Of a stretch of DNA of 64,000 nt, positions 1-64,000 are shown in pieces. The DNA is taken from assembly GCA_964016885.1 (NCBI GenBank), contig OZ024746.1, positions 73,780,001-73,844,000 on the forward strand, in the 5' to 3' direction. The DNA comes from Eledone cirrhosa. Its lineage: Eukaryota. Under the pieces are notes generated by a model. The model saw nothing but the letters and a program-made list of their open reading frames with translations. It was not told where the DNA came from and searched no databases. Numbering within the stretch: position 1 is the stretch's first letter; the number at the start of each line of letters is the position of its first letter. The position numbers and the translations under genes were made by a program.

Positions 1-580
1 GAATTGCGCCACCCCAGTACATTTGCTAAAAAGTGAGTGAATGTGGCGCAAATAACCCGTGTGCATGGGCATACTCTGAGCATGCGCCTGTAGGCTGGTT
101 GATTTGAGGAGGAGAGGCGGGTACTTCACGGGTACTCATGAAGCGTCGGGTGGTTCAGGATTGGTGCGGTACCTCAGCTGTCCCTGGGTGGTTCTTCCCC
201 CATTGAGGAATTCTGTTGTTTGCATTTTTATCGTTTATTATTATTATTGCTGTATTTGAGGGCGGTGGATTGGCAAAATCGGTGGAGGGTCGGACGCCAT
301 GCTTTCCAGCATAGTTTCGTCCCTTTACGATCTGAGTTCAAATCCCGCCGAGGTTGACTTTGCCTTTCATCCTTACGGGGTCGATAAAATAAAGTACCAG
401 TAATGCACTGGGTAATTGCTGGCCTTGTGCCTAATGTAGAAACAATTATTATTATTGCTGTATATATTTTTTAATTCGTCATTATTTTGTAAACCCCTAC
501 TGTCCCTGTCTTGTATTGGCCCCTATATATAGGCCCTAGTGGTCAATAAAGAAGTTATTATTATTATTATTATTATTATT
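1..580 (+). mobile_element. 3' end of a diverged Tx1/L1-clade LINE, interrupted by a SINE
   Basis: 1-93 translates ELRHPSTFAKK*VNVAQITRVHGHTLSMRL*, which aligns to the ORF2 C-terminus EVLYPSKFYERWVKVARMARVNGPSLYISL* of the LINE fragment at 51196-51560. The 3' end GCCCTAGTGGTCAATAAAGAA+(TTA)n resembles GCCCCTGTGGCTAATAAAGAA at ~51536. Confidence 0.75.
260..444 (+). mobile_element. tRNA-derived SINE with 19-bp target-site duplication
   Basis: A-box-like TGGCAAAATCGG, B-box GAGTTCAAATCC, central GCCTTTCATCCTTACGGGGTCGATAAAATAAAGTACCAG (Meta-domain-like from memory). ATTATTATTATTGCTGTAT occurs at 237-255 and 445-463. Confidence 0.9.
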
Positions 581-599
581 ATGTATGTATAAATACATA

Positions 600-633
<34 letters not shown>

Positions 634-686
634 TATACACATATAACTATCTATGCATATATACACCGCTCTCTATATAAATATAC

Positions 687-762
<76 letters not shown>

Positions 763-856
763 GAGAGTGAGTATGTGGTGCTGAGATCAGGGAGACCACT
801 CTATTCATGGAAAAAAAGTTGGGTTCCTAACTCTCCCTCCCCCCCTCTCTCTCTCT

Positions 857-952
<96 letters not shown>

Positions 953-1043
953 GTATGCTTGTATGTACACATATTATATTATAAAGTTGTGAATGTAATT
1001 TTTTTTCTGGAGAATCGACACCAATGTCGGATTGGTACTTTAT

Positions 1044-1680
1044 TTATCGGCCTGATACGCGATAAGGCCCACGCACAGCCCCGGTGGACAGAATGGAGAA
1101 GGCGTTTCCTCGCAGGACAGCAAGAGAGACGCGCTGGAAAAGCCACTCCAACTCGCGGGGCTCACACATGCGGCTGGCCAGCTCAGCGCCTATGGTGGTG
1201 AGTAAGGAGGTAGCCTTGGGGCCGTGGACACCAGAAGTCTCCACTGCCAGGGGTACGACCGCAAACCTGTCGGAGAGCGACCGGTATTTAGAGGAGTTTG
1301 GCCTCCTCAGCCCGACGTGCAGCAGAACCTGGATCAGTCGCAGACTGCACCAGGTTGCGGTTGCAGAAAGTGTCGGTGCAAGTGGCATCCCAGACGAGGG
1401 GTTTGCCACACGGAACGGGAAGATGGTCATACCGTCTGGCCTTTTGCCGTCACCTCGATCCAGCCCTACCGGCTCGAGCTGGGAAGTGAAGCCTGCAGCG
1501 TCCAAGCCATGCTTAATGACCTCGTTGAGGGCAGCATGGCGTGGAATGCGGCCGGCACTGTGGCGACAGGAAAGCGGGTGGAGGCCGAAAGAATCCACGG
1601 TGGAACCGCAGCGACATTGGTGTGGCTGGCAGATCCGGAGGCCGAGCCCCAGGGAAACACCGATGCGCATTACACTGTAA
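1044..1680 (-). mobile_element. 5'-truncated CRE-clade-like non-LTR retrotransposon (zinc knuckle + restriction-like endonuclease), frameshifted
   Basis: CRCG...HPLSC knuckle, RH, RPDG, WDATC (second frame), PLAVETSG, LFQRVSLAVLRGNA motifs, typical of CRE-type RLE C-termini. Confidence 0.85.
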
Positions 1681-1769
1681 TTTGCTATAATATACTAATC
1701 AGCTTGGGAATAGAAACTTGTCGGATCTATCTATTTCTCTACCCACGTCTGTCAGTCAATCTCTGTTTC

Positions 1770-1894
1770 TCTCTCTATATATATATGTGTGTTTATATAT
1801 ATGTATATATATATATATATATATGGTTATATGTATATATATATGTATTTATTATATGTGTTTATATAATAAATACATATATATATACATATAA

Positions 1895-1937
<43 letters not shown>

Positions 1938-2362
1938 TATAAACACATATATATATACATATATATAAACACATATATATATACATATATATAAACACAC
2001 ATATATATATATACATATATATAAACACATATATATATACATATATATAAACACATATATATATACATATATATATACATATATATAAACACATATATAA
2101 ACATGTGTATATATATGTGTTTATATATATGTATATATATATATGTGTGTTTATATATATGTATATATATATGTATATATATATATATGTGTTTATATAT
2201 ATGTATATATATATATGTATGTGTTTATATATATGTATATATATATATGTATTTATATATATATATATATGTGGGTTTATATATATGTATATATATATAT
2301 GTATTTATATATATGTATATATATATATGTATTTATATATATGTATATATATATATATATAT
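1770..2362. repeat. Compound (TA)/(TG) microsatellite with internal inversions
   Basis: TATATATGTGTTTATATATATG-type units switch orientation at about 1860 and 2103. Confidence 0.85.
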
Positions 2363-2558
2363 ATAGGAACCAGTAAGACCCCGACAGCTGAGCTCAAGCC
2401 GTTTCGACGGCTAATTCAGTCCAGAATTAGCCGTCGAAACGGCTTGAGCTCAGCTGTCGGGGTCTTACTGGTTCCTATTACCCACTCTACTACCTCAAGT
2501 ATTGAGTACTTTGGTGCGTTATGGTCCACCTGGTTCCTTACCACATTTCCTTCGTTAT
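2363..2558 (+). mobile_element. Short fold-back element (copy 1): 55-bp arms plus 80-bp tail, carries the 3' half of a hammerhead
   Basis: Arms 2363-2417 and 2424-2478 are reverse complements around AGTCCA; flanked by (TA)n; related copies at 4278, 48166 and a tail relic at 53925. Confidence 0.85.
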
Positions 2559-3176
2559 ATATATATATATATATGTTTATATATATGTATATATATAATC
2601 ATAGTCTCTTCCTATATTTCCCGGGAAAATATTCAGGAACACACACACAAACACTTACACCATTTTCGCACGCACGCAACCATATGTTCCCACGTATCCA
2701 CACCACAGAAAAACACACACTCACGTGCGTATCCTCACATACTAGGCCTCCGGACTCCTCACGCCTACTCTCCCCACTCCCTCTGACCCCTCTCCATCCA
2801 CACACACACACACACACACACGCACTGACTTACACCCCACTCTATGTACACACTGGTTTTCCTTTTACCCGAACATGGAACCTCGTTCTTCCCCAAACTC
2901 TCACACTCACATCCACACATACACACAACACGCGCGTACACCTACACATATACACACACACTACCTTCCGCCCTCCCCGCTCAGACCTCCTGTCTTCCTC
3001 TCTCCTCTCCACCCACCGACAACCACCCCTACACGCCTAACACCTTTTCACCACTTGTTTCAATTTTTACCCTCTTTTTAATTTTTTTCCTTCCCTTTAA
3101 CACCCCCCCCCCTTTTTAATGTCTTTCCACCTCTCGCCCTCACACCCTCGGAACTCTTTTCCTTCCCACTTTTCTC

Positions 3177-3204
3177 CTGATGAAGGGCTTATGCCCGAAA
3201 CGTC
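3177..3204 (+). ncRNA. Minimal hammerhead core in a Penelope-like 3' relic (~2600-3295)
   Basis: CTGATGA-A-GGGC-TTAT-GCCC-GAAA-CG-TC; stem I is not evident. The downstream TCAAGCGT..AACTAATA tail is shared with ~11030 and ~19385. Confidence 0.65.
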
Positions 3205-3398
3205 GTCCCCCACCCCCCACTCTCAAGCGTGAAACTAATACTAACACTTTGTACTGTACTCTTCGTTATTGTTTATGTTTTTTGTTTTAACTTATATATA
3301 TATATATATATATATATATAAGATATATAAGATATGTCCAAAGGCTCTGATACCATCAACACTATAAACACAGAGCTGGCATATCTAAGAACCGACTA

Positions 3399-3454
3399 AC
3401 TTCCTGATGAGGTCATAGCCATTCAATGGCTATCATCGAAATATATATAGCAGT
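3399..3454 (+). ncRNA. Type I hammerhead ribozyme (slightly decayed)
   Basis: ACTTC-CTGATGA-GGT.ATAGCCA(TTCAA)TGGCTAT.ATC-GAAA-TATATA-TA-GCAGT; stem I has one mismatch; stem III is palindromic. Confidence 0.7.
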
Positions 3455-3495
3455 AAATAAAGGATTATGAGTTCATGCAATTGACTTATGTTTCG

Positions 3496-3527
<32 letters not shown>

Positions 3528-3532
<5 letters not shown>

Positions 3533-4146
3533 ATGGCTGCCCCTTCGTTATCGAGTATGGCCGTTGCATGATATAATATTATTAATAATTATCAAATTAA
3601 TTGTTTCTACTTTTGGCACAAGGCCAGCAATTATCCCAGTGTATTACTGGTACTTTATTTTATCGACCCCGTAAGGATGAAAGGCAAAGTTAACCTCGGC
3701 GGGATTTGAACTCAGACAATAAAAGGCCGTAACTCTATGCTGCAAAGCATGGCGTCCAGCCCTCTACCGATACTGCCAAACTACCACCTTATCAATTAAT
3801 GCTATCGTGCAATGCCTGTGTGTGAAGATTCTTTTTAAAGTGAGGAAAGACTGTGCTCTGAGCCAATCCCACTCTCTGAGCGTCAGTAGCTATAACCCGA
3901 AAAGAAGAACAGATCAACATCATTGGTAACTACTGAGCCGCAAATTTTATGTCGGAGTTATCCCAGTTTCATGAGTTCCTTTCGCCTAGAAGAATGCCCT
4001 GACGAAGGCTAGGGTTCCTTCACTCATAGTGGTTTAATTGCGTGATCGGGTTTCCAGCCCGATTATTTCTGTCCCCGCTGGACAAAAAACAAAACCTGAC
4101 AAAGAGCGGAAGAACTCATAAGAGTGAAACGGTCATCCAAAAGTGT

Positions 4147-4150
<4 letters not shown>
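3528..4150 (-). mobile_element. Non-autonomous RTE-derived element interrupted by a SINE (~3598-3790, minus strand)
   Basis: The reverse complement matches 47725-48128 at CCCTAGCCTTCGTCAGGGCA..CTAGG, at CCAATGATGTTGA..TGTTCTTCTTTT and at the 3' GGCCATACTCG....CGA.GGCAGCCA stem-loop. Confidence 0.65.
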
Positions 4151-4236
<86 letters not shown>

Positions 4237-4277
4237 CACATACACATACATATCTATATCTCTATATCTCTCTCTCT

Positions 4278-4562
4278 ATAGGAACCAGTAAGACCCCGAC
4301 GGCTGAGCTCAAGCCGTTTCGACGGCTAATTCTGGACTAAATTTAGTCCAGAATTAGCCGTCGAAACGGCTTGAGCTCAGCCGTCGGGGTGTTACTGGTT
4401 CCTATTACCCACTCTACTACCCTAAGTATTGAGTACTTTGGTGCGTTATGGTCCACCTGGTTCCTTACCACATTTCCTTCGTTATCTAGCTCCTATTCCC
4501 GTAGTAGAGCACTTTCCGACCCTACCACGCCATATCCAGACTTTTCCGCTAAGCTCAATTAT
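4278..4562 (+). mobile_element. Short fold-back element (copy 2): 64-bp-arm palindrome plus longer tail
   Basis: 4278-4405 is a loopless palindrome centred at 4341/4342 with one mismatch. It has the same tail as copy 1 up to 4485, then about 77 bp more. Confidence 0.85.
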
Positions 4563-4778
4563 CTCTCTCTCTCTCTATATATATAGATATATCCTCAATC
4601 GACTTTCCTCTCCCTCCATTTCTTGCTCCTATTCACACTCTCCATATTTAACACTATACCCCTGTTAACTTCTAACTACAGGTAGTACCTTAGTCGTAGT
4701 TGTTATTTAACCCCAGGTCAACTCTGATTCTGCAGACCTATATGGAAAGACGTTCCCTCCATAATCAACCCATTTTTG

Positions 4779-4848
<70 letters not shown>

Positions 4849-5149
4849 GCTGTAAGATACGAAGGTGTGATCTGAGGGAATTTTGCTTCTATTTCTAACA
4901 GATCCGAGGAGATCACATATTGACTTCTTTGTTGCCTTATTTTAACCATAGCTGTCTCTGCATGCGATTGTGTCTGTGTGTCCGACTACTGCCAGACAAG
5001 CAACCACTGAAATCTATTTGCTACATCCGCTATCAGCTGTACAGTGCACATTCCACATCACACCAACCAGTGAGTGTGGGCCGTTGCTAAAATAGCAGTT
5101 GCAATGTTGCTTCAGACACCATTGCAGTTTATAAAACTGCAATAGTAAG

Positions 5150-5990
5150 TGCAGGAGTTGTTGTTGTGGTTGTTTAACCCCTGGTCAATCTTGATCAAAC
5201 AGAATTATGATCGAAGGCATTCCAAAAGTGACCATCATGAAGCTTTAAGCGAATGTAGGACTACAATATATAATTGTTTCTACTTTAGGCACAAGGCCAG
5301 CAATTACCCAGTACATTACTGGTACTTTATTTTATCGACCCCGTAAGGCTGAAAGGCAAAGTTAACCTCGGCGGGATTTGAACTCAAACCGTAAAGGGAC
5401 GTAACTATGCTAGAAAGCATGGCGTCCAACCCTCTACAATATATAATTATTTCTACTTTAGGCACAAGGCCAGCAATTACCCAGTGCATTACTGGTACTT
5501 TATTTTATCGACCCCGTAAGGATAATGTTTAGTTTTTGATTTCCATCTGGTCAATCTTGATTAAGCAGACCAATGATGAAAGGCTTTCCAGTCGTGACCA
5601 TCACGACGCTTTAAGAATATCTAAGAGTACTATATAAACTATTGTTTTTTTTTGGAGGGAGGTAAGTTGTTTTCCCTCAGGTCAATCCGAATCAGTCTAA
5701 CCTATAATAAAAGACATTCCAGCCGTGACCATCGCGTTTTTGTAGTGGTATATAGAACTTTATTAGCTGTCTTGAATATTTAGGTAGCTCAAGGACAATG
5801 CTGACCAAACTGACCCATGATGAAAGACACTCCAGCCGTGACCATCCCGATACTTTAAGAGTATATTATATACCTTTTTAAGAGGACAGGTTTACTTTGA
5901 GGGGTATTAGGCTGCTATTTCTAGTAGATTGGGTGATTACGTAAAAGCTCTGGAATTGCATTGGTTACAGGAAGCAATGGGATGTTTCAC
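5150..5990 (-). mobile_element. Cluster of an old (CAA)n-tailed dispersed repeat plus two SINE copies (5268-5440, 5445-5523)
   Basis: Recurrent GTTGTTTA.CCC..GGTCAAT...ATGAT.AAAGGC.TTCCAGCCGTGACCATC also seen at 9640-10125, ~11265-11430, ~41370-41420 and ~43025-43105. Confidence 0.6.
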
Positions 5991-5996
5991 CCCATT

Positions 5997-8900
5997 GCTA
6001 TAGTAGACAGCCACAAGATGATGGGAGTAGCTGTGGTTGTTTAGCCCTAGGCCTGTCATGCTATAGTAGACAGCCACAAGATGATGGGAGTAGCTGTGGT
6101 TGTTTAGCCCTAGGTCTGTCATGCTATAGTAGACAGCCACAAGATGATGGGAGTAGCTGTGGTTGTTTAGCCCTAGGCCTGTCATGCTATAGTAGACAGC
6201 CACAAGATGATAGGAGTAGCTGTGGTTGTTTAGCCCTAGGCCAGTCATGCTATAGTAGACAGCCACAAGATGATGGGAGTAGCTGTGGTTGTTTAGCCCT
6301 AGGCCTGTCATGCTGTAGTAGACAGCCACAAGATGATGGGAGTAGCTGTGGTTGTTTAGCCCTAGGCCTGTCATGCTATAGTAGACAGCCACAAGATGAT
6401 GGGAGTAGCTGTGGTTGTTTAGCCCTAGGCCTGTCATGCTATAGTAGACAGCCACAAGATGGCGGGAGTAGCTGTGGCTGTTTAGCCCTAGGCCAGTCAT
6501 GCTATAGTAGACAGCCACAAGATGATGGGAGTAGCTGTGGTTGTTTAGCCCTAGGCCTGTCATGCTGTAGTAGACAGCCACAAGATGATGGGAGTAGCTG
6601 TGGTTGTTTAGCCCTAGGCCTGTCATGCTATAGTAGACAGCCACAAGATGGCGGGAGTAGCTGTGGCTGTTTAGCCCTAGGCCAGTCATGCTATGTTAGA
6701 CAGCCACAAGATGATGGGAGTAGCTGTGGTTGTTTAGCCCTAGGCCAGTCATGCTATAGTAGACAGCCACAAGATGATGGGAGTAGCTGTGGTTGTTTAG
6801 CCCTAGGCCTGTCATGCTATAGTAGACAGCCACAAGATGACGGGAGTAGCTGTGGTTGTTTAGCCCTAGGCCTGTCATGCTGTAGTAGACAGCCACAAGA
6901 TGATGGGAGTAGCTGTGGTTGTTTAGCCCTAGGGCTGTCATGCTGTAGTAGACAGCCACAAGATGATGGGAGTAGCTGTGGTTGTTTAGCCCTAGGCCAG
7001 TCATGCTATGTTAGACAGCCACAAGATGACGGGAGTAGCTGTGGTTGTTTAGCCCTAGGCCTGTCATGCTATAGTAGACAGCCACAAGATGATGGGAGTA
7101 GCTGTGGTTGTTTAGCCCTAGGCCTGTCATGCTGTAGTAGACAGCCATAAGATGATGGGAGTAGCTGTGGTTGTTTAGCCCTAGGCCTGTCATGCTGTAG
7201 TAGACAGCCACAAGATGATGGGAGTAGCTGTGGTTGTTTAGCCCTAGGCCTGTCATGCTGTAGTAGACAGCCACAAGATGATGGGAGTAGCTGTGGTTGT
7301 TTAGCCCTAGGCCTGTCATGCTGTAGTAGACAGCCACAAGATGATGGGAGTAGCTGTGGTTGTTTAGCCCTAGGCCTGTCATGCTGTAGTAGACAGCCAC
7401 AAGATGATGGGAGTAGCTGTGGTTGTTTAGCCCTAGGCCAGTCATGCTATGTTAGACAGCCACAAGATGACGGGAGTAGCTGTGGTTGTTTAGCCCTAGG
7501 CCTGTCATGCTGTAGTAGACAGCCACAAGATGATGGGAGTAGCTGTGGTTGTTTAGCCCTAGGCCTGTCATGCTGTAGTAGACAGCCACAAGATGATGGG
7601 AGTAGCTGTGGTTGTTTAGCCCTAGGCCTGTCATGCTGTAGTAGACAGCCACAAGATGATGGGAGTAGCTGTGGTTGTTTAGCCCTAGGCCTGTCATGCT
7701 GTAGTAGACAGCCACAAGATGATGGGAGTAGCTGTGGTTGTTTAGCCCTAGGCCTGTCATGCTGTAGTAGACAGCCACAAGATGATGGGAGTAGCTGTGG
7801 TTGTTTAGCCCTAGGCCTGTCATGCTGTAGTAGACAGCCATAAGATGACGGGAGTAGCTGTGGTTGTTTAGCCCTAGGCCTGTCATGTTGTAGTAGACAG
7901 CCACAAGATGATGGGAGTAGCTGTGGTTGTTTAGCCCTAGGCCTGTCATGCTGTAGTAGACAGCCACAAGATGATGGGAGTAGCTGTGGTTGTTTAGCCC
8001 TAGGTCTGTCATGCTGTAGTAGACAGCCACAAGATGATGGGAGTAGCTGTGGTTGTTTAGCCCTAGGCCAGTCATGCGATGGTAGACAGCCACAAGGTGA
8101 CGGGAGTAGCTGTGGTTGTTTAGCCCTAGGCCTGTCATGCTGTAGTAGACAGCCATAAGATGATGGGAGTAGCTGTGGTTGTTTAGCCCTAGGCCTGCCA
8201 TGCTGTAGTAGACAGCCACAAGATGATGGGAGTAGCTGTGGTTGTTTAGCCCTAGGCCTGTCATGCTGTAGTAGACAGCCACAAGATGATGGGAGTAGCT
8301 GTGGTTGTTTAGCCCTAGGCCTGTCATGCTATAGTAGACAGCCACAAGATGATGGGAGTAGCTGTGGTTGTTTAGCCCTAGGCCTGTCGGGCTATAGTAG
8401 ACAGCCATAAGATGACGGGAGTAGCTGTGGTTGTTTAGCCCTAGGCCAGTCATGCTGTAGTAGACAGCCACAAGATGACGGGAGTAGCTGTGGTTGTTTA
8501 GCCCTAGGCCTGTCATGCTGTAGTAGACAGCCACAAGATGATGGGAGTAGCTGTGGTTGTTTAGCCCTAGGCCTGTCATGCTATAGTAGACAGCCACAAG
8601 ATGACGTGAGTAGCTGTGGTTGTTTAGCCCTAGGCCAGTCATGCTGTAGTAGACAGCCACAAGATGACGGGAGTAGCTGTGGTTGTTTAGCCCTAGGCCT
8701 GTCATGCTGTAGTAGACAGCCACAAGATGATGGGAGTAGCTGTGGTTGTTTAGCCCTAGGCCTGTCAGGCTATAGTAGACAGCCATAAGATGATGGGAGT
8801 AGCTGTGGTTGTTTAGCCCTAGGCCTGTCATGCTATAGTAGACAGCCACAAGATGACGTGAGTAGCTGTGGTTGTTTAGCCCTAGGCCAGTCATGCTGTA

Positions 8901-9636
8901 GTAGACAGCCACAAGATGACGGGAGTAGCTGTGGTTGTTTAGCCCTAGGCCAGTCATGCTGTAGTAGACAGCCACAAGATGACGGGAGTAGCTGTGGTTG
9001 TTTAGCCCTAGGCCAGTCATGCTATAGTAGACAGCCACAAGATAATGGGAGTAGCTGTGGTTGTTTAGCCCTAGGCCAGTCATGCTATAGTAGACAGCCA
9101 TAAGATGATGGGCGTAGCTGTGGTTGTTTAGCCCTAGGCCTGTCATGCTGTAGTAGACAGCCACAAGATGATGGGAGTAGCTGTGGTTGTTTAGCCCTAG
9201 GCCTGTCAGGCTATAGTAGACAGCCACAAGATGATGGGAGTAGCTGTGGTTGTTTAGCCCTAGGCATGTCATGCTGTAGTAGACAGCCACAAGATGATGG
9301 GAGTAGCTGTGGTTGTTTAGCCCTAGGCCTGTCAGGCTATAGTAGACAGCCACAAGATGATGGGAGTAGCTGTGGTTGTTTAGCCCTAGGCCAGTCATGC
9401 TATAGTAGACAGACATAGAAGACCGGAGAATTTCAGGCTGTTTAGCCAGAGGCCAGTCATGCTATTGTAGACATACATAAGATGATGGGAGTAGTTCAGG
9501 CTGTTTAGCCCTAGGCCAGTCATGCCAGTCAGGCTATTGTGACATACATAAGATGATGGGAGTAGTTCAGGCTGTTTAGCCCTAGGCCAGTCATGCCAGT
9601 CATGCTATTGTAGACATACATAAGATGACTTGAGTA
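5997..9636. repeat. 63-bp minisatellite, about 54 homogeneous units plus ~3 degenerate terminal units
   Basis: Unit GCTATAGTAGACAGCCACAAGATGATGGGAGTAGCTGTGGTTGTTTAGCCCTAGGCCTGTCAT repeated head-to-tail to ~9416, then diverging. Confidence 0.97.
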
Positions 9637-10577
9637 GTATTTTTACTAGAATAGTGTGCCACGAATCAACCTTATCCAATGTGTCCTTTTAGAAGACTTT
9701 TAAAGTGTAGGCTGATAGAGATTTGGCTGATATATCAAGCAGGACGAGACACCACGTAAAGGCTTCTTCTCCAGTCGCTTTTGAACCCTAAGATCAACTC
9801 TGATAGAGGAAACCTATGATCAAAGGCCGTCCAACCATACCCATCCCATGATTTCGTATATTTATAAAACAAATGTCCAATGTCCCTTTTTATTCCCGTT
9901 TTAAAGAAGTTAAGCTACGATTAGTGAAATGGTAGTTGTTTAGCCTGAGGTCAATCCTGATCTAGACAGAGAAATTCTGATCAAAAAGCGTTTTAGGCGT
10001 GACCATCCTGTCTTTTGTACATACATAACTACATTGTCCAATGTGTACATTTTTAAAAATCAATATAGTGCTACATGAGGGAGATTTGGCCGACATTTCT
10101 CGCAGGTAAAGTAACTGCTTAGATGTTCATTCTGGAAACAATGTGTGTGTGTGACTGTGTGTACGATTATGTATGCGCGTATGTAAATGTGTGTACGTCT
10201 GCGCATATGTCAATGCGTGCACCTGTGCGCATGCCTCCTCCCCCCCCATATATATATATATATATATAGTTATATATATATGTAGGAGGTGAGTTTTATT
10301 GTAGCACAATAAAGCAATGCAAATATCGGATAAGTAGCACTCTACAGTTTGTATGACTGGAGTATAAATAATATAATATATGTTGATTTAAAACCTCACT
10401 TATACTCACTTATACTCCTCCCCCACCATTCTTTACTCTCATCTCCTCCTCTTCCTTACCCCCCCCCTCACTCTCACTGTTTCCCAATCTCACACATCAA
10501 TCTTAAATTATTTTTCATATGTTGATTTAAAACTTCACTATTCACAAGTGTTTTTTAAGCTTCATATCTTGTATCCC

Positions 10578-10648
10578 TATTTTATCTGATGAAAACGCAG
10601 ATATCATCCCATGATGATATTTGTTTTTGAAATGCGCATAATAAAATA
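10578..10648 (+). ncRNA. Complete type I hammerhead ribozyme in a Penelope-like end (~10290-10685)
   Basis: TATTTTAT-CTGATGA-AAA.GCAGATATCATC(CCAT)GATGATATTTGT.TTT-GAAA-TGCGCA-TA-ATAAAATA: perfect 8-bp stem I, long stem II, palindromic stem III. Confidence 0.85.
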
Positions 10649-10678
10649 CTTGGAACTCTTTTAACCATCTTTTGATCT

Positions 10679-10739
<61 letters not shown>

Positions 10740-11504
10740 AATAATGGAGCTGCGGCGTTGCAAATGGGTTACATATGAAAAAGTGAGTCCTTCATCAGTG
10801 ACCCTCCAACCGTCCTAGGCATTTCATCGCTTTAAGGGCCATATACCTCAGGTTGGTGCGAACAACGGCTAAAAAAAGTCGTTGGGACACGTAAATAAAG
10901 AGAACGTTAGGGTAAACAAACAAAATGGTTTAAGCAACAGAAAGTGAGACGAAAGAGACAAGTCCCAGATTTCTATATATATGTATGTATAGGACTATTG
11001 TCCGCAATATAAAGACACTTTTCCTTTTATATCAAGCGTTAAACTAATATAATTCGTCATTGTACTGTAGTGTTTGTTTCTGTTTACTTTTTGCACACAC
11101 ACACTCACACATACACACACAAACACACGTACACACACACACACACATATATATATATATCTGTGTGTATGTGGGTGTCTGTGAGTGTGTATGTAAGTGT
11201 ATGTATATATAAGTACCGCGCTCAGTTTTGTGTGTTATCTGCATTGAAATTAAACTTCTCATCAGCCCTGCCTAGCAGATCTATAATCAAAGGCATTTAA
11301 GTTAAGGCAGTTTTGTCTGCTTGTATATCAAGTAATTCGTTGTCCAATGTGATCTTTCGCTTTTAAGACTTGAGGGAGATTCGGCTACTGTTTCTAGCAA
11401 GTCGAGCGATCACGCCGAGACCACTGATTGACTTTTAATCTGAGACCGCTGATTGACTTAATTGTGTGCCTGAAGGTGTGGATATATAGATATGTCTGAA
11501 CGTG

Positions 11505-11517
11505 ACCATGTGTGTGT

Positions 11518-11610
<93 letters not shown>

Positions 11611-12790
11611 TGAGGAGTTTGCGCGAGTGTGTTAATGTGTGTGTGTGTTTATATGCATATGTGGATGCGCGTACGTGTGTGTGTGTGCATGCGTGTGTAG
11701 ATTGCTAAGTGTGTGCTTGATTGTATGTGTGCGTCTCATTGTGTGTGTGTGTGTGTGTGTGTGTATGCGTGTGTGTGCATGTGTGAATGTCTGCCCGAGT
11801 GTGTGCGTGTCTGTGTGAATGTGTATATACGTGAATAAGTGTGCGTGTACGTGTGTGTGTGTGTGTGTGATGCGTGTGTAGATTGCTAAGTGTGTGCTTG
11901 AATGTATGTGTGTGTGTGTGTGTGCGTGTCTGTGTGAATGTGTATATACGCGAATAAGTGTGCGTGTACGTGTGTGTGTATGTGTGTGCATGCGTGTGTA
12001 GATTGCTAAGTGTGTGCTTGAATGTATGTGTGTATGTGTGTGTGTGTGCGTGTGTGTGTGCGTGTGTGCATGTGTGAATGTCTGCCGAGTGTGTCAGTGT
12101 CTGTGTGAATGTGTATATACGCGAATAAGTGTGCGTGTACGTGTGTGACTGTGTGCGTATGAGTAGGTGTGCTTGAGACTTTGCTTGAATGTTTCCGCTA
12201 CTGCGTTTGCATGAGTGTGTATGTATGTGAGAGAGTGTGTGAATATGTGTACGTGTGTGAGTATATACTTATGCGTTATTGTGAGTGTGTGTCCGTGCGT
12301 TTGAGTGAGTGTATATGTGTGTATGAATGTATGCATGAGTGTTTGCGTTTATGTGTGTGTACGTATTTGCGTCAATGTGAGCGTGTGTGTGTGAATGGGC
12401 GAGTATATAACTCCATATTTGTCTGTGTGAACGTGTGTGTATGTTCGTGAGAGTGTGTGTGAATGTATGTGTGAACGTGTGTGAGTGCATGTTTATACGT
12501 ACGCGTATGTACCTGCACGCGAATGTGTGCGTGTGTGTGTGTAAATTGTGTGTGTATGATTGTATGTGTGAGTATGCATGTGTGTTTTTATGCAGGTGTG
12601 TGTGTGAAGATACGTTTATGTATGTGTGTGAGTTTGTATGTAGAGAATGACGTGATATATGCATGTGTCAGAGAATGTATGTGTATCAGTTTGTGGATGC
12701 ACTGTTTGAGTTGTATATGCATATGTAAGTGTGTGTGTGATTGTAGTGGTTTATCTGTATGTATATGTATGTGTGTGTGTGTGTGTGTAT
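11505..12790. repeat. (TG)n-derived compound repeat with internal ~120-180 bp duplications
   Basis: GTAGATTGCTAAGTGTGTGCTTGA recurs at ~11697, ~11878 and ~11998. Confidence 0.85.
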
Positions 12791-13225
12791 ATGGGGAGAT
12801 ACATATGGATATAGAGAGGGGAGAGTTTGGTGGTAATTGATATAAAGAGGAAAGTTTGGAGAGTGCGTTGTATGTTAGATATAGAGAGAGGGAGAGTTTG
12901 ATGTTTATTGATATAGTGAGAGAAATTTGAAGAGAATTTCGTGTAGTGGATATATATAGGGGAGAGTTTAGTGCTAATTGATATAAATTTCTATTTATTT
13001 GCCACCAGGGCATCAAAGATTGGGACAAATACAAAGGGGGAGTTTACATACATTTAAAAAGACGTGTAAAAAAACATATAACAAATTAAATTTAACAATC
13101 GATGTCCTCAATAGGGAGGGGCGTTGACATGGGTCGCACACCCCCCGAAAAAATGTGCAACCCTCCTCTTCAGGAGCACAAAGAGCAGGTGCTTCCTTCC
13201 TCTTCTCATTCTACTCCTCTCTCAC

Positions 13226-16200
13226 CTACAGGCTGATATAGAGAGAGGGCCCATTCACTCGGGCCATTCTCGCTACTTTCACCCATCTTTCATAAAACTT
13301 GCTGGGGGTAGAGCACCTCTCTCTCCATTCTGATCCTTCTTCTAAAGTGGTACTTGAAAAAAAAGACCAGTTGTTGGCCGGAGAGAAAGGTGTCTGACCT
13401 CAGCCCTTTCAACCTTGTCCACCATACAACTTCTTTCGCCATGGCTATCACACAGAGGAAAACCGCCTCTCCTTCGTTTTTGAAAGGGGGAGGCGGTTTG
13501 ATTGTGACAATGTTCTCGGTGGTCAGCCGGATTGTCCATCGGTTCCGGGCCAAACGTCCTACCGAACAGACTGGCCAGCTCGTCTTCCTCCATGCCCAGA
13601 GCCTCTCCGAGAGCCTCTCCGAGAGCGTCGTCGCACTTACTGCGCACCAACCCTCTATAGAATGTTGAGGTTGAGTCTCCACTGATTGCCGGATCCGCTT
13701 GCCAGAGGGCCGTGAGCGCCTGGGCACATTCAATGTGCCAGTCGCCCACTTTTCTCGGTCTTTTCTTGACCCAGCATTGCAGCTCGGTGAGTGAGACGTG
13801 TCTCGGAAAGGCTCGCCTCACAAACAGGGCCCACACCGGCTGACCGGTGAGGAATACCTGGAGGTGCCGTAGCCTTAATGCGTGTCTACGCATCGTCAGC
13901 CACGGCAGCCCCAGCCCTCCGTTCGAAGGGTGTTGACAGCAGATGGATCTTCTCACCAAAGGAGCCCGCTTCTTCCAAAGAAATCGGAAGAGCGCGCGCT
14001 CCATTTTGGCGAGTGTTTTCTCTGGGCAAGGCACGACGGTCAAGCGGTAGTAGATGACGGACGCTATATAAGCGTTCGCCACCTCCGCTCGACCTTTCAG
14101 GGATAGTTTGCACTCGGCCCACTTCTGGGCGAGTGCAAACACCTTGCCAGTTACCTCGTCCCAGTTTTTCTCCACCTGGAGGTCCGGTCCGAACCAGACC
14201 CCGAGCAGCTTCACCGGTCCCTCCGTCCAGCGTCCGACGATGCCGTCGGAGGGCATCGTTTTGCCCCTCCACGTCCCGAGTTGCAAACCGACGGACTTGT
14301 CCCGGTTCAGCTTGGCTCCTGTGAACCTTTCATATTCCTCCAGTAAGGTAACGATCTGCCCGATTTCCGAGGCGCACGACACCATTACTGTCACGTCATC
14401 GGCGTAGGCCGACACCGCTTTCCGCAATCCCGGTTCCAAGGGGATGCCTGCAACAGCTCCAGCTTCCTTAGTAGTGGCTCGAGAGCCAGCACATACAGGA
14501 GGGAGGAGAGAGGGCATCCCTGTCGAATGGATCGCGTGATTTGGAACGGCTCCGAGAGGTAGCCGTTCACCTTGACCCTCGAGCAGGTGTTGCTGCTGTG
14601 CATTGCAGCAATCCAGCCCCTGAAAACGGGTCCGAAGTCTGCCGCCGCGAGCACCGCATCCAGGTACCGATGGTCAACCCTATCGAACGCTTTAGATTGA
14701 TCCAAGTTGATCAGGGCCCCACCAAAGCCGGGTTCGTTCCCTACCCTCTCTACGATGTATCGCATGAGGTGGAGGTTGTCGTGTATGGACCTGGGCGGGA
14801 TTGCGCATGTCTGCGCTTCTCCCACCAGGTTCCCGACGACAAGCGCCAACCTCCTCGCTAACACCTTTGCCAAAATCTTTAACTCTGTGTTTAGCAGAGT
14901 TATGGGCCTGAAGTTATCTATGTCATCCCCCTTGTTCTCGTCCTTCCTCACCATCGTGACTACGCCCTTGGTCACAGAACTGGGAATTCTCCCGTTCTGT
15001 TGCCAGTTGCAGTAGACCGCCTCGAGGAGACCGGAGAACAAGCCCGGCATCGCTACATAAGTTCGTATGGTAGACCATCGAGACCCGGAGATTTGCGTTT
15101 GCCGCATTGGCTCAGCGCTTCCCCTATTTCAGCGGTTGAAATCGGCCTCTCGCAGGACTTCGCCTCCCCGTCCGAGAGCCGCGCCAGACCGTCGAGGTAT
15201 GGACCAAAATCCATGGCCCCACCCGGCCCGCCGCCCCTCCCGAACAGTCGTGCAAAGCGCCGTTGAAAGGCCGCGCTCATCCGCTCAGGTTCAAGGATCA
15301 CGCGTCCATCCTGGTCCTTCAAAGACCGAATCGTGGACTTGTTTCCACTTTTTGCCTCTGTCACTCGGGCCCAGCTAACAGCTTTGGCTCCCTCGTTACC
15401 CAGAGCACGTATTTTACTCCTGACAGCGCAGCCCTCGTGCTTCGCATCAAAGAACTGGTCTAGGGCCGTTCTTGACGCCAGCACGCCGGCCACGTTGCCA
15501 CTCCTAATCGCCTCTTCTACTCTATTTGTTAATTCCCTTTCAGTTCTATTCCTATCTGATGCTAATTCGCGACTAAAACCTATCGATTCTATTCTAATTT
15601 CTCTCTTGAGAGAGTCCCACCACCTGTTGTTGACAATTGCCCCCGTCAAACGCTGCTTAACTAGTGTGCTAATCCGCTTACTGTAAGCTTTGTTTGTCGG
15701 TAAAGACAAGTTTAGCTTCCAGTAACCGGGTCCCTGTCTATGAGTTCTATCAAGGTTGACCACTCCGAATAGTCAACCATGAACATTCGTGGACAGCTTA
15801 ATATGTCCCTATCCTTATTTCTAACTAGGAACCTATCTAGGTACGACCTGGATGTTGCGCTGCGATTACTCCACGTCCACCGTGGCACAGTCGGAAAATC
15901 CAGTCCATATCTATCGGCCAGATCAAATCGGCCGATTAATCGTTTGAGGCTGTTACACCCCCCTCTATCGGAACATGCCCCTACATAGTCCCAACGTGCA
16001 TTCAGGATACCATTCCAGTCCCCCACTAAAAGCAAGGAGCGAGACGTTCCCAGGAAATTCTCCAGGCGTCGGAAGAAGTCCGGTCGCGGTGTCCCAGATG
16101 GCGCATACGCTGCCACCAGCCTGAAAGCTCCACCTTCACCACTGCCGACGTCTAAAACCACCAGTAGACCCTCCGGGTCCAGGTGTACCTTCTGTGTGGT

Positions 16201-16440
16201 AAGACCCAGGTATTTTCGCAGCAGAACGACAACCCCACCCCCACCCCTCGGCTGACAGAGAGATGCGTAGATCTCAAAGTCGTCGAAGATGGGGGCCAGT
16301 TGGCGCTCGCTGCTGATCCTGGACTCGCAAATAACCATTACATCCACTCTGTGCGACCTGAGGTCATTTAAGAGTTTGCCCTGTTTCCAGGACATCCCCA
16401 AGCCGCGTGCATTCACACATCCAACTCTTATATTGGCCAT
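13226..16440 (-). pseudogene. ORF2 (APE endonuclease + reverse transcriptase), several frameshifts and a ~215-bp deletion of the C-terminal zinc knuckle
   Basis: NARGL, GDWN, SYLDR (APE); FRPITLLN, DQSKAFDRV, RQGCPLS, AYADD (RT). The junction at ~13530 lacks the CPRC..HALVHC segment present in the copy at 35217-35430. Confidence 0.92.
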
Positions 16441-16479
16441 GTTGGTGCTGAAGAGGTAAAAAGGAAGAGGAAAGGAAAT

Positions 16480-18268
16480 TACTTACCTCTTCGTCTCCTG
16501 AGGACCAGGCTGCACAATTTCCATGGGGGTGTCGGAAGGGTTGTTTGGTGGGGTGGTGGTTTGTGGTGGGGTGAGGACATCAGTGTGTGGTGGGATTAGG
16601 GTGTTTGGTGGGGTGTGGGTGTCTGAATGTGGGGGTGGGGAAACATCTCAATAGGACGCTGTTATGTGGTTTGGTGCAGTTGGTCCCCACATGCATTGGA
16701 TGGTTCTTTTTCAAAGTTACATAGGTTTCCGTTGGGACCCTAATCATCATTAGGTGCGGTTTGTTCGCTGCGTAGGTGAAAGTGATCCCTTCGGTTTCCA
16801 CCGAAGGGTTATTTTCTATCGCTTTCATCAACGTTTTATTGTTCTTGTTAATGTATGTATAGAGTTTTTGTTGTCTTGTGTTTGTTTTTGTTTGTTGTTC
16901 TTGTGCGTTATTGCGTTTTGTAGTACGTGTTATGTTTTGGGGAGGGGTGGGTTTTTTATTTGTGATGTTTGTTCTGTTTGTGCTGGTGGTTGTGTGTTTG
17001 TGGCATTTTTGTTAATGTGGTGCCTTTTTTTTCTTCCTTTTCACCTGTTGAAAGGGTTCTCCCTCGTCGTCACTGGGTGACGTTGATACGGAGTCCTCTT
17101 CCGTGTTGTTGGGGAGGGGTATATTTTGGGGTTTTGTTGTGGTTGCTTTTGTATTTGTTTTAGGTGGGGAGGGGTTGGGTGGAACAGTGTTTTCTGTTGT
17201 TATTTTTCCGTGTTGTTGTGGTTGTTGTTGTTGTTGTTGTGGTGGTGGTGGTTGTGTTGTTGTGTTCGGGGTTGGCAGAAGAGCCTTTTTTTTTTGACTC
17301 GTTAATTGAGGACAGGCAGCCCTCAGGTGACCCCTGCTTAAGCAGTGGTAACATGACGGCCGCCTTCCCTCCACTGAAATGTTTATATAAGTTAGCCCGT
17401 CCAGAGGCACGCGTTGTGGGATATTCGCTATTCGTTCTGGGCTCATTTGCACCAGAACTTCTACGGTGGTCCCACCAAATACACCTCCGGAGGACTTTCC
17501 TATTGAAATTATCTTGTCTTCGTCAAAGTTAATTATTCCACATAGTATCCACCAAATATTTACATTTGGTGTGATACTCATTATTTTTATTCTTTGTGTC
17601 CTTTTTCCCCTGTATGTGGGGTAAAAGGTGAAGCGGGGGGACACAATGGGTGCTACCGAGTACTTTTGAGCTGTTGACTGGTTGTTCATTAACACCGAAA
17701 TGCTACCAAACAGTTTACCTTTTTGTATGAAGGTTAAGTCCTTCATTGCATCTTTTAGAACCGGCTCAATTTCATTTTGTGATAATTGAGCTGGTTTTCT
17801 TTTTTCGTTCGATATTGTCCTGAAAACCACAGTTTTCAGGACAGCCTCTCTACATAATTCCTGTAGAGAATTGATGCTAAAAGCACCGTTTTCGCCAAAA
17901 GTCACGAATTGTTTTGCGTCTTGTAATAGTTGTTTAGCATTTGTTATGTCTATTGGCGTGTATAGTTCGTTTTTTTTTACGGTCTGTGCGAATGTTGTTT
18001 TGGTGTTGTTGTCTTTTTTGTTACTGTCACTGTTGGTAATATTGGTGTTGCTATTGTTGCAGTTGTTGGTTGTGGTGTTATTGCCATTGTTCTTGTTGTT
18101 GGTGCTGGTATTATTTACCGGGTTTGGTTTCGTGGTTTCGATATTTTTCACGTTTTTCGATGATGCGAGGGGGGAAGGCTGCAAGCTTTGTACTCCTACC
18201 TTCCCTCCACCACTTTTCTTAGTGGGCGTGGCACTCACGACAGTGTGCGAGGTGGAAATGGCATCCAT
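16480..18268 (-). pseudogene. ORF1 (gag-like, CCHC knuckle), frameshifted toward its 3' end
   Basis: CYHCLSRGHLRAAC knuckle; homologous to the ORF1 at 30457-32290 (TFAQ..K...YTPID, GENG.FSINS, VEGRRP.CY.C). Confidence 0.85.
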
Positions 18269-19328
18269 TGCCACCAAGTCTACAGTTTTTAGATAAAAAT
18301 TGAAAATTCCGCCCCAGAAAGGGGCGAAAATTAGTTGACTCAACGTCTGACGGCCCAGGCAAGGGGTTAAACTAAACAATGTTATTAAATTGAGCAATAA
18401 ACTCACAGTTTTTTTGACAACAATCCGTAAAAATCCGGAGCAAAGTAAATCACGTCTATATCAAGTGTTAATTGATATAGAGAGGGGGTATTGGAAGAGA
18501 GTACCGTGTAGTAAATATAGAGGGGGTTGGGGGATTTGGTGGTTGTAGATGTACCGAGAGGGATAATGGGAGAGTGCCGTGTAAAGAGAGGGTGAGATTT
18601 AGTAGTAATTGATATACAGAGAGATAAGTGTAGATATTTATAGAGAGTGGGATAAGTGTAGATATAGAGAGTGGGATAAGAGAGGCGGTGTCGTGGTAGA
18701 TATAGAGAGGGGTAGAGTTTGGTTTTAATAGATACAGAGAGGGGGATTAAAAACGTATTTTAGAGAGAAGGAGAGTTTGGTGGCACTCTCGGGTCCCAAA
18801 TAATAGGATGGGTGGAAATAATGGGTTGGGGGTGGGGTGGTTGTGGACCCTGGGAAATCAGTAATTGTATAGTGTACGTTCGTAAATATGGGATTTCTTG
18901 AAATGTTCTTCTTTTGTCATATATAATGCTTTTTTTTCAATGTAAATAAAATTCTTATTTGATTCTCCAGCTGCATTATCAATATGAATCACTTACAATA
19001 AAATTTTGCCGGAGATAGATTAGCAAGATTTAATAAGTGGGTGAGGTGGGGTGGAATAAAAAGTGTGCGTGCGTGTGTGGGGTGGGGTGTGAGGGTGGGG
19101 TGGGGTGGGTGGGATGGGGTGGGTGGGTGGGGTGTGGGGTGGGGGGTGGGTGTGGGTGTGGGTGGGGTGGGGGGACTATTATTCAAGACCTGACTGTACG
19201 TGAATTATTGACGGATGTCAGAATGAAAACTCAATACCGAAGTAGAGTTTAAATATTCATGTATTGTCTCACCTGGTGATCCTGTATACATACGTCCCCT
19301 TAATCTATTTTATTTCTCATTCTTTCTT

Positions 19329-19360
19329 CTGATGAAGGACTAGCGTCCGAAACTTTAAGA
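19329..19360 (+). ncRNA. Minimal hammerhead core, Penelope-like relic
   Basis: CTGATGA-A-GGAC-TAGC-GTCC-GAAA-CTTTAAGA; same tail family as 3177. Confidence 0.6.
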
Positions 19361-19469
19361 CTCTCTTCCTGCTCTTCCTGCTATATCAAGCGTTAACCTA
19401 ATATATACCTTCCATAAACTGTACTGATTGTGTTGTTATTTCTGTTTACCTTTTACATACACCCCCCCT

Positions 19470-19503
<34 letters not shown>

Positions 19504-19583
19504 ATTCCTTGGTACGTTAAATCCATTGTTGGTTTTCAATGTTAGCTTGTGACATATCACACTTTGAACAACTGATTACACAA

Positions 19584-19646
19584 TAGTAGTCTGATGAGCT
19601 TGTATCTATTACATAATAGTTACCTCTGAAATATGTATAACAGTAA
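19584..19646 (+). ncRNA. Decayed type I hammerhead
   Basis: CTGATGA (19591) ... CTATT(ACAT)AATAG ... GAAA-TATGTA-TA-ACAG; stem I is imperfect. Confidence 0.5.
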
Positions 19647-20588
19647 CAAAGGCTCAATAAAATGACATAAGATTCAAATACACTGACTTGTTCAGTATTA
19701 CATATACCGTATGTGTATTAAGAAGTGTGCTAACGGTCGTAGTGAATGATAAAATTATATCAGTACAATTTCTTCGATTTACAAGGAAATTTGTATTTTC
19801 TGGCATGTTAACATGAGTTTCTTTTTCATGACTTGTATCTCTTTTTCTTGGCATGTGCCTCTTTTATTACCATTTCTCTCAGTTTTTCTTTCGTATTCTA
19901 TTACGCATTACAATGTACATACAATTTATGACATTACATTTTCTGTTTTTTCCTCATTCCGTAGCCTTTCTTGATCTCATTCTCCCTCTCCCTTCCCCTT
20001 TCACCCATTTCTCTCTCGGTCATCACATTTCATTACGCATCTACTTTCTTTCTCTCTAGGTATAAACATTTCTTTCAGTGTCTTTTTAGATACATACCTC
20101 TCGTTCAGCACAACAGCAGAGCATTTACGAGGAACAGGAAACGAAGGTTTTTCAATAAATTCATAGGAGAAAGAGGGTGGGTATAAAAAGTGAAATTTAT
20201 AGATATATAGAGAGAATTGATAAAATGTAACGCGAATGGATATACAGTATATAGGAATATTACTTTTTGTATTACGCTTGAATCGTGTGCTTTCAGCTAT
20301 GTTTGAAGTGGTTCAAGAATTATGGCGTGAAATCCATCCAAATCAAACAGCTTCATGGTTAAAGAACTTCGCTAACAGATATCATTCGTTAGTAGAATTT
20401 TAACTACTTTCATATTTTCTAAAGACACCCTAATGCAGGCTTAATGTTCCGTAGAAGTGGTTACCAGCTTTGGATATTTCTTTTACCAAATTACGATACA
20501 CTATATATTTATATCTAGATTTACCTATCAATATATATATATATGTGTGTGTGTGTGTCTGTGAGTACTCATGTGTGTGCGTGTATAT

Positions 20589-20659
<71 letters not shown>

Positions 20660-20829
20660 GAAGGAACAAGGGGTTGTGTGGTTACTTGATAAAGTGTATT
20701 TAGAAATAAAAGGAAAGTACAAACACGGGACAGGTCCCCTCTTCAGTTGTCTGCTGGGGGTTCGGACATTTCACACACACATATATATATATATATATGT
20801 CTGTATATATATATATACATATATATTTA

Positions 20830-20877
<48 letters not shown>

Positions 20878-21080
20878 TATGTATACGTACATACATATAT
20901 GTATACAGACGTACAGTAGTATGTATATATATATACATACATGCACACATATATATATGTACGTATGGTTCACCGAACATTTATTATAATACTCAGTGTG
21001 TTTGTAAACAAACATCCCGAATTAAGCCGTACAGTGTCTAGCAACCATCGTTGCTCATTTGTTCAACCCTGATAAAGGAA

Positions 21081-21121
21081 CGCTGTACTAGTTTCAAGCT
21101 TATTAGCTATCGTCAGCAACG
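21081..21121 (-). ncRNA. Type I hammerhead, unit 1
   Basis: Minus strand: CGTTG-CTGACGA-T-AGCT(AATA)AGCT-T-GAAA-CTAG-TA-CAGCG. Confidence 0.85.
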
Positions 21122-21512
21122 TATACCTTCCTGCCAGATGATTGAACGTCTGAAAGTATATACTTTCCTCATGCATATTAACGGCTGAGCAGCCTAATTT
21201 GCATATAGAGTGAGTTAATCGGCCGGAGTACCGAAAACGATAAACAGAAAAAAATGAAACGAAATTTCATTTCTCACTCTTAGTACGGCTGTTACTTAAA
21301 TATAAGTATGTATACGTACATACATATATGTATACAGACGTACAGTAGTATGTATATATATATATACATACATGCACACATATATATATGTACGTATGGA
21401 TTCACCGAACATTTATTATAATGCTCGGTGTGTTTGTAAACAAACATCCCGAATTAAGCCGTACAGTGTCTAGCAAGCATCGTTGCTCATTTGTTCAACC
21501 CTGATAAAGGAA

Positions 21513-21553
21513 CGCTGTACTAGTTTCAAGCTTATTAGCTATCGTCAGCAACG
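21513..21553 (-). ncRNA. Type I hammerhead, unit 2
   Basis: Same motif as unit 1. Confidence 0.85.
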
Positions 21554-21946
21554 TATACCTTCCTGCCAGATGATTGAACGTCTGAAAGTATATACTTTCC
21601 TCATGCATATTAACGGCTGAGCAGCCTAATTTGCATATAGAGTGAGTTAATCGGCCGGAGTACCGAAAACGATAAACAGAAAAAAATGAAACGAAATTTC
21701 ATTTCTCACTCTTAGTACGGCTGTTACTTAAATATAAGTATGTATACGTACATACATATATGTATACAGACGTACAGTAGTATGTATATATATATATATA
21801 CATACATGCACACATATATATATGTACGTATGGATTCACCGAACATTTATTATAATGCTCGGTGTGTTTGTAAACAAACATCCCGAATTAAGCCGTACAG
21901 TGTCTAGCAAGCATCGTTGCTCATTTGTTCAACCCTGATAAAGGAA

Positions 21947-21987
21947 CGCTGTACTAGTTTCAAGCTTATTAGCTATCGTCAGCAACG
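21947..21987 (-). ncRNA. Type I hammerhead, unit 3
   Basis: Same motif as unit 1. Confidence 0.85.
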
Positions 21988-22494
21988 TATACCTTCCTGC
22001 CAGATGATTGAACGTCTTAAAGTATATACTTTCCTTATGCATATTAACGGCTGAGCAGTCTAATTTGCATATCGAGTGAGTTAATCGACCGGGGTACCGA
22101 AAACGATAAACGGAAAAAATGAAACGAAATTTCATTTCTCACTCTTAGTACGGCTGTTACTTAAATATAAGTATGTATACGTACATAAATATATGTATAC
22201 AGACGTACAGTATTTTTTGAAACTAGTACAGCGTTCCTTTGTCAGTGTTGAACAAACGAGCAACGATGGTTGCTAGACACTACGGCTTAATACGGGATGT
22301 TTGTTTACAAACACACCGAGCATTATAATAAATGTTCGGTGAATCCATACGTACATATAATAATGGTGCATGTATGTATATATATATACATACTACTGTA
22401 CGTCTGTATACATATATGTATGTACGTATACATACTTATATTTAAGTAACAGCCGTACTAAGAGTGAGAAATGAAATTTCGTTTCATTTTTTCC

Positions 22495-22569
<75 letters not shown>

Positions 22570-22574
22570 TACTC

Positions 22575-22960
22575 TAACATAAAGAATGTCCCCATCAAAA
22601 CCTCTGTCAAACCCAAACAGAACAAGCCTGATAATATTGTTGTTTGGCATAGAAAACAAGAACCATACACAGTTATGAAGTTTACCGACCCAGAGGATGT
22701 TTAATTCTGTGTTGGCGAAAATGAGAACATTTATTGATAACAACCTTAAAACCTACAACTTCTCTACTCAAATTATAAATGTATACCGGGAAGTGTATAG
22801 TAGGAACTCTTAGTTGTGTTAGTAAGTCTTTAATTATACGTTTTGAAAAATGTCGGTTTTCTGGACACTCTCCGTAATTCAGTGGACGATGGCAACTTTT
22901 TGTGTTTGTTAAGGGTCTTCCCCTTATTTTATAAGCTATTTTATAAGCTATTTTATAGCA
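22575..22960 (+). mobile_element. Highly decayed restriction-like-endonuclease retroposon fragment
   Basis: VPIKTSVKPKQNKPDNIVVW resembles the PIxT...NKPDIVVW motif of R4/NeSL-type RLE domains. Confidence 0.45.
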
Positions 22961-23066
22961 TCTCTGTGTATGACATATCATCTTTTGTACTATATACTTA
23001 TCTAACTTGTATTTTGCAAATTCAATATAGAAGCAGAACAGTGAAGATATGCAAGACTTTTATAAA

Positions 23067-23155
23067 TTTCTGTGCGCAATAGCCATGGCGAAAGAGGTTG
23101 TATGGTGGACGCGTCTGAAAGGACTGAGGTCAGACACCTTTCTCTCTGGCCAACA
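23067..23155 (+). mobile_element. Small internal fragment of Tx1 ORF2
   Basis: Encodes IAMAKEVVWWTRLKGLRSDTFLSGQQ, matching 13370-13450 (minus). Confidence 0.85.
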
Positions 23156-23577
23156 AACATGTAACACAGTAGTGGAATTGTTATCTAAATTCCTGAGGTG
23201 GAACTTTCTTTCTTTGTAAGAAACCAACTAAAGTTCAAAGACCCAAATGGAGAGAAAGATTTATATACATACAAATACACAAATACACACACGCACTCAC
23301 AGACAACACACACACAACGCACACACATACATATATATGCGGCTTCATGTGTCGTGTGTACGGTGTGAGTATGGTGAGTGTTTGTGTGGTGTGTGAATGT
23401 GTGTGTGTGTCTGTGTCTGTGTGTCGATGCTTTAACATCCACATATTCACACACACAAGAACGCAAATGAATGTATAAGCGTATTTCGTTTATCAGTCTA
23501 TGATTCTCTCTCTCTCTCTAATATATATATATGTATATATATATATATGGTTGTATATATATATATATATATGGTTG

Positions 23578-23609
<32 letters not shown>

Positions 23610-24342
23610 GAGAGAGAGAGAGTGGGAGAGGGAGAGGGAGAGGGAGAGAGAGAGAGGGAGAGAGGGAGAGAGATAGAGAGAGAAAGAGATAGATAGATAG
23701 GTAGATAGATAGATACATACTTAAACACACATGCACACGCATACATATGTGTATATACCTATAAAATTACATACATACATATGTGTGTATATATATATAT
23801 ATATAAATAGAGAGTGTGTGTGTGTGTGTACACAGATATATATACATGAACCCAGTTAGATTCATTTCCTGTAACACAAAACAGTAAAACAAGAACATAT
23901 GTTTATATCAATTGTCTTAGAGAAAAACTTTAGTAGCAAAACGCGGACTGATAGCAAGGTTCCGCCCTTATCTTTAGCCCTAATGTCTCTTATAATACAC
24001 AGATTCAAAGAAACACGTAATGACATCAGAAAAATATCACTAATGGTTCCCAGGAGTGTTAAAATATGTATTTGTTCCCATCGCTAATTTGAACTCTTAT
24101 CCATCGACTTTGATCAGTTGTAAGGCGGTGAATGTGTCACGGATGGACGTGATGGGGTCGATTAAAGAGTGAGGTGTGGAGGAGGATTAAGAGTTGGGTG
24201 ACAGTGTATTGAGAAAGGAGAATCGAAAGGTTAATCTAAATATCTTATTGACTTAAAAGGGAGCGCGGGATATCGAAGAAATTAATGTATAAGAAAATAG
24301 ATATGATATAAATGATTGGATGAACGCAGATGTATATGTATT

Positions 24343-24409
<67 letters not shown>

Positions 24410-24416
<7 letters not shown>

Positions 24417-24749
24417 TGTAAACATTCATATTTACAAATATTCATGCACATACACAGCACACACACACACACACACACACACTTGTAAACACTTATACTT
24501 ACAAATATTCATGTATATACACAGGCACACACACACACGCACACAACCGCGCGCGCGCACACGCACACACACACACACACTTGTAAACACTTATACTTAC
24601 AAATATTCATGTATATACACAGGCACACACACACACGCACACAACCGCGCGCGCGCACACGCACACACACACACACACTTGTAAACACTTATACTTACAA
24701 ATATTCATGTATATACACAGGCACACACACACACGCACACGCACGCACG

Positions 24750-24780
<31 letters not shown>

Positions 24781-24795
24781 ACACACACACACACA
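24410..24795. repeat. ~98-bp tandem repeat inside (CA)n
   Basis: CTTGTAAACACTTATACTTACAAATATTCATG at ~24482, ~24580 and ~24678. Confidence 0.9.
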
Positions 24796-25655
24796 TATAA
24801 AGTTAGGCGAATCTCCATATTTATAGGACTGAACTGATTTAACCTTAGTAAATAATAATCTTTAATTCCTAATCTGCTATTGCGAACTCATTCTCACAAC
24901 CATCTCTCTCTCTCTCTATCTATATAAATATATGTGTGTATATATATATATATACATGTATATATATATATACATATGTTTGTATGTGTGTGTATGTGTG
25001 TGGTGGTATGTATGTGTATATGTATATATATATATACCCAGACACACATGCTTCTACGAATATGCTCGTGCGCATAAACATTTATATGCGTAATATTGGA
25101 GATTAAATTTATTTTTATTTTTATTTATGCTTAAATTATTGAAAAATATAAAAAATATACTATCTTATTCACAGAAGTTCTGATAAATTCTCTTCGCAAA
25201 TAAATGTTTGGTCGTTTATTCTTTACCCATAATAATTAACAATGGAAATAATGTAGCGACAACTAGCGAATTAAATATTCATTATTTTAAGTAGAAATAT
25301 TCGGAAAATCTAAACGAAAATTTGATTTCTACCTAAATGACAGCACAACATTATTGAAATTTTGATAACAACAAAACTTAGAATATTACATGTTGAATCG
25401 GAGATATGTCTTTCATGTTTTAAGAGCTCCAATATATTCCCAAGCTCTAAATATCTGTTTTCTACATGTAATTGGTTACTTTTGATCTTTTTTTTCTACT
25501 GTATTCCCTGTCAATTTTGATTTCTTAATTATATACATTTATATATGCAAGATGTGTAAATAAAAACCATTTTTGTAATAAGCTAATCATTTCAACAAAC
25601 CAGACAAAAGATGATAAAATATATCACCTTCGGCAAAGTTAATGAATGTTCCTAA

Positions 25656-26250
25656 AATATTAAATTTTTGATAAAATAAAGTAGCAGTTAAATAAATACA
25701 CGAGTTGATTGAATCAATTTTGCCCTTCTCTCAAATTTGCTGGCCTTGTACCTAAATCAGAAACCATTATTCTTAGGGTGATCGTTTGACAATATCGGTA
25801 GAGCGTCTGATATGCTTTGATATGCTTGGTGGCATAGAGTTACAGCCCTTTATGTTCTGTGTTCAAATTCCGTCGAGGTTAGCTTTGCCTTTCATCCTTA
25901 CGGGTCGATAAAATAAAGTACCAGTAACGCACTGAAATCGATGTAATCGACTTTCCCTTCCCCCCAAATTGTTGGCCTTGTGCTTGGATCAGAAACTATT
26001 ATTATTATAATTAGTAGTATTCTTGTTAATATCAACAGGCCATATCAAGGGAGTCGTTGTAGAGTCGGAAAAATGTGTAGCTGTATTTGTTTCGGTTTTT
26101 ACGTTTTGAGTTCAAATCTTGTCGAAGTCAACTTTGTCTTTCATCCTTTCAGGGTCGATAAAATAAAGTGCCAATAAAACACTGGGGTTGATTTAATTTC
26201 CCATTCCCCATAAAATTACTGGCCTTGTGCCTAATGTAGAAATCATTATT
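25656..26250 (+). mobile_element. Three adjacent older SINE copies
   Basis: GTTCAAAT B-box and TTTCATCCTT..GGGTCGATAAAATAAAGT.CCA core, TGGCCTTGT 3' motif. Confidence 0.8.
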
Positions 26251-26627
26251 AGGTCATATTAAATACTGTGCATAGGTTTTTGTTGGTTTGACCTGAATGG
26301 AGGAGCTGTGCCAAAGCCATTTTTTTGTCCCCCACCCCTAAAGGTGGCGAGATTAATGCTGATAACGTTCCTATTTCAAGTAGACGCCTACAAGAAAATA
26401 TGTGTATGAGGGGAATTCCAGAAGACTAACGTTCTGGAAAGGTAGGACTGGGCATGATAGTTAGTGCACGGCTTTGGTGGTTAGACATAATATGGATAAT
26501 GAGATGGGCAAATGTTGGGAATAGATCTAGAAAAGGTTGATAGACTGATATACACACACACACATACACACACACACACATACACACACACATACACACA
26601 CACACACACATACACACATACACACAA

Positions 26628-26658
<31 letters not shown>

Positions 26659-26662
26659 CACA

Positions 26663-26716
<54 letters not shown>

Positions 26717-26743
26717 CACATACACACATACACACACACACAC

Positions 26744-26795
<52 letters not shown>

Positions 26796-26837
26796 ACACA
26801 CACACACACACATACACACACACACACACACATACAT

Positions 26838-27399
<562 letters not shown>

Positions 27400-28389
27400 A
27401 GAAAAAGGATATCATGTTTTCGGGTCTGAGCTTGACATGTATTGGAGAATGACTGCGTGCCAATCAAGTAAGTGGCATATCGCTCGCCTCCGTCTAAGTT
27501 ATCTAAATGTGTATTAGCAGCTCTGTTGTGGATATTAAAGCAGTTTTGTATAGGGCTACTTGTTGTTAGGGACCGAAGCAAAAACAGTATTTCAACTGCA
27601 GTCTTTGATATATTGTGGATATGTGTTCGCTAGGAAAGAACTTCAACGATAGTGAAACCTATCTTTTGAAGCAGGCGCGAGAAAATTTAGTTTCGTGCTG
27701 TTCATATTTAATGGGGAAGGAAGTGCAATAATATTTTCTTGATATGTATAGTTATTGTTTTTTAGTATGCCGATTAATATTATATTAAAAGTCATCCAAT
27801 ATTTTTATCGAAAGATAAATAATATGAATATATAAAGAATATATAAAATTATATTATCTTATGATCAACACATTTTGATCAATATTTTGCTGTTTCTCCT
27901 ATCAATACTTTCATCTTTTAAATAATGTCTTTCATAATATATGTATTTTTCATTACATTTTTAAAATTATTCAGTGTGAAGTGCAGCTTCTGAGCTCATA
28001 ATCTTGTGAATGACTATAGAAACCCTTCGGAGAAATGTTTCCTAGTGCTACAGACATACTTGTAATCCGTTTCTTGGTTTAACACGACCACTTAACTGCC
28101 TTTAGTGGAGATCACACTGTTGCACATATTCGGACCAGGTTTCCGTTATGACGTTACTAGTTTAGCTTAACAACACAGACGAGTCAGTTTTCAACTGAAA
28201 TTCTAAATGGACACAAATACTGATGAAAACCATTGTCTTTAATTTGCTACCTATTTCGTTTATTTCATCTATGATAATTAGCAATTGATTTCCAGTTTGC
28301 ATTATGAAGATCCATGTTACAAAATGGGTGGTCTGGAGAGAGGTCATTGGGTTTAACTTTCGGCTGGTGGAATCAGTTTACAGAGAAAT

Positions 28390-28875
28390 ATGTCATGGTC
28401 TGAAAGAAGGAGCAGTTCAACTAGAACCCTTGCGAATGCCGGATGATGAGGAGTCACCAGAGTTTAAAATACTAAGTATGTGGGGTGATCAAGGCGACCG
28501 AGGTAGATTACTGCACAAGTGGTAAATTAACAATTCATTAGCTTTAGCATTGCAGAGAGTTAGTGAGATGTTTGAGAGTGGAGCATGGCAACCGAATGTA
28601 GTCATTCAAGGCCGTTTGTATCATTGTATCAGTAATTTAGAAGTTACCCCAGGAGAGAGGCTTCGATTCGCTCAAATTTACGTTAACGATCCAGATTATA
28701 GTGAATCGGAGGAGGATATCAGAATCGGTTGGATGAAGTTGCCCGGAAATATAACTGAACTTGAACGGCAAAGGTTAAATGATTTGATCCGTGATTTGCA
28801 ATCATGGCTTAGACAGTGTAATCCTTATATTATGGATTTCATGTTGGTGGCTGAACTGCAAAATGTTCAGCAGCA
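28390..28875 (+). pseudogene. Helitron Rep-helicase N-terminal fragment
   Basis: NNSLAL..., PNVVIQGRLYH, FAQIYVND and LQSWLRQCNPY match the IQGxxYH / FAQIYxxD / NPY motifs of Helitron proteins; contains a stop. Confidence 0.75.
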
Positions 28876-29237
28876 AATTTTAAAATTATTCAGTGTGAAG
28901 TGCAGCTTCTGTGCTCATAATCTTGTGAATGTCTATAGAAACCCTTCGGAGAAATGTTTCTTAGTGCTACAGACATACTTGTAATCCGTTTCTTGGTTTA
29001 ACACTTGGTTTAACTGCCTTTAGTGGAGTTCACACTGTTGCACATATTCGGACCAGGTTACCGTTATGACGTTACTAGTTTAGCTTAACAACACAGACGA
29101 GTCAGTTTTCAACTGAAATTCTAAATGGACACAAATACTGATGAAAACCATTGTCTTTAATTTGCTACCTATTTCGTTTATTTCATCTATGATAATTAGC
29201 AATTGATTTCCAGTTTGCATTATGAAGATCCATGTTA

Positions 29238-29423
29238 GGGCGGTGAATTGGCAGTATCGGTAGAGGGTCGGACGCCATGCTTTGCAGCATAGTTAGGTGC
29301 CTTTACGATCTGAGTTCAAATCCCGTCGAGGTTAACTTTGCCTTTCATCCTTACGGGGTCGATAAAATAAAGTACCAGTAATGCACTGGGATAATTGCTG
29401 GCCTCGTGCGAAAAGTAGGAACA
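29238..29423 (+). mobile_element. SINE with 19-bp TSD
   Basis: ATTATGAAGATCCATGTTA at 29219-29237 and 29424-29442; the empty site is at 28301-28319. Confidence 0.95.
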
Positions 29424-29795
29424 ATTATGAAGATCCATGTTACAAAATGGGTGGTCTGGAGAGAAGTCATTGGGTTTAACTTTTGGCCGGTAGAATCAGT
29501 TTACAGAGAAATATGTCATGGTCTGAAAGAAGGATTTTCCCACTGTAAACTGTGATTCAACCAGCCGGAAGTTAGCCCGCGTCAAGGACCATGCAGTATG
29601 GCTCTTTTTCGTTCTTCTCATCACATTGCAGTTTCATTGGTCTTATTCGTGCCAGTCACCAATTTGGTACTTTCTCAAACCTACGAAGCGAAAGGGCGTT
29701 TGTGCTTAGGCACGAATAATAAAGTGTGTGTGTGTGTATTGATCAGCATACAGCCACGTATATATATTTATATATATGCGTCGGTGTAAGCTGGT

Positions 29796-29829
<34 letters not shown>

Positions 29830-29830
29830 A

Positions 29831-29923
<93 letters not shown>

Positions 29924-29928
29924 TATAT

Positions 29929-29964
<36 letters not shown>

Positions 29965-30220
29965 ACACATATCACAGTGCACTAGTTTTGTGAGTATTGG
30001 CTGTATTAGATAAGAAACACCAGTAATTCGGTTCAGTAAATACCAAACAATAACAACAAATATAGAGGAAATCTATACCTAAACAGAAATTAGCCTTCTC
30101 CATGGTTGGTCAGTGGATAACAAATAGATTCTTACATTAAAAACTTCAAGTACTTCTAACTAGTACTTAAGATATCATCTGATTGTACGAGTAAAGATCG
30201 GCAAAGCACCTCTAAGAGCA

Positions 30221-30252
<32 letters not shown>

Positions 30253-30254
<2 letters not shown>

Positions 30255-33200
30255 GATAGAGTAAGACACGCTTCGCATCGGCTCCGCTATTCCATCGGGA
30301 TTTACCCTTACTATTGTAAGTACCGGATAAATTTTTTAGTGCAACACATTTGGAACACTAACCCCTGTTATTTAGGGAAACATTTTTGCATTTACCCCCT
30401 TTTTAGGGGGTAAAATAAATATCTATTTTTGCCGAAAAATTTCTTTCTTGGCAGCATGGCGGAAAAGATGGCAGACATGTCTGCCATTAGCTCTGCCACG
30501 CCCCCCAAGTCTGAAGAACAAAAAATAATTACAACAAAATTAGACATTGAAACAAACAAACAAAATGAAAAAACAAATGTTAAGGAAAATGAGCAAACAG
30601 AAAACAAACAAACAGAAAATAATACAAATAACGACAGGGCAACTTTCGCCCAGAAAACAAAACAATCCATTACATACACACCAATTGACCTAACTGCCGC
30701 CAGAGAAAAACTGGCCGAAGCAAAGAAACACATTGTTTTGGGGGAGAACGGAATGTTTTCCATTAACTCCCCCCCAGAATTCAAGAAAGCCAGAGCAGAA
30801 AACACAGTTCTATACAGAACTATACTGAACCAGACAAGAAAGCCAGCACAGCCCAGCCAAATGGAAATAGAGTTAGTCCTAAAAGACTATATGAAGAATA
30901 TTCTCTTCATACGAAAGGACCGACTCTATGGCAGCATTTCGGTCCTAACAAGAGACAAAGAAACGGCGGAGAAGCTTTCCCTAAGCCCACTCTCGTCGAC
31001 AACATATAGCTTCTGTCCCTCCTACATGGGTAGAAGAACACAGAGAGTAAAAGTAAAAACAATGCTGCCCACAATGGACTTCTGGTGGGCTATTGCGGGC
31101 TTCATTGATATGGGCGAAGACACTATGCTGTCAATGGGGAAGGCAACTGGAGATGCGTTCCTGGGAATGGGCCTCGACATACTAGTCCAAATGAGGCCCG
31201 AAAGAATAGCACAAATCCCGGATCGCATCTGGCTGATGACCTTACCCCAATAGACATAATTGTAGAGGGGAGAAGACCAGCATGCTATTTATGCATGGAA
31301 AGGGGACACGTTAAGGCTAACTGCCCGAAACGTATCCCCCAAAAAGGACTATTGCCCACACCCACCACAAACAGTACACCAGCACCACCCACCTCCAAAA
31401 ATACACTAATACCACACACAGCAAACAAAATACAGACACCACCAACCACAAACACAACACAAACATCACCACCACCAGCACCAAACACAAGCACGACACA
31501 AAAATCACCACCACCAACCACAACACAAACATCACCACCACCATCACCAACCACAAGCACGACACAAACATTACCACCACCACCACCACAAAACCCATTC
31601 CAAACAAATAATAAAAAAAACAGTAACAAATCTACCCCTCCCGCAAAAAAAAACAACCACACAACACGTCCCTCCCACCTAGCGCTGAAGAGTTTCCCCC
31701 AACTTCTGAAGAAGAAGGAGGAGAAGCCTTCAGACAAGTTAAAAGAAAAAAAAGAAAACACACACCCAGCACACCACAAATAACCCACACACAAACACCA
31801 ACTCCAATCAAAAACACCCCACCCTCAACAAACAAAAATAAATCTGCGCCTCCCCTCTCCGAAACATTGACAGCATCACAAAAAAAGACGTTGCAATACA
31901 CATATATAAATAAAGAAAACAAAAAACTGGTTAAATTAATAAACAATAACCCTATGGTGCAGACCGAAGGGCCAAACTTTATCTCAACAGAGAACTTCAC
32001 CCATTTAAAAATGATAAAGGTCCCTCTGGACCTTTATCGTTCCTTAAAAGAACAATTTAGACGGGACGTGAGCCCCCCCCTGTTTAAAACCGTTGAATCG
32101 CGTCCTCTTGAAAGATTTCGCCATAACCGCCCCTCTCCCTGACACAACTCCAAATACCCCAACCCCACCACACACGTGTACCCCCACACCACCACAAAAC
32201 ATCCCTCCACCCAACACACCTGATGCCATGGAAATTACGCAACCCGGAGAGGTAAGTGCTTTTCTTTCTTCACTTTCAACACCAAAATAGATCAATTGAG
32301 AGTTGGCTGTTTGAACGCGCGTGGCCTGGGCTCAGCTTGGAAGCAAGCAAAGCTTCTAAGTGACCTCAGGTCACAAAGTATAGATGTGATGGTTGTTTGC
32401 GAGAGTCGGATCAGCAGCGTGAGACAGCTGGCGCCCGCCTTCGATGACTTTGAGATGCACGCATCTCTCTGTCAACCCGGAGGCGGGGGGGGGGGGGGGA
32501 GTTGCCGTACTGCTGGATAAACGTCTGACTCTCGACGTACAGATTGTTCACTCGGACCCGGGGGGTCGATTACTGGTGCTGGCTGGACGTCGGAGGCGGT
32601 GAAGGCGGGGCTTTCAGACTGGTCGGTCTTTATGCTCCCTTCGGGGCGGAAAGAGCCGACTTCTTCCAGCGTCTGGAGACTTTTCTAGGAACGTCGCGTT
32701 CCCTGCTTTTAGTGGGGGACTGGAATGGAATCCTAGATGCGCGTTGGGACTATGCAGGGGCATGTCCCGATAGAGGGGGGTGTAGCAGCCTCAAGGGGTT
32801 ACTCGATCGATTCGACCTGGTCGATAGATTTCGACTAGATTGTCCAACTGCGCCAACCTGGACCTGGGCAAACCGCAGTGGACAATCTAGATCGTACCTA
32901 GATAGGTGTTTGGTTAGGAGTAAGGATAGGGACGTATTTAGTTGTCCAGAACTGATCATGGTTGGCTATTCAGATCACAAATTAGTGACCTGCGTGGTCA
33001 ACCTTGATAGAACGCATAGACAGGGTCCCGGTTACTGGAAGATGAACTTGTCCTTACCGACAAAGAAAGATTACAGAAACCGGATTAGTAGCTTAGTTAA
33101 GATGCGGTTGACGGGAGCGATCGTCAACAGTAGGTGGTGGATATCTCTAAAGAGAGAGATTAGAGTAAGTTCGATAGGTTACAGTAAGGAACTAGCGGCG

Positions 33201-35966
33201 AATAGAAATAGGAGGGAAAGGGAGTTAACAGATAAACTAGAAGAGGCGATTAGGAGCGGAGACGTAGCCAGAGTGTTAGCGATGAAAACGGCATTGAGCC
33301 AGTTCTTTGACGCGAAGCACGAAGGCTGCGTTGTCCGAAGTAAAATACGTGCTTTAGGAAACGAGGGGACCAAAGCTGTTAGCTGGGCCCGCGTGACAGA
33401 AGCCAAGAGTGGGATTAAATCCACCATTCGGTCTTTGCGAGACCAGGATGGACGGGTGATCCTTGAACCTGAGCGAATGTGCGAGACCTTTCAAAGGCAC
33501 TTTGCTCGACTGTTCGGAGGTGGCGGGGGGCCGGACGGGGATGTGGACTTCGGTCCATACCTCGACGGTCTACCGCGTCTTTCGAGCGGCGAAGCGGAGT
33601 GCTGCGAAAGGCCAATCACAGCCACTGAAATCGGGGAAGCGCTCAGCCAATGCAGCAGACGCAAATCCCCGGGTCTCGATGGTCTACCATACGAACTTTA
33701 TTTAGCTATGCCGGTCTTGTTCTCCGAACTCCTCGAGGCTGTCTATTGCAACTGGCAACAGAACGGGAGAATTCCCTGTTCTGTGACAAAGGGCGTGGTC
33801 ACGCTAGTGAGGAAGGACGAGAGCAAGGGGGACGACTTAAGTAACTTTAGGCCCATAACTCTGCTGAATGCAGAGTTACAGATTTTGGCCAAGGTATTGG
33901 CGAAGAGGTTGGCGCTTGTGGTGGGTGGTTTGGTGGGAGACGCGCAGACATGCGCTATCCCGTCCAGGTCCATTCACGACAACCTCCACCTCATGCGATA
34001 CATCATAGAGAGGGTTGGCTACGAACCCGGCTTTGGTGGGGCCCTGATCAACTTGGATCAATCTAAGGCGTTCGATAGGGTCGACCATGGTTACCTGGAT
34101 GCGGTGCTAGCGGCGGCGGGCTTCGGACCCGTTTTCAGGGGCTGGATTTCTGCCATGCACAGTGGCAACATCTACTCTAGAATTAAAGTAAACGGCTACC
34201 TCTCGGAGCCGTTTCAAATCACCCGATCCATCAGACAGGGGTGCCCCCTCTCCTCCCTTCTGTACGTATTGACTCTCGAGCCACTGCTGCGGAAGTTGGA
34301 GTTGCTGCGGGGCATACCCCTGGAACCGGGATTGCACAAAGCGGTCTCGGCCTATGCCGACGACGTAACAGTAATGGTGGCGGACGCCTCGGAAATCGGG
34401 GCGATCGCCACCCTACTGGAGGAATACGAAAGGCTGACGGGGGCTTAGCTGAACCAGGACAAGTCAGTCGGTTTGCAACTCGGAACGTGGAGGGGCAAAC
34501 CGATGCCGTTAGACGGTGTCGTCGGGCGGTGGACGGAGGGCCCGGTGAAGCTGCTCGGGGTCTGGTTCGGACCGGACCTCCAGGTGGAGAAGAATTGGGG
34601 CGAGGTGACGAGCAGGGTGTTTGCGCTGACCCAGAAGTGGGCCAAGTGCAAACTATCACTGAAAGGTCGGGCGGAGGTGACGAACGCTTACATAGCGTCC
34701 GTCATCTACTACCGCCTGACCGTCGTGCCTTGCCCCAAGGAAAAGCTCACCATCATGGAACGCATGCTCTTCCAGTTCCTCTGGAAGAAGCGGCCTCCCA
34801 TGGTGAGGAGATCCATCTGCTGCCAGCACCCTTCGAAAGGAGGGCTGGGTATGCCGTGGCTGTTGATGCGTAGGCACGCATTGAGGCTACGGCATCTACA
34901 GGTATTCCTCAACTGTCAGCCGGTGTGGGCCCCGTTTGTGAGGCGAGCCTTCCCACAGCTCGTCTCGCTCACCGAACTGCAATCCTGGGTGAAGCAAAGA
35001 CCGAGAAAACTGGGCAACTGGCACACTGAGTGTGCCCAGGCGCTCACGGCTATCTGGCAAGCGGACCCGACTGTCAGTGGAGAATCCACCTCGACATTCT
35101 ATAGAGGGTTGGTGGCTAGCAGGGGCGACGACACCCTTGGAGAGTCGCTAGGCATGGAGGAGGACGAACTCGCCAGCCTGTTCGGTAGAACTTTCGGCCC
35201 GGGACCCATGGACAACTTCCAGAGGTCCCTAGCCTGGCAGTGTTACCGGGGGGCTCTGCCCGTTCGAGAAAAGCTCTACAGACACGGGCGCCCGGGCAGG
35301 GATCCCGCGAAAAAGATCTGTCCCAGATGCGTGCGCGACGAGGAAACCGTTGCGCATGCACTGGTACACTGCCCGGGCGTTGCCGATCTGTGGGGCTACG
35401 TCGAACGACTGCTGTCGCGTGTGGCGCCGATTCGATTAACCGCCGAGTCTGTGGTGAACATCAAGCCGCCTCCTCCCTTCAGAAATGAAGCAGAGGCGGT
35501 CTTTCTGTGCGTAATAGCCATGATGAAAGAGGTTGTGTGGTGGACGCGCCTGAAAGGTCTGAGGTCGGGTGACTTTCTCTCCGGCCATCACCTGGTTTAC
35601 TTCTTCCGATACCACTTCGGAAGAAGAATCAGGATGGAGAGAGAAGTGCTTGGTCCCAGACAGTTTTATGAAAGGTGGGTGAAAGAAGCGAGAATGGCCC
35701 GTGTAAATGGGCCTTCTCTCTACATTGTTGTGTAGGTGAAGAAGTGAAGAGGAAAGGGGGAGCGCCTCCTCTCTGGGCTTCCCCCGCGAAAAGAGTTGCA
35801 CACTTTTCGGGGGTATGTGCAATCCCCAACACGCCCCCTCCCTTTTGAGGACTTTTTATTGTTATATTATTATTGTTATTCCTTTTTTCTTTACTCGATT
35901 TATGTAAACTCCCCCACTGTGTAAATGTCCCCTTCTTTTGTGCCCTCGTGGCAAATAAATAGAAAT

Positions 35967-35968
<2 letters not shown>
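30253..35968 (+). mobile_element. Near-full-length Tx1/L1-clade LINE inserted in (TATC)n
   Basis: ORF1 ~30457-32290 (CYLCMERGHVKANC knuckle), ORF2 ~32287-35735; (TATC)n on both flanks. Confidence 0.93.
32287..35735 (+). pseudogene. ORF2 APE-RT-CCHC, with frameshifts near 32490-32580 and a stop at 34446-34448
   Basis: NARGL, GDWN, YSDH, RQGCPLS, AYADD, CPRC...HALVHC. Confidence 0.93.
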
Positions 35969-36006
<38 letters not shown>

Positions 36007-36026
36007 ATTTCTATCTATCTATCTAT

Positions 36027-36640
<614 letters not shown>

Positions 36641-36874
36641 ATTTTTTTTCTTTGCTTGTGTTTTTTTCGCTTGTGATTTTTTTGCTTGTGCTTTTTACTT
36701 TTATTTATACATATTACACTTCCAACCAGTGCTGCCTGTAATTGTGTTATTTCAAGCGGAACATCCTTTTAACTCCTGAATCTCCACATGATGCCTTTGA
36801 CACTAATAACAACTATGTACCCTAAATGTTCTAAATGACTAGGATTCTAGTTACACGTTTTCGACATTCCTTAT

Positions 36875-36919
36875 GCTCCGATGATTCCAGACTTCCCTCT
36901 GGAAGAAACGATTGTCAGC
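36875..36919 (+). ncRNA. Type I hammerhead with one core substitution
   Basis: GCT-CCGATGA-TTCCAGA(CTTCCC)TCTGGAA-GAAA-CGATTG-TC-AGC; the core reads CCGAUGA instead of CUGAUGA. Confidence 0.7.
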
Positions 36920-37107
36920 TAATAAATGTTCTAAACTAAAATTTGATCGTTGTAACACTTTATATATATTTTATATATATATATATATATATAATATATA
37001 TATCTCTTTTACCTGTTTCAGCCATCCGGCTGAGGCCATATATATATAAAGTGTTAAAACGATCACCTGAAGTGTAAATAAGTAAAATTCACTCTCATTA
37101 ATATCAC

Positions 37108-37171
<64 letters not shown>

Positions 37172-37236
37172 GTGATATTAATGAGAGTAAATTTTACTTA
37201 TTTACACTTCAGGTGATCGTGCATACATATATGTAT

Positions 37237-37754
37237 ACGTCTGTATACATATATGTATGCACGTATACATACATACATACATTTAAGTAAGTGCCGTACT
37301 AAGAGTGAGAAATGAAATTTCGTTTTATTCTATTCCATTTATCATTTTCGGTGTGCCCGGCCGACTGAACTCACTCGATATGCAAATTAGGCTGCTCAGC
37401 CGTTAATATGCATAAGGAAAGTATATACTTTCAGACGTTCAACCATCTGGCAGGAAGGTATACGATGCTGACGATAGCTAATAAGCTTGAAACTAGTACA
37501 TCGTTCCTGTGTCAGTGTTGAACAAAAAGGTGACGTGGTTGCCTAAACACTGTACATCGTACAAACAAACAAACCGATCATTATAATAAATGTTCGGTAA
37601 ACCGATATATATATATATGTGTGCATGTATGTATATATATACATACTACTGTACGTCTGTATACATATATGTATGCACGTATACATACATACATACTTAC
37701 ATTTAAGTAAGTGCCGTACTAAGAGTGAGAAATGAAATTTCGTTTCATTCTATT

Positions 37755-37758
<4 letters not shown>
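37237..37758 (+). mobile_element. Diverged 1.25-unit copy of the retrozyme-like family (period 420), hammerhead at 37463-37503
   Basis: ATTTAAGTAAGTGCCGTACT at 37281 and 37701; CGATG-CTGACGA-T-AGCT(AATA)AGCT-T-GAAA-CTAG-TA-CATCG. Confidence 0.85.
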
Positions 37759-37800
<42 letters not shown>

Positions 37801-37980
37801 GTAATATTAATGAGAGTAAATTTTACTTATTTACACTTCAGGTGCTAACACACTTCTTAATATACAACTTAATTAACGCAAATTAGAAGCAAATTAGTAC
37901 GTCCATTTCAGAATAATTTAAAGAGAGAATGGGTCTAGAAACCAATCAAATATTTCCTCGTGGTTGCTTGGATGATGTAC

Positions 37981-38029
37981 ACGTCTTCTGATGAGGCCCC
38001 AACTAAGTCCGAAAATCGATTAAAGGTGT
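37981..38029 (+). ncRNA. Type I hammerhead ribozyme
   Basis: ACGTCTT-CTGATGA-GG...CC-GAAA-ATCGAT-TA-AAGGTGT; 7-bp stem I with G-U pairs, palindromic stem III, weakened stem II. Confidence 0.72.
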
Positions 38030-38972
38030 TTTTTTTTTTTCAATTTACAGGAAAATTTGTATTTTCTGGCCAACATATTAAAAATGTGTATACTAGTTTA
38101 TTCATTGTTGTAGTCTCAGTTACCCCCTCTGTATATCTACAGACTTTACTGTACACATCGGCTGCTAGCGCACTTCTTAATATATATATGCTATTTAAGA
38201 TACCAACTCAGTTATTTTTTATGCAAAGTATATTAGCAGAGAACTCATTGATTCTGAATGAGAACTCATTGATTCTGAAAAATATTCATATTCATAGCAA
38301 TGGTATGGTGTTATTGTCCCGTAAGTCCTGATAGAGTCATAGGAGCGCCGTACAGCGTCTCTTGGGTATTTTAAGCTTGGCGGAGCCCATAACTGAGTAC
38401 AGCAGATTTCTTCCACAGAAAGATACAAAGTGAGAGAGAAAGAAAATGAGAAAGATATATAGACCAAAAATCGAACCCAGTATTAGACTGGTACTTTTTT
38501 TATCGACCTCTAAAGGATGAAAGACCAAGTTGACCTCGTCGGGATTTGAAGTCAAAGAGCAGATAGCCGGAACGAATACCATAACGAATTATGTCCGACG
38601 TTCTAACGACTCTGCCAATAATATACTTAAATATAACGAATTATATGTTTCAGGAAAATAGAGCCATCTCATATGCCTCTGGAAGAAGTTATGCATATAG
38701 TAGTATATTATGTTGAAACAGGGTCTTGCTTTTCTGCTTTCTACTTATATTGACACAGGGTCTTGTTTTTGTTACTTACAGGAAGTTATAGAGAAATTAG
38801 CTTCTTGTATACTTCTCGGCAAAGAAACACGTACTACCAATACAGAAGATACCCCAAATTATTTATATTACGCACACACACATACACATATATATATGTT
38901 TATATATATACACACACATATATATATATATGTGTGAGTGGTGTATGTGTGTGTATGTTTATGTATATGTAC

Positions 38973-39126
<154 letters not shown>

Positions 39127-39745
39127 TTATGATACAAAGACACACAGTCTTTTATATTCGCACAGAATAAGACAGGTAATCTCACACTCATATATCAGAT
39201 AAGATTCAACTAGCAGCAACTCTAATCTAACCTTATAGCACCAATTTTGAAGTGTTGAATGCGATGTATTGTTTCTTTCCATTGCCATTGCCCATTTAAG
39301 CAATGCTTCATTGTTTAGTGAAATATATCTGGGTGGTGAACAGCTATCACGAATAGTTTGGACGGGGTGTGTTTTTTTTTTCAGTATGAACTTTAAATAT
39401 GTTAGAATGCGTTAGCTGTTTGACAATATTAAGTGAGAAAATCTGGTCCGGTTGAAGAACGTAGTAATATCATTCTAAACAGCACAACGTTTATGGGGGT
39501 TATGGAAGATTTGTTAAATGGCAAAAGAAAATCTGCCTTAATTTCATATATTCTAATTTTAAGCATTGAATGAGTTTAACGCTGTTAAATATATTCTCTA
39601 TACATTGTAAATGGAAATCTTTCACGTACACTTTAGAAATATTATCTAAACGATAAGTAAAATTATTGAATTATTTTAATCTTTCACAATACACACTTAC
39701 AATACAGTGTCAGCTTTAAATTTCAGTAAATGTTTATAGTACAAA

Positions 39746-39848
<103 letters not shown>

Positions 39849-39968
39849 ATATATATATATATAATATATATATAAAGAGAGATGAGAGGGAGGAGAGTAG
39901 AATAACACACATATGTATGCACATATATAGATATATACGTACATCTCATAATTTCTCTCTCTCCCTCT

Positions 39969-41167
<1,199 letters not shown>

Positions 41168-43177
41168 ATTGAGCTGAAGGGCGATGACGTAGGCACGTCT
41201 GTTGATAGCAGTGCGTCTGGGCGGACTGTTGCTGACAAAGGCCAGTTGCTAAATTATGGATCTACGTTTGAGTGTTTTAGATGACATAAGTATAGCAGCA
41301 TAATATATCAGATTAAATATTAAAAAATTAAACAAAACATGATGCAAGTTGGTTTTAAATAGAACGTGTTTGATTATAAGCCTGCTAGATGATTGCTGAT
41401 CTAGGGCTAAACAATAATAATTTTCAGCAGCATTTATCCTAGTAACACCAGCAGAAACAGGGTCACCACCCTGTTAAAAATAGTAGCTCATATTTCCTCA
41501 AATTACATAAGCCCAATGAAGGATATATTGGATAATGTACTTAGATACCTGTAACAAGACAGAAGGGTAATGAATGAAACCACCCCCGTCTTAAAAATGA
41601 GAAGGATATACATATTTATCTAGAGTAATGTAGTACAGGACACATTAAACCTTAAGCTAGTGCCCCCCCTCCTGGTTTATTATTTTCACTGCCGGTGCAC
41701 ATTAGAGTCGATACGCTGGAGAACGTTGTGTATTAAACAAACAATATATCAAATAGTATTTATATATATTTACTTTAATTATATTTTTATGTATACACAA
41801 AGTGGTGGTAAGAAACTCTCAGGGGATCTGGGCAGCAGTAGGCTTTCAGATAAGAATCTCCACCCTCCCTTCCAAGGAAGTGTTTCGGCTCTAAACTTCG
41901 TTTTATACGCAAAATAAATTACAGTGTATCATGCAATGTTTTCAAGATTTCGATTGTCAAAATGGCGAATATGCTACTCCGAACGATGGCAAAGGTGATT
42001 CGTTGAAAAAGTCAGTCCAGGTCTCGTTCTTTCAGATGGCCATCTCTTTCTTAACTGAAATGAGTAGAGTGGTAGTTGAGGGGCCGATTTCACCGGTTTA
42101 ACGGTGCGTAAGACATTGCTGCTGGTTGTTTACCGCACCGAAACGGAAAGATTGTAATGTTGTTTGGTTTTATTTCATCCCTTCGGTTTTAACTCAATGG
42201 TTCTAGCTTCGTCTAAACCTCGTTTAACGTCATCGGGGAGACGGCTGGCGTTGAGACGGCATGACGCTACATGTAGCTGAAAAATATCTACTCTGGATCA
42301 CGATAGTATTCTAATTGCTCCCACAATAGGAGACCAAGTCTATGTAAAACGCCAGTTAATTCGGAGACCGCCATGCGAGGTCAAATGTTCTGTTACTGGG
42401 AGGTTGAGAGGCGAAGTGGAAATATGCTAGTGATGGTCAACCATTTGAATCAAATTAATGGGATGTCAACAGCAGGAAAGCTGAGTCGGATCCAAGTCAC
42501 ATTGATATTCTCATGGGTAACCTTTGTGATACTGTTGAGAACTTCGTTGATACGGGCAGGGTCAGACACCTGTAAGGACAGAAATACCGCCAATAGTAAT
42601 GTAAAGGAGGAGCGGAGATAATAAATACTTTAAAGAAGAGGAAATGAAATACTTTCTACTTTATTCATTAAATGAATCTTAATTATCAAGACTATATTTA
42701 GAATTTCAGTAATTATTGTCCAATTTTATCAAATATATTATTAAAATTGAAGTGACCTTCGATAATATGCCTTGCTATATCTAATTACGGCTCTTTACTT
42801 TCTAAGTACAAACACCATCGTGGTCGACTTTGCCTTTTATTCTTTTTGGATCGATAATATAAGTACCAATCAAATACCGTGATCGATATAATAATATATA
42901 TTCCTTCCCCACCAAATTCCTGGCATTGTGTATGTGTTAAAGTTCACCATTTCCTCTTTGCACCTAACTCCTTCAACATTTACACTGATATGCTGTATAG
43001 CAAAATTTGGAAAATTTGGCAAACAAACAGGATGGTCAGTGTTGGAACATCTTTGATCATAAATTTGCACAACCAGTGTTGAAACTGTGGTTCAGCAACA
43101 ACAATGAACACTATACGCAATACCATCACGTCCACAAGTAATACTAACAGTAGCGGTAACCCCACAACCTCACCTCT

Positions 43178-43722
<545 letters not shown>

Positions 43723-44039
43723 ATCAAGAGTAAAGAAAACGGTTCCCACGGTCAGTATTCTTTACTGACTATATCACTGTTTGTTGTCGGCCTTTAGTAA
43801 CTCTTTTTTCTCACAGCATCACTGAACGTCATTGTCAGTGGAGCGGCGGCTGCAACAACACATGTTCTCCCCTTTTCAACATACACACATACCATACACA
43901 TACACACACACACACTCACACACTATGTATGTATGTGTGTATGTATGTATGTATGTATGTATGTATGTATGTATGTGTGTTTATATATATATATATATAT
44001 ATATATATCACTGTATGTATGTATGTATGTTTGTATGTT

Positions 44040-44155
<116 letters not shown>

Positions 44156-44160
44156 CACAT

Positions 44161-44191
<31 letters not shown>

Positions 44192-44319
44192 CAAATATAT
44201 ATATATATATATTTGTATATATATATATGTGTGTGTGTGTGTATGTGTATATATATATATATATGTGTGTATATATATATATATATATCACTGTATGTAT
44301 GTATGTATGTTTGTATGTT

Positions 44320-44381
<62 letters not shown>

Positions 44382-44426
44382 AACATACAAACAAATATAC
44401 ATACATACATACGTACATACATATAT

Positions 44427-44496
<70 letters not shown>

Positions 44497-44540
44497 ATAT
44501 ATATATATCTATATATATATACATACATGCTTACATATAT

Positions 44541-44578
<38 letters not shown>

Positions 44579-44775
44579 ATGCATGCATGCGTGTATGTGT
44601 GTATGTATGCATATATGTATGCATGTATGTATGTATGTACAGTGAGGCGCACGCAAACCTCTATCTATACACACGCGCACACACACCTCCATTACAGACG
44701 TTTCGCTGTCACTAGCTTTATCAGACAACTGTTAGTTTAATCATTTCACCCCGGAAATGTATGTATGTATGTATG

Positions 44776-44809
<34 letters not shown>

Positions 44810-44963
44810 TGTATGTATGTCTGTATGTATGTATGAATGTATGTATTTAAATTTTTCTGGATATATATATATATACATATTAAACACACACACACACATA
44901 AATGTGCATGGTGTGTGCATAAAAGCTTACAGGCATTCGTCCATCTATATATGCATATGTGTG

Positions 44964-45000
<37 letters not shown>

Positions 45001-45857
45001 TTGTATATATATACATATATATATATATATATACATACATGCTTGTATAAATATATATATATATATATATATAAAATATATATATATATAATATATATAT
45101 AAATATATGTATATATATGTATGTGTCTATATATATATATATATATATGTGTATATATGTATGTCTATATATATATATATATGTTTATATATTTATATAT
45201 ATATATATATATTTTTATATACATACATATAAATAAATACACACACACATATATATATATATATACACTCACGTACACACATACATCCATAGCATCAATG
45301 TGTTATTATCATATCTATTATGCGTTTATACCATTAGTTAGTTATCTTTCTCGGCTCGGGTGTACAAAGACATATATGTTTAAATCTTTTCACATATGCA
45401 CGTACATAGTAGAATAGACACATACTGACACTCACATGCATATAAGCATACTCCACACACAAAAACACATTTCCTTTACTCATGATGCATGGGTGCATAA
45501 ATATGTATGTACAGATAGTAATGCATACATGTATTGTATGTTTATATGTACATGTATGTGTATATAAATTTAAAGATTAAACAAAAAGCTCACACACATT
45601 GAGCTGATTGTATAATTTCGTACGTATATGCGTACATAAATGCACCTTATCTGATTTATTCTATATACACATATTCGTATAGAAACTTAAACATATTTGT
45701 TGATATCCATGATTATAAAGATACATGAATTAATTTAGCGCTACACATACAGATGGAGCAATATATATTCAGGAAGGACACATACGCATATAGACATAAA
45801 TGTATACATATGTACTTTTACACGCAATCACACATATATACATACATATATATATAT

Positions 45858-47724
<1,867 letters not shown>

Positions 47725-47725
<1 letters not shown>

Positions 47726-48128
47726 TGACCCCTTAGCCTTTGTCAAGGCAGAATTCTAGGAGAAGGAAAACTCTGATATAACACCTGTAACCCTGATGGT
47801 ATCCAATGATGTTGACTTGTTCTTCTTTTTGGTAAATATCATCTTGGTCAAGAGAGTGGGACTGGCTTTGTGCAGTGCCTTTGCTCACTATAAAAGCTTC
47901 ACGGCACAGGCATTGCTTTATATCTGGACGTCTCTCTGCACTTGTCGTCACATGGTACCATGGGCCCAGCACTATGTGTCAATCATTGGTACCAGTGTAG
48001 TGTTTGTACCAGAGTTTTCAAGTCGCTGGCGGGACTAAAAAGTCACACTCGTTCAGCGCATCGGTAGGGGTTCTCCTACATGGATATAAAGTAGTGGCCG
48101 TACTCGAAAACGAGTTGGCAGCCACCAT
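47725..48128 (+). mobile_element. Bipartite non-autonomous RTE-type element
   Basis: 5' CTAGGAGAAGGAAAACTCTGAT (RTE-like 5' region); 47984-48067 encodes HWYQCSVCTRVFKSLAGLKSHTRSAHR* (terminal C2H2 finger); 3' CTCG-AAAA-CGAG stem-loop. Confidence 0.65.
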
Positions 48129-48165
48129 ATGTATGTATACATAGTAAATATATATATATGTGTAT

Positions 48166-48316
48166 ATAGGAAAAGAGTCAGGACCCCGACGGTTGAGCTC
48201 CGGCCGTTTCGACAGCTAGTTCTGAACGTTCAGACATAGCTGTCGAAACGGCCGGAGTATCTAGTACTTTGGTGCGTTATGGTCCACCTGGTTACTTACC
48301 ACACTTCCTTCGTTAT
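48166..48316 (+). mobile_element. Short fold-back element (copy 3, diverged, internally deleted)
   Basis: CCGGCCGTTTCGACAGCTA...TAGCTGTCGAAACGGCCGG plus the same AGTACTTTGGTGCGTTATGGTCCACCTGG tail. Confidence 0.8.
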
Positions 48317-49471
48317 ATATACATATATGAGATGCGTGGCTTTGTGATTAGAATGTTGGGCTTACAATCGTGAGGTTATGAATTAGTTGTAACTGACATC
48401 CTAAAGTAACATATTTGACATTGTTTTCTCCAACAGCAGAGGAACAATATAGAATTAATCTTGTATCCTTAACACTATTTTCCCATAAGAGTAGAGAAAT
48501 AGTCTTTTAGTTTTATGATTAATGAAAACTAGGATATTCTGACTGTATCAAACTCCATTTCGGATTTGAGATTAATAATGATTTACTGATTTCTAATTTA
48601 ACCACAAAACCCAATAATTGTGGGAAAGCAAAATGTTGATTACATCGATCTCAATACTTTATCGATACTTAATTTTATCGATAACAGAAGGATGTAAAGC
48701 GGGATTTGACCTAAGAACGTAAACAGCAGGAAGAAACACAGCATGGTATTTCGTCCAACGCTCTAATAATTCTGCCAATACATCTCTGCTCCCTGCAACA
48801 GATAATAAAACGCTAATGCTCTCACTGCAAAACATTGACAAACATTTTATAATTCGGAATGAATACAAGAGCAACAGCAATAGTAACAACAATAAATATG
48901 AAAATAGCAATGCAAATGTTTTCTCAGAAAATAGATTAGTATAACAATTAAAAAAAAAAAAAAAAAAAAAAAGCCTTAAGAAGCAAACAGAATTTCATTA
49001 TGAATCAAATGCGAAAATATGTTGCTTGTATTAAGTATTTTAGATAAAAACAAATCACCATTATATTTCTAGAGACAGTCAGCACACAGATAAGGCTGGA
49101 AAGAAGACGAGGAAAAAAGAATATTAAAGCTATAGTGTACTACTATTGAACTAAAAATTAAACCAATTCAGTGTCAAAATGGCACGTATACCATTTCCTG
49201 TCTTTGGGACACTTGTCATCTAGATTAAAGAAAGAATGAGGAATAGAAGATGCAGAGATATTCGACAAGACCACCGCTTCTCGCAGAAATCTAACGTATG
49301 TAATTCTAAAAGAACAAATTAATAATCTGTTTAGATGAAAACTTGGCTCCGAAATTAGATGACCTTCAAGCGTTCCACTAAAATTGTGCAAAGCCAGCTT
49401 TGCTGAAAATATAACATCAAAGCTATTTCAATGCAAGTAGACTTTCGATAATGCTGAAAGAAACGATAGTT

Positions 49472-49545
<74 letters not shown>

Positions 49546-49683
49546 AACTATATGTAGTTGCTTAATTTCATTGGCTCGTTTCATATACTTATCTATTAAG
49601 TTAAATACAACGATCCTTTTGGCATATAAGATATCCCATCCCAGTTTCTATAGCTCTCTATCTCCCCCCCTCTCTCTCTTTCT

Positions 49684-49729
<46 letters not shown>

Positions 49730-49892
49730 TACTCTTACTCAATGTTTGTATCTATCTCTCTAGCTTCGTCTTTTTCTATCTGTATCTCTCATTGTTACAT
49801 CGTCTCCCTATCTCAGAATTTCAGATTTCAAAAAAACTTTAGCATTTTGAAGTCTTTCTTTCTTTCTTACTTTCTCTCGTGTGGTTCGCTTT

Positions 49893-49986
<94 letters not shown>

Positions 49987-50357
49987 TTGTGTATATATAT
50001 ATATATATATATATACGTGTGCGTATATACATAGATCTTTGTTTCCATCTCGTTATCTCATTCTCGCCACCTCTCCCTATCAATCAATTTCTATATTTAT
50101 ACTTACATACATAAATACATACATCTCCCTACAAACAGACATATGTATATACAAAAAGTACACACACACAAACCAACATATATAATCATTTTATAGTGTA
50201 TGTATTTAAAAAGTAATAATTATTATTAAAAAGACCTTTTATCTCTTTTTGTGTATATATGTAAACATTGTATATTTAGATACTTATACATATGTTCTAT
50301 AAATACATATGTATACACACCGCTGTGTACGTGTATGTGTGCATGAAAGTTTGCATG

Positions 50358-50391
<34 letters not shown>

Positions 50392-51115
50392 TCGTACACA
50401 TATAGATATGTGTGTGTGTATGGATTTACGTATGTATGTATGTTTGTAATGATAACTAAATATATAATTCAATTTAAACAGTTAAATGTTTGTTTCCTTG
50501 TTAATCTAGCTCAGTCCAACTAACCGCATATCAAAGCAGATAATAACAAGCCAAACACGAAAGAAGGAAGGAAAAATGGCCACCCGAGCGACACACAGAC
50601 ACATACATGCATTCATAAGTACAAGTATTGACACAATACATCACCGTCACTAACAGTATCATCATCTCAAGCATCAGATATATTACCAACGTCAGAACTA
50701 CTTGTTAACTATGTTACTGAGTTTACTTTTGCTGCCCTATTACACACATCCACACACATCCACACACACACACACACACATACATATCCACTCAAACACA
50801 CATGCAAACAGACTCAGCCACTTATACACACGCACACATACACAGCCACTTACACACAAACAAATATGCACCCACACATATAAGCACACACAAACACTAA
50901 TACACATGTTATACACAAATACAGAACTCCCACTCCACATGCAAACAAACTCACTCTCACACAAATACATTATTCAAAGACTTAGTATTATAAAATTGCG
51001 TATATACATGCACATATGCATGCATACATACATACAGGTATAAATATATACACACACTAATCACCCCGTTTATAGGATTAATGTTTAATTCATATATCTA
51101 CAGACTGTGGTCTCC

Positions 51116-51193
<78 letters not shown>

Positions 51194-51195
51194 AC

Positions 51196-51560
51196 CATTT
51201 TGGAAGAAGAATCAGGATGGAGAGAGAGAGGTGCTGTACCCCAGCAAGTTTTATGAAAGGTGGGTGAAAGTGGCGAGAATGGCCCGAGTGAATGGGCCTT
51301 CTCTCTATATTAGCCTGTAGGTTGAGGAAAAGGAGGAGGGGAGGAAAGGAGTACAAACTCTTCGTACTCCTGGAGATGAGGGTTGCACATTTTTTCGGGG
51401 GTATGTGTTACCCATATGAACTGTCTCCCCCTATTGGGGAAAATCGACTAATTTTTTAAATTGCATTTGTGATAATATTTTACACGTTTTTATTGTATGT
51501 AAACTTCCCTCTTTGTATTTGTCCCCTTCTTTTGTGCCCCTGTGGCTAATAAAGAAACAT
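51196..51560 (+). mobile_element. 5'-truncated Tx1 3' end inserted in (TATC)n
   Basis: Matches 35612-35968 and 12986-13350; TATC repeats on both sides. Confidence 0.9.
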
Positions 51561-51576
51561 ATCTATCTACTTATCT

Positions 51577-51669
<93 letters not shown>

Positions 51670-51880
51670 GTGCGCATGCTCGCGTGTGTGTGTGTGCAGG
51701 AGAACCAATGGTAACCCACGAGCAAGATGTTTGAATAACACATCTAACCTCGGTAGGTATCGTTTGAGGATCCAGTTAGATCATTTGGTGACGGTTACTT
51801 CCGATAAGATCAGAAAGAATAAAAGTCACAGTGGAAAACAAATAGTCATTGAGGAAGTCGCAGAATGTGTGACGAAATAA

Positions 51881-52084
51881 TAACTAATAATAAAACTGAA
51901 GTAAATAATAACTGAAGTAAATAATAACTAATAATAAAATAACTAATAATAAAACTGAAGTAAATAATAACTGAAGTAAATAATAACTAATAATAAAATA
52001 ACTAATAATAAAACTGAAGTAAATAATAACTGAAGTAAATAATAACTAATAATAAAATAACTAATAATAAAACTGAAGTAAATA
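51881..52084. repeat. 59-bp AT-rich tandem repeat (~3.4 units)
   Basis: TAACTAATAATAAAACTGAAG recurs at 51881, 51940, 51999 and 52058. Confidence 0.85.
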
Positions 52085-54036
52085 GTACCTGTAAATCAAA
52101 ATACTGAATAAAGAACAAAGTATGCTTGAAAATAAGTGGCTTAGTGGATAAGGACCCTTCTGTCTTTAATTCAGAAATAAAAAAGGGCCTTCGAATCCAG
52201 TTTGGGTGTATATACCTAAGACACTTAAGGACAATGTTAATCAGCTTTATCGGAACATATTGTGGATATATTCGTTTAAGTTGAGGCATAAATTATATAC
52301 GATATAAAATTTAGGATATCGTATTTATTATCAAGCGGTTACGGTAGAAATGTTATCTCTTCTATGATGGAATGAGGCCACAGGAGAGCAGGACCGAACA
52401 GAACAAAACCCTCGTCAAATTTACACTGTTTCTACTGTTTTGTGCTGTAAGTCAAACGTTCTTATAGTTACGTAGAGTATGGCGGGAGTTAATATAAAAG
52501 GATCTGTCAGTAACGGAATACGAACAGTCGACCTGTTAGCTTGTTGTTTGATACCACATCGGTTCTACTAAACTACTTCTTGAGAATGTTCTAATCTGTA
52601 GACAATACGCCAGTTATTAAAGAGATGAAAATAAAGAATACAAAACATCAGCCGTAATATCTGCACACAAATGATTCTGATATTGACCATAGCTTTTGAA
52701 GAAGAATTTCGTTGTCACTTTTATCAAAAGAATGATACACATCTTGATAGTGAATTATGTGTGAATGGATGTGGAAAGGGTTAACAAACATTGCCATTAT
52801 CATTCTCCAATCAGTTGGATATTTGAAGAGATATTGGTGAAAAATCAAGCAACAATAATTTATTCTGGTAATGATCGAAAATTTCTTTAGTTAAAATTTC
52901 ATAATATTGATATTTCTTTCTCGCCATTTTAATGAATTGACTAACATGAAAACCACAAATAAACAAAAACTCTCTTTCAAATCGATTTAAGCGCAAACAT
53001 GTTTTTCCTTCGTTCATTTAATAAGGAATGTACAGTCACGTGGTAGAACTACGGGCAATACATTTTCTGTATAGTATTATTTTGATTGAAAACTCGTTAG
53101 AACATCGAAGAAATGTTTAATGTTTAGCAGTATTTATTCCGGGTCTTTACGACCTGAGTTCAAAACCAACTGAAGTCAACTTTGTCCTTCATCCTCTGAG
53201 GTCGATACAATAAAGTGCCAGATGTTTATTGTGGTGATAATGACGGATTCTCTATCCATTTTGCCGGTGAGCATTCAGTTTAACTAATGAACTAACGTAA
53301 TTCCCAAGTCGAATTAACGTATCAAGACATGTGAAAAGGTTGTCTGTTTGAAATATAGTGGTATTCCCCGTAATATGGTAGTATTACTGACTAATATCTT
53401 TCTATGTAATTTTGTTTCGTCTTCTATATCGTAATGTACTGTAATAGTTCCTTGTTGTAAATGCGAAATCAACTAACGAGAAAGTCAGGAATTTTTATGG
53501 TCAATATAAAAGTTTAAATCTTGAAGTATACAGCTTATATGATTACTTCGAAATTTGTATATGACATTGATTGCCTAAAGTATATTCTTTGGCTTCCAAA
53601 GTTTGTGGATTTATGTTTCAAAACATTTTAAATTCTGGTTGGTGTTTTTGTAATATATTCGTATTATTTGTTTTTAGTTTGATGTGATGTATGCGTTCTG
53701 TTTCCTTTTTATTTTTGAAGGACATTTCCATCATTTTATACCTAGGCAGCGCATTTGATTCGTGTATATAAAATGTGAGGCTTGCGTATTTTCTGTTGGA
53801 TGTTGATTATATTGTATCAATGGAGATAAACCTGTTCTTCTATTTTATATAGCTGTATGGATAGACAGAGGTAAACACCTTGTCTTTACATAAACTAACT
53901 TCGTGGGATGGAGTAACTTTATATGTCAGATTGGATGCGGTAAAAACCAGTTAGACCATTACTCACCAGAGTACTCGATACTTGGGGTAGTAGAGTGAGT
54001 AACATGAAAAGATTCAGGACCTGAATTTTTCCATAC

Positions 54037-54260
<224 letters not shown>

Positions 54261-54273
54261 CATATACATATAC

Positions 54274-54343
<70 letters not shown>

Positions 54344-54460
54344 ATATATATATGGTGTCGATGTGGAGCGGTTATGTGTGTGCGAGTGCAAAAATATGTG
54401 TGGGTATTGGCACACATAAATATGCACACAAGTATTGATCTAATCCCTGTCTACACACAC

Positions 54461-54521
<61 letters not shown>

Positions 54522-54779
54522 AATACACGCACACATACATCCCTACACTTCCTCACGCAAACACACATTCTCTCTCACAAACATATACACATCATCTTTT
54601 TCTAGTATCCTCACTATATTTTTCCTTCTCTTCGTTTAGATATTCTTTCTTCCATTATTATATAAATTTTCATTGCTTCATTGGTTCTTTTACAACTCTT
54701 TTCTACTTCCTCCTCCTTTTCTTAATACTCTCTTAACCCCCCCCTCACAACTCCTCTTACACGTTGAACACTCTTTCCG

Positions 54780-54786
54780 ATTATTT

Positions 54787-54821
<35 letters not shown>

Positions 54822-55262
54822 GCTGTTCTATCTTTTATCTATCTTCTTCACATACAATTCAGCGTCCTTATCTTCTGCTCACATCCACGACGATGACCGC
54901 CACCACCAAAACCCCACACTACCCTGGCTTCCGCCACTATCATCACCATAACTAACAACATCAAATCCACCACCACCACCACCACCACCACCACCACCAC
55001 CACCACCACCACCATCCTCAACAACAACTACACCTCTACCGTCACCACCGTCACCACCAATACTCCACACTATCATCACCATAACTAACAACATCAAATC
55101 CACCACCACCACCACCACCACCCTCATCAACAACAACAACAACAACAAGAACAACAACAATTACACCTCCCACTACCACCACCACCATCACCACCACCAC
55201 CGTCACCACCGTCACCGCCAATACTCCACACTATCTTCACCACCACCACCACCACCCTCATC

Positions 55263-55310
<48 letters not shown>

Positions 55311-56587
55311 TACACCTCCCACCACCACCACCACCACCACCACCACCACGATCGCCATTATCCCATGAACTACAGAATTACAATCACCATCATCGCACTA
55401 ACCGTCATCATCATCACGACGATCATCACCATCATTTTCATGACCATAAAATCCACCTCCAATACAACTACCATCGCTATCACTAAATCCACAATCATTA
55501 CCATCGTATTATTACTATGACGACGACCACCACCCCCACCATCACCACCACAACCACCACCACCACCGCCACCACCACCACCACCACAACAACAACAACA
55601 ACCACCACCACCACCATCATCACTTCCACGACCATCGCCACCACCACTACAGCTACCATCACCACCACCACCACTACCACCGATACCACCACCACCATCA
55701 CAACAACAACAACAACAACCACAACCACAACCACCACCACCACCATCATCACTTCCACGACCATCGCCACCACCACCACCAATACCACGACCAACACCAC
55801 TACCACCGCTACTACCACCACCACCACCACCACAACAACAACAACAACAACCACCACCATCATCACTTCCACGACCATCGCCACCACCACTACAGCTACC
55901 ATCACCACCACCACCACCACCACCACCACCACCAACACCACTACCACCGCTACCACCACCATCACAACAACAACAACAACAACCACCACCACCACCACCA
56001 CCACCACCACCACCACGACCAACACCACTACCACCGCTACTACCACCACCACCACCACAACAACAACAACAACAACAACCACCACCACCACCACCACCAT
56101 CACCACCACCACCACCACCACCACCACCACTACCACCACCACCACCACCACCACCACCACCACCACCACCACCACTACCACCGCTACCACCACAAGCGCT
56201 ATCACTTCCCAAAATCATTATCGCCACATCTCTTTGATGTAGAAAGGTGACGGCGTTAGTGAGTGTTATGGTAGAGGTACAACCACATTTTTCCATTTTT
56301 GGTGGAGTTCATCCTTCGTTTTCAGTCAAGCTCTAGCATTGCTCTCCATCCCACCTCTTCCCCAACTGCATTAAAAAAGATTAAGATTAAAAATTCATAT
56401 TCTTTATTATCTTTTCTGGAACATTCTTCTTTCTTCTTCTTATATCTGATAACAATTTCACCTCTTTCTCTTGAGATTGGCTTGTTTAATCGACAACAGC
56501 TCTTTTGGATCTGTAAAAGGAAAATGGCGGAAAAAAGGATTTGATCGTACCCGTTTCTTATTGGCGATAGTGATAGTGATGGTCATA

Positions 56588-56643
<56 letters not shown>

Positions 56644-56663
56644 ATTGATGTCTCCTCCTCTTT

Positions 56664-56722
<59 letters not shown>

Positions 56723-56740
56723 TATCCTCATCCTCATCAC
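54780..56740. repeat. Compound trinucleotide region (CAC/CAA/GAT/CAT) with internal duplications
   Basis: Seen directly; CATCACTTCCACGACCATCGCCACC recurs three times. Confidence 0.9.
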
Positions 56741-57534
56741 TATCCCCATCTACCCCCTTCATTATTATCATCGAAATACACACCCTCTACCCGTTTCCTT
56801 CCACTGGTGTAGAGATGCTGATAAACTATGAGGTGTCTGTGCTGGTGGTGAGATATATTTATGTTATGGCTTTATGATTATTATTCCTTTTCATCGATAG
56901 ATTACCATCTTCATATGCCTATATTTGTGTATGAGTGTAACGGTGTTTGTATGTACGTATGTGTATATGTGTAGTTTTGTTCAGGTAAGAATATATCTAT
57001 ATTCTTATAATATATGTAGATACATATGCACGCATGTATGTATGTATGTATGTATGTATGTATGTATGTATGTATGTATGTATGTATGTATGTATGTATG
57101 TATGTATGTATGTATGTTTATAGATATACAGATATCATTTTGATCATTATAACAGGATATCATTGCTGAATATTCCTCTCCGGAAGTTGTACTGTGTTAC
57201 GTGTTACACTCTATCTCTTCTAACACATTGTATTGTCTATACACTCAACAAATATCCTCCCAAGCTCACAGGGAAACAATATTGGGCAGGAAAGAAAAAA
57301 TCCAACTGCACCCACAGCAACTTTAATAACAACATCAATAAAAACAAGAGCAACAACTACAAGTACGAGAAACACAATAAATTAAAATGTCAACAACAAT
57401 AATAACAATATCCATCGCATCAACTAAAGCAATGATATTCATAATGATAATTATAATAATTGTTTCTTTTGGCACAAGGACAGCAATTACCCAGTGCATT
57501 ACTGGTACTTAATGATGATTATAATAAAGGTAAT

Positions 57535-58145
57535 AACAATAGATCAAACTTTCATCCACCAGTGACTGCGGAGTTCTGGGCTAAAGGCAGAGAGTGAAGG
57601 CTAGATTTCAGCCTCACAAGACCAGTGTCTTTCAACACGCAACTTACAAGCCAATATGATCAGAAATGAAATTGACCCAAAGTGTCGATTCTATGATGAG
57701 CAAGTCGGGCCCATTGGCCACATGGTTTATATTCCCAGGAATATAAAACGAGAATGATAGAGTAGGACAATATTTACACTGGGTAATGTGCAGGTTTTAT
57801 GGTCTGAAAACGGAGGGAAAATAGTACAACCATTACCAGATGCTGTAACAAAAGGCGAGAACGTGTCAATCCTATGGGAGTTTCCTGTGAACACTGAGCA
57901 ATCCATTAACACATCGAAAGATTTCGGAAAGCTCAGTAAGTATGAATATCTATCAAACTGAAATTGAGAAAATATGGCATATTAAGGTCTGTACAATACC
58001 AGTGATAGTCGGGGCACTTGGGATGATAAAAAACGGGAACTGAAAAATATTTGGAGCTGTTGCAGAAAGCCATCTCTACAAGAGATACCAAAATAGTGCT
58101 GATTGGCACTGTTTATGTTCTGGGAAAGGCATTATCAATTTAAAA
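57535..58145 (+). mobile_element. Decayed R4/Dong-clade-like retroposon 3' region
   Basis: LRSSGLKAESEG*ISASQDQ, DPKCRF, YLHWVMC, SILWEFPV, IPVIVGALGMI motifs across frameshifts. Confidence 0.75.
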
Positions 58146-58221
58146 ACCTTGCAAAGACATTTACAGTTGTTTGTGCTCTTGATTGTAAAATGTGTGTATT
58201 ATCAAATTTTGCCTCAGCTTG

Positions 58222-58985
58222 ACATGTAGTATATAGCATAAGATGTACGGGGGAGCAGTGTATATGTGACCGCCCTTACCATAGGAGAAAGGATAAATGA
58301 AGACTGGCGAGAACTTCAAGGTGGGAAAAATTCATCAGTACTCCACCAATATACCCGAATGGAACATGGAGGGACACTAGAGAACATAGAGATAAAAATC
58401 ATACCACACACAGAACCGACGCAATGTTCCGACGGATTACAGAAGCGACAAACATAAACGAACTCCAACCAAAACTGAACAGATAACATGAGTGGAATAG
58501 CAACAACATCACACCTAGTAGCAAAGGACAAGGTAAAGGCATACAGAGACACACAAGAACCAAACTAATAAAACAAACCAGAGACACAGAGATAGAACAA
58601 GCAAACAATTAGTGACAAATAAATAAACGTATGTATAAATAAATAACCACACACACACAGGGATATAACTTATGCACAGCCCAAGTACACAGTTCACAGC
58701 TCATAGCACACAAAAATAAGATGGTGTAGGACAGATCAAAGGAGAGACACAAAATAAGAAATTAGTGATTGAGGAGGTCACAGTATGTGTGACGAAAGAG
58801 CTTTGACAATAAACAAATAAACAACAATTCGGCTATTAAACTAACCAACTGGAAGTTTATAATAAATTGATGAGAAAACCAATAGGTGCGTGTGTTTTTA
58901 TTGGCAGTATGACCTTCCCAAATATAACAATATCTTTTTCAACACACGTTTTCAGATAAGAAATATTGCAAAACAAATACAAAGA
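58222..58985 (+). mobile_element. Older Penelope-like copy (GIY-YIG remnant, decayed hammerhead ~58763-58807)
   Basis: GTAGTATATAGCATAAGATGTAC, IGERINEDWRELQ..SSVLHQY; 3' tail homologous to 47520-47630. Confidence 0.85.
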
Positions 58986-59769
58986 ATAATACTAATATCT
59001 ATTAAACAATTGTTACAAAATAAATTTCCTACTCTCTAGAATCATTGTTTCAGGCTTCGTTCTTTTTCTCCATATGTATGTCTTTACAATCAATTATTTC
59101 CTTCCAAACACCCCACCTCTCCTAATCTACCACGTTCTTTACAATGTTTTTGTTATCTTTTAATGTCTAAATGTTTTAATGTCTAAATGTTTTATTTTTT
59201 TTATTTCTGTGTTTATTAATACTTAAACTTTAATGTTAATATTTAATATTAAATATATCATATATGCCGAACCATTGAATTGTGAATTAGTGGCAGCATC
59301 TTCCACAGGTAGTTGGCACATTTAGTGCAATCCTCTCTCAGAATCAGTGTGATACAATGATTGCGAAAGCTGGACGTTTGAATTACAAATACTGTCCACC
59401 AGGACAGATTTCTACAGTTTCCGTTTACCCAATGTACTCCCCCAAAATGTATACACACTTCTAATAAATATTGCCTGTATAGGTAATCAAAATGTGTATA
59501 TATTTTTTGGGACGGCCTGTATAGTTTACGCAAAAAAAGAAGCTAAAAGGTATCTCTGAGATACCCAAAACAATGAATTCTTATATTCCATAGTAGAAAT
59601 GGGAATAATTGCTATCAGATCTTGCGAACAATATAACACAAACGACTTACAAAAAACGACTATATACCATAGGTTGTATGGATATAATAGTCAATTAAAT
59701 CAACAGAAGTACTTCTCTGATAGTTAACTAGTTCATCGACATTGGAAGCATAAAGATTGTAACTGACAT

Positions 59770-60865
59770 CCAGCGGGATTTGAACTCAATACGTAAAAGA
59801 ACGTGAGTGAATACGACATATAATTTACTTCGCCAATATACAGGTTATTATTTTTATTGCTGGCCTTGTGCCTAAAGTAGAAACAATTATTTTTAAAATA
59901 AGCGTCAGGTCACAAATGTAGTGAGAGGGGGTAAATCGATTAAACCAACCTCAGTAATTGTTAGGCTTTTTATTTCATCGATTCATGAAGGGTGAAAACT
60001 AAAGTTGACCTCGGCGACATCTGAATAAATCGCAACACGTATTTCGTCCGATGCTCTAATGATTCTTTCTACCAATCCTTCGATCTTAATAATGGTTTTC
60101 CTATTAAGGCACAAGGCTAGCAATTTTAGGGTGACGAAAGTCGATTAAATTGACCCCAGTGCATTACTGGTGCTTTATTTTATCAACTCCGTAAGGATGA
60201 AAGGCAAAGCTAACTTCGCGGCGGTATTTGAACTCAGAACGTGAAGGGCCATAACTATATGCTGCAAAGCATGCTGTCCGATGCTCTACCGATTCTGCCA
60301 ATCCATCGCACTCTTCGATCTTAATAATTATTTCTACTTTTGGCACAAGGCCAGCAATTATCACAGTGCATTACTGGTACTTTATTTTATCGACCCCGTA
60401 AGGATGGAAGGCAAAGTTAATCTTAATAATAATAATTGTTTCTACTTTTGGCACAAGGCCAGCAATTATCCAAGTACATTACTGGTACTTCATTTTATCG
60501 ACCACGTAAGGATGAAAGGCAAAGTAAACCTCGGCGGGATTTGAACTCAGTTCGTAAAGGGACGTAACTCTATGCTGGAAAGCATGGCGTCAAACCCTCC
60601 ACCGATACTGCCAATCCAGCTCCTTAATGTTTTAATAACAATGATCTTAATAATAATAACGCTTTCTGATTTAGGCATAAGGCCAACAATTTTGGGGGAG
60701 AGGAAAGTCGATTACATCACCCCAATGCATTACTGGTACTTTAATTTATCAAGCCCGTAAGGATGAAAAGCAAAGCTAACCACGGCAGGTTTTGAACTCA
60801 GAATGTAAAGAGTCTGAAGGAATGTTGCAAAACATTTTACCCAACGCTTTACCGATTGTGCCAAA
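59770..60865 (-). mobile_element. Cluster of about 6-7 SINE copies and fragments
   Basis: Repeated GGCACAAGGCCAGCAATT...CTGGTACTTTATTTTATCGACCCCGTAAGGATGAAAGGC. Confidence 0.88.
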
Positions 60866-61375
60866 TAAAAATAATGAAGAGAATAACATTCAAAATGTCA
60901 GTTATAATCGCTTCTTTATTTGCCAGAAGGTCGACGGACGAGGGGAGCATTTACAAGAGAAAACGCCAATAATAATAATATTAATAATAATAAGCAAATC
61001 CTTTCCCTCTTATTTATGTGTGTGTAAAATCATTTTGTCATTGATAAAACATCATTTCACTAACAAGGATATAACAATGTGTAGCCTGTTGAAATAGCAT
61101 TTATCATGGTGAAATCTGAAGCAAAAGGTAAAAGGCGATATTTTTTTCTCATATATCATATGATAAACTCGGGATGTCCAGATGGTTTTTAGATGTAAGT
61201 AAACACATTGGACCAGTTATCTGTCACATTCCACCACTACGGACATGTACTTCGTTTCGTTTAGGCATGTTCGATTAGACTGGGAGATATATACTTGTAC
61301 ACGATATACTACTCGCTTATACAGAAACACACATACACACAAATCACGCTTATGTATCTGTATGTATGCATGCAC

Positions 61376-61474
<99 letters not shown>

Positions 61475-61511
61475 AATATATACATATATACATATGTATA
61501 TGTTATCTATG

Positions 61512-61542
<31 letters not shown>

Positions 61543-61551
61543 ATAACCTAT

Positions 61552-61657
<106 letters not shown>

Positions 61658-61669
61658 CATACATAACAT

Positions 61670-61700
<31 letters not shown>

Positions 61701-61900
61701 GTGGAGAAGGGGTGATTGTATATTCACAAGTATGGATAGATATCATACATAATCATACGGACGCACGAATATTTTCTTATCCAGTCACGTTTAATTTAAC
61801 ATCAACTATTTCATAAATACATTCCACAAATACACATATGTGTAACATTGTAGCTTCATCAGTACACATACACATGGACATGTACACACACACACACACG

Positions 61901-61939
<39 letters not shown>

Positions 61940-62384
61940 GAACATAAATGTATCTGCACTCAAAAAGACTATAATATATATGTACAGATGTACCAGCAGC
62001 ATCTCATTGTATGCAATTTTATATACACACTGTACTCATGCACGCACATATATATTTATATACAGAAATATCTTGTAATCATAAAGAAAATATTAATTTT
62101 TGTACTAAAGGTTTGATAGAGAGCTCAATAATAGCCAAAAATAAACAGGTGTAATATTAAGTATTATGAGGTATATTTAAAATGAAGAGTTACTTGAAAA
62201 TAGTATTATGTATGTATGTATGGCCCCATAACTTCTGAAAAGTTGTAGAAAATATTGAGAAACGACGTTTCTTGTCTTTGGCATTTTAAGCCTGGCGGAA
62301 CCCATCTGTGTGAAGAAAGAATTGCCAGTGATTAAATGAACTTTTGATTTATAAGCAAATTGTAACTCTCTCTCTCTTTACATA

Positions 62385-63000
62385 TAATAATTGTTTCTAC
62401 TTTTGGCACACGGCCAGCAATTATCCAGTGTATTACTGGTACTTTATTTTATCGACCCCGTAAGGATGAAAGGCAAAGTTAAGCTCGGCGGGATTTGAAC
62501 TCAGACCATAAAGGGCCGTAACTCTTTGCTACAAAGCATGGCGTCAGACCCTCTACCGATACTGCCAATCCACCGCCCTTTATATATATATAATAATAAT
62601 ATATATAATAATAATTGTTTCAACTTTAGGTACAAGGCCAGCAATTATCCCAGTGCATTACTGGTACTTTATTTTATCGACCCCGTAAGGATGAAAGGCA
62701 AAGTCAACCTCGGCGGGATTTGAACTCAGATCGTAAAGGGACGTAACTATGCTGGAAAGCATGGCGTCTGACCCTCTACCGATACTGCCAATCCACCAAA
62801 CGAAAGATAATAATAATTGTTTCTACTTTTGGCACAAGGCCAGCAATTACCCAGTGCATTACTGGTACTTTATTTTATCGATCCCGTAGGGATGAAAGGC
62901 AAAGTTAACCTCGGCGGGATTTGAACTCAGATCATAAAGGGACGTAACTCTATGCTTCAAAGCATGGTGTCCGAATCTCTACCGATACTGCCAATCCACA
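62385..63000 (-). mobile_element. Three consecutive full-length SINE copies
   Basis: ~62385-62578, ~62610-62797 and ~62812-63000, all in the same orientation. Confidence 0.92.
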
Positions 63001-63007
63001 AGTTAAT

Positions 63008-63312
63008 AATAATAAACGAAAGATATATACTTTATATTATCTCTATTTATTTCATTACATATATTTCGAAGCTGCAAGTTTTATGTATAACATAAGCCAG
63101 AACATGTCTACTTCAGACATATGCTTGGTGGTCACCGCTCTGTCCAGCTCGTTGGTTACAAGCATATCATGAAAAATTATACATCTCATATGTATTTTGT
63201 CTGAAGAGGACATGTCCTGGTTTATGTTATATATAAAATATTTCATCTTCGAAATCTATATAATGAAATAAATAGAAATGATATAAAGTATATATCTTTC
63301 GTTTATTACTAT
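63008..63312. mobile_element. Old head-to-head fold-back with hammerheads
   Basis: Diverged arms ~63008-63120 and ~63197-63312. Plus strand 63193-63270 reads TATTTTGT-CTGAAGA-GGA.ATG...CAT.TTC-GAAA-TCTATA-TA-ATGAAATA; the left arm core reads CTGAAGT. Confidence 0.7.
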
Positions 63313-63962
63313 TATTATTGCTTTTCTATTGCTTCAGATTTCTTGCAGGGGGACAACAGACATTAGATAATAGGTGAAGTGAGTAGGGTCCCGAAACGGA
63401 TCTACAGGACAGAATGTTGTGAACTCTGGATTTGTATTCAGCCATACGGTAAAAAAATCCGGCCTAATCCTCATCTTCGGTTAATCAATCTCTTGGTATA
63501 CCTTTATTGTAATTTACCATATCAACATCTTTTTATGAAAGCATATAGACATTGTTTCTGGCTTGGCGTTTTATTTATCTGTTGTTTTTGGTAAACATAC
63601 ATTAGATTATTCAGTTTTACGTTGTGAACATCGTTTAGTTCGTTTCATATTATAACATGATGCTCTCAACGATAGATTATTTCATGTCGAAATGATCAAC
63701 ACATTTCCTCAATTGCCACACATAACCGGATCAGACTGTTCCATTCCTCTTTTAATATATTCTAGATATACTTTTAACAAAATTTAAACAACTTAGAGTG
63801 AAGATAATATTTACGTGATAGACTTTCAGAAATATATACTAAAGCTCATTTAAGGAGTATTTCCTTAACAATACTTTACTACTAATATAAGCAATATCAA
63901 CTTCTTAGGCGCTACATTATGTAGAGAGATAGGTAGATATCACGCATATAGAACGCTGAATG

Positions 63963-64000
<38 letters not shown>

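What the first reader, a model, noticed from the sequence alone, without database searches (positions are those of the whole stretch)
37452..37510. Compensatory change in ribozyme stem I between two subfamilies
Seen: the array units have stem I CGUUG/CAGCG, while the diverged 37-kb copy has CGAUG/CAUCG. Both strands changed at the same pair (U-G to A-U) while core, stem II and stem III are invariant and neighbouring sequence is clearly diverged. The 37-kb copy is also terminally redundant (1.25 units, period 420). Inference: selection maintains the fold, and the redundancy fits reverse transcription of a circular or multimeric RNA.
Basis: partly seen in the sequence, partly recalled or inferred. 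Interest (0 to 1): 0.75.

Follow-up and report, generated by a model that had tools for sequence, protein, structure and literature searches.

The report
Retrozyme family with Penelope-type insertion ends
The paired change is real and is one of several that keep the predicted RNA fold of a protein-less repeat with about 25,000 copies, which carries a hammerhead ribozyme motif and whose insertion ends show it is likely copied by Penelope-type jumping-gene enzymes; such elements (retrozymes) are already known from other animals.

Summary
Confirmed: A37465/U37501 here versus U/G in all three array units. The unit is a 420-470 bp non-coding repeat with a type I hammerhead motif, 24,639 motif matches in a 3.0-Gb genome. 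The whole unit supports the inference: 5 predicted pairs changed on both sides (permutation p=6e-5), and subfamily-fixed changes avoid stems while private ones do not (p=2e-4; 4 of 6 single-copy structure controls hold). The core alone is not significantly more conserved than its flanks (p=0.19). 86 of 96 arm ends fall at two sites about 60 nt apart beside (TA)n; 14 of 19 back-to-back pairs use one of each, none the same twice. This is the published Penelope 'tail' signature; a young Penelope-like element with a 1,280-codon frame and 57-bp tail is in the genome and the window. Cleavage, circles and expression are untested. New member of a known kind; this scan noted the same end pattern for a sister subfamily on other DNA (e1-8803026).

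The parts
37222..37758 (+). Single-arm insertion of the A-U subfamily, about 1.3 periods, 5'-truncated, ending at the second fixed 3' site, followed by (TA)n 37757-37797
37457..37508 (+). Type I hammerhead motif: stem I 37462-37467/37499-37504 with 3-nt/1-nt internal loop and outer helix; core 37468-37474 and 37489-37492; U·U at base of 4-bp stem II (37476-37487); 1-bp stem III with palindromic tetraloop (37492-37497); predicted cleavage after A37498
   Evidence: sequence; weak Rfam Hammerhead_HH9 alignment, 17.6 bits, E=0.032, below gathering 52; fold z=-3.08
37465..37501 (+). The covarying pair: A37465 with U37501 (U·G in the array units, G·U in other subfamilies)
37703..37758 (+). 'Tail' between the two fixed 3' end sites (59-62 nt in four natural units, uncertain by a few bases because of TA microhomology)
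20871..22212 (-). Three-unit arm (period 432-434) of the U·G subfamily, hammerhead cores starting at 21982, 21548, 21116; ends at the first fixed site in (TA)n
22217..22500 (+). Inverted, head-to-head partner arm of the array, ending at the second fixed site in (TA)n 22498-22571
37169..37221 (+). About 50-bp flank repeated at 37798-37844 beyond the (TA)n (46 of 47 alike): possible long target-site duplication; a third, inverted copy at 37059-37110 makes this uncertain
45966..47632 (.). Two-armed inverted remnant of a young Penelope-like element (endonuclease end, own hammerhead-like motif at about 47372-47416 read by eye, 57-bp tail on one arm only, (TA)n on both sides): candidate helper family

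Best explanation
This is a high-copy, protein-less repeat with a type I hammerhead motif whose subfamilies differ by pairing-preserving changes, likely a non-LTR retrozyme: tandem copies would be transcribed, cut by the ribozyme (predicted to need two copies), likely closed into 420-470 nt circles, and likely copied back into (TA)n tracts by a Penelope-like element's endonuclease and reverse transcriptase. Shown: the motif, copy number, subfamilies, covariation, two fixed 3' ends about 60 nt apart, back-to-back arms that use one end each, (TA)n at the ends, read-through across the cleavage site, and a young Penelope-like element with the same layout. Inferred: selection acts at the RNA stage, because only templates that fold get amplified; the two ends are the two start sites of reverse transcription, each primed on one cut DNA strand; the stem I change went stepwise (A-U to U·U or G·U to U·G). 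Untested: transcription, cleavage, circularisation, identity of the helper.
For: Copy number: 15,854 matches to the CUGACGA core pattern (control 3) plus 8,785 to a CUGAUGA pattern. Pair states among 12,247 CUGACGA copies with the rest of the stem intact: U·G 7,270; 3'-U 4,548 (first 100 listed, my hand count: 64 A-U, 34 G·U, 2 U·U); V/G 174; N/M 255, so about 96% pair. Among 9 subfamily majorities, 51 fixed changes fall 18 on paired and 33 on unpaired sites, private changes 204 and 119 (OR 0.32, p=2e-4); 136 of 200 private changes in stems break the pair, while 8 of 10 variable pairs have only canonical states. 16 variable paired sites give 5 doubly changed pairs of 82 (p=6e-5). RNAalifold on 14 natural copies: 4 of 74 pairs changed on both sides, two in a long-range helix. 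Four natural monomers fold as similar branched circles. Ends: 49 + 37 of 96 terminal arms at two sites (35 + 33 under a strict (TA)n rule); 14 of 19 two-arm loci use one of each, 5 have one odd arm, none uses the same site twice (p=5e-5). Frangieh et al. [quoted passage not shown] Helper candidate: 1,280-codon open frame with RT-like motifs, Cys linker and GIY-YIG-like end (the related copy L076), copies 97-100% alike, two ends 57 bp apart on opposite arms.
Against: No RNA or cleavage data. The structure used for the main tests was predicted from the same subfamilies; with structures from single copies the stem avoidance held in 4 of 6 (p<0.03) and not in 2 of 6 (p=0.41, 0.26). The stem I change is about one event, with low tree support along the intermediates. 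One of the 5 double pairs passes through A·G in 3 of 9 subfamilies. Core conservation is not significant and is biased by finding copies through the core. The monomer's predicted best fold pairs the core with loop III (p=0.88; active fold 8 kcal/mol worse). Rfam score is far below threshold. Li et al. 2026 saw cleavage in only 1 of 9 predicted Xenopus dimers, and PAc insertion in vitro did not need cleavage. The tail-length match to one helper is weak: five other two-ended (TA)n families have offsets of about 39, 67-72, 80, 93 and 95, so some near match is not unlikely by chance. Samples are the first hits on contig C1 or best BLAST hits, not random draws.
Confidence: 0.65

Rival explanations
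1. A non-autonomous Penelope-dependent repeat copied from long, uncut linear transcripts of tandem arrays; the fold is selected for binding the Penelope protein and for RNA stability, and the hammerhead rarely cuts, so no circle is needed.
For: All end and read-through data fit equally. PAc uses unprocessed RNA and ribozyme mutants insert normally (PMC11167929). Monomer predicted to be self-blocked. Some arrays are mixtures of unit types with imperfect periodicity (L206, L205). Two of the doubly changed pairs lie in helices next to the tail, not in the ribozyme.
Against: No change at the 11 strictly conserved core positions in 9 subfamilies; the 3 changes inside the motif hit N7 and loop II (not significant, ascertained). 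Several young arrays have 8-9 near-identical units on both arms (L208, L209), as rolling-circle copying of one monomer would give. Circles were shown for retrozymes of coral, mussel and axolotl (PMC7229834).
Confidence: 0.27
2. The units are cut-short terminal repeats (pLTRs) of a protein-coding Penelope-like element, later expanded in place as satellite DNA.
For: Li et al. 2026 found pLTR homology for 24 of 57 Xenopus retrozyme families (21 of 22 matched elements PLEs) and propose local expansion. Period-2 arrays with hierarchical drift (L205) suggest DNA-level duplication does occur.
Against: After the second end site, inner units continue into the unit itself, closing a 420-470 nt cycle; in the autonomous element the same site runs into the reading frame. 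The 104 mapped 5' junctions are scattered and show no shared upstream sequence by eye. No similarity between three reference units and the full-length helper beyond TA repeats. Stem II is 4 bp with a canonical bulge, unlike the 7-8 bp stem II described for minimal PLE hammerheads (PMC4209133). I did not search the whole genome for a parent.
Confidence: 0.05
3. The double change is chance hitch-hiking of two substitutions in a founder copy, or the inversions come from LINE-type twin priming; no selection on the fold.
For: One event cannot be told from chance; LINE-like elements are present in the window.
Against: Five doubly changed pairs and stem avoidance. In LINE twin priming (recalled) the inverted arm ends next to where the other arm begins and has no fixed end; here both arms have fixed, different ends.
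Confidence: 0.03

Closest known systems
Metazoan non-LTR retrozymes (Cervera and de la Pena 2020, PMC7229834; main text read, parts 1-4 of 6)
   Same: Type I hammerhead in each unit of a short AT-rich non-coding tandem repeat, thousands of copies, no LTR; 1-bp stem III with palindromic tetraloop as in axolotl HHR_Amex1, U·U at the base of stem II as in HHR_Amex2; highly self-paired predicted circle.
   Different: Unit is longer (420-470, some arrays to 546, versus 170-400 nt) and holds a TA-rich microsatellite; both weakening features occur in one ribozyme; fixed ends, tail and inverted arms are not described in the text I read; no RNA data here.
Insertions of endonuclease-bearing Penelope-like elements (Craig et al. 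2021, PMC8557442, passages; Frangieh et al. 2024, PMC11167929, main text)
   Same: 5'-truncated partial tandems, inverted adjacent arm, extension on one end only, (TA)n targets.
   Different: No reading frame; tail about 60 nt rather than 30-40; unit closes on itself.
Vertebrate retrozymes as non-autonomous PLE sequences (Li, Clavereau, Pollet 2026, bioRxiv 10.64898/2026.07.22.740005; parts 1-3 of 5 read, supplements not seen)
   Same: Same conclusion, PLE dependence.
   Different: Their evidence is co-occurrence and pLTR homology; here it is the insertion-end signature, with no homology to the one full-length PLE compared.
Non-autonomous Chlamys elements such as MRC1 (PMC8557442, passage)
   Same: Non-coding, multicopy head-to-tail insertions attributed to a PLE.
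   Different: Those generally resemble their autonomous partner at the 3' end; Chlamys mostly lack hammerheads.

Membership tests
Type I hammerhead ribozyme | Conserved core CUGANGA / GAAA / UH with three helices, helix I open | tested here: met
   Sequence; Rfam HH9 aligns over the full model but at 17.6 bits, below gathering
Type I hammerhead ribozyme | Helix pairing supported by covariation | tested here: met
   Stem I pairs -3/+33, -12/+40, -13/+41 vary with pairing mostly kept; stems II and III invariant, so uninformative
Type I hammerhead ribozyme | G10.1-C11.1 pair at the base of helix II | tested here: not met
   U·U instead; the same deviation is reported for the active axolotl HHR_Amex2, so not disqualifying
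Type I hammerhead ribozyme | Self-cleavage | not testable with these tools
   Monomer predicted blocked
Non-LTR retrozyme | Short non-coding tandem units each with a type I hammerhead, high copy, dispersed | tested here: met
   no complex frame of 170 aa inside units other than chance repeat-like frames
Non-LTR retrozyme | Unit 150-450 bp, GC below 50% | tested here: met
   420-470 bp typical, upper end slightly exceeded; region 30% GC
Non-LTR retrozyme | Expressed as linear and circular monomer RNA | not testable with these tools
   No RNA holder listed
PLE-mobilised element | Two fixed 3' ends (one-sided tail) | tested here: met
   86 of 96 arms; 14 of 19 pairs one of each, 0 same
PLE-mobilised element | Inverted 5'-truncated arm and partial tandems, (TA)n target | tested here: met
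PLE-mobilised element | Sequence shared with an autonomous partner's terminal repeat | tested here: inconclusive
   None with the one full-length element compared; other PLE families not compared in full
Autonomous PLE | RT plus GIY-YIG reading frame | tested here: not met
   Absent from the unit; present in the separate element L201
Neptune/Nematis PLE (helper L201) | C-terminal GIY-YIG preceded by CX2-5CxxC linker | tested here: inconclusive
   Cys linker and GIY-YIG-like motifs read by eye; weak hit to an intron endonuclease at residues 709-787, E=0.14; no Pfam hit for L201; no tree built

The most novel reading that the evidence does not exclude
A true RNA-circle parasite that shares no sequence with its helper yet programs two reverse-transcription start sites about 60 nt apart by structure alone, is driven by the young Neptune-like element found here, and locks its own ribozyme in the monomer by pairing the core with loop III. 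Its many dated subfamilies would be a fossil record of selection on a whole circular RNA fold, and the intact helper frame would make retrozyme mobilisation reconstitutable in vitro.
Probability: 0.25. Interest if true: 0.68.

Novelty: new member of a known kind. Interest (0 to 1): 0.4.

Why it matters
Which enzyme moves animal retrozymes is still argued from co-occurrence and homology (PMC7229834; Li et al. 2026). An insertion signature described as unique to Penelope-like elements is more direct evidence, and a young helper with a long open frame offers a testable pair. The fixed-versus-private comparison shows that the fold of the whole unit, not just the ribozyme, is under selection.

Tried and rejected
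Rfam at gathering threshold: nothing in the window; E-value mode on 1.2 kb gave only microsatellite-driven miRNA hits. My generic hammerhead scan missed this motif because of its U·U and 1-bp stem III. Sequencing runs: no RNA holder listed; contigs of four runs suggested a variant rare in run X1 but common in X4-X6, which a genome search showed to be an artefact of the likeness filter, the variant having 8,785 copies. Chimeras as a mark of ligation at the cleavage site: 2 of 159 copies have a clean break spanning it (L104, L114) and a third breaks upstream (L099), but all come from loci with odd stem I pairs: inconclusive. Period-2 arrays as proof of dimer circles: 3 of 16 loci examined (L205, L074, L214), but L205 drifts hierarchically as DNA-level duplication would: inconclusive. 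Energy of the double hammerhead could not be evaluated. First end-mapping by BLAST was swamped by microsatellites and replaced. No covariance model or R-scape run was made; a permutation test stood in. The helper protein was not searched against large protein sets (searches returned no result). The outer register first read by eye (37452-37456 with 37504-37508) is broken in the CUGAUGA subfamily; the register with a 3-nt/1-nt loop is kept. Paper searches for a cephalopod retrozyme or for tails in retrozymes listed none; the library lacks most subscription journals and Repbase.

Full report
Observation. The 37-kb copy has stem I CGATG (37463-37467) / CATCG (37499-37503); the three hammerheads of the minus-strand array at 20.9-22.2 kb have CGTTG / CAGCG; the 31 nt between are identical. 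The copy spans about 37222-37758 with period 420, but that period reflects a private loss of about 22 bp relative to a natural 444-bp unit of its subfamily, which removes one strand of a conserved long-range helix. Positions below are counted from the first core base (37468 = 0); predicted cleavage is between +30 and +31.

The motif. It has the hammerhead core, a 4-bp stem II closed by U·U, and a 1-bp stem III with a palindromic tetraloop. Rfam gives nothing at gathering level and a weak full-length alignment to the type I model HH9 (17.6 bits, E=0.032), which places a 3-nt/1-nt internal loop in stem I. Both weakening features are described, separately, for the two axolotl retrozyme hammerheads, which cut efficiently only as dimers (PMC7229834). 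The 92-nt region folds into a long rod (z=-3.08 and -2.25 for the two variants). The monomer is predicted to pair C3-U4-G5 with loop III (probability 0.88), an inactive fold 8 kcal/mol below the active one.

The family. The window lies in a 3.0-Gb genome; that it is octopus-like is my recall from composition and the wording of earlier scan notes, not a result. Exact patterns give 15,854 CUGACGA-type and 8,785 CUGAUGA-type matches. At the flagged pair, 12,247 CUGACGA copies with the rest of the stem intact split into 7,270 U·G, 4,548 with 3' U (first 100 listed: 64 A-U, 34 G·U, 2 U·U, hand count), 174 V/G (first 100: 40 A·G, 39 G·G, 21 C-G, hand count) and 255 N/M; the first 100 CUGAUGA matches all have G on the 5' side. 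A tree of 99 natural copies with the two pair columns removed separates a G·U group, an A-U group and a U·G group, with a few U·U, G·U and A·G copies between the last two at moderate support.

Selection on the fold. From 266 distinct hammerhead-centred copies, 159 covered the unit well; I grouped 137 of them by hand from clusters and tree into 12 subfamilies and used 9 for the main test, leaving out 3 small groups built largely from copies picked for odd pairs. On 262 well-aligned sites, fixed differences fall 18 on paired and 33 on unpaired sites, single-locus private changes 204 and 119 (p=2e-4; p=1e-3 with all 12). Sixteen variable paired sites giving five double pairs among 82 has permutation p=6e-5. 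Caveat: the structure came from the same subfamilies; with six single-copy structures the odds ratio was 0.24-0.74, significant in four and not in two. RNAalifold on 14 natural copies independently finds 4 of 74 pairs changed on both sides.

How copies are inserted. In 96 terminal arms from in-order samples on contig C1 and the window, 49 end near -185 and 37 near -127 of the next unit, mostly running into (TA)n; 10 end elsewhere (strict rule 35, 33, 28). The first site lies just after the unit's own microsatellite, so some lenient calls there may be inflated. In 19 head-to-head loci with a ribozyme on both arms, 14 use one site each, 5 have one odd arm, none repeats a site (p=5e-5). In 11 further loci an inverted partner without a ribozyme showed the complementary end, including the window's own array. 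The sites are 59-62 nt apart in four natural units. Craig et al. 2021 describe inverted 5'-truncated arms, a one-sided 30-40 bp tail and microsatellite targets for PLEs (passages); Frangieh et al. 2024 show the tail is the interval between two internal RT start sites and call it unique to PLEs. Because copying starts near -127 or -185 and runs 5'-ward through +30/+31, every copy with a whole ribozyme needed a template continuous across the cleavage site, and 5' ends do not pile up there (1 of 104, some of these calls being spurious hairpin matches). The template is thus a circle or an uncut multimer.

A candidate helper. The window holds a two-armed remnant at 45966-47632 with (TA)n on both sides and a tail on one arm. 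Its family has many 97-100% identical copies, ends 57 bp apart on opposite arms and a copy with a 1,280-codon open frame bearing RT-like motifs, a Cys linker and a GIY-YIG-like end (Pfam GIY-YIG weak on the related L076; none on L201). It shares no sequence with three retrozyme reference units beyond TA repeats. Five other (TA)n-ended families have offsets of about 39, 67-72, 80, 93 and 95, so this family is the closest match, but the match is weak evidence.

Comparison with what is known. It meets every testable feature of a metazoan non-LTR retrozyme (PMC7229834); expression and circles could not be tested. PLE dependence was proposed there and argued by Li et al. 2026 from co-occurrence and pLTR homology in vertebrates (supplements not seen). 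Six paper searches listed no report of this family or of tails in retrozymes. Earlier notes of this scan report the two fixed ends for the 466-nt sister subfamily (e1-8803026); I measured the pattern before reading that note, and it is not independent support.

Verdict. Real observation, sound inference, known class. Best explanation 0.65; linear uncut template 0.27. New member of a known kind; interest 0.40.

Noticed in passing
L205 (G000:C1:49.58 Mb), L074, L214: Young arrays alternating two unit types (15-18 shared differences in L205 and L074): dimer circle or DNA-level duplication; one type in L205 has a broken stem II pair.
   Followed up: partly
window 45966-47632; L201:809-4651: Very young Penelope-like family with a 1,280-codon open frame, own hammerhead-like motif and 57-bp tail.
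   Followed up: partly
window 37059-37110, 37169-37221, 37798-37844: Three copies of a ~50-bp sequence around the insertion, one inverted about a (TA)n; not seen in other loci searched.
   Followed up: partly
window 54098-54235: Decayed tail-only remnant of the retrozyme between (TA)n tracts.
   Followed up: partly
window about 10578-10650; L060: Hammerhead-like motif with long stem II belonging to another two-ended, (TA)n-targeted fold-back family with about 95-bp offset.
   Followed up: no
L014, L016, L063, L003, L060 flanks: Four other two-ended families seem by eye to share a small ACTC/GAGT hairpin just after their first end; the retrozyme has a different hairpin there.
   Followed up: no
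L104, L114: Chimeric copies whose two sides come from different subfamilies with the break spanning the cleavage site.
   Followed up: partly
window 32529-35732 and 13293-16482: LINE-like frames; RVT_1 and Exo_endo_phos confirmed for 32529-34445.
   Followed up: partly
window 5996-9596: 57-copy 63-bp minisatellite.
   Followed up: no
runs X4, X6: Low-depth contigs of several subfamilies in runs labelled as two other organisms; relative, diet or contamination not resolved.
   Followed up: no
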